A DNA stretch of 63,998 bases, filler included, from Rhizaria sp. SCN 62-66 (taxonomy: Eukaryota): assembly GCA_001724265.1 (NCBI GenBank). It is 4 parts of 4 records of this genome, joined end to end, with 100 filler letters (N's around TTAATTAATTAA, not from the genome) between each part and the next. Parts side by side here need not be neighbours in the genome. Positions count along the whole stretch, not along the records: positions 58,570 to 63,998 come from MEDY01000635.1; 3 more parts are not named here. One strand, given 5' to 3'. Below, piece by piece: positions 1 to 63,998 of the stretch (positions are counted from its first letter, which is position 1; each line of letters opens with the position of its first letter). The notes beneath the pieces are model-generated. The model ran no database searches, had not been told where the DNA came from, and was given only the letters and a program-made list of their open reading frames with translations. Made by a program: the position numbers and the translations under genes.

Positions 1-3000
1 AGTCCTTCTTAGCTACAGGCACATTGCTGCCAGTCGCCTTCTTCTCAACAACAACAGTCTGCTGCTGCTGTTGTTCGGGGACCTTGGCGAAGTACCGTGT
101 GAGGCCCTTGCCGACGCCGACACTGGCAATGACATCAAACGCGATGAGCGCGCAAAGTGAGAGCTGGTACTCAGTACTCGGCGACGGGACAAGCTCCATC
201 GCGAGGTTGATGTCCGGCATGACTTCGAGTGCGAGCACCGCGATGAGCCCCAGCAGACCGAAGAGCATCTTCTTCAGAGGCGCGTGCTCAGTCAGGGACT
301 GCATGAAGGGGCGTCCGCGGTAGTTGGCCAGGAAAGTGGCCACGGTCATCGCTGTGGAGACGAGCCAGACCGTCGTGTTGAGCAGGTTGGGCGCAAACTT
401 GCCTTCGGGACTCAGGGTCTCGGAGTCGGTCGGGGTGTGGGGCAGTGCCATGTTGACCGCGGTCACGAGGCTGAACAGGTGGATGCTGAACTGGAGCAGC
501 ACCGTAAGCACCATCCAGGGGGAGAAGATGCGTGCGTAGGGCCGCTCCGGGGACAGCTCCTTGACAGGCTGGGCCCAGGAGAGGGCCATGAAGATGAACG
601 CCGTGCCCATGCCGCTAATGGTCATCTGGGTCTCGCCCATCTTGATGCCCTTTAGGTACAGAGCGGACATCGAGTAGGCCGAGATGAGGCAGTTGAGCGC
701 GAGGATCTGGTACATCTGCATCGTCGTCACAAGCGTGCAGCGGCCCTAAGAAGAAGAAGAAGAAGAAGAAGACACGAATAGATAACATCGATCGAAACCA
801 TAACGTGAGTTAGTGAGTGACAGTCAAAAAATATGAGAGGAAATCCAAGAAAGTGATTTTGGTTCAAATTGGGAGCAAATATAAGATATCTTCATGTCAT
901 AGGGCCTAGTTTAGTGTAAGTGTAGCTATTTTGAGAGACCGAGACCGAGACGTACTTGGCGGATGATGTCAAGCACGCACTTGACCGACGAGTGCTTAGC
1001 CGTGAACGGCGCCGAGATCGATGCGTCGCCAAACTTGGCAGTTGTATCGGGCTCGTCCGCCGCGGTCAGCGCCGAGCCCAGGAAGCTGTGCATCTTGATC
1101 ATAGCCTCCTCCATTTTCCGTGCCTTGGCGAGCAACTCGTCGCGCTCGCGGGTGCCCTCAGGCGCCGCGGCTGCCTGGCGGCGGGTCGCGACGATGCTGT
1201 CGACGGAGCTCTTGAGCGTGGGGTTCGTTTTCGCGGTCTTGACAACGGCGGCGAACGCGCGCTGGTGCGCAGCCTCGGCGGCGGGCAGTAGCAACAGACG
1301 GCGCTCCTCGGCGGCCGCGGCCTCGGCCTCGGCGGCGGCGGCTGCGGCGGCGGAGGAAGCGTTGGACTTGAGGTCCGCCGAGAGCAGCGCGACGCCGACG
1401 TGCGCCTGCTTGAGCGCGCCGACGTCGTTGGTGCCGTCACCGCACATCAGCGTCGTCTTGCCGAGGGACTTAAGGCCGGCGACAATGCCTTCCTTCTGGT
1501 CAGGCATCGTGCGTGCGAAAATGGTCACATAGGGGAATAGAGGGGACAGAGGAGCGACGGACACGATGTCAGTCATCGCTCCACTCTCAGTCACACTGCT
1601 AGCGGCAGACGCGGCTTGATTTTGAGACGAGGCAGAGGCGGTGGCGGCGCGGGCCATGGCTTCGAGGACGGAACCCGTGACCGCGAGGTCATACTTAGTC
1701 GCGAGCGCGTCAAGGTACTTAGATCCGCGCGCGCCGAGGCGAGTAGTCGTCGCGTTAGCGGCCGAGAGAGCAGCCGTCAAGTCAAAGTCGCTAACATACG
1801 TGCCGTCGAGCGAAGTGAGGACAAAGCCGGTGAGTGCGGAGCTCTTGGCGGCAGCGGAGGACAAGGACGACGCCTTCTCTAACAGCAGCACCGGCTTGAC
1901 ACCGCCGTCATGACTAGCATTCGCGCTAGAGCCATCGTCGTCATCGTCATCATCGTCATCCGCAGTGTTGTTGTCGCCGTTCTTCGCGTTGTTCTGAACC
2001 ATGCCCAGCTCCTTGGCTACGTGCACCGCCGTCAACACGTGGTCGCCGGTGATCATCACACACTGATGAGAGCTCTGCTTCAGCGTTTCGATCACCGCCT
2101 TCGAGTCGCGCTTGAGGGGGGTGCGGAGGACGAGGAAGCCGGCGAAAATTAAGCCACCCTCGACTGTGGCACGAGGCGGAGGATGGAAGGGGGACAGCGA
2201 CGGCGAAACATGCGACTGAACAGCAGCAACATCGTCGCTGTGGTCCCGAGTGTTGCTGTTGCTGGTGTTGGAGGGCAAGTCAAAGCACCAACCAGCAGCA
2301 GTCTTGGCCGTCTTGCCACTCCTGCCGCTGGACGAGGCCTTGCTATAGACGACGTCGCGGTAGCCGAGCGCAAGCACGCGGCAGCCCTTGAGCGCCCAGT
2401 ACTGGCAGTACTTGCCGTACGTCGCTGCGTCGGGTGCGGAGCCCGGCGCGAAGAGCGGCAGCAGCGTCTCCGGCGCGCCCTTGCACAACACGCGCACAAC
2501 GGGCGTCTCGGCCGGAGTCGCCGCGGACCGGCCGGTGGCGTCGCCGGGGGCCGTGGTGGCCGTCGAGTGCTCGAGCGCGATGAGCACACTCATACGCTTG
2601 AGGTTGCTGGAGAAGGGGTACCGGTGCAGCACGCGCGCGCGCAGACCGCCGCCGGCGTGCCGCACGGTCACGCCGTCGCTGGCGCCGTCTAAGGGGGTAC
2701 TTAGACCGCGCGCGGCGCCGCGGGGAGGGTTGCCGTTGGGGAGCGAGACAGAGGCACAGGCGTTGTCGGCGCTGTCAGAGAGGCCGAGACGGGCGTTCGA
2801 GGGGCCAATCAACACGTCGACATGCGGCTTAGCTTTGAGAGAGCTGGCCGTCGAGGCGGCGGCGGCAGAGGTCGCAGCGGGGGTGTTGAAATCAAGCCGC
2901 ATGTTGGAGAAGTCAAGTCGCGCAGCCTGCATTGCGACCTTCTCCATGGGATCACCGACAACTTCCCACTCAGCGTTAGAGTTGGCGTTAGAGTCACTGT

Positions 3001-6000
3001 TGTTGTTATTGTTATGCGCAGTCGCAGTCTGGCTCGCGTCAGATGCAGTGGCGGTTGCAGCGGCCTTCTTGGTGGCAGCGGGAGCCGGGACGCGCATCAG
3101 AGAGTGGCAGGCACCGAGCACGAGGCGGACGTCATCGCTCAGTTGATCGGGAGTCAGCAGCGCAGCCTTGGCCATGCTGCCGGTCACCTTGGCGCCACTA
3201 GCGCCGCTTGAAGCAGCAGCAGCGACGCCGGAGATGCCGACGACGACGAACTCGTCTTCGGTCAGGGTACCGGTCTTATCGAAGCAGCAGACGTCGACGC
3301 CGCCGGCGTCCGGGATGCGGAAAGGCTCAGTACAGTAGACCTTCTCTTTGACGAGCGCGGCGAGCGAATAGTTGACTGCGAGGGACAGCTGCATCGGGAG
3401 CTCGGGCGGCACGACAGAGGTGAGGATGGTGATGACGTTGAGCATGAGCTTGTAGCGCGACCGATTGGGGTCGTTAAGCCCCGCATCAAGGACGTAGTAC
3501 GCGCTGACACAGGCGCAGATGAGCAGGACGCCGATGAACGCGAGCGCTTCGGGCGACGATGACGATGATGAGGACGAGGAAGACGCGATGATCGTGCGCA
3601 ACAGAGAGCCCTGAGTGGTGGTAAAGCCTGTGCGGACAGCGACTGCGGGCAGACCCGAGTCGGGGGGTGGCGGCGGTAGCGACAGCAGCTCACTGGTGTT
3701 CACGGTGAGAGAGCTCTCAGCGTTGTTATTAGAGTTAGTGATGTAGGGTGAGTTGAGTTCGTTGTACTCGCCGTCAGTGACCATCAGCACCTTCGTTCCG
3801 GCAAACAACGCATGCCGGCGGTGGCGCGTCGCTAAGTCAAGACTTACACTGGCTCCGGCTGCAGCAGCAGCGGCGCCGCCGGCCGAAAGCGCGTTCATCA
3901 TATCACTCACGTCGTCCGCGTCCCAGAGCCCGTCCTTGACTTGCGGCAGGGATTCACCGGTCAGGATGGCCTCGTTGACGACCGCGCTTCCGTGGAGCAG
4001 CACGGCGTCGCAAGGCACCACGTGCTCTAAGGGGGTACTTACATCGGCCGCGGAGTCGGCGGCGGAGGCCGACGCGCTGGGAAGCGTTTGCGCAGGGTTG
4101 AACACGTACGGGGGAGCGGTGCGCAACGTGGGGATGGAGATGATGTCGCCGGGCACGATATCGTCGCCGGCGATGGCCACCCAGGCGCCGTCGCGGTAGC
4201 TCCATACTGAGGGGACGGGGGGCCGCGTGGTGAGCAAGTCGCCGGTCTGCGAGATGCGGCGGAAGATAACCATGGACTCGAACAGCACGAGCATGAACAG
4301 CGTGAAGAGAGAGTAGTACCAGTACTCGTCGAGACACCAGAGCGCGATGCAAAACATCTGGAAGACGAAGAAGGGCGCCATGGCGTGCTGCACGAGCAGC
4401 TCGAAAAAAGACGGGGGCTGCATCGGGATGGAGTTGGCGCCGTAGCGAGTCAGGGTAAGGGGCAGCGAGCGCTTAGACGCGGCGCTGAGGGCGTGGGGCG
4501 CGGCTAAGTAAGCGGCTAGGGGGCCAGACTCCGGCATCACGACAGGGAGGAATGCACTCGAGAAACTGATGTTGTTGTTCGCAATGCGAGCACTGCTGCT
4601 GCTGTTGTTGTTGGTCGTTGCAGTTGTCAGCAGAGGGTCGGTGGTCTTGAGAGACAAAGACCAGTAGTACTTCTTGTGCGTATGCGTGACAATAAGCGCA
4701 GGCACATCGTCCGCGTCTAAGGGGGTACTTAGATCGCAAGAGCTGCGGTCCTTGCTCTCCTTGACAGCGGCACTGAGACGATTCCACTCCTTCGTGAGGG
4801 CCGTCTTCTCGGTATCAGTGACCTTGGCAGCCTGCTCAAGCATTTGGTCCGGAGTCAGCATCCGCGGCGGCTTAACTTCAGCACTGGTACTCACACTCGA
4901 GGAACCGGAGGAACCCGCGGCGACAACGGCAGTGTTGTTGTTGTTGTTATCCGTGTTGTTCTTGTTATTGGCGATCGCGGCGGCGGTGTCAGCCGCGGAC
5001 TGGGTGAGCGACTCGTAGACGAGCTTCTCCATTGACTCGGGTCCCTGTTTCAGCAAAGATATAAAAAAGAAGATAATTGGCACTTAATGTGAGTCGAACG
5101 AGATGAAATTGAATCTTAAGAGACTGACACATGTGAAACATAGGCATACATTAAATTTGCGTTCATTGTGCGCAATTGGGCAAAAATGTGTTGTGTTAAT
5201 GAAGTGCAGAACATGATATCACATACCTGGTGCTCATGCGGCTTGATATAGATGTACACGGGGAGGGGCGCGTCACTGGCCAGGCCAAGCGACCACTGGA
5301 TCCATCCAACCACGCCGTCATACTTGCCCACCACGGCGGAGATCGCCTCCATCGAGCTCGGCGGGGCGCGCGCCAGCTGCGCGAGGGCCCGCTGCGAGTG
5401 CAGGAGAAACGGCGTGACCGGCAGCGGCGGCGGCAGCGGCCGATCCGGCAGAGCCAGCGGCGCGGGCGGCTTCGGGGCGGGGCGGGCGCCGAGCTGCTGG
5501 GGGGTCATTTGGGCACGCGCGGCAGTCTCGACCTCGAACTTCTTCGTCAGGGTCTCGTGAACCTAGTTTGCGTTCGGGAATAGAAAGTGAGTCACTGTGA
5601 GAGTTTTAAGATGCAAAGAAATGACTCAAAGAAAAAAGAAATTGGAATATACACTACCTAACCCAAAATATTAGAACACATTTCCGAAATCCATGGAGTC
5701 AAATAATCTGTTTTGTTTGTTTGCGACATGTGTGACGAACCTTGACGCGCATCTGACAAGTGGCTTCCCACTTCTTCAGCCGCAGCATGTAAATATACAG
5801 TGCCCAAGTCTCGTGCGAGAACAGCGCATGCGTGCGGGCGTAGAGGTACGCGGCGCGGGCCTCCGCGGCGGAGACCGTCGCACCGTTGTTGGTGCTGTCA
5901 CCGCTACGCTGCACAGTGCCAGTCTTCGGGGTGGTGGCCGCAGCAGCCGCAGCGCTGGGGGCGTTGCTGTTGTTGTTGTTGTTGGTGAAGATGCTCCCAA

Positions 6001-6535
6001 AGAGGCTGTGCTCGTCGCCAGCAACACCGTTGTGGCCGTTGTTGCCATCGCTGCTGAGAGCCAAGAACGCGCTCGGGCGCGTCGTTTGCGCAATAAGCGC
6101 GGCTGAGACGGGCGCCGCCAGCGTGGACGCGGCGTCGGCAGGCGCAGTGGCGGACCCGCCGATGACCTTGAACGCAATGCGGAGGCGCGTGGGGTAGGAC
6201 CAGTACATGGTGAGCAGCAGAACGCCGTGGAGGAAGACGATCGCGGGGATCGCGATGAGGGCAAAGAGCGACGCGTTGCCGTCGGTGACGACGGAGGCAG
6301 TGATCGCGGCGGCGTAGAGAGCGAGGAACGGAGTCGTGTCGAGACGGAGGAAAAATGGACGAGGAACGGCGAGGGCGACGCGCTCAACGGTCTTGTCAAC
6401 GATCAGGCAATTGCCGCCGCTGCCGGCTGCACCGGTGTTGCTGTTGCTCCTGATGTTCGTGTTGTCATTGCTGCTCCTGTCGCTGCTGTCGCTGCTGCCA
6501 CTGGCGCGAGCTGCTGCGGAGAGAGAGGATGACAT
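1..6535 (-). CDS. ATP13A1: P5A-type ATPase (ATP13A1/Spf1 family), spliced, 3' end runs off the window
   Basis: Exons 6535-5741, 5562-5227, 5044-956 and 745-<1 join in frame with GT-AG boundaries. Motifs: APFFVFQ, CLDEYWYYSLFTL, TGES, PPELP, DKTGTLT, TGD, GDGTNDVGALKQA, IIRQ|GRCTLVTT. Confidence 0.95.
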
Positions 6536-7441
6536 TGTGGGAGCGGCAACGCGCGCGGATAGGAATCAAATGCGGGTGCCTAATGCAGAGGTGGGGATTA
6601 CGTTGGTTTCCAGAGAAAGCTGTGACTGCGCAGTCGGGGTGAAAGAGAATAGGGGGGGAAGGCCGAAGTGTGATGATTCAGTGGTCAGAATCGGAGGCGA
6701 TGTCGCGTGGTATATGAGAAGCGCGGAACATCTAATTATAGTCATAGATAGATATACACACGTTCCGCCATGCTTTCGCGCGATGTTTGAAATGGATGGA
6801 CGTGTTGCGACGAATGTGCAGAAGTTCTAACTGCGCCAGATGACGTTGGTGGGTCGAAGCTGACCGTCAGCCCACAGTCACCAACTGGCACCAAAACTCG
6901 TTTGTGGCCAGAATTTTCTCAGAATACATCACAAGCTTAACAGACGCCAAACGTGTCAAATACGAGATATGCAACGTGATTTATAGTCGAATGTATTGGA
7001 GCATGCTTATTAACTGCACAGATATCCACACAGTATCAATATCCCCTCTTTTTAGTATGGCTAGTTGACTTAAACAAGTGTTTGGCAGGATACAAATCGG
7101 TCCTAACATGTGCAGAATATGTATTTAACGTGGATTTGACAAAGTCCGCATATTTTTTAACGTCCATACCGATTTTATGACGTCAGCGATTAATTACGTT
7201 TCTGACTAACACATGCCTCGGCCGAATGCGAATGGGGGATGTTCTCATGAAGGCCTTGATGCGAGGCTTACTTATACGAGCGCAAGATCGACATGGATAT
7301 CATGCAAAAAACGCTTGTATTGATATCGAAGACATGTCTTCAATTTACTTTCAACTCATTTTACAATATCAGTGCGTTTTTGTCGCAGCTTGTTCTGCGA
7401 CTCAATAGGCATATTCACAAGGCATCAAAATCCGGGCACGG

Positions 7442-10400
7442 TTACACTACGCGTGCCCTCTTCACAGTCCCGTGATAATTGCCGCCGTGACCGTTTACAC
7501 CACTGTTCTCACTCTCACCATCACCATCAGCGTCGTCATTGTCGATATTGTTACTCTTACGGTTGTTGTAAATGTTATTGTTATTGTTCATGATAGCGTC
7601 ATCTTCAGCAGACGCAATGGCTCGGAGACCGACCTTGCCCCGGCCGTGCGCGCCGCCACTTGCACCCGCAGCGCTGGAGCTCAAGTTGGAGCCAGTGCCC
7701 CCGTTAGGAGCAGTCGTGTTGTCAGCGTTCGTGTTGATACTGTTGTTGTGGTGCTTGACGGAAGGACTGCCGAACAGCACGCGCATGCCGCCCAGTCCAC
7801 CGCCAGTCTTGTCCGCGCTCGCACCGACACTTGCAGTCGCATTTGCACGTGCACTGGCCCCGACAATAGCGCTATCACGGCTAGTACTGGCGAGAAGCCG
7901 CAAGCCACTGAAGCCACCGAGTCCAGTATGGCCGCCGCTGCCGCCGTAGCTATGGTTTGCGCTGTTGTCACTGTTGTTGTTGCTGCGAGAAAAGGCCGTG
8001 CCCGTCTTGGGAGTGCGGAGCTTGTTCAAGTCCAGCATAGTCTTCTCACGCACACTCATCCCAGAAGTGCTGACACCCGTCGCAGAAGTACTCGCAGCGA
8101 CGGCAGGCAGGCCAGCGCTACTTGCGATACTTCCTGAAGCGCCGCCCGATGAGCTGCCTTCAATGCCAGCAGCAGCAGGGCTCGGGGCAGCGCTGCTGGT
8201 ACGGCGGGCCGTGTTGGCCGTGTTCGAGCCTTTGTCGCTGCCTGCGTGCGATACGTGTGGCGCCGTTGCGGTCGCAGCTGTGCGGCCGTGGCGCGGCGGC
8301 GGCGAGAATTCGAGAGTGCGCGTGGCCGACGAGGGAACATGTGACTGTACGCGCGTCTGTGCGTGCGACTTAAGCTGCGATGGGGGCTGCAAAGCCAGGG
8401 ACGGCGACGGCTGCTGCATGTGATGCTGTTGCTGTTGTTGCTGTTGCACTTGTTCTGTGCTCACCTTCGGCGCGCTGAGACTCAGAGTAGAAGTACTTAC
8501 ACCACGACCAGGGGTACTTGAAGCGAGCCCAGCATCACTGACACTCGCACTTGGACTCGAACCTGCAGCTACACGGCTAGACTGTTTGACACCAGGGCTT
8601 GTGATGTCAGTTTTGTTGCTGCTGCTGTTGTTATTGTTGTCATTAACAACAGTCTTGCTGTGCGTTTTGCCAGAGGTCTCCATGGGGCTAGTCAAAGTGG
8701 TTGTGCTCGCAGTTGGCGCGCCGTTACTGTTAGTAGCGGTGCTGTTAGCCTTGACACTTGCGTCGCTGGTCGCATTGTTGCTACGAGAGTCACCGTCGCT
8801 CCAGTGTGAGTCAGCAGCAACACTTACCCCGTCGTCTAAGTACTCGCTGCTGCCGCTCACACTGCTGCTGGGCGCATCATAGTGTCTACTCACACTTGCC
8901 TCCAAGGAAAAGGTACTTACGTTCACAGCGCTTGCTCCACTTAGATCTTTGTCGTTGGCCTTGTCTAAGTACCCCCTCACACTCTGTCCCGCAGCAGCTG
9001 CCGCAGCTGCGGACTCGACTGCAGCCGGCGGTTCTAATGCTGTCGACGCCAATGCAGCTGCGAGCTTCTTCCCCAGCGCGCCCCGCGCGGCCTCGGCCCG
9101 CTCGAGCGACCGCAGCAGAGTCGCCACCCGCGCCGCCGCGGCCTCGGCGCCCCGGCGCTCACGGTCTCCCGCCGCCGCGGCCTCGGTCCGCGCCGCCGCC
9201 CAGCCGGCCTCGGCCGCCGCGGCCCGGGTCGCCGCTTCAGTAACGCGGCCCTCGGCGGCCGTGAGCTGCGCCTGTGTCGCGGTGAGCTGTCCCTGCGTGA
9301 TCGTAAGGCGGGACTGCGCGGCGGCGAGCGCGGCGCTAAGCGAGTCGTACTCGAGCTCGGCGGCCCTGAACTGTGCCACCAGTGCGCCGCGCTCGGATTC
9401 CCACTCAGACTGGGCGCGCGCGAGGGTACTTGCGTCGCGGCTGAGTAGCAGGGCACGGACAGTGGAGCTCAGGGTACGCGTGATGGTCGAGGACGCAGTG
9501 CGCAACTCATGGGTTACCTCGCCCTTAAGTACGCTGGCCTCGGTCCGCAGCGACGCGGCCTGACTTACCAGCGCGGCGGCTTGACTTTGGACGCGCGCCA
9601 CCGCAGCGAGAGCCTGCTGCTGCTGCTCCTCAGCCTCAGTTTGCGCACTAAGAGCAGAGTCACGCTCGCGAGCCCACTGTGCGCACTTTTTCTCAGCCTC
9701 AGCAGCGGCTGTTGCCGCAGCAGTCTCAACCGCAGCTAGCTCCTGTGTCCTGGCCTCAAGTTCGCCGCTCACAGTTAAGAACTCACTGCGTACAACAGCT
9801 AACTTGTTCTCAGCCACAGCAGCCTTGGTCTCATATGCTGGCAAGTCAACATCACGGGCGGTGCTAAGCTCGACCTTTAGACGAGCGATGACAGCGTTTG
9901 CACTGTCGACCTCGGCAGCCGCAGCGGCAACAGCGGCGGCCTCAGTGGCCTTGGCGGCAGCGGCCTCGGCGGCGGCGTCGGCGCGCGCGGCCGCCGTCGC
10001 AGTAGCGGCGGCCTCGGCAGCCACAGCCCGGGCCGTCGCCGCCGCCGCGGCCGCATGCGCCTGCTCACGGTCACTGTTGGCCACCGCAATCGCGGCCTCA
10101 GCGTCCTGCCTCGCGGCGTTGGCCGCCGCGGCTTCGGTCTTGGCGGCAGCCGTAGCGGCGGCGGCGGAGGCCGCGGCAGCGTGAGCGGAAGTTGCGTCTG
10201 CAGCCGAAGCTGCGGCGGCCGCGGTGGCAGCGGCGGCTGTGGCAGCGGCGGCTGTGGCGGCAGCGAGTGCGCTGTCGCGGTCGCGCTCGGCCGCGGCGGC
10301 GGCGCTGTTAGCAGAGGCAATGCGGGCGCTGGCGTTGGTTACAACGGCGGTCAGCCGGTCCTTGGTGACTGTGAGCAGAGCGGATTTGAAACTCTCCATC

Positions 10401-11276
10401 TCGGCACTTACATGCTCTCTAAGTATGCGTACAAGTACAATATTAAACATGGCATCGTGAGTGTCAATATTCAAAGTGCAAACATTTGAACAGAGTTAAA
10501 AAAGAAATACAGCATCATATTTGAGATTCAAACTAGATAGATATTATATGATGACGGACTTGCTTGCGCTGAGATCGCTCTTGAGTGTCTGTAGCTGAAC
10601 CATAAACGTGCTCGCAACTGCACTGGTCCTTTTGCGCGCAGACTCCGCCGCCGCCTCCGCCACCGCCTGCGCGGCCGCAGCGGCATCACTCTGACGCGCG
10701 CTCGCCTGTGCCTCGGCCTTCGCGACAGCAGTCTCAGCGCGCGCCTCTGCGGCTTGACTTTCCGCCCTGGCGGCCTGACTTTCCGCGCGCGCGGCCTGAC
10801 CTTCGGCCTCCGCCGCGCGCCCCTCCGCCGCAGCGGCCCGCGCGCCGGCCTCCGCCGCGCTCCCTTCAGCCGCAGCGGCGCGCTCGGCGGCAGCCTGCGC
10901 CTCTGCGGCCGCGGCCGATAGGGCCTGGGTGGAGTAACGGCTGGCTGCGGTCACAGCAGCGAGGGCTTCGCCCCACTTGGCGCTATGGGTCAAGGCTCCG
11001 GGGCTGATGGCAGCAAAGCCAGAGCGAGTGGCACCGCCACCGCTGCCGCTATGCGCGCTAGTTGTGTAATTTTGAGCAGGGTACTGGTATTGCGGCTGCT
11101 CTCGGAGTGGCGGCTGTTGCAGTGGCTGCTGTTGCTGCTGCTCTTGCTGATGCGGTTGCTGTTGCTGTTGTTGTTGCTGATGTTGTCGCTGATGCCGCTG
11201 GTATGGCTGCTGCTGCCACAAACTGTAGCCGTTAGCGTTGCTCCCGCTGTAACTGTGACTATTTGCACTGCTGCTG

Positions 11277-11310
<34 letters not shown>

Positions 11311-12239
11311 GTGAAAACAGGTAACCGTCACGTTCCTCGTTGCTACCAGCTGCGTTGTCGTCAGCACAAGCAGAGCCACCACCAGCACTTGCACTTGAGC
11401 TATGTCCGTCACCAGCGCTGTTGTTTGCGTTGTTGGTGGCGTTGTGGGCATCAGAGAGAGCGGAGCGGAAATAGCTGTTGCCGTACCCATAGCGGTGGCC
11501 GCCCTGATTGGGACTCTTGAGAGCGCCACGACTCGCGTCACTGCTGTTCTGCTGTTGGCCATCATGCGCGACGAGAACAATGCCACTTTCACGGTCACCA
11601 CTGTACGCAGTGCGCGCGCTGGCGTTTTCAGCGGACGCGTGACGGCTGGCATTGCGGCTGTCGTCAGGTTGACGATCGGTGACGTTGTTGTTGTGAGCTG
11701 GAAGACCCGATTGTGAGAACGATTGAGGCGGCTGCCAGGGACGAAACACACTTCCACCAGATGCACTGACACGCGCAGCACTTAGACCATCGTCAGTACT
11801 TGCATGAGAGCACGAACTGGTAAACTGGACAGCGTTGCTGTCTGCATAGCGACTGTAACCGTTGCTGTCACAGTCGCCCATGTTAGTGTTAGCGCTGGCG
11901 TTCGTGTTTGTGTCCATATTAGTTCCTGCGTTTGCATTGACATCAGTCGCATCAACGTGAAAGTCAATGCCCGTGTTTGTGTGAGCCATAGAAGTGATCC
12001 GCGTCCCTGGTGCTATCGGAGACAGAAATGACAGCACACGACGAGCTGACGGTGACGCCACCGCAGTGGTCACGGTCCCTGTCGTAGCGGCCACAAAGCC
12101 GATGCCGGGGACTTGACTGTGACCGCGGCTGTAGCCGCAACTGAGGGTGCGATCGCCGTCGCCGTGAGTCAGAGTCAGCGGCATCGGCAGCGGTGCCGAT
12201 GAGCGCATCCGAGCCTGCATCTGGGACTGCAGCTGTGTT

Positions 12240-12274
<35 letters not shown>

Positions 12275-15025
12275 GTCCTGTTGGCGATGGCTGTGCTTGC
12301 CGTTGCCCTCGATCATCGCCGTGCCGTCGATAGCAATGTACACTCCACTGGTGCGACCGCTGCCACGACTGTGCTCCGCATTACCGTTGTGCCCAGTGTG
12401 CCAGTGGCCGCGCTCCGCGTCGCCGTCGCCACCGGCAGCGCCGCCGCTGGAGTGCGACGACTCGTCCGCAAAGCTGTCCGTTGTTTGTGCGTCGCCGACG
12501 CTGGACACAGTGCTCTGCACGCTGGCGGGCACAGTTGGCGCCGGCAGCATTAGCGACTGGGCCAGCGGGGTCAGACACACGCCGCCCGAGTCGGAGCCGC
12601 CGGCGCCGGGGCCGCGGGTGACAGCGTGCGCTCCCGCCAACGCGCAACCGTGGGTACCTGTGGCCGGGCCAGCGTGTGTGTACGCAGGCGTGTTGTCATG
12701 TGTCTGCGCGTATGCTCCCGTATGGGGCCGGACTGGAGTGCTTACAGTGCGCTTGACAGAGCCGGAGACAAGTGTGTGCGCGGCGAAGAGGCTGCCAAGG
12801 CTGCCTGAAGTGGCAGCGGCATCTGAGTCCGCAGCAGCCGCAGCAGCCGCAGCCGCGGCGTCAGCAGCCGCAGCAGCCGCAGCCGCGGCGTCAGCAGCAG
12901 CGGAAGCTGCGCCGTCAGCGGCAGTGGCTGCAGTAGAGGTCAGAGACGGCGAACGGTTGGGCGAAGCCGGGAAGCTAGACGGGATGGCGCTGTCACTCAT
13001 GCTGATGTTCCCGAAATCGTTGGTGTTCGTGTTGGTGTTGAAGTTGCTGTTGCTCATGTTAAAGCTGATGTCAGTGCTTTCAAGGCTGTTTAAGCTATTG
13101 TTGTTGTTCTCAGCGAGATCTGTGACCGCGACGGTTGTGCTCGTGTTGCTGTCAGCAGAGGTTGCGCCAGAGCCATCGCTGTCGCTGCCGTCGCCGTCGC
13201 CCGTGCCGCCCGTGCCGCCAGTGCCGCCAGTCACACCCACACTGGCGCCTGCACTCGCACCCACAGGTTCACTTGCGCCCGCTCTCGCGCTTGCGCTTGC
13301 ACTCGCGCTGGCGGCCTCACTGCCAGCACTCGTATTAGCGCTGGCTTGGTCACTTATGATATCGTCCTCTGCGTGCGCTTGCGAGCCAGAATGGGTCACA
13401 CTTGAAAACGACATTGACTTGGCAGTCGGACTCTTATGGCCGCTGCTGAGTGACTGTGAGCTCGCATCGGCGCTGTCGCCAGTGTAGGCGTTGCTGCTGC
13501 TTCTGCTGCCGAGTGACGGCGAGCGTTGCAGCAGCTGCAGCTCCTGCCGCGTTGGGATGCGGAGCAGCGCCGGTGCAATCAGCGGACTGTCATCCTCGAC
13601 CAAGGACCCGCTGGTCGCAGAGTCGCAGTCGCTGTGCTGATCAGTGAGGCTGTGGTCACGGATGTCATGTGTTCCATGACTACTGGTCTCGCTTTGGCTG
13701 GGACCACCGCCCGTTGGGTCGTGAGTGTCACGAGTGCCGCTCTGCTCACGGTCACCCTGACCGTTGCTGTGACCGCACCTCAGGCTGTGATCGCCGCGGT
13801 GACTTTGACGGCGACTGTCGTCAGCGTTTGTGTCAGCGGTGTTCTTGCTAGACTGTGTACTGTCGCAGTCGCTAGTGTCCGACATCCGCAGAGTCACAAC
13901 ATAGCTATCGAGAGCTGACTCGCTGTTATCGGTGGAACTGCTGTGGGCCGTGTTGGCGTTGTCGCTATCACTCTGAGAGAGGCGCTTAAACGGAGTCCAT
14001 GTTGCAAGGTGCTTCGACTTGCCAAGAGGGTATTTGGACGCAGCGCCATGATTGGGATCATAGTCGTCGTTATCGTCGCCACCGATGTCGTTGCTTCCGT
14101 CGTCGTTGCCGTTGATTTCGCCGTCACCCATCACCGTCCCCAACTTGCGCTGTTGCCGCCGGGGCCGTTCTTGCTGGAGCAGTGAGAATGGCAGCGGCGG
14201 CGACGACTGTGAGCTGCGCGGAGCAGCCCCTAGCCCAGCTCCAGTCAAAGCCCCAGTCAAGGCGGCCCCCGCTACAGTCGCAGCGCCAGAGCCAGTGCCG
14301 GGCATGGAGGACGAAGCAAGCGAGTTGATAGCAGGCGCATGTGTGGCAACAGGGGACCGCACGCTGACCCGCAGCAGCCCGTTCGGCGGCCCGCCGCCAG
14401 CTAAGACCAGGCCCGCACTCGCACTCGCGCTCGCGCTCGCGGTGGCGCCGGCCAGGGGGCTCGCGGCGCCAGTGTGGACGTGGGCGCTGGCGGGGCCGCT
14501 GGGAGTGGTGGCACGGCGGGGCGGCTTCGGCGGCGGCGGCGGCATGAGCAGGGACGACGCAGAAACACCGACGTCGCTGTTCGACGCGGCTGCAAAAGAG
14601 AAAGACGGGGAGCGGCGGGCGAGAAGGGTCGGTAACGTGGAAGGCGGTGAAGCGTGCGGAGACGCTGAGATGATTGGTGGTGAGCCGACGTGGCCAGTGG
14701 GGCCTGTCAAGGGGGAACTCACAGCCGCTGAAGTGCCGGTTACTAATCCAGTGCTATGGTTGTTCCTGGCGGCCGGATTCGAGAGACTCGCGCGGAACAC
14801 GCCACCTGGGACAAGGTGTGTCTCTTTCACTCGGCGAGGAGTGCGTTGTTGGTACTGTTGTTGCTGTTGTGGCTTGGGCGAAGCAATGAGAGGAGGTGCA
14901 GTGGTACGCTCTGCATCAGAAACAGAAGCTTGAGCGGCTTCGTTAGAGTCCGTGGCGCCGTGGCTCGGGTCACTGCTGGAAGCAACGCCCGGAGATGCAA
15001 GGGCTGCGCTTTTGTGCCTGGGCAT
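7442..15025 (-). CDS. Large low-complexity/coiled-coil protein of unknown function (2 exons, ~2480 aa)
   Basis: ORFs 15025-~10561 (MPRHKS...) and ~10419-7442 join in frame across a GTCCGT...TTAG intron (SASK|EHVSAEME). Central Ala/Glu/Arg heptad region; Ser/Thr/Gln-rich disordered flanks. No family recognised. Confidence 0.7.
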
Positions 15026-15469
15026 GATTGGGAAGAATGAGAGTGCGCGCGCACGTATGCAGCTTGCAGCTCCGACTCTTTCTGACCTGTTGGGAAACGG
15101 TAAAGCGTGGCACATGAAGAAGTCTCGTGAATAAGGGAAGATGTGGGAGAGCAAGTTACTGTCAATATATGTAGTAGTAACGTGTTTGACGATTTTATGC
15201 TGCGTGTGAGCAGGTTTAAGTCGGGCTTGAGTGGGCAATTTGAACGAGAGCCTTGTCAAGGCCACACCTCGCCAAAGCAACATTTGGGGAAAAACACTGT
15301 CAGGATAATTGTATCGTGGTATTCCAAAATGATTGCACCGTTTATTTTACGTTAAATGTATAAAACTAACATTGATATCTCATTTGACAATATCCTTCAA
15401 GCTGTAAATTTTTTTTCAAGTTGTTTCTCTGTCGCCTGTGCACGATCCCCAAGGTCAAGCCGAATCTGC

Positions 15470-16180
15470 CGCGCTATAAACCCGCGGATACTCGATCAGC
15501 TTGGTGTTAGCGTTCCCGACGCCAAACATCGTCAAGTGCTTCATGAGCTTTTTCTCAACTCTCTCGCGCGCTCCGCCTCCATGGCCAAGATTCGTAAGAT
15601 CGATTTGCTCTCCGAGCAAGTAGCACCCGCTGCCGGCGCTGCTGAAGCTGGTACTGGCATTGGCGAAGATGGTGGAGTTGAGTTGCAGGCATTGTTGCTT
15701 GCCGCCATGCCCGCCGAGATCATTTTTGTAGATTCTGCGTACTCTGCCGGCTTTAACGCTCGCGCAGGGCGATGAGGTAATCAACCGTGCGATGCGCGGC
15801 AACTGGCGTAACCCGGCGATGCTGATGGCGCGCCCCATGGTGCTCGCAGTCCTCTTGGTCCTGTTTGAAAGCATCTATGTCCAGGCTCAGGTCACCTCGC
15901 AGTCGGCCGCCACGTTGCTCATCGCCGCCGCCATCGTCGACGGCATGTTCGGCTCCGTCACGCACTCGCCGTCGTCGCTGCCCCGCAATATCAGCGACCG
16001 TGCGGTGTTATACCGCGAGACATCCTCCGGTATGTACTGACCGACGGTGTGGGCCATTGGGACTTTGCCTTGCGACATTGTGTGACGCATTCACGGCGTG
16101 TTATTCCTTCAGATCCCGATGTGCTTCGCGATGGCGCTGCTCAACGACACGTCGGCCTTCTTCAAGTACTTTAGGTGACA
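15470..16180 (+). pseudogene. ABCG/PDR-type ABC transporter membrane-domain relic
   Basis: Fragments ...WRNPAMLMARPMVLAVLLVLFESIY... and ...SDRAVLYRETSSGMY* resemble the ABC-2 TM motif ERxVFYRE..SGMY. In-frame TGA after GMY, frame breaks, no NBD nearby. Confidence 0.6.
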
Positions 16181-17201
16181 GGCGCTGTTGCAGCGCCAGG
16201 CTTAACACGCTGGTTCGTTTAATGAAAATACAGTATTGCTCTTTGAATCAGTTTAGCACTCAGGATGCGATGCTGTGTCTTAAGTGCTATTACTATAGTA
16301 GTATAGGTATAAAGTCTCTATTAATGAGTACTGTCGATAGCGCCAATAACCATGTGTAGTAGGGGTTGGATACCTATGCTAATGAAAACGTTTGACGAAG
16401 AAGGAGCTTCACATGCTACTGTGTAAGACATATATTATCAGCATGACTGCGCTGCGGTAATCTTGTTGATCAAGTCGTCAAAGCTGAATTTTGTATATCA
16501 AGCGACGCGTCTGATTCTGCAATACTATTACAATAGAACCATATGGATCCCATTGGCATATACACGTACGTACGTATATGTATTACATTGTACATACACC
16601 GGTACTGAGCGTTTTCAGATCGACAACCTAAGGCCTATGACTGGATAGACAACATCAGTAATGTAATTTGAAATGAGCCACCGCTAGTTGTCCGAGATAT
16701 GTACTTTTCGTATTGTATGCAATCGCTGCATTGTACTTTTTATACTAGCAATCTCACTCCACTCGTCACATACGGGTCGGATGGACCGAAAAAATTGCAA
16801 ACATCGCCAACCGTCTATTGATGGTCAATGCGTGTCATCATCGAACTTTTCAAGAAGAGATAGTGAAACTACAACATTGCGGACGATAATGCTGGGCGCG
16901 TTTTCCAATGTAATACATGTAAAAGTTAATCATATTTATACCTCGGCCTTTACAACGTCATTTCTGAGCTCATTCTATCACAAGGCGTGATCGCGAGATG
17001 ACCACTGCGCTATCGTTGCCATTCCGCAGTTTTACGACGTGTGTTTACGTCCCGTATAAGGGATATTGTCCGCACAAAATTCTGATATTTTGTGGAGATA
17101 TTCTTCCAAATTGTTCGGCAATGTTCCACCACAGTAGTAGTATCGCTCAATCTCACCACCTCCACCCTTTTACCTTTTTGTGCGGATGCCCCTAATAATA
17201 G

Positions 17202-19241
17202 ATGACTTTGCTTTGGGGTCTTCGACGGGCTTGCCCACTAGTCGCGGTGATACTGCTCACATTTTTCCTATCTCTTGCGTCTGCGATTACTTTCGATGGG
17301 GTCACATTCACTGAAGACTCAGCCAACAACGGTCTGAGTGGCACACAGAAGTTCACTGTGGCGTGGACATCAGCGACCTTTGGTTCGCCTCTGGAGACAC
17401 ACGGGTTTGCTATCGCGTACGACGGCGCCATTGACTCCCCCGACATGATCGAGGGGGCCACGGTCACTACAACGATGTCGTGTTCCGTTTCTGTCAGCTT
17501 CGCGGACCGTGGGATGAATATTGGTATCTCCGCCTGTATTCCCCTTTTCCCCATGGCTGCCAATAGCATCACTCTTACTTTATCACGCCCGATTGATACT
17601 TCTATCCCATGTAATTCATATACCCCGTTCCAACTAACGTCAACGCGGTCTATTCTCCAACCTTCCCCTATTAGCGCCAACTTTTACTGGACGATGTGCC
17701 CACTTAGTTTTACGAACCCCTTGCTGACTTCCTCTCTCACTCTTGGCGTTCCTAAGGTCACATTCTCATGGTCAGAGTTCTCGAAACCCATCATCAGTGA
17801 CAGTATCACGCTGAAGCTTGAGCCTGATACTGGCGCACGTGTCTTTTCACGTATAACTTCCTCTGGTGATCTCGTTGTTTTCGAAGGCGTTACTCTAAGG
17901 GCGACTAAGACCGATGACACGATCACGCTGACGTTTACTTTTTCTGCCGGCGTGTCGCTCCCGGCGTCGAGCGCCATTGACATCCCCTCTGAAATAATCG
18001 GTCCGTGCACCTCTGCTGGCTCGAGCGGTGTCTACGCGCTGTCGGCGGCGTCGGGCACTATCACAGGTTTGCCCATCCATGTCACCGTAAATCTCGGATC
18101 GTGTCCCCAGATGCGCGGCACGCAGCTCAGCATGACTACTAACGCAGCCTCGTCTGTTGTTCTTGTCACCGTGTCATGGGATAGCTTTATCAGCACGGCG
18201 CTGCCATCTCTCAAGTTGAGTATCGTCAATGCACACGATACTGAGATCCTTGGTAGCGTTGTTACGAGCCCGGTAACGTTTAACACCGACGCGAGCATGA
18301 CTGCAAACATTTTGTTTGAGTCGCACGTTCACACAATTGTTTTTAGCAACACCACCATTGCCGTGTTCAGCAATGCTGGTGCGGACTCTTTCACATTCCA
18401 AGTTCGCTTGGCCTCCTAGCTGTCGTGTGGGACCACAACCCTGTATAGCCTTGCTCCGCTCTACCCTGATAAAATGTCGATGTTGAGCAGCACAAACGGC
18501 GGTGTCAGTGGAATCGCTGCGACTGAGGCTTGCGGCAACGAGTTCGGCTCCGTCGCACTCGCCGCGAAGTTTGACCCCGCTCACGCGACTGCGGGCTCCG
18601 CGACCCTGCGCGTGCAGTGGGAGTCGCTCACTGAGACCGTCGGTTTCACTGGCGCGGACGTCTTCTACATCGCGCCTGACACCGATAAGGGCTTCTTCAC
18701 GGGCGTCGAATCCTCGGTCACGGTGATGGCCGCGTCGGGTGGCGGCACTCCCGCCACCGGCGTCACTGCGACTGTGCGCTACCAATCTCAAGACGGCACT
18801 TTTGTTGTCGCGATCAGCACGTCTGGCGGGGCAACGTTCCCCGCCTCGGGCTACTTCGATATCACGCCAGTGCGCGCGACGGGCAACGTCGCCGAAAGCA
18901 TGGACTGTGAGGCGTCTGTTGAATACACCGTCTCTGGCGCCAGTGACGAAAACAAGGTGGTTGAAGCCTCTTCCGGCTCAGCTTCGAGCGATTTTCTCTG
19001 GTCGTGGTGTCCCGTCAAGTTCAACGGCGCGAAGCTGACCTTCGCGGTCAAGCCAGACGGCGCACCGCAGGTGACCGTGGGCTGGGACTCGATCGCCGCC
19101 GCCGCCGGCAACCCGCTGTCTCCTCAGCTGCGTCTGGCGACTGCCAGCAGTGGCAGCGGTCTCTTCAAGGCCGCGCAGTCCACTCTGCTCTTGAACGGGA
19201 ACGCGGATCACCCTGTTGCGGTCGATGTCGCCGCGGACCGC
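17202..19241 (+). CDS. Secreted/surface protein with tandem ~130-150-aa beta-rich repeats; in-frame TAG at 18417-18419; truncated by contig end
   Basis: N-terminal signal-peptide-like stretch (LVAVILLTFFLSLASA). Repeats carry recurring WxxCP..F and VTV(S/G)W(D/E)S motifs. ORFs 17202-18419 and 18474-19241 are in the same frame with only the TAG between them. Confidence 0.7.
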
Positions 19242-19341
19242 NNNNNNNNNNNNNNNNNNNNNNNNNNNNNNNNNNNNNNNNNNNNTTAATTAATTAANNN
19301 NNNNNNNNNNNNNNNNNNNNNNNNNNNNNNNNNNNNNNNNN
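19242..19341. other. Artificial contig linker (N-run + TTAATTAATTAA + N-run)
   Basis: Six-frame stop linker flanked by Ns; same design at 38508-38607 and 58470-58569. Confidence 0.98.
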
Positions 19342-19342
19342 T

Positions 19343-20000
19343 TTACGCGGTGGTGGTCTTCTTCTGGAACTTCTGGCCGGGCTTCTTGAAGACGCGCTTG
19401 GCAGGGCCGGCGTTCTCAACAGTGACGGGGACAGAGGACATGTTGAGGGACTTGAGCATGGCCTGGGTGTCCTTGTCGATGGCGGGGGCATCGACCTCGA
19501 AGGCGGACTTCTCGGGGATGTAGTCCATGCGGCGCTCGCGCTCCTCCTCCTGGAGACGGAGAGAGATGCCCTTGACGGGGCCGCGCTGGATGCGCTTCAT
19601 GAGGTGGGTCATGAAACCGGCGATCTGGTTGCGAACGCGCTTGGAGGGAGTGTCAGCCATGGTGGCCATGAGGCGCTTGTTGGTGTCGAAGTCGAAGGTG
19701 AGCTTCGAGTAGTACTTCTCAATGATCTGGCGCGAGGAGCGCTTGACGAGCTTATTACGAACGCGACCCTATAGTGCGGAGATAATGTAAAGCAGTGTCA
19801 ATTTAAGAAACAATGTGTGAGATCAAAAGAAGATAATGGTAGGCCAAACTACGTGAGACAAAAGGCACTGCGGCGAGTTGGACACTCTGGCTTGGAAGTC
19901 AAACGCGGGGCGATATACAGCACCAACCCGCGGCTGGGAGAAACTGCCTATAATAGTGCGTAAGAGAATATGAGTGCAAGAGTTTCCTGGTACGTACCAT
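19343..20000 (-). CDS. RPS17: 40S ribosomal protein S17 (eS17)
   Basis: ATG-only first coding exon (20000-19998), GTACGT...TAG intron 19997-19769, exon 19768-19343. Translation [33 protein letters not shown]...[40 protein letters not shown]. Confidence 0.98.
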
Positions 20001-20534
20001 GTTGGAGAAAAATCCGTCTTTGGTTCAAACGAAGGCAAGAAAGTCAACAGCTCGTCTTGTCCTGATGCGCATTAGGGCCGGCCTCGCGGTCGCCAATCAA
20101 GTGACCGTACGCAGAAAGTGCGCACAGTCACTTGAGTCATTAATGAAATCGACATATTCTTGCTGTATCTTACGATGATGACAACTTATGAATATAGAAA
20201 TAGTGAAACAGTATATGATAGTGTGTATAGTTTGTTTATGTATGAACAATAAAAGTCAAAAGTGCGATATACAAGTAAACCCCACGGAAATAAGATAATC
20301 TGCGTGGCCACACAATCAATCAAGTCAGCTCGAGGGGTGGCTCAGTGGCCCTCATAACGCGTCGTCTCAACTCGGTTCAGTTCGCCTGCGTCCCAGCTCA
20401 TCACCACATCACAGACAGTCTGTCGCTGTGTGCACAACAACCTGCTAGTGGGGCACAAAGCTCACAGCAGTGGGCAGCGCTGATTGCTATCAAAAAGCTT
20501 AATAAGCTGGTGAGTGAAGCTGAAGCTGACTCGC

Positions 20535-22569
20535 TCACCGTGCGTCCGCGTCCCTAAAGTGGGCCAGGAGCGCGGGCACCATCACGTTGACGAAGCCGTC
20601 GTTGAGGTCGTGCGCGCCGCGCGGCACCGTCACCAGTCGGCAGTAGCCGGTGCTCGTGTTGGCAGTGGCGCCGTCTGCGGTGTGGCCGTTAGTGGGGCTG
20701 GTGACCGGGCTGGCGACGGGGCTGGCCGTCTCAAGCCAGCTCACGGTCGTCTCGGCGGGCACCGTGCTCACGGTCACCCCGGGCCGGATCTCCACCTCGA
20801 CCACAGTGCTCTCACTGGCGCTGGCACTGGCACTGGCGCTGGCGCTGCCGGCGCTGGGACCGGGAGTCGCGAGCGGCACGGCGCGGTGCGTGGTCACTGT
20901 TGCCGTCCGGGGCTCGCCGCGCGCGGCCGCAAGCGTCGACACCACGTGCTCGCTCGACACGTACTCGCACTCGCCGCCAGTCCCAGTCCCGGCCGCGTTG
21001 TCGGCGCTGGCGACGGGGCTGGCGCAGAGCAGGCCGCTGCGGAGGACTGTGTAGGTGTGCACGCCGCAGGGGTAGGGCACCAGCCGGTCGCGGTCGCCGT
21101 GCACAACCAGCGAGCACAGCTGCGGCGCCACCGACGCCAGTGCGGCGTCGCGGCACGGCGCCTATGACAACACAGGCGCACAGGGAGACGTACAGTTGAG
21201 ATGTGGTAGAGTGGAGTCATAGAGACATCATGTTGGGATAAAATTGGGGATATCATACAAAAAACGTGAGCGATTGAAAACAACCAGAAAAATCAAGCGT
21301 ATTCATCATGGAAGATAGCTGGACAACTCTAGCATTGCACGCGTTGACGTACGGTTTCGATGGCGCCGACCTGGCGGACGACGCCGGTGCGGTCGATCTG
21401 GCGGCTGATGGAGACCTCGAAGTGCTTCCTGCGGCTGAGCCCGGCGTTGAAGGTGTCGTCGTGCGCGCCGGTGCCGGTGAGCATGTTGCCGGCCATCATG
21501 AAGCGCACGTTGGCCTCTGCGTCGTCGGCGGGCGGCACGCGGCGCATGAGGAAGAGGCGCGCGAGGAACAGCAGCGAGGGCGCCAGCGCGGGGTGCAGAC
21601 GGCCCGTGGTGGACATGACCGAGGTGAGCGAGCGGACGCGGTGCGGGGCCGCGGCGGCGAGGCACTGCGCCACCATGCCGCCCATCGACACGCCCACGAC
21701 GTGCGCGCGCGCGACGTGCAGGTGGTCCAGCAGCTGCAGGCAGTCGCCCGCCATCGCGTTGAGCGTGTACACGGGCGGCGCGTGCGCGCGGCGCAGCAGG
21801 CCCAGCTCGGCCAGCAGCGAGCGCTTGCGCCGCGAGAGCACGACGCACACCAGAGACAGCAGGGCCAGCCCGGCGCAGATAACGATCGAGGACGCCGAGG
21901 ACGCTGGTGCGCCGGGGCCGGGAAAGAGCAGGCGCGACGCCGACACCAGGCTGGCGATGCCCGCCGCGGTACCGATGACGCTCTGCAGGGCAGTGGCAGT
22001 GTGAACACAAAGAGCGACAACAAACAAAAATGTGAGTGATGAATGTGTCATTGAAGAGAGCTCATAGAGGGCGACAAAAGAAACAGCACAAAACGTACGT
22101 TGCCAAACGCGTTTGCCATGGCGCGGAGGCGGCGGCGGATCATATTCTCCGGCTTGAGGTGGCGCAGGTAGGTGGACAGGCCGGCGTCGCGGTTGTCCAT
22201 GCGGATCACGCGGTACCCCGCGGCGACCAGCGGCGTTACCACCGAACGGTCGCCCCAGTGGATCAGCTGGCCACCAAGGCTGCGCGCGAGGGTGAGTGCA
22301 AGGCGTGGGTGGAGCCGCGAAATGTTGACAGTGAGCGTGCAAGAGAGACACGCAAGGGGGTGGCGATGGGGCGACGGCAAGCATCGGCGATGAGAAAGTG
22401 TCGATATCTGCATGAAACATAAGCACCTAGAAGAAACGCCTTGTCTGAAAAAAGAGTATTAAACGTACCCCATGATAAGAAGAACGGCAGGACCGTTTTC
22501 TGGTCCGTGGACATCGTACTCGATCTCGAGCTTAGTGCCGTCGCTGTGCGAAATCGAAGCGCGGGGCAT
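20535..22569 (-). CDS. Alpha/beta-hydrolase fold esterase, 4 exons
   Basis: Exons 22569-22469, 22279-22099, 21982-21353 and 21161-20535 are frame-consistent. Motifs: LLIMG|LGGQLIHW, GYRVIRMDNRDAGLS, nucleophile GVSMGG, acid HGDRDRLVP, His in GAHDL. Confidence 0.9.
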
Positions 22570-23242
22570 TCTGTGTAAAAATAAAGAAATCGACACGAAA
22601 ACAAGATTTTAAGCATAATAATAAAGGGAACATGTATACAATAAAGTGTCAAACCTGGAAACATCTGTAAATGCATCAACGACGAACGTTGCGCAGCAAA
22701 AGACTGGTGTTTGGGAGAAGGTCTAAAGAGCCGAGCCGAAGCGTGGCGGACGTCGTTGTCAGAAACCCCGCTCACAAAACCAAAAACGAACTTGATACGC
22801 GTGTGTAACGTTTCTCAAATCTGATGAAACTTTGCTATGTGCAATAAGAGTTATATGTAACAAGCGCATCATAAAAGCAACACATTTGAATAGCATTGTG
22901 GTCGATTATATTTGACATTTTTCATATGTTACAGTTACGTAACGGTTTTGAGTTGCAGTAATTGTCGAATTTGTTTGTAATTTATGAATTAATTAACTAT
23001 GGTAACTAACACACACGGCAAATCCCCCTGCCACACGCGCATCACCTCTTGGCCATTCTGATTTCCCCCGTGCTCACGACACTTGCACTCTTGCACTCAC
23101 ACTCTGCGCGTGCATAATGATTGAAATAGACTATTGTTGGAAACAAAGCATCCAGAAAAACGAACACTGACAGCTAATATTACGATCTACACGAGTAACG
23201 ATCAACCGCCTCAGCACCTCGCGGCAGCTTCTTGCTGCGCCG

Positions 23243-24620
23243 TTACTCGGACGCCGTGGGGGCGGCGACGAGGTGCTCGGGACCCTTCGTGCACTGGCAC
23301 ACTGTCGCGCCGGACTCCTCCGAGCGGTTCGGCTTGACCACGCACGCGGCGCCCTGGCGCGCGCAGCGGCCGACAATGCCGCGGCAGCACGCGCACTTGG
23401 CCGAGGCGGGGAACCAGTCGTAGTCGGCGGCGTCGTCGCCGGCGGCCGCGCCCTCGACCTCGAGGCGCTTGCAGATGCAGATGCCCGCCGAGTCGCAGTC
23501 GAGGTTCGCGCACGCAAACGGGTTGCCGCCGCAGCACGGACACTCGCCCTCGTCCTCGTCCTCGTCGTCGGTGCTGTGCGAATGCTTGCGCTGGCTCTGC
23601 TTCTGCTGGTGCTGCTGCTGCTTCGTGATTTGCACGCGCGCAAAGTGCGCGTTCACGCGCGCCTCGTCCACCACGCTCAGCTCGTCGTACCCCTGACCGT
23701 GACCGGACCTGTGGCCGTGGCCGTGGCCGTGGCCGTGGCCGTGGCCGTGGCCGTGGCCGTGGCCGCCATGACGACCGCCCTTGGCGGGACCGGTGTTGTA
23801 GCCGTTGTTGTGGTTGTTGTTGTAGTCGAACGCCTGGTTGGGGTCGTAGCCGCCGTTGTTGGCCGGTCCGTAGCCGTGTCCGCCCATGTGGCCGCCGTGG
23901 CCGTAGCCCTGCTGCCCCTGCGCGTCGTCGTAGTACGGCTGGCCGTCCTCGTCGTAGTACTGCCCGTCGTCGCCCTCGTACGGGCCGTAGCCGTCGCCGT
24001 AGCCGTCGCCGTAGCCGTCGTCGCCGACGTAGCCGTCCTGGCCGCCGCCGAAGTACTCTGCGTACTCGTAGTTGTTCTCGGTCTGGCCCGTGCGCACGTT
24101 GTGGAACGCGTACGGCACAGTCTCGCCGATGTAGAAGAGCGCCTGCCAGCCCTCGTTGTCCACGTCGCCGCGCACCACCGCGGGCGCGCCGCCGCCGTGG
24201 CCACCGCGAGCGTGGCCGCCATGCTGGGGGCCGCTGTGCTGGGGGCCGCCGTGGGGCACACGAGAGCCGGAGCCCGAGGCGGAGACGGGGGCGGGCACAA
24301 AGGCGGGCGCACTCGCCGCGGGCCCGCCGGGCACGAAGGGCTTGGCGTGCGAAGCCGTTGAGGGCGTGAAACTCGCCGCGCCAGCGTTGGGGGCGCGGCC
24401 CTTGTTCTGGCTGTTGTTGTTATTGTTGGTATTGTTGTGGCTCTGGGAAACTTTGTTCTGGCCCTGACCGTGGCCCTGGCCCTGCTGGCTCTGGCCCTGT
24501 TGGCGCTGGCCCTGTTGGCTCTGGCCCTGCTGGTCCTGGCTCTTGTTCTGGCTCTGCTGGTGGGGCTTATTCTCGGCCTTGGGCGGCGCGGCGGCCTCCT
24601 GGGCGGAGAGATCAAAGTAC
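23243..24620 (-). CDS. Uncharacterised protein with PAM2-like motifs, Gly/Tyr/Asp and (GH)n tracts and two C-terminal Cys clusters; 5' end uncertain
   Basis: Long GC-rich ORF. Motifs NAGAASFTP, SHAKPFVP, ASAPAFVP; two CxCC..C..C..CxC clusters. Confidence 0.75.
23713..23765. repeat. (GGCCGT)n hexamer repeat encoding a Gly-His tract
   Basis: About 8-9 perfect tandem hexamers. Confidence 0.9.
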
Positions 24621-25313
24621 ATGTTAGATATCCAAGGGACTGCTTCGCTCGGTAAAAAGAAAGGACACCACTGCTCGTGTGCAACGACGATGAGAGGCAA
24701 CGTGGTGATGGGAGTCGGCAGAGAACGTGTGGGGCGACAAAGGCGGTGGGGCGTGAGGGAGGAGTGGGATGCAAATCGAATCCAAAGAAGTCAGAAAGAA
24801 GTGACATCCAGGACATAACAGTGAGAGAAACTGGAATAACTTGAGTTATCCATAAACACGAATGCAAACGACATCTCAAAATGATGCCACTTCGAACATC
24901 ACACGATGCAAAGGCGTTCGTCTGCTTCTTCAAATGGGCACACGTTGCATCACCACGAACGCCTTTCGTTTGATTCGGTACGGTTCTCAAAAACTTGCTG
25001 TGCTGGTGGTGGCTGCTGGCCTGGCTGGCAGTTGCTGACCACAAGCTGACTCGTGATTCGAACAGAGAATGTGGAGGTCAGAGACATCCGTGTATTGCGA
25101 ATGCTGATGCATTGATGAATATTTCCGCACGTGTTCTATCTTATCACTTTTTGGTGTCTCCTCATATGCCCTTCTTGATCTAGATCTCTCCTCTGATTCC
25201 TGCCTACTCAACTCTTTGCCTGGCTCTCAACTGTTGTCTGCTTTGTCTTTCCATCTCACTCTCTTGCCATATCGTTCGCTCAACGCCATCTCTGCCACAG
25301 ACTTTGCAGTAGC

Positions 25314-26947
25314 ATGTCTGTCTCGTGGGCCGAGGCGCAGGCCTCCTCGTACCCCAAGCAGAGTGACTTGTTCACTTCTCTTGCCAAGCTCTACTCCGAC
25401 AAGTACGTAGTTCTCGATTCTAAACGCACACTGACACCACTCTCCATGATATCGGCGTATTGCTGCATGTCCTCTTGCTCATACTGAGATCTCTTTATGG
25501 TTTAACGTATTGCTAACTTTTAATCTCGCAAAACACCCCATCTCACCTTAATCTGTTCCGCCCCAAATCGAACTCCCGTTCACATCCTCTTCTTCTCGAT
25601 GCCCCACTCAACCACGTCCCTTGCCATCACGCTCGCGTCACAGGCTGTGGCACCAGCTTGGCGAGCGCCTTGAGGCGGCCGTGCAGGAGCCCTTCCTGTC
25701 CTCCGAGCAGCCCGCGCTACTGGCTGAGCTGTACAACAAGCTCGTGCTGCCCGCCGTCCGCAACCTCAGCGCCACCGTCGTGGCCGCCGTCGCCAAGGCC
25801 GCCGCCTCCTCTGCCGCCGCTGCGGGTGACCGCGACGCCGCCATCGCGCTCCTCAAGGGCGCTTTTACCCAGGTTGAGAAGGACACCTCTGTACGTGACC
25901 ACTTTAACTCTCCACGCATGCAGTGCTGCGATTATCTATACCAGAGTGAACACGAGTGTTTGTTTATCCGCAATGGCTCTCTTTTGTCTTGAGAACAATA
26001 TCGTTATCAAAACCTCACCTCTAACCCCCCTTTTTCTTTTTAATTGCTGTTCTGCCGGACCCACCCAGGCCGCCGTGCTCGTGCTGGCGGAGCTCGCGCA
26101 GCACCAGACCGCAGCCGGCCGCCCCTTCGGCGCCGCGCACTCGCTGGACGCCGCGGCTGCGCTGCGCGCGGGCCACGTGGGCCCCGTCTCGGCAGCCGCC
26201 GCCGCCGCGCACCACGAGGCGGCCGCGTCGCTGGCACTCTCGCAGTCCCGCCTCGACGACTTCTGCCGCGAGGCGTTGCTCTTCCTGACCTTCCGTCCGC
26301 TGGCCTCGCTGCCCGCGCCAGCGCAGCGCGCGCTCGCGGCCGAGGTCGCCGCCGCCGCGGCCGCCGCGGACTCGGTGCTGGCGCTGGGCGAGCTCGCGCA
26401 GCACCCGCTGGTGGCCGTGCTCGACGCCGACGCCGCGCTGGCACCGCTCGCGGCCCTCGTGCGCGCGCTCGACGGCGGCGACCTGGCCGCGCTCGCCGCC
26501 GCCGAGCCCGCCGCCGCGCGCGCCGCTGCGGCCGCCGCTGAGGCGCCCCTGCGCGCGCGCACGGCCGCTCTGCTGACCGCCAGCGCGGCCCCCGGCGGCA
26601 GCGCGGCGCTGCTGGCCAAGGCGCGGCTGCTCGCGCTCGGCGTCCGCGTCTTCGAGGCCGGCGCCGAGGCGCGTGCGGTACCGTTGGCGACTGTGGCCGC
26701 GTGGTGCGGCGTCTCGGCCGAGGAGGCCGAGGAGGTGGTCGTGGCCGCCATCGCGCGCGGTGTCGTGCGCGGAGTCATCGACGGCGTCGAGGGCTCCGTG
26801 CGCTTCACCTGGACCGCGCCGCGGGTGCTGGCCCCGGCGCAGCTGGGCGCGCTGCGCGAGCGCGTCGGGCTCTGGCGCGACACCGCCGCCAAGGCCGTCG
26901 GCTTCGTTACTGAGCACTCCGTCGAGCTCATGGCCTCCACGCTATAA
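25314..26947 (+). CDS. PSMD13: 26S proteasome lid subunit Rpn9/PSMD13 (divergent), 3 exons
   Basis: Exons 25314-25402, 25644-25890, 26069-26947. LYSDK|LWHQL motif, 'LGELAQHP', and C-terminal PCI winged helix 'GVIDGVEGSVRFTWTAPRVL'. Confidence 0.88.
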
Positions 26948-27320
26948 GTGCCGTGCAGAAGCAAGCGTACACTAGTAAGATAGATGTGTAACACAAAGAC
27001 GATGGGACGGAAGTGAGGGTTCTTTTGTTGGAACGCGTACTTGCCCCAACGCATTGTTGTAGATTGAGAAGAGAAATAGCATATTACATATTAGCAATAA
27101 CCAAGAAAACAAGTAAACGCATACAAAGTACACAATTGAGAAACACTGCTTGGTCGGGCTGCTTGGAGTGCAGCGCCATTGTGGGGCGAGGCGGACACGG
27201 GACGTCGCTTAGAGTACCGGAACGCGGCGGATGGAGTGGGGGAGCGGCAAAAAAGTAAAACGAAGCCCGCGGATCGAACGCGCGAAAGGACAAGGAAACT
27301 TGCAGCAAAAGGATAGGTTT

Positions 27321-27393
27321 AGGCTCTAGCGAGGATCGAACTCGCAACTTCCGCCTTCAAAGGGCGACACACTAACCATTATGTCATAGAGCC
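27321..27393 (-). tRNA. tRNA-Gln(TTG)
   Basis: Cloverleaf: acceptor GGCTCTA/TAGAGCC, anticodon arm TCGCC-CTTTGAA-GGCGG, T arm GCGAG-TTCGATC-CTCGC. Confidence 0.92.
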
Positions 27394-28381
27394 TCATTTT
27401 CAAGAGTTGCTACATCGAGCAGCGACTTCTGATGATCAAAACAGACAGATTTCACATATTTAAGTCCTTGTAGCAGAAACTGTAGCCTCGAGTTTCGTGA
27501 ATAGATCTGCGTGAAGTTGATTTTTTAATATGGTGCACTTAATTTTAAATCTGATCTGTATCTATTATGCCACAAACTTATTTAGAAAGATGAGGTTCTT
27601 TAGGACAAATGTAGAGTACGATAACTGCTATCGGTGACTTGTGCTACCACTCGCACTGTCTTGGTTTGTGGGTATTTGCTGCATCATTTTGCAGAAAACT
27701 GCAGAAACTGCAGTAACATGTTATGACAACGAATATATTAAGCGCTATCAGTTGCAACTTGGAGTCTGCTTGCTTGATGTGTTGCAGTGTATCGCTGCTC
27801 AGTCGACAAAAGCTACTAGTACAGACGATAAAAACACGAAAGTAATGAAATTTAACGCATGGGTGAAATGTCAGATTTTGTTTGCATTTAACACTGCGGT
27901 ATTGACATGGTATTATCTTAGAGATACCAAACAGAATATGATTGTGAATGTCAAAGTCAGCAAAATCTTCAAGTTGTCATTACAAGAATCTAAAGTTTAG
28001 CATGGAGATCTTGAGCTTAAGAGATATCAAAGTGATAGTAGTTTAAACAATCAAAAATTACAATCATACTATACTTTTGACAACTTTCTTACAAAGACTG
28101 TAGATAGATGACGAAAGCATTATAGGGCAGTTCAGGGTCGATCAAATAAATTTGTGGCTGGCAGGGAGCTGCTCCCTGGCCTGGTGTGTGTGCGGAGCAC
28201 TGGTCTCTGCGCACTCTGCTTGGTCGATAATGGCATGAACATCCGTCAATACGAAATGCTGTCACATATCGCTTATATGTGGTCTTAATATTTTATATTT
28301 TCAAAACTGAATTGCTCTCAACGCTTATCTATCTTGCTATCTGCACTCCTTTTTTTATGCTGTCGCACCTGTCCTGACAGA

Positions 28382-30061
28382 ATGAGTCTCACACCGCCTC
28401 CGGCGCCGAGCGCTGATGCTGCGCTGAAGATGCTTTCAGGGGGCGCTGAGAAGAAGGCTGGCTTTTTGGGCTCGCTGTCAGACAACCCACTGTTTGGTGC
28501 AGGTGTGGGTGTGGCCGGTTTGGGCGTGGGCATGGCGCTGCTGCGGCGTGGTGGGCTTGCCGCGCTTATGATGGCGCAGCGGCAGATGACGACGTCACTC
28601 GAGATCGCAAGCAAGGACCGTTCGTACCAGTGGGTGCTGCAATGGATTAACACGCACTCGCGCGGCCGCACGCAGCACATTGGTGTGGACACGCGTGTGG
28701 TGCAGCACGACAACGGCTCTAACAGCACGCACTTTGACTTTGTGCCTTCGCCAGGCCGGCACTACATCTGGTTCAAGCGCCATCTGATCCAGATCGAGCG
28801 CGAGCGCGAGAAGACGATGGTGGACTTGACATCTGGCACGCCCTGGGAGACTGTGAAGCTGACGCTCTTCGGGCGCGACACGTCGGTGTTCGCGTCGCTG
28901 CTGGCCGAGGCCAAGCTCGCTGCCGCACGCAAAGAAGAGGGCAAGGTGATCGTGTACATGCCGCTCATGACCGAGTGGCGCCAGTTTGGCCGCCCGCGCC
29001 CGCGCCGCCCGCTGTCGTCGGTGATCCTGGAGGAAGGTCTGGCGGACGCGCTGGTAGCCGATGTTAAGGAGTTCCACCGCACCGCGCCCTGGTACGCGCG
29101 CCGCGGCATCCCGCACCGGCGCGGGTACCTGCTCTACGGCCCGCCCGGCTCAGGCAAGACGTCCTTCATCCAGGCGCTGGCGGGTGAGCTGGGCCACAAC
29201 ATTTGCGTGCTGAACCTCAACGACCGCGGGCTGAGCGACGACCGTCTGCTGCACCTCATGACCGAGGTGCCGCCGCAGTCCTTCATTCTGCTTGAGGACG
29301 TCGACGCCGTCTTTAACAAGCGCGAGTCAACCTACACCGTCACCTTCTCCGGGCTGCTTAACGCGCTGGATGGCGTTACGTCGTCCGAGGAGCGCATCGT
29401 GTTCATGACTACGAACCACATCGAGCGCCTCGACCCTGCTCTGATCCGCCCCGGCCGTGTCGACGTCCAGGTCCTCGTCGGTGACTCGACGCCGCACCAG
29501 CAGCGCCGCATGTTCAAGCAGTTCTACCCCGAGTTCCGCCGCCCGCAGGACGGCTTTGATGACGATGACGATGTCATCACTGCCACGGCCAAGTTAGCCG
29601 CCGCCGGCAGCGGCGCCACTGCGCAGCAGGCCGATGAGCTTGGCAGCGTTGAGAGTCTTGCCACTGCTGTGCCCAAGGTTGGCGCCGTTGGCGCTGATGG
29701 CTCTAGCGATGATGACGACGTGCCTGAGGCATTTGTGCGTGCGCTCGAGGGCGCGACAGTGAGCATGGCCGAGCTGCAGGGGTTGCTCATGGTACACAAG
29801 GACAAGCCGCGCACCGCTGTTGAGGCCGCTGCTGTGCTTGCTGAAGCCAAGAAGGAGGCCGCGCGGACCTGGGCGCTGCAGCAGCAGCTTATGGCGCAGC
29901 AGCAGCTTCAGCTTGAGGAAGTCGTGACAACTGACCCGTCTGAGGAGCCGCCGTTGGACAAGCGTCAGGCAGAGGTTGTGCACAAGAACGACGCTGCAGG
30001 CAATAGGCTGTTGCAGATGCAACTCAAGAAGCGCGCTGTTGGCGCTGACGGACAAAAGTGA
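28382..30061 (+). CDS. BCS1: Mitochondrial AAA chaperone BCS1, coding region intronless, with C-terminal extension
   Basis: NPLFGAGVG TM start, SLEIASKDRSYQW, PSPGRHY, RGIPHRRGYLLYGPPGSGKTS, LLEDVD, FMTTNH, DPALIRPGRVD. Confidence 0.96.
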   Translation: MSLTPPPAPSADAALKMLSGGAEKKAGFLGSLSDNPLFGAGVGVAGLGVGMALLRRGGLAALMMAQRQMTTSLEIASKDRSYQWVLQWINTHSRGRTQHIGVDTRVVQHDNGSNSTHFDFVPSPGRHYIWFKRHLIQIEREREKTMVDLTSGTPWETVKLTLFGRDTSVFASLLAEAKLAAARKEEGKVIVYMPLMTEWRQFGRPRPRRPLSSVILEEGLADALVADVKEFHRTAPWYARRGIPHRRGYLLYGPPGSGKTSFIQALAGELGHNICVLNLNDRGLSDDRLLHLMTEVPPQSFILLEDVDAVFNKRESTYTVTFSGLLNALDGVTSSEERIVFMTTNHIERLDPALIRPGRVDVQVLVGDSTPHQQRRMFKQFYPEFRRPQDGFDDDDDVITATAKLAAAGSGATAQQADELGSVESLATAVPKVGAVGADGSSDDDDVPEAFVRALEGATVSMAELQGLLMVHKDKPRTAVEAAAVLAEAKKEAARTWALQQQLMAQQQLQLEEVVTTDPSEEPPLDKRQAEVVHKNDAAGNRLLQMQLKKRAVGADGQK

Positions 30062-30993
30062 GCACTTCGAAACGGCTTTTGTGCGTACTTTGTTGGTTTA
30101 TGGATGGCGATAATTTTGGTGGCGATAATTTATGAGTACACACGTACAGCAGTCTGGCCCCTTGGGCAAGGCAGGAACAACTTAGTTTCGTTTGAATACA
30201 CTTCATTTTCAACTCATACGCGCGTTAATAACGAACATATTCCCTATTTGTTTATACAAGTTGTTTATATACATTTTGCAGCAACATGAGACGCCGCCCA
30301 CAGTGTGTGCCTACTTGACACCTAAAACGTTTTAACTATTCACTAGATTGCGCTTGAATGTTATGAAATTAAATAAAATAAAATAAATACATATAGCAAT
30401 ATTAATTACAAAAGAATATTGCTTTTTACTTTTATTATAGATAAAATTACTAATATGTTTGTTTATTAAATATATATTTTCATAATAAACGTTTTTTGAT
30501 TATTTAATTCCTATATTGCCGTCAGTAAAATTGTATTGCTGTTAATAACAAACCAAAGAGCATCCCCAAAGTTACCTAGAAGGTTCGTAGTACTTCGTGC
30601 AAACAAAAGAAGATTGTATTTTTATAAATATTATATTATCTAACACCGAAATAAATAATTTAAGTAATGTTTATTTTCATTATTACAGTAATCTATCTGA
30701 AATTGTTGTTAAATCAATAAAAAATAAAAAATACACGTATTAAAAGTTTTTATTATTTTTGAATACTATTTCTAAGGAAATCTCGCGTTTTGAAGTGTCA
30801 GAAGACATCTTGGTGGTGGGTAAGTGACTGTTGGCCATTGACAGTCTCTTATATTTGAACGAAGACCACGTGTGTATACTTCCGTCAATAGATATATCTG
30901 TTATGGTACAGCCAATTGCTTGCAAATATTTGTCGTTTAGTTTATCTCGACGCAACTCTTTTGCTATGTGTCTCTTGTTTGTCTTAATTCAGG

Positions 30994-31581
30994 ATGAGTT
31001 TGCCAACTGCATTCGGCGTCATGGTACTTTGCGTCGCGGGCGGTGTGATGGCTGAGATCGTGGGTTATCGCATGCTCTTTAGCACTGACAAGTACGTTGC
31101 GGCACGCGCGAGCTATGCGCGTTTGCAGAGTGCCGTTGAGCGGACTGAAGCGAAGCCTGATACGGGCAAGGAACGCGGGTTGGCCGTCCTGAAGCAGTCG
31201 TTGAAGGATGCCGGTCGCAACCTTGCTATTATGAAGCTCTACGTGACTGCAGCGACTGGCGTGTTGATGTTTGCGCTTTTTTGGCTTGTCAACAACGTGC
31301 TTGGCGGCGCCACCGTGGTGCTGCGGTTGCCCTTCTCTCCGCCGCCGCTTGTGCAGTCGCTGTCCCATATGGGCCTCGATGGCGACGACTATCGTGAGTG
31401 CTCTGCTGCATTCGTGTACGCGCTTGCATCGATGTCTCTGCGCGCGTACGCGGTGCGCCTCATTGCGCTGACGCCCGCCGACGATGCCGACACTCCTTCG
31501 CTCTTTCAAATGCCTGAGGGCCTTGACGACGATGATAACAAAAGCGTCACAACCACAGAGAAGTTAAGGAAGGCCAAGTAA
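30994..31581 (+). CDS. TMCO1: TMCO1-like (Oxa1/EMC3 superfamily) ER membrane protein
   Basis: TM, coiled coil, TM layout; 'LRLPFSPPPLVQSLSHMGLDGDDYRECSAAFVYALASM' matches the TMCO1 LPFxP..HRxLxGDDxTDCS..FLY pattern. Confidence 0.82.
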   Translation: MSLPTAFGVMVLCVAGGVMAEIVGYRMLFSTDKYVAARASYARLQSAVERTEAKPDTGKERGLAVLKQSLKDAGRNLAIMKLYVTAATGVLMFALFWLVNNVLGGATVVLRLPFSPPPLVQSLSHMGLDGDDYRECSAAFVYALASMSLRAYAVRLIALTPADDADTPSLFQMPEGLDDDDNKSVTTTEKLRKAK

Positions 31582-31740
31582 AGTCGCCCAATTCAAGCCT
31601 TAAACATATTTAGTGAGTGAGATATTTAGTGATTGCATAAATTCCGTTTTATTTCTTTTAACGGACTACATAAATAATGAATTCAATATCCAGAATGATG
31701 CCGTAAAACTTGACGCGTTGTCTCTCGTCAACACAGAGAC

Positions 31741-34081
31741 TTACAGCGCGATGTTGAGGAGCGCGGTCTCGCCGGGGCGCGTGATCTTGGCAATAACACG
31801 TTTGGTCCGCAGCCCCAGCTGGTCCCACGACTCGACGGCGGCGCCCGCGGCGGGGAGCGCGCCGCCGGCCTTGGCCACGGCCGCGGCGACGGCCTTGTTG
31901 CCGCGCATCGCGTCCGCCAGCGCCGTCAGGAACTCTCCGTCGCGACGGATCCTGCTCTCGAAGCTCTCCACGGACTCCGCCGCGTCGGCGGGCGCGGCGG
32001 CAAGCAGGTCTGCGGGCACAGGGACAGAGACGAGCTTCTTGCCGTTGACCTGGACCACGCACTGCGCGTCGTGGCGCACCCACGACGCCAGCGTGGCCTC
32101 GGCCGCCGCGGGCGCGAGCCCCGGCCAGCGCAGCACCGTGACGCCGCCCACCGTGGCCGTGGTCGCGCCGGCCAGCTGCACGCCCGCGGACGCGGCGGCC
32201 GACACGGACAGCGCCACGGGCCACGGCTGCGCGTGCACGTCAAAGTACGCGTCAGGCCCGCTGCTCTGCGCTGACTCGGCCTCCGCTTCCGCCTCAAGCT
32301 CGGGCTCGGGCAGCGGGGGCAGTCCATGCACGGCGCGGCGGACGCGGAGAAAGCCCTCTGCGGCGAGGTGCGGCGCGAGCGGCGCGAGCAGCTGGAAGAG
32401 CAGCGCGACGGCCTCGGCCACGGCGGGCGAGCGCACGCGCGCGGCCGAGAAGACCGACACGGACGCGGCGCCGGCGCCGGCGCCGGCCGCGAGCGCGGGC
32501 GCCAGGAAGGCCGCGATCGTGTTGCTCAGGGTCATGAGCAGCGAGATAGCCACGTTGAACTGGCGCCCGTCAAGCGCCGCCGTGACGCCGCGCGCCGCCG
32601 CGGCCGCCGCATGCAGCACGCCCACCTCCTCCTCGCTCATCACGTACGCCGGCGCGCCACCGCTGTTGCCACCGGGCGCAGAGCCGGCGTCGCCGGCGGT
32701 CTCCTCCGCAGGCAGCAGCGCGGCGCGCGCGGGGGCGCAGGGCAGCGTGAGCAGTCCGGGCGCGGCGTCGGCGGGCGCGCCGCGGCATTCGGGGCGCGCG
32801 CGCCACTGAGCCGCGTCGGGGGCCAGCCCAGCGGCGGCACCGACGCGCGCGACGAGGGCGCCCGCTGAGGCGGCCAGCGTGGGGCCGCCGCTGCCGGCGC
32901 TGCTGGCCGCGGCCTGCTCGAGCGCGGACACTAGCACCCAGAGGCGGTTGACCCAGCGCTGTGTGCCCTGGAGCGTGCGCTCGTCCCAGTCGAGGACCTT
33001 CTCGGGGGGCGCCTTGAAGAGCATGAAGAGGCGCGCGGCGTCGGCGCCCACGCGCGCGACGATGGCCTCGGGGTCCACACCGTTGTACTTGCTCTTGCTC
33101 ATCTTCTCCCACACGATGCCCAGCTTCTTGCCCCCCGGCGGCGGGAACGCGGCATCGACCCCCGTGAGCGCAGCCGCGGCCTCGCCGCTGCTGGCGGCGC
33201 TGGAGCTGTAGTCAGCGGCCAGCGCGGTCGAGGCCGGCGCCGCTGCGAGCGCGGGGTGCGCGTAGGCGACGCGCTCGCCCGTGGCAGCGTTCTTGCCCGC
33301 GACGACGCGCGAGCGCGGCACGAAGGCACCCGAGTCGGGGTCGCGGAAGCTCTCGCCGTGCACCATGCCCTGCGTGAGCAGCGCGCGGAAGGGCTCCGCG
33401 GCGGGCCCCGCGTCGGCGAGGCCCAGTCCGTGGAGCGCCTTGGCGACAAAGCGCGAGTAGAGCAGGTGCAGGATGGCGTGCTCGACGCCGCCCACGTACT
33501 GCGCGACGGGGAAGAGCGCGCGCGCCTCGGCCGGGGCCCAGGGCAGCGCGCCCGCGGCGCCCGGCGCGTCGAGCCCCGCGGCGCGGTGCGCGGGCGAGGC
33601 AAGGTAGCGCAGGAAGTACCACGACGAGTCGATGAAGGTGTCGAGCGTGTCGGTCTCGCGCTGCGCGGGCGCGCCGCAGCAGGGGCACGCGACGCTGCGC
33701 CAGGCCACCGCGACGGGGTCGGGCGAGGCCAGCGGTGAGGGCCCGCGGCCTGTGAGCGCGAGCCCGCGCGGGAGCGCCACTGGGAGGTCGCGCTCGGGCA
33801 CCGGCACGGGTCCGCAGGCGCCGCAGTGGATGACCGGGATCGGCGTGCCCCAAAAGCGCTGCCGCGAGACGAGCCAATCGCGCACGGCAAAGGTCGGCGC
33901 GCGGCGGCCCAGCGGGCGCGGCTGCGCGCCGGCCAGCGCGTCGGCCACGGCCAGCGCCGCCTGCTCCGTGCTCAGTCCGTCGAAGAGCGGGCCGGAGTTG
34001 CAGACCGTGCCGGCGCGACCCGTGTACACAGCGGCGCTCGCGCTCGACTCCGCGCTAGCGCTCGGGCCAGCACTCGCGCCG

Positions 34082-34114
<33 letters not shown>

Positions 34115-35111
34115 GTGGCGGGGGGCAGGATGACCGTGGGCGCGGGCAGCGCGTGCGCGGCGGCGAAGGCGGCGTCGTTGCTGTCGTGCGCAGGCACGCC
34201 CATGACCACGCCGGTGCCCTTGCCGGGCGCCGCGTAGGCCGCGGCGTACACCGGCAGCGCTGCGCCCGTGAGCGGGTGCGTCACCGACAGCCACGGCAGC
34301 AGCAGCCCCGCGGTGCTGACGGCCGCGACCCCGGCGCCCTCGTCGGTGCTCTCGCCGTCGACCGGCTTGCCCGCCGCAGCAACCTTGCCCCCGGCTTCGG
34401 CCTCTGCCTGGGCTTCGGCCGCGGCGCGGAGCGCGGGCGCGGCGGCGGCGAACGCGGCGAGCGCGTCGGCGTCAGCAGCGCGGCCGGCCGCGCGGAGCTT
34501 GGCAGCGAGCGCGGCGGCGATGGGCCCGTCGGGACACAGCGCGACGTAGGTCACGCCCATCAGCGTCTCGGGCCGCGTCGTGTAGGCCTCCAGCCCCAGC
34601 ACGAGGTCCAGCCGCTCCGCGCGGGCCGCGGCCTCGGCGGCGGCGGCCGCGACGGCGGCGGCCTCGGCGTCGTTGGCGGTCGCCGCAGTGGCCTCGGCGG
34701 GCGGCGCGGTGACGACGGTGATGACCATGTCGGCGTCGACGCCGCCCGTGGCCGCAGCCTCGACCTCGGCCGCCTCAGCCTCGGTCGGCACCGTCGGCGC
34801 CAGCTGCCCCGCGGTGGCGTCCCGCGCGGCGCGCGCCTGCGCGGCGGCCCCGTAACGCGCGGCCGAGGCCTCGGCGTCGCGCGTGAGCCCCAGCGCGGCG
34901 CGCGTGGCGTCGGCGAGCGGAAAGAGCACGCGCGCGTGGTTGCGGCGGCCGATCCACTGCGTCTGCAGCGTGCGCACGAGCGCGGGCCACTCGCCCAGCG
35001 CGGCCACGCCCTCGTGCAGCGCGTCCGCCAGCGCCGTCAGGCGGAAGAACCACTGCTTGAGCGGGCGCTGCTCGACGACCGCGCCCGAGCGCCAGGAGCG
35101 GCCCGCGCTGT

Positions 35112-35142
<31 letters not shown>

Positions 35143-36027
35143 CACCGGGTCCCAGTTGACCACGGCATGCTTCTGGTAGGCCAGTCCGGCGGCGTGCAGG
35201 CGCAGGAAGAGCCACTGCGTCCACTTGTAGTAGTCCTCGTGGCAGGTGGCGACCTCGCGCGCCCAGTCGAAGCGGCAGCCTAACAGGTCGAGCTGCGCGC
35301 GCATCTGCTTGATGTTGGCGTAGGTCCACGCCTCGGGCGAGGTCCCGCGCTCAATCGCCGCGTTCTCGGCCGGCAGCCCGAAGGCGTCCCAGCCCATCGG
35401 GTGCAGCACGGCGAAGCCGCGCAGCGCGTAGAAGCGCGCCAGCGCGTCGCTGATGGTGTAGACGCGCACGTGGCCCATGTGCAGCGAGCCGGACGGGTAG
35501 GGAAACATCGCCAGAGAGTAAAACGACGGGCGTTCGGCAGGCGACGCCGCCGCGTCACTGGTGGTCTCACCCGCGCTCGCAGCGGCGCCCGCTCTCTCGT
35601 CGTCGGCGCCGCGGGCGAAGGTCGGCGTGAGCGGCGTGGCGCACACGGAGGAGAAGGGCGAGGGCTGCGCAATGCGCCACGAGCGCCGCCAGCGCGGCTC
35701 GGCGCGCCGGAAGTCGAAGTGTGTGTCCGTCGACACGCTCACGGTCTCTCCCGCGGCAGCAGCGGTGGCAGCGGCGGCCGTCAGGGCGCGGAAGGGCTGC
35801 GAGAGCAGGGGCAGCGCGGCGACGGAGATGAGGGCGCCGCCGAGCCTGCGAGCGCTGCGAGCGCTACTAACGCTGTTGCTGCTGCGCGAGAGCGAGTTCA
35901 GACACGAGGCAAGCGGCGAGGCGGAGAAAGAGCGAGTTGAGAGCTGCGCAACTGCTGCAACTGTCGTGTTCCGGAGAGTGCTGCGCGAAGCAGCAACAGC
36001 ACTGGAGCGACTCAGACGGAGCATCAT
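31741..36027 (-). CDS. LARS2: Leucine--tRNA ligase, bacterial/mitochondrial type, with N-terminal transit peptide and large Ala-rich insertions
   Basis: [95 protein letters not shown]. Arg/Ser-rich presequence. Confidence 0.96.
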
Positions 36028-36493
36028 TGTGGACAACAGCTTAGTACAGCGACAGAGCGCTATGAGAGGCCAGCGGAATGTGTGCTGAGAAGTACTCTGT
36101 GAAGAGACTGCAGTCTGTTCCAGGGACAGACACCGGGGAGATCAGATGGGGAGGGTGAAGCTGCTGTACAGGGAGAAGAAGTGCGAGGGGATATCGCAAA
36201 GAAGATGAGAGGTATGGAGAATAAAGATTGCATGATAAAAACATAAATAAAAGGGTATCATAGAATGCATAAAACAGTCGTTATTAACGATCAAGAAAAG
36301 GCGCATGACAAAAAAATTATGAGGCACCACACTCTGGTCTCAATCGTTGCATCGGAAAATGAAGGACCACAAGAATAAAGGTACTTCGGTGTGGTTCGTA
36401 AAAAGACCCACCATGGACTCGGCGGGGTGACGTCGGTCACAGAAAAGCGAGTGAGGGTGAAATCAGTGCGATAGGCCACGCTGTATTAACGTC

Positions 36494-38507
36494 ATGAGCC
36501 AACCGTATATGGTCGACCACAAGGTACGTGAGTGTTCTATCACCTCTTTTTTTTTTTTGTGCGTTGACGATAGAGGTGTCTCGCCCGCGCGTTTCCCGTG
36601 CCGCAGGGTGAATCTCCACACGCGAGCCCTCCTCCAATTGCTCCTGGACCTTGCCATAGTTCTTATCAACATATTTCACTTTTTAAACATTATCAGAGGA
36701 TATTACACATGCGATTCTTTTCTTCAACGCTGTAACTTTCCATTACACTCACAAATCACCCCGCATCGCCTGTCCCCCCTTCTTCTCCACTTGCAACTTC
36801 ACTCTCGATCAACTCTGTGTAGCGCGGCGAGATCGCCGAGCTGGGCCAGCTGCTGGCGAGCTCCAAGACTAAGGACAAGCGCGACATTATTAAGAAGGTG
36901 ATGGCGTACATGTCCTTGGGCATCGACGTTTCGCGCCTCTACTCGGAGATGATCATGGCCAGCAGCACCACGAACCTGGTGCAGAAGAAGATGGTCTATC
37001 AGTACCTCACCACGTACGCCCGCGCCAAACCCGATTTGGCGCTGCTGTGCATCAACACGCTGCAGCGCGACTGCAACGACACGGACCCCATGGTTTGCGG
37101 CCTTGCGCTGCGCTCGCTCGCCTCGCTGCGCATGCCCAACATCACAGAGTACGCGCTCCCGCCCGTCTACGCCGGCCTGCGCCACCGCTCGCCCTACGTC
37201 CGCAAGACGGCCGTGCTCGCCGCCGTCAAGCTCCACAACTGGGCGCCTCAGGCCGTGCAGGACTCCGCCGGCGACCTCCTCGACGTCCTCTACTCGCTCC
37301 TCCGCGACGGCGACGCACAGGTACGTTATCTTCCGCTCAAAACAACTACTTTCGGTCTGTTTTATTTGTTTCGAGAGATGTTTTCAGGTTTTTTATCGCA
37401 GTTCTGACTTTAAATCGATTGTCGACTTTTTGTTTTTTGTTCTGTTCTTTAGGTCGTGGTCAACGCGCTGCTGGCGCTGAACGAGATCCTGGCGGCGGAC
37501 GGCGGTGTAGCGCTGACGTCGAAGCTCATGCTGTACCTGTTCAACCGGCTTCACGAGTTCCCCGAGTGGGGCCAGTGCGCTGTGCTGCAGCTGGCGACGC
37601 GCTACACGCCGCAGTCCGAGGACGAGATGTTCGACATCATGAACCTGCTCGAGGACCGCTTCCGCCACGCGAACTCGGCCGTCGTGCTCGCAACCACTAA
37701 GGTCTTCCTCAAGCTCACCGAGCACTCGCCCGACCTGCGCTACGACGTGCTGCGCCGCCTCAAGTCGCCGCTGCTCACGCTCATGTCCGCGGGCGGCGCC
37801 GAGCTCGCGTACGTCATCCTGGCGCACCTGCGCGTGCTCGTCGGCCTCGCGCCCTCGGTCTTCGCAGACGCGCACAAGCAGTTCTACTGCCGCCACAACG
37901 ACTCGACGGCCGTCAAGTTGCTCAAGATCGACATCCTCGCGCTCGTCGCCGCCGCCTCGGCCGCCGTCGCCGCGCCCGTCGTGGCCGAGTTGGCCGAGTA
38001 CGCCGCCTCCTCGGCCGCCGCGGCCGCCGCGGACGCGGGCGTCGCCGAGGCTGCCACGCGCGCGCTGGGCGCCGTTGCCGTCGCCGTGCCCGCCGTTGCT
38101 GACAGCGCCATCGACGCCCTCCTGCAGTGCGTCGAGACCAGTCCGCTGCTCTCCTCGCGCGCGCGCGCTGCCGCCGCGGCCGGCGCCAACGGCGCGGGCT
38201 CCGCCGCCGCGGCCACCAGCGCCGCCGCGGCGGCCGCGGCCTCGGACCCCGGGCTGGACGGCGTGACGGCTGAGGCCGCCGTAGCGCTGCGCGACGCGCT
38301 GCGGCGCTACCCCGAGCGCGCCTCGGACGTGTTGCCGCCGCTGCTGCGCGTGTTCGCGGCGCTGGACCGCGCGACGCCCTCGGCCAACACGTGCCGCGCG
38401 GCGGCCGCGGCGCTGTGGGCGCTGGGCGCGGCCGGCGACGCCGTGGCCGTGGCGCCCGCGCTGCTCGAGCAGGCCGTCGGCGCCTGGGCCGAGGCCGAGG
38501 CCGAGGC
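36494..38507 (+). CDS. AP4B1: Adaptor complex beta subunit, most like AP-4 beta; truncated at contig end
   Basis: Exons 36494-36523, 36823-37320, 37453->38507. K|RGEIAEL...KKVMAYMSLGIDVSRLYSEMIMA, LALRSLASLR, SPYVRKTAV, EWGQCAVL. Confidence 0.88.
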
Positions 38508-38607
38508 NNNNNNNNNNNNNNNNNNNNNNNNNNNNNNNNNNNNNNNNNNNNTTAATTAATTAANNNNNNNNNNNNNNNNNNNNNNNNNNNNNNNNNNNNN
38601 NNNNNNN
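38508..38607. other. Artificial contig linker
   Basis: N-run + TTAATTAATTAA + N-run. Confidence 0.98.
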
Positions 38608-38608
38608 C

Positions 38609-38694
<86 letters not shown>
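38608..38694. repeat. (CAA)n microsatellite at contig start
   Basis: About 29 perfect CAA units; probably caused the assembly break. Confidence 0.95.
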
Positions 38695-38859
38695 AAGATA
38701 TGTTTCAAAATAATGTATTGGAAATAAAACACGAATTTATGACATACGCTGTGCCTGCCGGCGGAAGGTTGGAACGTAAACACTATAATATATCAGCGCA
38801 CTTGCCAAAAAATGGGTGAGCAAGTCAGTCTGAACTTTTTCAGTCTGGCCCTCAAGATT

Positions 38860-41373
38860 TCACGGATGTGAAATTGATACGTTTGTAATGTGAGCGCCAG
38901 ATCTGCAGCTCTCAGCCTGGCAGCGCATCGCAAAGCACTTCAAGACTGTCGTATCAAAGGGCGAATGCCAGTTGTCGAGCGTTGCTGGCTCATCCCTTTC
39001 AATACACGACACCACACGACCAACGGGCACAGCGCCCCGCAGCAGGCCCATTGGACACGGCTTGAAGACGATAAACCACGGCGTGCGAGAAGCATCGCGA
39101 GGACCAATCTTCGGAGTGACTGAGCCAGGACACATCAGCACTGTACCGATGGGATATTCCGCAAGATTGCTTGTGTTTGCGCCTGTGTACTCACCGTATA
39201 CAATATCACTCACCAGAAGCTCCAGAGGCGCTGTGGCACAGGACTGACTATGACTATTGCACAGCGTGACAAACGGAAGCGAAGCCGCCGTGTCTTGGCC
39301 GAGGGGCACGTAACACGTGTGGAGCGTGTCGCTGAGAGCGTGTTGGTGTGCAGCAGTGTAAAAGTGGGCGGCATTGCAAGGAAACCTTTGATTGTTCAGA
39401 CGAATCACAAGGCGATACAGCGCATCCTGTTCTGACCGTGTGCCGGAGAGTTTCATCACCATCTTTACCTCCGTCAACGAAGAACCATAGCTTGATCCGT
39501 TCTGACGCTGATTACGAGCATGCACCAGGACGCGTTCACGGGCCCAAGCTTGCAATAAAGCCAAAGCGGCGGCTGACGGCGCGCCGTGATACCGCGTTTG
39601 GGCGGGAAGCGGTACGTATGTCTGAGAGCGACTATCGAGCTTCACCCGTCGCGGGAAACCGCTCTCTTCCAGACTGCAAGCAATGTGCGCTTCAAATGCA
39701 ACCTGCCACTTGTTATGTGGCAGCATGAATGAGCGCGTCTCCGTAAGTGTCTGCAGTCGCATCTCTTCTGTCATTGCAATCGTAATTCGATCAAGTCCAA
39801 CAGTCTTTATGCCCATAAGCAATGCACGGAGCTCCGTCAATTCATGAAGTATCGCGTCATGGTCGTCCCATTGCATGCAATTGTCATACAGCAACAGCTC
39901 GAGCGCTTGTGGCCCGCGATTAACAATAAACTCGGCTACAATCGGGTTGTTACACGGCATTGCGCTGCAATCTTTAGGGTCGATCAACAAATCGCCAGCA
40001 CGGATCAACTCGCGAAGAAAGCGCAGAAGCTGCACAAGATGCGCTGCACTTGGCCATTCCTTGTCGGGCCTTTCTTCTGGACTGCGCTGTGACATTAGAA
40101 AACGTGTTAGAAACATGCAGCAAATGTCGACGGCGCCGCTAGAAAGCAGATGCTGCGCCGCACGCGATGCGTCGGACGATGTGATTAGGATGCGTTCAAA
40201 CGATAGCGCAATGTTGATTGGCAACGACTGATAAGACCAAAAGTGACGATCTGTAAAAAGGTCATTTACTATTTCTGTAATCCGTGCAAACTCGTCGGTC
40301 CAGAGGATTTTCTCGGTGAAATCAGGAAATCGAGTTGCAACGGTCGCAAAAATACCCATAAACAAGCTAAGCTCCTTCATTGAGTAAGTTTTAGCTGGAC
40401 TAATATTCAATAGGAAGCGCTTAACACGTTTGTCAGTGAAAGCACACGCAAACACAGTGTCGTCAAATATGTTCAGGAACTTCTGCAGTTTTTGCAAGTC
40501 ATCCGAGTCCGAAAGATTCAACAGAGGTTCAAAGTCGGCACTAGTCACAAATCCCACAAGGTCCTCATGGCGTTGCGCTGCTTCTATCTCACTGCCACTG
40601 CTGCTACACTCGAATAGACTGTGTAACGCACTGTAGGCGTGATTGAGCACGAGACGAGTTTCAGGGCCATCACGCGCTACATCGGGAGACAAATAACGTC
40701 GAATAATGTTGCGTCCCAGTGGAACAAAAAATGACACAGTGGCGTATGGAATTTGAGAGACTGATGTTGTTAATGTAACAGGGCCACTTATTTTGCTTGA
40801 AACAAGTGTGAACAGAACCTTACTCAAAGCAGTGTAGTAGTTGTTGTCATAACCGGCTCTAACGTGGTCCTGTTCGTCAACCTTAAGCATATACGGCAAC
40901 AAGTGTGCAAGTGCAGTCAGCTTGGCAGGTCTGGTTAGGGGTGACTCGCAGACAATCGTGTCCACCAGCGTAAGAATCGCAGTGACGAGGCTTTGCTGTT
41001 GCCAGTTCTGATTGAGATCAGGCAGAAGAGCAATCAGTCTCTCGGCAGTTCCGCACTCAGCAAGAATATCAATGCAGCCCGCCCTGCCCAAACCTTCAAA
41101 TATCCAGACGATGTTGTTGATCCTAGCCACGACAGCGTTTGCAGCAGGGTCATTGTCTCCGGTGAACACGAGTGACTGAAGAAGCAGCGGAACAGCCCCA
41201 CTCTCTCCCACCATGTCCATGCATTTTGCGGCAACATCACCATGGCTTGAAAATGCTGCGTTAATAAGCTCTAATAAGACTGTCCCATCTTTCTCAAAAG
41301 CCGTTGTGACGCGCCCCAACGCGGTGTGTAAGCGAAGGAAGATTGAGAGTTCTAGGCGTTGTTGATGACTCAT
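38860..41373 (-). CDS. Intronless 837-aa protein: ARM/importin-alpha-like helical repeats plus degenerate cyclophilin-like C-terminal domain
   Basis: ARM-like segments GESGAVPLLLQSL, ECGTAERLIALL, LLSSGAVDICC, NPIVAEFIVNRGPQALELL. C-terminus RLVIRL..FPCNAAHF...IGTVLM...WFIVFKPCP..LRGAVPVGRVVS follows cyclophilin motif order. Confidence 0.6.
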   Translation of the reverse strand: MSHQQRLELSIFLRLHTALGRVTTAFEKDGTVLLELINAAFSSHGDVAAKCMDMVGESGAVPLLLQSLVFTGDNDPAANAVVARINNIVWIFEGLGRAGCIDILAECGTAERLIALLPDLNQNWQQQSLVTAILTLVDTIVCESPLTRPAKLTALAHLLPYMLKVDEQDHVRAGYDNNYYTALSKVLFTLVSSKISGPVTLTTSVSQIPYATVSFFVPLGRNIIRRYLSPDVARDGPETRLVLNHAYSALHSLFECSSSGSEIEAAQRHEDLVGFVTSADFEPLLNLSDSDDLQKLQKFLNIFDDTVFACAFTDKRVKRFLLNISPAKTYSMKELSLFMGIFATVATRFPDFTEKILWTDEFARITEIVNDLFTDRHFWSYQSLPINIALSFERILITSSDASRAAQHLLSSGAVDICCMFLTRFLMSQRSPEERPDKEWPSAAHLVQLLRFLRELIRAGDLLIDPKDCSAMPCNNPIVAEFIVNRGPQALELLLYDNCMQWDDHDAILHELTELRALLMGIKTVGLDRITIAMTEEMRLQTLTETRSFMLPHNKWQVAFEAHIACSLEESGFPRRVKLDSRSQTYVPLPAQTRYHGAPSAAALALLQAWARERVLVHARNQRQNGSSYGSSLTEVKMVMKLSGTRSEQDALYRLVIRLNNQRFPCNAAHFYTAAHQHALSDTLHTCYVPLGQDTAASLPFVTLCNSHSQSCATAPLELLVSDIVYGEYTGANTSNLAEYPIGTVLMCPGSVTPKIGPRDASRTPWFIVFKPCPMGLLRGAVPVGRVVSCIERDEPATLDNWHSPFDTTVLKCFAMRCQAESCRSGAHITNVSISHP

Positions 41374-43032
41374 CCGTCACAGAGTCGTGCACCGCCGCTA
41401 TTATGCCTATGTAGAGGAAACAGCTCGCGTGTCGAATAGAACAAAAGTTATTCTTTCCTGATGGCTGCACAAATGTCTTGGGTACACGCTCTGAAAGCTA
41501 TTATCATAGAAGATACGGTCAATCACAAGGAGTCATGAGCGTGTGGGGTGGCCGTCTAGCAAACCACATCTGTTCATCATAAAAATCTCATCTGCGCGAA
41601 ACAAAAACATTAAAAACAACGCTAAATGTGTGCTTTCTATCGTAACTCGCTGCAATCCTGACTGTTAACGATGCATAATCGCAGCACACTGCTGTAAAGT
41701 TTAGCCAAGTTTGGTTCTTGCTTCACAACTGTGACACTCACCACAAATCGTCTATCTTTTCATTAAACTTCGAATTATGACCCCGGCATCGCTAAAAACG
41801 CTTAGAAAAATAAGCTTGTGTGGCTCTGTTTACAGAAATATACACAACTTTATTGTGTAGCCCCCTTCTTCATCTATGACCACGAAAATAAGATGACTTA
41901 GCGTGACTCAGAAACCGAGTTCGCTGCGAGCGCTGTGCATTGATAGAGGCCGTAGCACCAGAATCAGAGTTCCGTTCATCTTCCTGTCTGTTCGGTTGGT
42001 ATAAGGGGCGACCTGTGTTAGCTGTTCTATCACTGTATAACAGCAACGTATGACACGATGGAGCTCTCAGTTTACTACAGGCTGCATCATTTGAGTAGGC
42101 AGTAGTGCACTCTCGTGCTGCTAACCTCGTTCATACAGACACACGGACAACTCCACAAAGTATATGCATGCCTCTCAAGCACAATGATAAGCAGGTCTAC
42201 CTAACTCGAGTACCTGTGCTTGTTAGAGCAAAGACCACGACGAGATCCGCGAACATTTTGTGGGGCGTGTATCACTCACACTCTCCCTCGTGCGACTCAT
42301 CATGTTTCCAGAAGCAAGAAGAATGCGTGTGCGCTGACAAAACTCCAATAAAAACGGGTACACAACGCTCATTTGATTGAAATGAACATTGTGCTGTCTT
42401 AGAGGGTGGTCTAGATGACAAGGCTCGTGATGGTAAGCCATAACGAAGCGAGTCATAGGCAAAAGCTCCATCTGATGATCAAAATCGTACGATCACCACA
42501 TGATCTTGAAATAAAATATCCATATCTAATCAAAAAGCTTGTCTTATCATGTCGTACTCCTATTCTACGATGGCTGATGCCACGCAAAAGCAGGTAAGAA
42601 TCGCGGCCTTCGCTCAGCCAGAGCTGGTGGCAAGTTGCGCGGCTTTCCAAGAGACAGCATCTCTCAATGAGGATTGAGACTTAAGACACACATTTGAATC
42701 CTAAAATAGATCCGTATCTATGAAATGTTATTTCAGAGTCTATGGCTGGTTCCGGTGAAATACTAGTACTAGTAACATATCTGCGCTCGTTTTCCCTGAA
42801 AGCCAACTGTTGCTCAAGTCCAAAGCACCGTTTACAATAGCCTAGTGACAGAATCACAGCTTTGAAGAAACATCACATGATTAAATTTTTTTCACAAAAC
42901 TTATAAAATTCCATTGGATCCCTCAAAAGAACCTCCTAACCCGTCTAAAAATGCATTGAACACTCTTAGCGCTTTTTTGTGGCTCTATATCTGTAATTCG
43001 GCGGGAAAATCATCGAAGCAATCGATTCAACT

Positions 43033-43106
43033 GCTCTTGTGGCTCAGTTGGTAGTAGCGTGCGGCTGTTAACCGCAAGGTCGCTGGTTCGAGCCCAGCCA
43101 GGAGCG
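43033..43106 (+). tRNA. tRNA-Asn(GTT), copy 1
   Basis: Acceptor GCTCTTG/CAGGAGC, anticodon arm TGCGG-CTGTTAA-CCGCA, T arm GCTGG-TTCGAGC-CCAGC; oligo-T Pol III terminator follows. Confidence 0.95.
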
Positions 43107-43569
43107 TCTTTTTTTTTTTGCCCCACGCATGCACAGTGCTGTCCGCAGTGCGGAAGCATACTATTTTTTTGCTCCGTCTTCGTCATGCGTCAACGACACT
43201 TAAACATCCTCCGCAGTCGGACGTATCAAGCTTTCTTGCTCAGCGGTACTCTTTTAAGAATGTGTCCAGACGAGTGGTACAAGAAGTGTGTACTGTTGTG
43301 TATGAACAAAGAGTGGCAAAGACACGAAGAATTGTCACTAAAGTGACTAGAAATAGAGGACAAACATGAGCGATATGGAACGATGACATCTAAAACTTAC
43401 TTAACGTACGAGAAATATCAAAAACAATGACTACGTCGAACATAAAAACAATACCCATTCGCATCATTTAAAATAGATAAGCTTAAGAAAAAAACATGAA
43501 CTATGAAAAAGCAGACAATATCGCTACGTATCATGACAGACAACACTAACAACTGTCACACATGCATGC

Positions 43570-44260
43570 TCTCGATGCCGTAGCACTCAAGCAGTCCCGC
43601 ACGCCGTGCGTGCGCAGTACGCTATAGGCCGGGTTGTTGGTCCCGCTCATCTGATCTGTTGTGGAGTCGACACTCTGGTCGGGCTCGAAGTCGGTGGCCA
43701 CAATGAAGAGGATGACGCCGAGCGAGTAGGTGTCCGCGCAGAACGGGTTGTAGGGCTGGTGGTTAAGCACCTCAGGCGCCATATACTTGTACGTACGTGC
43801 CCACCACTTCCTGACTTGCGCGCACACGCACCGCGCTCAAGTCGGACTGCATCGCGGAGATCTCCTTGTCGTTCAGCACGTCGCCGAGTTGCGCGTCACC
43901 GAGCTGCTCCGCAGGCAGCGCCGCAAGCATCTCAGCGGGCACGGGCAGCGCGGGGTACTCACGAAGCGCCTCGGCCAGGTCGTCGGAATGCAGCGCCGCA
44001 CTCTCGGTGGCGCGCTTGTCGACCTCAACTCTGCGCGCGAGCTCGGCAAAAGCCTGGCAGCGCGGCGTTCTCGGGCAACTCGGTCGCAGGGATGGGCTCG
44101 ACGGAGAGTGCGAAGTTGAAATGGCTGGGCTTGACGCCGCCCTCGGGCGTGATGAAGATGTTCTGCGACTTCAGGTCACGGTGCGCGACAAAGAGGCGAC
44201 CGTTGTGCAAGTAGGTTGACACAAACTCAGTCGCACAGTAAAACGTGTGCGACATGCGGT
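43570..44260 (-). pseudogene. Ser/Thr protein kinase (CAMK-like) pseudogene fragment
   Basis: YLH...AHRDLKSQNIFI, DFG degraded to HFN, frameshifts (including a GTAC duplication near 43790), then YMAPEVL...ADTYSLGVILF. N-lobe missing. Confidence 0.8.
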
Positions 44261-44289
44261 GTGTGCGTGATCCCGAGGTGACGGCACGT

Positions 44290-46275
44290 TTAGCTCTTCT
44301 TTGCCGCAGCAATTAAGCTGCTCTTGATGTTCTTTGTCTTGACTGGATACTCTTCCACACGCCAAAAATCATCAAAATCAGCTTTGCTCATCACATGTGT
44401 TATTCCTATGTTGTGCCCGTTCTTCATTGGCAGCCTCACGTATACTTGTTGATTGGCAGCGGTTGACCCGGTATTATGCATCGTCAGCCGCTCGAGTGTG
44501 TCACGCACGACAGGGTCAATCGCCTTACGCACGCGTGACACGGCGCTGAGGTGGTCTGAGATTGCCTTGAGGCTGTCTGCTCCTTCGGCGAGGACCTCCG
44601 CTTGGACGTCCCCGTGCGCAACAAGCATGATGCTCGCGACCAGTGTCACAAAGCCGCGGAACTCGCGGGTGACCGGGGACGCGAGATCGTTCGAACACTC
44701 GAGATCAGCGGTGTAAGAGATAAGCGACGTGATTGCTGCAGCGTCAAAGCAAAGCCAAACCTGATCACGCACAAACATCAAGTCATTGAGCGTGAAGCTA
44801 TTGTTGTGAGCCGCAAGCAGTGTTTCAGTCCACTCTACGCCTTCAAGATCCTTGTAAACTGGCGACGCGCTCTTGCTTTTTTGTATGTAGTTAGCCGGAG
44901 CCGTCATAAGCCCCGCGGGTGCCACCGCTGAAAACGCCGCGACTGAGCGAATCACGGGATCGCTGTGCATAGTCAGCGAAAGGTAGCACGGCAACACGTT
45001 GGCGCGCAGCAGCTGCACGGTGAGCGCGGCGTCGCGGTGAAACATCGAGCAGCACCACAGCGCGGCCGACAGCACCGACGTCTCGCCAGTACTCGCGGGC
45101 AGGAACGCTGCGCACTCAGCAAGTAAGCCAAGCTTGGCCATGATCGGCAGCGCGGTGGCGCCGGACTTGCGCAAGAGAGCCTGCACAAACGCAAACGTGG
45201 CGTTTGCAACCGTACGCTCGTGCGTCGGGAAAGCGCTCCGACTCTTGCTGCCGTCGGCTGCGGCGAGATATGCGGGGCGAATGGCTGCGAGAAGGCTCAC
45301 CGCGCCCGCGAGCGCGCCGTCGGTGATGAGAGAACCCGGGCACTCGGGCCGGTTGGCCACCATCTCGGCCACGGCGAGCAGCGCTGTGGCCGCCGTCGCC
45401 ATGGCGCGCGGGAAAACTGTTGGCGCCGCAAAGGCGGAGCTCTTGCCGGAGTCCTTTGCAGCGGGATTAGTGGAGCCTGTCTGGGTAGGGTTGATGGCAG
45501 CGGCAGCGAGTGCGGGGAGGACGGCGTTGCTGAAGTCGGTCAATAGAGCGACAAGGCAGGCGTCGTCGGTACCATTGCCGGTTTGCGTGAACGCGGCCGC
45601 GGTGGACAACGCGGGCGCAAGCGCAATAAGCAGTGGCAGTGCAATGACGGGGGCGCGCTGGGGCGCGGCGAGGATCTTGGAGACGAACGCAGTGACTAAC
45701 GGCGACCACGCTTGCTCAGAAGACCTCAGGACACCGGTGTCGTCAGCGCGCGCAGGCTCCGCGGCAGCAACGTTGCTGGTAAGCTGGGCAAGGCGGAAGA
45801 GAGCCTCGCCGTCACCGAGGCTCGTCATGGTAATGGCGCGCGCGATTATTGAGATCTGGGTCGTCACGTCGGAGGCCACCGCCGCCTTGGTGAAAATACC
45901 GGCGAGCGCGGCTGTGACAGAGAAGACGTGGGAGCGCACTAACGCGTCCGTGTGAAAAAGAAACGGCGTAAGGTGCGGAAAACTAAGCACAATCTTGGCG
46001 CTGATCGATAAAAGACCAAGCTCAGATGTTGATGCTGCAGCATTTGAAGTGTTTGTTGAGAGGAATGAGAGCAACTTGCGCACGAGAGCGACTGCACTCA
46101 CTGTCTTCGCAGCTGCGTCGGCAGCGATTAGCAAGTCAAGCGCGGCGGATATGGCACATAAGAGCTCCTCTGGTGTCGACTCCTCGGTGCATGATGTCGA
46201 GACGGAGTTAATGTGTCCCGCGACGCGAGTAAGAACATCGCGTTTGACCTCATGGATCGTTGTCAGATACAACAT
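44290..46275 (-). CDS. Intronless 661-aa ARM/HEAT-like helical repeat protein
   Basis: Long ORF with amphipathic repeats (ITDGALAGAVSLL, MAKLGLLAECAAFL, LLRANVLPCYLSL..HSDPVIRSVAA). Confidence 0.6.
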   Translation of the reverse strand: MLYLTTIHEVKRDVLTRVAGHINSVSTSCTEESTPEELLCAISAALDLLIAADAAAKTVSAVALVRKLLSFLSTNTSNAAASTSELGLLSISAKIVLSFPHLTPFLFHTDALVRSHVFSVTAALAGIFTKAAVASDVTTQISIIARAITMTSLGDGEALFRLAQLTSNVAAAEPARADDTGVLRSSEQAWSPLVTAFVSKILAAPQRAPVIALPLLIALAPALSTAAAFTQTGNGTDDACLVALLTDFSNAVLPALAAAAINPTQTGSTNPAAKDSGKSSAFAAPTVFPRAMATAATALLAVAEMVANRPECPGSLITDGALAGAVSLLAAIRPAYLAAADGSKSRSAFPTHERTVANATFAFVQALLRKSGATALPIMAKLGLLAECAAFLPASTGETSVLSAALWCCSMFHRDAALTVQLLRANVLPCYLSLTMHSDPVIRSVAAFSAVAPAGLMTAPANYIQKSKSASPVYKDLEGVEWTETLLAAHNNSFTLNDLMFVRDQVWLCFDAAAITSLISYTADLECSNDLASPVTREFRGFVTLVASIMLVAHGDVQAEVLAEGADSLKAISDHLSAVSRVRKAIDPVVRDTLERLTMHNTGSTAANQQVYVRLPMKNGHNIGITHVMSKADFDDFWRVEEYPVKTKNIKSSLIAAAKKS

Positions 46276-46926
46276 CTTTGAAGGGTCTGCTTCACTTCAC
46301 AAAACGATAGGCAGAGAAACATAAATTCAGAGTATATATCAATCAGCTAAATACGTTTAACCTGAGTCTAACCGCCGCTCTAGATAGTGTCTTAGTCCTC
46401 ATCCAAAGTTTTAAATCTTGTTATTTGTGTGAGACGACGCACGTTCTGAGTCGAAAATTGTTTGTGGTGGCATCGGCATGCCGTGGCTAGAAATGGTGTA
46501 TCTTTTGACTTAACAAGTCCAAATCAAGAAGTATGCAAGACACTTCCAATTATTGCTTTAGATACGCAATACTATAACATCATAATGATTTCTCTCATCA
46601 GAACTGTTCGTTATCACTGCATATCTTCTCATGAAAGCGCCACTAACATCACTTAAACATCTCAAAAAGTTATATACGAATATCAAATCAAGTTTAGTAA
46701 ATAAAAAAACTTGCAACCTTCTTTGACAACGTTGATAGCTGATTGATAAAGCTATAATAGCGATTTATGGAGGGAAATAGTCATCTTAATGCCACGTCCA
46801 CCATGAAAATTTGAAAATACCAATATCTAAGATTTGTCTTTAGCAGACACAGTAAGCAACATCTGAACAAGATGTGCGTTGTTTTTTTTTGCTCCTCCAC
46901 ACTTTACATCTTACTCAGTGTGGAAA

Positions 46927-47000
46927 GCTCTTGTGGCTCAGTTGGTAGTAGCGTGCGGCTGTTAACCGCAAGGTCGCTGGTTCGAGCCCAGCCAGGAGCG
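46927..47000 (+). tRNA. tRNA-Asn(GTT), copy 2 (identical to 43033-43106)
   Basis: 74/74 nt identical to copy 1; followed by T10. Confidence 0.95.
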
Positions 47001-48324
47001 TTTTTTTTTTGTTCTGGCGCGCTTTCACGCGCTCTTTATTTTGTTCGCTGCAGCGTTTCCGGACCCCGACCTTCCCCGGACTGCTCGCAGCCTCATATCG
47101 CCCTGTTTGCTTTATCTGACCACTGAGCAGGTGCGCCAAGACTTGCTTTTCGAATCAATTCCTGACTGCTTGTGACAACGCAGTCACTTGGCTATCATAA
47201 GTTTACATGCGATGGTGATTCACTCATTCACAACCGTCACGGTGCATATGAATATTTAAATATTCAATTTATTTATATTTTTTAATTTTTTTGTATCGGC
47301 CCATATAGCACTCCGTAACCGCTCTAGTCTTCAAGTCGCAGCCACCAAGGTCGCAATTATTAATACAATCATGATCATTCTGATTTGGCATGTTTGTGAC
47401 AATGAATGCGGCTGACAGCATGGACCCAGACCCAGTTTGACACGACAGTTGCATGCGTACTTCAAGTTGATTTGTGAGACACAAGAAACACTTGATAGCT
47501 GGTCACCTTAAGAAGCTTTTCAGCAGTGTTGCTGTTGAATATTTTATCTTGCCAATGCGAGATGCTGATCTGGTATGTCTTGAATCCCTTTTCCCAGTGA
47601 CATTGTGACTAATATATATTCCCCCCGAAATAGTTACTTTAAAAGCCAGAAAAACTGATTTATGTGTTCAAAGGTAAACATCTTGAATAGAAGAACAAAA
47701 ACAAGAGACCAAGTGGAAAAAAAGTCTTTTTAGATATTATTTCATAGCTTTAAATAACTAAAATTTTGTCTGAGCGCGCTTTTATGCACACATATTTTCA
47801 CTTTTTCTGAATTGAAAGTAAAGTCTATCAATGCGAGGCCGATATATTTTATATTCATTTTTTGTTTACATTATTTTACGCATAAAAAATTTCGTTTACT
47901 TGCTCACAGAATGAGATATTTTCTTAGAATCGGTTTCTGTTCAGAGAGCTTCAACGAGTTGACAGAGCCAGCACATCCGCCAATTGATATTGCCATCTTC
48001 TGTGGCCGTTGTTTTCGTTCTCTGCCGAGTTATGATTGAGATCTCTATGTAATTCTTATTAATTCCTTTTTACACTTTGCTAGTCGCGGAGAATCACACA
48101 TGCCGAGCTGCAGTTCGACTCTCCTATGACAAACCCGAATGCATTCTCAAATCTTATCCCCTGAACCAAATTTTTACGGTCTCAAAAAGTGCCACGGTGC
48201 CGACCCTCTTACAAACAAGATTTAACTATGCTTTTATATCTTAATTCTAACGCATATCTAATGTGTTTCTTATCTTCACGATTTTTTGCCTCGTTTTATT
48301 GCTTCCTCCAGTTCGTTCGTCGCC

Positions 48325-48954
48325 ATGCTTCAGCGTGCCGTCCGCACCTCCCTGCGCTCCGTAACTGTTCCCCGCATCCCCGCCGCCGTGCTCTCTGCCC
48401 CGCGCGCCCTCGTGCACAACCGTCCCGTGAACGGTGTGACGTACAACGACGTGCGCCCCAAGGTGTCGTCGACCGCGTTCGTGGCCTTCAATGCGACGCT
48501 CGTCGGCGAGGTCCACCTCCACGACAAGGCGTCTGTGTATTACACCGCCGTCGTGCGCGCCGACAACACCCCCGTGGTGATCGGCGAGTGCACCAACATC
48601 CAGGAGGGCGCCGTGCTGCACTCGGACCCCGACGCCCCCTTAGCCGTGGGTAAGGGTGTGACCGTGGGCCACCGCGCGATCCTGCACGGCTGCCAGATCG
48701 CCGACAACGTGCTCATCGGCATGGGCGCCACGGTCATGAACAACGCCGTCATCGGCGAGAACAGCATCATTGGCGCCAACGCGCTCGTCACCGCCAACAC
48801 CAAGATCCCGGCCAACTCGCTCGTCATGGGCGCGCCTGCGAAGGTTGTGCGCGAAGTCAAGCCGCATGAGATCGAGGGCATTAAGGCCTCGGCCAAGGTC
48901 TACACCGACAAGATTGCCTCCGCTAAGGCCGGCAAGCCCCTGTACTTCGAGTAA
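48325..48954 (+). CDS. Gamma-class carbonic anhydrase (mitochondrial complex I CA-type subunit) with transit peptide
   Basis: Hexapeptide repeats (IGECTNIQEGAVLH, VGKGVTVGHRAILHGC, IGMGATVMNNAVIGENSIIGANALV) with all three Zn-ligand His; presequence MLQRAVRTSLRS. Confidence 0.93.
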   Translation: MLQRAVRTSLRSVTVPRIPAAVLSAPRALVHNRPVNGVTYNDVRPKVSSTAFVAFNATLVGEVHLHDKASVYYTAVVRADNTPVVIGECTNIQEGAVLHSDPDAPLAVGKGVTVGHRAILHGCQIADNVLIGMGATVMNNAVIGENSIIGANALVTANTKIPANSLVMGAPAKVVREVKPHEIEGIKASAKVYTDKIASAKAGKPLYFE

Positions 48955-49394
48955 GCAATCAGTCTACAATGACGAAGCAAGCAATCATTGCGAGCAAGAT
49001 AGCGACAGACAGATGGACTGCAACATGAGCAACAGTAGCAAAGAGCATGTCGTGCAACCTATTGTCATTTGTTTATGCATATTTTGACGCATTGAGTCGA
49101 GAAATCAGATTATCTTTAAGTTAAATTCAATACAGTAGTAATTTCATTATCTTTCGTCCGTGTCTTTATCAGTGACTTGAAGTATACGTTCAAGAGCAAT
49201 GTGTGTGAAAAAAGACATTGATTTATGTATACATATGTACTGTTAATTGCTTACAGTGTTTCAAATAAGCATAAAGTAAGGTTATATCTGTTTTTCCTAT
49301 TTTCAAATTACACAGCAAAGATAGCCATTAACATCCTTAAAATCAAAGAAAGCTATTGCTTCGGTAGCAACGTCAAGTTGTTTCGCTTCATGGT

Positions 49395-51385
49395 TTAATG
49401 CTTACTGCGCTTGGGCACGCCCATCTGCGGCGGCTCCACCACCATGCCGCCTGCGCCGATGCCGACCGTCGTCCCGGGCACCTCACGGCGCTTCTTCTGT
49501 CCCGCCGCCACGCCGGCGAGCCCGCTTTCGGCCGCCAGCTCGCTGCGCACCTGCTCGCGCGAGGCCAAATGCCGCTGCAGGTTCACCATGGTGATGATAT
49601 CGGCACGCAGCGAGTCGTACAGCGTGCTGGTGAGCTCGGTCGGGATGTCGAACGGACTCGTCTGGTTTTTGCCCGTCTTGAACCCAAGCGAGAACAGCTC
49701 CGTCTCAAGCCGCTTGGCGTGGCGCCCCATCAGGGTCAGCTCGGCCGAGAGGTGCGTGGACCGCAAGCCGGAGCCGGGCTCGGTGTTGCGGACATCGCCG
49801 GCGAGGCACGCGGGTGGGATTGCCGCCAGGTGCGTCACGCCGTCGGCCGCGAGCGTGTACGGCACCGCCGCAGCGGCCGCGGACATGACGCTGCCGGCGC
49901 CCGCTGCGCTAGCCGCGGCCGACGGGGGGCGACGCATGCTCGACGCTGAGGCCGAGAGCACGGGCGGGGCCATCTGGCCGGCAGGGGCCGCGGAGGCGCG
50001 AGCGGCGGCGGCGGCGGAGGCCGAGGCAGACGCCGCGACGTGCGACGGCAGCGGAATGCTGATGGCGCCGCCGGAGCCGCCCGCACCACCAGCCCCAAAC
50101 CGCGGGTCCGAGACGCCCGACCCGTCGCCGTGCTGCTGCTGCTGCGGTGGCGGGTAGAAGTTGCCGCCGTAGCCGTGCTGCCCCGGATGGTTCGGGTGCT
50201 GGCCGGGGTGCTGCGGCGGGTAGCCGCCGTACTGGTGGTAGCCGCCCGCGCCGCCGGGGCCGCCGGGGCCGACGATGCGGTGCGCCGCGGCTGCTGCTGC
50301 TGCGGCGGCGGCCTGCTGTTGCTGCTGCTGCTGCTGCGCGTAGAGCATGCGGACGGCGCGCTTGACGCCGCGCAGCACCTTGGCGAGCTTGCGCACGTGC
50401 ATGACGGCGACGGCAATGTTGCGGACGAGATCGGGCGAGCGCGCGAAGATCAGCCCCAGCTGGCGGCGGCGCTCAGTCTCGTACTGCAGCGCGTAGATGG
50501 TCATCACAACGGGGTTCAGGTGCACGTCGGGATCGCGCCACGCGCGCGCCAGATGCAGGTGGCGCTGGATGTGGTAGTAGCGCGCGCGCAACTGCTCCAC
50601 GGACTTGACGCCCGCGGGGACGATGGTCGCGTCGGTCATCACGGCGGCGCTCAGCGTCCACGCCGACGAGCCGGGCAGAGGGCCGGTCACGGTCAGCGCG
50701 GTCACTGCGTTCGTGCCGTTGCCGCCGTAATCAGCGACCGCGGCGGGGAAAGGAACGGAGGGCACGGGCGCGGGGGCGTTGGGGTTGATGTTGAAGGCTG
50801 CCAGGATGGCGTTGGCAGTCGCGTCCGTCGTCGCAGGCTTGACGGACGGAGCACTCGCGTCACCACCAGCGGCCGCAGTAGTCGCAGAGCCAGAGGCAGA
50901 GGCAGAGGCAGATGCGCTGTTGTTGCCGCCCTTGTTCGCATGGCTGCTACCAGCAGCAGCAGTAGCAGCAGCAGAACCACTCTTGCTGTCACTGCTCGCC
51001 TTGTTCTTCGTGTTCGAGCTCGTGAAGGCCGCCTCGGGGTTGTAGTCGGGATTAATGCGAGTGCCAGTGACAACGTACGCGTCGCCCTTGGCCGCCGCTG
51101 CGGCCGCCGCCGCTACAGCAGCGCGCCGCGCTTCGGACACAAGGTCGATCGCGAGGCGGTTGCACCCGTCGCTGCCAGTGGCCGCCGCGAGCGCGCGCGT
51201 GTACACGAGCTCGCCGGGCGCCGTCGCGGGCAGCGTGATGAACGGCGTGGGGCCCGTGCCGACCCCGGAGACGCCACCCGGCGACGGCAGAGCGGTCGGC
51301 GCGACGGCGTGCGGGATGATTGCGCTCTCGACCAGACGCGGCGGGGCGCGCACGGGCACGGCGGCGGCGCGCGCGGCGGCCTCTC

Positions 51386-51416
<31 letters not shown>

Positions 51417-54027
51417 TGCGCTGCCAGTCGTGGCCGTGACCGCGGGCGCGGGCGCAGGGGTCGTCGCCGGGTGCGGGCGCGTCGCGATGAGTGAGGACAG
51501 CAGCGCCATGCCCTGCAGAGGGGCGCGGCGGGCGGCGGCGCTGCCAGCAGCCGAGGCAGAGCTCGACTTTACACCAGCCTTGCTGTCGACAGCAGACGCA
51601 CTCGCGGCGCTGTCAGAATCAATCATTGCATTACCCCCGGCGGCGCTTGCGCTGTTGCTGCCGTCGTTCTCGACCTTGACCGAGACAGCAGCAGCAGCAG
51701 AGCCGGTCTCCGCGGCGACCGCGGCCTCGGCGGCGGCGACCGCGGCGGCGACTGCAGCGGCACAGTCCGCGTCCTCGATCTTCACCGCACGGCGCACGTC
51801 GGCCGCGGAGACCGTGGCGGGCAGGCTCTGGCTGTGCGCGGTCAGCAGCGAGGTCGCCGCGGCGCCGCCGGCGACGACGCCCGTGCCGCCGCCCGTGAGC
51901 GCGGCTACAGCGGCGGCGGCGGCAGCGGCGTTGTTGCTGCCGGGGGTGGCGAGCGCAATGGCGCAGCCGCCGCCACCGGCCGCCGTGACGGCCGCGGCGA
52001 ACCGGTCGTGGATGACGGTGAAGCGGGCGTCGTAGCGCTCGACCATCTCCATCAACACGTCGGTCTGCAGCCGTGTCCACTCGGGGTCGTGGAGGGCCTC
52101 GTACTCGGCGTCGGTGTACATAAGCATGCCGAGAGGACGCGAGAAGCGCGCGAACATGTTCGGGGTTCCGCCCGTGGAGCCGCCGCCGCGAGACCAGTGG
52201 CTGAGGCGCGCAGCCGTGCCCAGCAGCGCGGGCGTGCCGCGCGCGGCGGCGGCCGCGACGGAGGAGGCGGGCACTCGGCGCAGCGCCGTTGCCGTTAAAG
52301 TCGGGTGGCGCAGACGGGAGGGCGCGGAGGAGTCCAGACGGGAGAGATCCGTCGCACGAGCTTCAGCAGCAACAGCAACAGCGGAGGTGGAGCTCGCGCG
52401 AGCAGTCTTCTTGGTGCTGTTAGCCGCTTGAACGAGCAATGCGTTGAGATCAATCTCTGCTTCCGCGCCGTCAGCGCTGCTGTTGCTGCCGTTGTTGTTA
52501 TAGGTGTTGATCCCAGTGTTGCCGAGAGTGCGCGTGTTGCTGTGGTGTGCCGCGGAGGCAAAGCCGCGGTTGTCGACCGCCGCCGCCGCCGCCTTGGCCC
52601 CCGCCTCGGCCGCGCGCGCTTCGTTGGGCTTGAGCAGGAGCTCCCGGTCAGTGCCGAACCGGCGCGGGGGCCCCACCATCGCGACACCGCCGCGAACGGC
52701 CACGGGCGTGAGGTCCGTGCCCGTCGCCGTCGCCGCGCTGATGGCCGTGTTGGCGCCCGGGCGCAGCCGTGAACGCTGGAAGAAGGCGGAGGCGTCCTCG
52801 TCCTCGGCGTCGACGACCATGCTGGCGCCGGCCAAAGGACGGTTCGAGTCGATACCGCTATTGGTGACGGTGGAGTTGACGCGGCGGATCACCTCAGTGC
52901 TGCTGCTGTTGTTGGCGGCGCTGGAGTTGGCGTGGGAGCGGAACGAGAAAGGCTCGCGACGCTCCTTGCCGTTGCGGGGACGGATTGGCAGCTCGCGGTC
53001 AAACAAACTGGAGGGAATGAATTGAATATATCGAAACAATAGAAACGCGGTGTGAGAAATAAGATAATAAACTCGTTTAATTACGCAACAAGAAAACAAA
53101 TTGCGTTAATAAAATTCAAGTACTTCGTATCATCAAGGGATATCTACGTTCTAATGAAGATTATTCATTAACGTACCGAGCCTGAGCGATGGCGTTCGCG
53201 CGGTCGATGCTGGCCCCAACGGACTCGCCCCGGCCGACCGAGCGGTCGCCACTGCCCGCGGCATCGGCGTCACCGTCTCCGTCGCCGCCGCTGCCAATAT
53301 TCACGCCCGCGCGCGGCGGCAGCGTGAGCAGCCCGTTGACGACGGAGTTCTGCGAGTAATTCGAGTGGTGCACGCTCGCAGACACGCTGGCCGCGATGGC
53401 CGCGGCCGGGTACAGGGCCGCCTCGCCGCGCACCAGCCCGTGCCCGCCCGCGAACGGCACACCAGGACGCAGCAACAACGGCGCGACAGTGGCACCCGAG
53501 GCAGCGCCGTTGCCAATGTTGTTATTGCTATTGTTCAAGAGAGATGCGGCGGCGGCGGTGGCGGCGCGCGCGCGCGCGGAGCGCGAACCAGAAGCAGCGA
53601 GCGCGGCGGCGGCGGCGAACGCGCCGCCCATGGGGCCGCTACTGTTCCCGCTGCCGCCGCCGTTGCCGCCGCCGCCGCTGCTAAGCGTGCCCGAGGTGGC
53701 GGCGGCGGTGGCGGGCGGCGGCGCGGCGACGAGCGCGCGCAGCTGGTTGACCGTGACGCCCGCGTCGGCGTACGTCACGGCGCCGGGCGCCTCGGAGGGG
53801 TGGTCCGTGCCTGTTGTCGCGGAGGCCGTCGCCGTCGACGCCGCGCCCGCGGAGAGCGGGTGCGGCGCCGCGGACGAGGCCGAGGCGGGCAGAACCACGC
53901 GCGCGAGGCCCGAGGCGCGGTAGACGGCCTCGCGCGCGCCCGTGACGAGGCGCGGCGCAAAAGAGGTGTTCTGCAGAGGCTCCCAGTGCCACGTCTGGTC
54001 TTGTGCCTGTTAGAAGCAGTCACAAAT

Positions 54028-54076
<49 letters not shown>

Positions 54077-55298
54077 CAAACCAAAGAGCATTCATTGTGA
54101 GGTGGACGACAAGATATTAACATTGAAATAGAAACATGTGAAGGGATTGACCGTAGAATTGGGTTATTCACAAATGTTTTCTTTTTGAGAAGGCGTCTAT
54201 ACTTGCGGATATCGAAGACGTCGCTCGAAACGTACCAAGTTGGGGTCGGTCATGACCGCGTCGCGGTGGGAGAGCCCTTCGAGCGCGACCTCGAGGTCCT
54301 TGGTGCTGCGCGGGGCCGAGATCTGGCGCGACAGAGAGAGCACGTGCGGCACTGTCGTCGCCACAGGCGCCCCAGGGGGCGCGCCGAGCGAAGACGAGGA
54401 AGAGCTTGAGCTTGAGCTTGAGCTTGAGCTTAAGTCTGCGAGACGAGGCGCCGAGGCCGAGGGCGGCAACGGGAGCACGACGTACGGCATGTCGGCGCCA
54501 GCGCCGCTATCCTTCTCGCTCTTGACCGAGCCCTTGCCGCCGGCGCTGGCGTGAAAGGTGCTGGCGTGATTTGCGTGGCTACGAGTGGGCACGACGACTG
54601 GGCGCGCGGGCACAAGCGTCGACGTAAAGGGGAAATAGCCTTCCGCGAGGCCCGTCTGCATAAAGGTCGGGTTTCTCAGCGTCGTTAGAGCGGCGCGTGC
54701 AATAGTGCGCTGGACGGTGGCGGAGTTGATCGTGACGTCTTTGTCTTCATCATCGTCGTCGTCCTTCATCTGTTTCTGCTCAGACTCCTGATTAACCTTG
54801 TTGCTGCTGCCGTCGGCCGCCGCCGCAGCAGCATCAGACGCAGTGACACTGGAGCCGGAAGCAGCGCCGTCGGTCGGCGTCGCACTGCTGGCCTCAACCT
54901 TGGTGACACTGAAGTCGGCGGCAGTCGCAGAGGCGGCGTCAGCGGTCGCAGCGTTGGCATTAGCCTCAGTCTTGACAGCACTGGCAGCGCCTTCACCGGC
55001 ACGGGCGCTGGCACTAGAGCCCCCCGCTGCCGCCGCCGCCGCGGCATGCTTGTCCTTCTTGGTCTTGCTGGTCGGCGCAGGCTTGCTGAGGCGCTGCTGT
55101 GCCAAGTATGCGATGTGCTCAGAGTCCCAAATGGGCACCTGGCCCCACGCGAGGTCGAAGGCGTCCTGGTCCGTGCGGAACGTCTCTGTCGTCGTCGGGG
55201 CAAAGATCTGCACCAGCGGAACCGAGGGCGCGGGCGCGGCGGTCGGCGCCGCAGTGGGACGCGGGACAGGGGCCTGCTGTTGCTGCTGCTGCTGCTGC

Positions 55299-55336
<38 letters not shown>

Positions 55337-55579
55337 TTGAGGCTGTTGCTGCTGCTGCTGCGGCTGAGGATGAGCCTGGGGCGGCACCTGCGCTTGCTGC
55401 GGCTGGGAGGAGGAAACAGCGGCGTCAACAGGGGCGGCGGCAGCCGGTGCAGATGTCCCGGCAGCAGCGGCAGCAGCGGGCGCGGCTGCAGCGGAGGTGG
55501 TGGCGGGGGCTTGAGTCGGGACAGGCTCAGACTGAGCTGCCTGCTGCCCCGGAGCAGCGGAGGAGGACGAAGGCTGCAT
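49395..55579 (-). CDS. DMAP1: DMAP1/Swc4/Eaf2 (NuA4/SWR1 subunit), greatly expanded, 3 exons (~1940 aa)
   Basis: Exons 55579-54203, 54006-53177, 53007-49395 are frame-consistent. WHWEPL, LSHW, FARF, YTDAEY..L.DPEWTRLQTDVLMEMVERYDARFTVIHDRF, SVEQLRARYY, ETERRRQL, PTELTSTLYDSLR. Confidence 0.82.
54027..54074. repeat. (GA)n microsatellite in DMAP1 intron 1 (CT-rich on the coding strand, next to the acceptor)
   Basis: About 23 GA units with one interruption. Confidence 0.9.
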
Positions 55580-56202
55580 TAGGCAAAACAGAAAGGCTGT
55601 GCAGCGTCAAGCGCGCGCAGAGAGAGCGAACGGTCCCAACGCCGGGAGCGTAGCGGCGACGAAGAGCGGAGGGAGACTTGAGGACTCACACTGCACGACC
55701 AGTCGAGCGACGAAAACACGTCTAAAGCACAGGCTGTGAAGAGGCAGAGGAGTTAGAAACAAAATGAATAAGTGAGTGAAAACGGTGCATATTAAATTCT
55801 GGAACATTGTCCTTCCGAGCAAACACTGGCTGCGACAGGAGCGTGTCTTGATGAAAGACAGAGGGACCAAGTCTGGCCCGAGGATGGCCGAACTCCAGCG
55901 CGAGATAGCAAGGCCTAAAGTGATGATCTAGTTGTGTAATTGAAATGATACAGCAACAAGAGTACATATATTATAGGCAAAAACAAAAATTTGAAGATCA
56001 CAAATCATAGCACCCAAAATATCCACTTTTGGCTTCGCCGCGAAAGTCACTTGACGTCGCCACTGCCGCCCCGGTTCGGTGGCGGTTCGCAAAAAAGTGA
56101 TCCAGACAGAGGGAGACGAGCGATTCGAGCACCCTTTGTTCGCGACTCTGCCCCGCTTTCCAGTGATCGTTAAAGCAGGTTTTTCTTCCTTATAGCACAG
56201 CG

Positions 56203-57093
56203 ATGTCTTTTAGCAGTCCTGTTCCAAATACTGCAGGTCCAGCGGCCACGCCTGCTGTGCCACAATCTCCTGCTCCTGCTCCGGTGCCTGCCCCGTCGGA
56301 TATGACATCCGCGACGCGATTCTCCATCGCTGTATCGTCTCAGTTCGCTCTTGTCACCAAACACAAACTTGCCTCCGCACACGTCCTTGCAGAGCGCAAC
56401 GTCACCGCGCTTTCCTCGCTTACCAGTGCTCAGGACACGCTGAACCAGGCGACGGAAGAGATTCGCACGTTTGCCATGGACGTTGAGGACGCCGACGAAG
56501 TCGCCAAGAAGCTCTACACAGACTGCACCGCAAGCTTTGCCAACATTGCCATGATGCTTGACTCGACGCTTATGGCGCACAGGCGCAAGACAAACCCTGT
56601 GTTTCGCCGCCCTTTCACCACATCGACCGCGCCGCCCGCCACCGCAGCCTCCCTCCTCGCGTCCTCCGCCTCATCCTCCACCTCTGCCTCAGGCTCTGCC
56701 TCTACCTCTGGTGCTGCGCCCCGTTCGACTGCAGCCTCGTCCGCCACTGCTGCTGCTGCTGCTGCTGCTGGTAGCGGTGTTGTTGTTGATGGGGACGGGG
56801 ATGAGGATGGGGACGTCGTGATGTCGCCGTCGCCGTCGCCGTCGCAGGTGCCATCGCAGACGCAATCGCCGTCATTGGCACCGGCACTGCCGCCTGTGCT
56901 GGAGTCTACTTCTGCTCATGCTCCTGTCTCTGTTTTTTCTCCTGCTCCTGCGCTGGCTCAGAGTGCTGATACCGCCACCGCGAGTGCTCGTGACGCTGCG
57001 GACTCGGCAAGCGTGAGTGAGGGCGCGAATGCGGGGAGCGTGGAGAATGGGGCTGAATCTAACGTTATTGCTGCGAATAACAACACAGACTGA
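56203..57093 (+). CDS. Hypothetical 296-aa protein with a short coiled-coil core and low-complexity tails
   Basis: Open GC-rich ORF with codon style like neighbouring genes, divergent from DMAP1; no family recognised. Confidence 0.6.
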   Translation: MSFSSPVPNTAGPAATPAVPQSPAPAPVPAPSDMTSATRFSIAVSSQFALVTKHKLASAHVLAERNVTALSSLTSAQDTLNQATEEIRTFAMDVEDADEVAKKLYTDCTASFANIAMMLDSTLMAHRRKTNPVFRRPFTTSTAPPATAASLLASSASSSTSASGSASTSGAAPRSTAASSATAAAAAAAGSGVVVDGDGDEDGDVVMSPSPSPSQVPSQTQSPSLAPALPPVLESTSAHAPVSVFSPAPALAQSADTATASARDAADSASVSEGANAGSVENGAESNVIAANNNTD

Positions 57094-58217
57094 ACGCTTC
57101 TGTTACTGTGGCAACCCTCGTGCGGGTGACTGCGCAAGTCTCACCGCGAGTGTGTTGCAAAACGGCTCACTAGTCACGCAAACGCAGTCAAAACATCGTC
57201 ACGGTTATCATTCTTAGTCGATGCTGACCAGTAACAGCTGCAGCGCTTGTTAGCACTTCGTTAAAGTGGACATGTTCGGTTTATGAACAATATCAAAGAT
57301 ATCTAGCTTTTATAAACGTGCGCGACTCACTTCGTTGTTAGATTTTACATAAAGTGTTGTTGCTGCGCTATCTTTTTACTTAGTCACCTAAAATAGTTTC
57401 AATACAATACAATCTTCGCTCCATACTGCTGTTTGTACTGCGATGTCGCTTCTACACATGATTGATTGATGCTCCGATGCCGTTTCACAGTAAAAACAGA
57501 CACACTGCTGCATGCGTAGCGCTTGTGCGCTTCCGTTGTTTTAAATGAACGAGTTGCAGATTTTGCGACATAGGAGTCGTAATTAAAAAAAACAACAAAT
57601 GATGAGTTTTACACAGTGACTGATAAACGGTTGATTTGATGAATGATAGAAAGAGAAACGTGTTTTTATTCGTCTCGCTTCAAATAGTCGCGCGAACAAC
57701 GCTGCAGACTCAATTTTAACTGTGATAATCACTGTCTTAAACAAAGAAATGTACAAAACGACTAATATAAACTATCGCCTCTAATAACGGCGTCAAAATT
57801 ACTCCTTGTCTTCAATCATTGCAGATAGAAACAGCACGATGGCGGTTTGAGTCGCTAATGACAATCTAATTGAAGTGTTGCCGTTATCGTTGTCGTAGTG
57901 TGTGTGCGTGTCGTGTTGTGTAACAATGCGTGACATGAGTGTGCCAGAGCTGCGATGTCACTGATGTTAGCACGAGCGCTCGTAGCGCTTTATGTGGACT
58001 AACACAGGAACAGTTTCATAGCCAGATCACTCGACACGGGAAAACACATGCACAGGCACAACACAGCAGACACACGCTCACGAACAGAAGTAGTTACACA
58101 CGTTTAGAAGAGGAGTTACTCGCAGTCACACAAACACTGAACGCAGATCAGTATCGCCGTGGCTGTGAGCTAAGTACTCGCTCACGCTTTGCGACATGGA
58201 AGACGTGAACCGAGTAC

Positions 58218-58469
58218 TTAGATAGTGTAAGAGGCATCGATGGCAATGCCGCAGAGGTTCTTGCCGGCAGCCATGCGGATGTAGCCGCCCTCGCCCCAGG
58301 ACGCGCCCCAGGAGTTGCGGACGATGTAGTAGGGGCTGCTGCCGTCGAGGTCGTAGCCGACAGCGGCGACGCCGTGGTTGAGGGCCTTGCCGCAGGGGCC
58401 GGAGAAGACGCCGGAGGAGTAGAACTGGAAGTTGGAGTTGGCCTCGACAGCGACGGCGACGACGGTCTT
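58218..58469 (-). CDS. Papain-family (C1A, cathepsin L-like) cysteine protease, C-terminal fragment
   Basis: Not in the ORF track. [34 protein letters not shown]...[28 protein letters not shown]; catalytic His and Asn present. Confidence 0.95.
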
Positions 58470-58569
58470 NNNNNNNNNNNNNNNNNNNNNNNNNNNNNNN
58501 NNNNNNNNNNNNNTTAATTAATTAANNNNNNNNNNNNNNNNNNNNNNNNNNNNNNNNNNNNNNNNNNNN
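58470..58569. other. Artificial contig linker
   Basis: N-run + TTAATTAATTAA + N-run. Confidence 0.98.
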
Positions 58570-60328
58570 GCATTTTTCTTCTGTGTTCAGTCGGTGATGT
58601 GCGCATCGCCCATTTCCACGCCATGGGCAGCGTGGCCTTCCTTTGCTCCCTTTTGCCAGGTTTTAGTTGGGGGTGGAATCCGGGGTTCGCCCCATTCGAT
58701 TTTGCCGCCGACGATGCCTGGATCGCGCCATGGGTTGAGCATCGTGCACTCATAACCGCGCTCTGTGTACTTTTCTGAGCGTTGTAGGTCGCTCGCTGTT
58801 GCCGCCGGGGCATTTTTTGTTTCCGGGCATGCCGCATCTGCGAGATCTTTATGCGCCGCTCGATTTGATCTTGCGCATCGTCCGGCGGTCAGCCACGCCG
58901 TTCGGTGCCGCGAAGGATCTGACAAGCGGAGCTCCTTTTTATTGTTGCCTAGCTGACGTGCAGCTGCTAGAACCTTGAACTTGGGTCAAGTTTACTGACT
59001 GTTAGAAGCGCAGTCTTTACCACCATCGGGGGTCATCGTATCCTCATTTTTTCACCGTGCACGCGGCAGCTTCGGTCCCTTGCGCAAGCTCGGTTGATCA
59101 TACGTGGACTTGTTTCACAACATCTTATGGGCTTCGGCTCAACTTCTCTCGGCTGCGCGATTCAGTTTCGCATATCTCTGGTGACTTTCGTCATTTCAGC
59201 ATCTTCTGCTCGGCAGATCTTCTTCCCACTTTCGGCGATATGTGCTCTTTTGTAGTCTTTCTCGATTGTGGACTCTTTGTAGGTCATTGACCTTGGGATA
59301 ATAAACAAACACAACCCTTCTAACACAAGTGGTGTCGATTCGCTGGTTGACACCTGCTGATCGTCGCGATGGAGCTGATCTTGGTTCGAATCAGACAAAC
59401 TTGTGCCCTTCTTGACAAATCGACCACTCTTGTCTCGTTCTTGACCTTTCCACACAGGAATCTTCGACGCTGTTGACGAAGACTGTATCCTGGGCACTGC
59501 CGGTGCCGGATTCTCACGTCTGAAAAAAGGTCAACAAGATCCTGCACTCGATCTTGGTTGGTCAAAGCAGGAGTTCAGCACAATGAACAGATCCTGCAGG
59601 CGACGCCAATGTTGAATTGCCGAGGCACTCAAGCATGAATTTATGGGAACAGGATGGCTCACTGGCTAAACCATGTATTGCGGACCGATGACGGGGGGGG
59701 CAAGGGAAAGACGAAAGACAAAAGACAACGCTACAGAGGAAAGAGCCACATCAAGAAGGGAATGCCGGATTGACCAATCACACGAAGACAGATATGGTCC
59801 AATCACGTCACAGCTAATCCCATAACACGATAGAAGAGCATACAAGAGGCTACAATGGTATAATGTAATACATTCCTCAATGATCAGGTAGATCCGCTCG
59901 AAGCCGTGACGATCTCACCTCCAGTGTCACGCATTCCACGAAGATCGACGACATGCCGCTACGCATTCCACAATGATCGACAAGATGCGACACAGATCAT
60001 TCTCAGCCCATTACAATAACCGACCAATGAACTCAGGCCACCTCATACGTCAACAATATAACCCACTATTGCCCCACTGGCAATCCATAAGCTCTCCTCC
60101 AGCTTCCTAACATGACTGTAATTATGTTATGATTTCAAAATGTTTGCGAAGAAAAATTGTTTCGCAAAAATCATTAAGAAAACCAGATCAATTGGGATAT
60201 CCGATCCTCAGCTTCCTAATAATAGGCACAGCTTACTAAGAAACCATGGCCCGCTGGCATTCAGGAAGCAATCCTAACGCTACCAACATTACAAAATACA
60301 AGCATCCCAGAAATAGGCACAAAAAAAA

Positions 60329-62437
60329 TCACATGCCTGGTATGGCGAGTACGGCCTGCCTAACTTTGGAAGGGGGATCAACCACCTTACCATCTGACCC
60401 AATATATCGTTGACTGCGAAACGAACGAAATAATGACTGCGGAACGACAAACATAAGAATCGCTTCCTTCTTATGACAGCGAGTAGCTCGCATCACTTGA
60501 TTGAGGTGATTGAGCTTGATTGGGTGACGTCTGCTGACCGTAAACTGGAAAAAAAGGTTCGGCCACATCATAGAATCAATGGCTGCAGCATTCATAATTT
60601 TCGGCCGAAAATATTTGCCTGGCTCGAATTTGATGTCCAACTTCTCATATATAACAGTCTGAAGCCGGGCAAGGGGCAGGTCAAACACTTCCTTAGTATC
60701 ATCATCTAAATAGCGATATTTGAAGTGCGCTCCTTTCGTCAGTGCTGCGTGAGCCTGCCCCTCAAAAAAGAAGCCTCTGACCGGTCCGTACGGGCCGATT
60801 CCCTCCGTCGCACGGATGAGATTCAAAATCTTTCGGCGATGTGACGCGAAAAAATGCTTGCTTATTTCATCGCGTATGTACGGCGAAGCAAATTCGTACG
60901 TAAACTTCCGAAAGTTACTGCAGGGGACCATGACGACAAGGCGGTGCGGAATAGTCTTTGCAGTTGGCATGTTGGAGATTGCACCCATAATACCACTTAA
61001 ACTGACTTCGCTAATTGCGTGTTCGATGTCATCCTTGAGTTCAGCGTCGGTCCTGTCGGAAAGCATGGTACGCGCAATACCGCCGCCAAACTGAGAGCGC
61101 ATACAAAGCTTGTCATACGATACATTCTCCGCATACTTGCAGTATGTCGCAATATCTGTATCCGACCACACAGGCATGTAACGAACACGCGCCTGCATTT
61201 GCTTAGACCATTCTTTATACACCGCACGCCGTGGCGACGTTACGACGACGGTTCGATTGACGCGGGTGCTAATTCGGTAGACAGGTCGGTGGGCGTCCGT
61301 AATGTACCATGTATTTTTTTTATCCTCTAGAGTCAGAGAACATATATCCGTGGCAAGTGTCAAGCGAGTCTCGCCATTCGCAGATAAATAGTACCGTATG
61401 TGTGGATCACTGGGAGGTTCGTAAATTACGTTGACGCGTTTCGAAGCCAAATACCACAATAGATAAGCAGAGAAGAATGTTTTGCCAACGCCAGGGTTGC
61501 CCATAATTGTGAAGGCCAGCTTGTTGTTACGATGGGCAAAAGCAGGAGGGTCGGTTACGATGTTCAGAAACGTGGAATAACATTCCCGAACAAAAAGAAT
61601 AGGACCATCATCTCCCAACACATCAACGCCTGGTGGCATATGAAGACAAGGTATGTCGGCCGAAAAGGATGTCTCGCGAAGAAATTGCCAGAAGGCAAGG
61701 AACCCTACGTTCTTAACGTTAACATCTACGAACCAAGTCGAAAGGAATAAAGTACCGGGATCGGCCGTCGCTGTCTGAACCTTCAGCGTCGCAGCCGTCA
61801 AATTTGCAGCGCTGAGAGTGTCAACCACTTTGTCCACATAGCGCGTCTCATTTAAAATAGGTTCGTCTTCGTCCAAGTCGCCAGTGGTGTGAAGGAAAAG
61901 CTTTCAGCCGCACCAAGAAATGTCAGCCAACAGTCAAACGCGCGTGAAAAAAACGTACGCGGATGTTGGCGGTACCGGGCTTTGCTCCGTCGGCAAAGCA
62001 GTTGTCGTTTATGTACTTGCGAACGTAGTCCCAGGTAAATCCTTGGTCGCGCTCAATTGAGCAGCTACCTGAGACATCACCAGTCCAGGACACGTGAATG
62101 GGTGGCGGATGTTGATCAGATGCAACAGGAGTTGTAATGGTTACCGTCAACCGCTGACGTTTCACCCTATCTCGGTAATTAAGCTCATCTGCGCTTCCTC
62201 TCTTGCGAAGCTATGGCCGGTAAAAAAGGGCGCACGGGGCGCCCCGAAAACGTCAGCAAAAAAACGGTCAAAGTGCGCGCGAAAACGGGGGCGTACGCGA
62301 ATGTCCTCGGGTGCGGGTTTAGGGTCAGGGCGACGTGCGCGAATGTACTCGCGGACATCCGACCATTCCGAGTTGGCTGGAAAAAGACCACCATCGCCTA
62401 CTCTGTTCAGCTTCCACCTCACACGGATGGTCTCCAT
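60329..62437 (-). CDS. Crinkler/RHS-type (CR) effector: duplicated N-terminal header + P-loop NTPase + REase-fold domain, 3 exons, 654 aa
   Basis: Exons 62437-62297 (141 nt), 62210-61959 (252 nt), 61900-60329 (1572 nt), all phase 0. LFVRECY, Walker A GNPGVGKT, YITD, VVVTSP, YMPVWS, GGIAR, FASPYI, GFFFEGQAH, YFRP..NAAAIDS, FQFTVSRRHPIK. Confidence 0.85.
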
Positions 62438-63730
62438 GGCGCTGATGGCGGATGGGAAAAGGGAAAGACGACACTGATGACGTACGTTTCCGGTGTCGGT
62501 TGATTGGCTGAGAAGTCTGCCCTCAAATCCACCTCTTCAAAGCGGTAATCCGGGGTGGAATTTGGGGACGGTGCTGATTTGTGCGGTCCAATCTGATCTG
62601 CACTCTATCTACCGGTAATATCAAGTGGTGAGTGCTCGTACCTTGGCGTCGAGAATAACATCGAGCTGTGTTTGTGCACTTTTCCATTCGTCGAGCGCAA
62701 TGAAGCCATTGAACCCCCTTGATTCGTACCCATTGGAATCGACGCTTCGGGCCAGCCGTTTGAGAGCGCGGGAAAACACGTTTGATCTTTACTCGCGCGA
62801 CTCTGACCCAAATTGTTGACCAAGCGCTCACTTGAATCAGGACATTGGCAACGCGCGTCCTCTTTTCGAGCTGTTTTTAGAGTCTTCATGTTTGATGGAA
62901 TCCTTGTACAAGTTCGCGTTGATCTCGAGGCGGGCGCCATCAAATCGGCAGTTTTTGATCAAGCTCATTACCCGTCTGCGCGTTCCTCAGTTTGGCCGTT
63001 TGAACTGAGCGTGCTACTTTTCTCTTTCTGGACACATCATTTGTTCAGGATTGCGAGTTTGCAGTCGCTCTGGTGCTTCGTGTCGGCGGCGATGCTTGAA
63101 TACTTGCGGGCGAGTTTGGCGGTCGCCCGCACTAGGGCTGCAAGGATCCTGACACGTTCGTGCTGGCTCGGTAACTGGCTACACCCACCGTAGTGCATTT
63201 GAGCTCGCTGATGTGGTGCAGTGTATTTACAATGCCTCCGCCTTTCATGATGAGGAGAATGCGATCGCGCAGGCGACGCGTTGGTGGATGGCCCCCCAAG
63301 GCGATGCCAAAGTCACTTGACAACGACGTGCCGCTTTTGCCGCTCTAATTGCTCTGACTCTTTTATTGGTATTTGCTAGTAGCGCGATCTTTGTATTGTG
63401 TTTTGCTTGTGTTCAATAGAGTCCAATTTCATCGCCTTTAGTTAAATGAACGCATCTGCTGGTGTCGGCAACTATTTTCTAGTGTTCTTTGAAAGTGCAG
63501 CTGAATTAGTAATACCCAATGCGACACAATGCCATTGCACTCACGGGACACGTATCGGTTCTCTGCCAATGCCTTATGGACCTGGCACGACACGCCTGCC
63601 GACAATCCACGACCATCTTTCTACTTTGTCGTCTAAAAAATAATGCTTTAACGATAGAAAGGCAATTTAACTATTATAACACTTGAACAGCACATCAATA
63701 CACCATCCGACAAAGAGATGGCGCAAAGAT

Positions 63731-63998
63731 CTAGTGCTTTGAAATAAACTCGTTGATCGAAAAACCAGGGAACGCGACCGTGGCAATGGTCGCCACCGCG
63801 CATCCCCACACGCCGTAGCCAAATGGTACAAGATACGCCGTGCGCGAGCCGATAAGGAAGCGAAGGCCGCCAACTGCAGTGCCGGCCACAAAGCCCGCGA
63901 GGCCCATCTCATTCAGCCGCCGCACCTTTTCGTTGGCGCGCAGGCGGTACGCGCGATCCGAAACCTGATCCTGGTTCTGGTCGCTCAGCCTGTACACC
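63731..63998 (-). CDS. C-terminal part of a small membrane protein (two Gly-rich hydrophobic segments), start beyond the window
   Basis: ...DRAYRLRANEKVRRLNEMGLAGFVAGTAVGG...GYGVWGCAVATIATVA...; open to the window edge. Confidence 0.5.
   Translation of the reverse strand, partial: VYRLSDQNQDQVSDRAYRLRANEKVRRLNEMGLAGFVAGTAVGGLRFLIGSRTAYLVPFGYGVWGCAVATIATVAFPGFSINEFISKH

Follow-up and report, generated by a model that had tools for sequence, protein, structure and literature searches.

Analysis of the window, a stretch of 63,998 nucleotides from Rhizaria sp. SCN 62-66 (assembly GCA_001724265.1), revealed a gene that is a local variant of the known CR (Crinkler/RHS-type) family; its new part is the N-terminal header, which is doubled, split by introns and mixed among relatives. 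N spacers (19242-19341, 38508-38607 and 58470-58569) divide the window into four contig pieces, and the real neighbourhood of the gene is only positions 58570-63998, i.e. contig C635 of 5,429 nt. The source assembly is indicated here as G000, the contig carrying the paralogue as C606 and a close metagenome copy as L013.

Gene structure and splicing

The gene lies on the minus strand, as do all its features given below, and encodes 654 amino acids from three exons of 47, 84 and 523 codons, starting with an ATG at 62437. Exon 1 (62437-62297) codes for the pre-intron half of header 1 and contains no hydrophobic signal peptide, the 11-residue hydropathy peaking at 0.18. It is followed by intron 1 (62296-62211, 86 nt, phase 0, GTACG...GCTGAC...CATAG) and by exon 2 (62210-61959), a phase 0-0 cassette composed of the post-intron half of header 1 (62210-62136), a linker and the pre-intron half of header 2 (62102-61959). 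Intron 2 (61958-61901, 58 nt, phase 0) precedes exon 3 (61900-60329, stop codon at 60331-60329), which begins with the post-intron half of header 2 (61900-61772); this half ends in an L-x-V-x-T/I strand that marks the border between header and body.

Both introns follow the residues IR and start with GTACG; a branch-like GCTGAC lies within each, and the first AG downstream of it serves as the predicted acceptor. An in-frame junction through this AG is found in 4 of the 4 complete family introns (the two of the window, C606 and L013). The GTACGT donor also opens two introns of the adaptin gene of the window, as read by eye. The metagenome contig L013 likewise has the double header and keeps both introns; its intron 2 measures 66 nt, differing by an 8-nt indel, and the acceptor is identical. 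Comparison of the window with L013 gave dS 0.57 and dN 0.024 (P 1.6e-6) for codons 12-48 of exon 3; this purifying selection indicates that the frame is translated and, since the first in-frame ATG of exon 3 comes only after the selected codons, that it is entered by splicing. The exon/intron structure, the introns of L013 and the selection on codons thus agree with the initial annotation, which had spliced three fragments into one 654-aa frame, and confirm a real gene whose exons are joined through two predicted phase-0 GTACG introns.

The same annotation had proposed that the stretch IRLFLH corresponds to the LFLAK strand of Crinklers, a proposal that the paralogue does not support. The DNA coding for LFLH gives an ungapped alignment with the 3' end of the C606 intron (25 of 49 nt, P 1e-4), and therefore the first 34 nt of exon 3 (61900-61867) are a candidate former intron end: LFLH is probably an exonised pyrimidine tract, generated by a shift of the acceptor by 34 nt. 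The AG at 61867-61868 matches the C606 acceptor position, which is retained in the window, L013 and C606; splicing there would lead to a stop after 4 codons. The LxLFLAK, DWL and HVLVxxP motifs are absent from the window header, and no Pfam match to PF20147 was obtained for exons 1 and 2 or for five related header ORFs, with the halves scanned separately; hhalign, using small profiles, gave a probability of 0.2% against PF20147 and below 3% against ubiquitin-like folds, for which Pfam matches are also absent. The expected beta-grasp, ubiquitin-like fold of the header thus finds no supporting match.

A further reading is that the window copy is decaying or header-less, with intron 2 ending at the ancestral 92-nt acceptor or with the upstream exons not joined. 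The persistence of that acceptor position points in this direction, as do the AAG acceptor of intron 2, AAG being a weaker acceptor than YAG, and codons 1-11 of exon 3, where window and L013 differ by 1 synonymous versus 5 non-synonymous changes. However, the 58-nt acceptor is the first AG past the branch site, is in frame and is conserved in L013; codons 12-48 are under strong purifying selection, and the motif residues are all intact, so that decay is considered very improbable.

Duplication of the header together with its intron

Direct alignment of headers 1 and 2 gave a score of 36, which was reached by 16 of 2000 shuffles, and the score of their pre-intron halves alone was reached by 53 of 2000. 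The single header of the C606 paralogue matches headers 1 and 2 at 93 and 121, respectively (0 of 2000 shuffles), and the DNA of the two header cassettes scores 58, with a maximum of 38 in 300 shuffles. The two headers therefore appear to be paralogues mainly through the C606 header, while their direct similarity is weak: of the "clear paralogues" described initially, the paralogy stands and the clarity does not.

C606, the only paralogue found in G000, has one 98-nt phase-0 intron at the equivalent position of its header. The 5' half of the intron is homologous across intron 1, intron 2 and the C606 intron, with 84% identity over 57 nt between intron 1 and that of C606; across the intron region the C635 and C606 contigs show DNA similarity of 77% over 119 nt and of 84% over 57 nt. 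A pattern built from these intron 5' halves finds only the same three introns in 34.9 Mb, a result that is circular for the three and informative for the remaining genome. The homology of both header and intron indicates that the header was doubled together with its intron, leaving exon 2 as a phase 0-0 cassette; intron homology and the single header of C606 agree in this with the intron-containing cassette inferred at the outset. P0166 and P0170 share the tandem make-up, the end of one header being followed by the start of the next, suggesting a tandem header in at least one further family member.

Distribution and mixing of the header

A header profile run against 180 candidates of 25-147 aa matched seven, two being the window's own and five being ENA ORFs from metagenomes, and 0 of 151 compared proteins matched a header HMM at E <0.01. 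These results support a header family that, among the sequences searched, is apparently seen only in close metagenome relatives, in line with the lineage specificity suggested earlier.

Exchange of header parts, also anticipated, is seen in several comparisons. Five sequences are identical over their last 499 residues and three of them carry a different post-intron header half, the switch point being the last strand of the header. P0163 and P0169 look like half-and-half chimeras, since 31 of 32 residues in their 5' part agree with the C606 header and 16-17 of 18 in their 3' part with window header 1; this chimerism is read from proteins alone, and the members of two clusters come from separate contigs. 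Between the window and L013, dS is 0.053 over the last 69 codons of exon 2 versus 0.44-0.57 in exon 3 (P 6e-6), as expected from a recent exchange of the cassette. The bodies of the window gene and C606 are 31% identical and are not sisters in three trees; constraining them as sisters was rejected without P0004 (p 0.0007) and not rejected with it (p 0.12). Sequence comparison thus shows an apparent re-mixing of the header at three levels, affecting the interior of the pre-intron half, the surroundings of the intron and the last strand of the header. Apart from C606, the header variants come from other assemblies and may represent other strains.

L013 is degenerate: its exon 3 is frameshifted early, Walker A is altered and the sequence is truncated before the nuclease domain (530-545, 763-790 and 1435); in the P0003 cluster (4 members) Walker A is also altered and the nuclease domain is absent.

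NTPase and nuclease domains

Family alignment and predicted structure place a CR-type, STAND/AAA+-like P-loop NTPase at 61720-61001 (approximate borders), with Walker A at 61501-61478, the Walker B Asp at 61297-61295, the SP motif from 61237 and a conserved Arg at 61072-61070; Walker A, Walker B and the Arg are intact. On the basis of secondary structure, a helical/winged linker (approximately 61000-60797) connects the NTPase to a C-terminal REase-like alpha/beta domain (60796-60329). The latter has the order alpha-beta-beta-beta-alpha-beta and conserved E, D, QxT and H; the residues E (60763), H (60751), D (60577), Q (60547), T (60541) and H (60526), which we take to be catalytic, are intact, as are all the family-conserved residues of the body, which also evolves under purifying selection. 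The REase-like domain has no separate PDB or Pfam match; the C-terminal part of the protein as a whole is homologous to CR NTPase+REase modules. Alignment of the body to a Crinkler of Phytophthora lilii (GMF31914.1; 26% identity, E 4e-44), together with the intact conserved residues, bears out the NTPase+REase body first annotated, and the gene product almost certainly belongs to the CR family.

Genomic context and host

Two copies, on C635 and C606, were found in G000; since canonical actin and alpha/beta-tubulin occur there only as fragments, multi-copy genes appear collapsed or missing, and CR counts are lower bounds. No terminal repeats and no transposase were found beside the window gene on its contig of only 5.4 kb, and no multiple near-identical insertions were found in G000, where repeats collapse in assembly. 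The suggestion of a mobile family, included in the initial annotation, is therefore not sustained by the two copies and by the flanks.

A search of G000 found a 55-nt non-coding repeat core (59943-59997, no strand assigned) only on the two contigs that carry CR genes, and in opposite orientation with respect to the gene; it may be what is left of a mobile element. The surrounding non-coding stretch (59640-60060 in the window and 1050-1450 of L004, from the C606 contig) has CCAAT- and TATA-like motifs, with a core that is 85% identical. The C606 contig also carries an ORF (L004 128-547, minus strand), single-copy in G000, with a weak match to HTH_Tnp_4 (E 0.084), presumably a remnant of a Harbinger/ISL2EU-type transposase; L004 2980-3435 contains three divergent direct repeats spaced by about 170 nt, and a 35-nt two-copy repeat lies directly downstream of the paralogue (4175-4275).

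These features invite a reading of the gene as a selfish or mobile element, a Medea-like killer or transposon passenger of no benefit to the host, in which header mixing would be a by-product of ectopic recombination. GC3 of the CR exon is 0.51, while six other genes of the window, including one on its own contig, have values of 0.73-0.96; the contigs of both copies are short and share a private repeat, one of them has the weak HTH_Tnp_4 remnant, and degenerate copies exist (L013 and the P0003 cluster). CR NTPase+REase units are described in Medea1 and in transposon-related elements (PMC11342252). Conversely, terminal repeats and a transposase were not found beside the window gene, the spliceosomal introns are retained and the two copies are only 31% identical, unlike near-identical fresh insertions; a selfish origin is thus rather improbable.

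As regards the host, its Arp3 is 76% identical to that of Guttulinopsis vulgaris, versus about 61-67% for most of the 120 matches listed. In a tree of 44 rows it falls in a 12-row clade with this species (support 100/100); taxonomy was checked for 4 of the 44 rows, G. vulgaris being the one species-level name. This marker, located on another contig of a binned assembly, points to a host near Guttulinopsis, Sainouroidea (Cercozoa). An intronless hexapeptide-repeat protein encoded at 48262-48951 (plus strand), which resembles a mitochondrial gamma carbonic anhydrase, is in line with a non-opisthokont host. Sainouroids are described as dung- or sewage-associated bacterivores, with gut passage unproven (PMC8827150), and the host is probably bacterivorous.

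Possible function

The preferred reading, to which we assign a probability of about 0.55 for the whole mechanism, is that of an NTP-gated nuclease used for conflict inside the protist's own cell. The header, as we infer, would be a small module for interaction with a changing partner, which it senses or to which it docks; the STAND/AAA+-like NTPase would act as a switch that keeps the nuclease inactive until NTP is bound or oligomers form, and the REase domain would then cut nucleic acid. This follows the model described for the CR family, where toxicity resides in the REase, which the NTPase regulates (PMC5289972). The targets might be invading viral or mobile DNA, or ingested or endosymbiotic bacteria; otherwise the response could be suicide on infection. 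The producer's own cell appears the likeliest arena because a signal peptide is missing and the host is close to bacterivorous dung and sewage protists; however, Crinklers are delivered even though they lack classical signal peptides (PMC5289972), which makes the missing peptide a weak argument for a role inside the cell.

An alternative reading is delivery as an effector, as in oomycetes and chytrids: the header would export the protein to a prey, competitor or host cell, where the nuclease attacks DNA. Of 55 proteins scanned, 4 combine a PF20147 header with the same body type; the exchange of header and body at the header's last strand parallels the HVLVxxP hot spot (PMC5289972, PMC3726527), and an association with guts and faeces is described for some sainouroids (PMC8827150). 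Against it, the window header has no match to Crinkler headers, a weak search of G000 gave no PF20147 match, the copies are few, and the relative identified by name is a dung amoeba that feeds on bacteria, for which gut passage is unproven (PMC8827150). Delivery thus seems unlikely, although somewhat less so than the selfish element.

The intron-split header could tentatively be regarded as the unit of a system of combinatorial diversification, producing a polymorphic, NLR-like set of sensors in a free-living cercozoan; we consider this doubtful. Since both introns are in phase 0 at the matching header site, the exon 2 cassette may be added, exchanged between loci or skipped, and its skipping would leave an in-frame single hybrid header. 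If the cassette reading is true, a few loci, together with gene conversion within exon 1, would supply NTPase-nuclease bodies with a whole range of headers.

The role of CR proteins in non-pathogenic eukaryotes is described as an open question (PMC5289972, PMC12957317). Here the headers of a small family are mixed rapidly, on bodies that stay intact, in a rhizarian that probably feeds on bacteria, which suggests that selection on headers needs no plant or animal host. The shared intron provides datable landmarks for the doubling, exchange and extension of the header, including the probable acceptor shift.

Comparison with known CR proteins

Published work already covers the occurrence of CR proteins in free-living eukaryotes, their NTPase+REase body and recombination between N- and C-terminal parts (PMC5289972, PMC3726527, PMC12957317, PMC11342252, PMC6131194). 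CR proteins with NTPase, HTH and REase domains (Zhang et al. 2016, via PMC5289972) share with the window protein a variable N-terminal header on a P-loop NTPase+REase body, and CR proteins also share the lack of a signal peptide, the presence in non-pathogens and header exchange (PMC5289972). The window header differs since it belongs to no Pfam family, has no match among the headers of the best 150 body relatives, and is both doubled and split by a conserved intron. In the literature searched, which covered few subscription papers, neither a header family split by an intron nor a CR gene from a sainouroid was found described.

The PF20147 Crinklers, e.g. GMF31914.1 and RHZ71427.1 of Diversispora epigaea, align to the window body over most of its length and have in common recombination at the last header strand; the window protein, however, is devoid of LxLFLAK, DWL, HVLVxxP and PF20147, and its family is small in this assembly compared with the 61-451 Crinkler genes reported in Phytophthora (PMC3726527). 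The predicted structure also aligns with trypanosome RHS (PF07999) over 442 residues (TM 0.66); this likeness is structural only, since the window protein matches neither RHSP (PF07999) nor RHS_N (PF20445), and, differently from RHS, no sign of a retrotransposon insertion hot spot is seen here. Tribolium Medea1 (CR-NTPase8 + CR-REase7) has a CR-kind NTPase+REase unit too; its REase7 has a His three residues past the Glu (PMC11342252), versus four in the window protein. CAOG_05461 and CAOG_08004 of Capsaspora owczarzaki, also a phagotrophic protist, share the body (31-33% identity), while their N-termini are low-complexity, helical-looking by eye and unrelated to the window header.

The understanding of what CR proteins are stays unchanged, since header exchange was already known from Phytophthora (PMC5289972, PMC3726527) and a tandem header is present on P0117. 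The latter, an unrelated CR body relative, has a tandem-duplicated N-terminal header of its own, the one such case among 47 N-termini inspected by eye.
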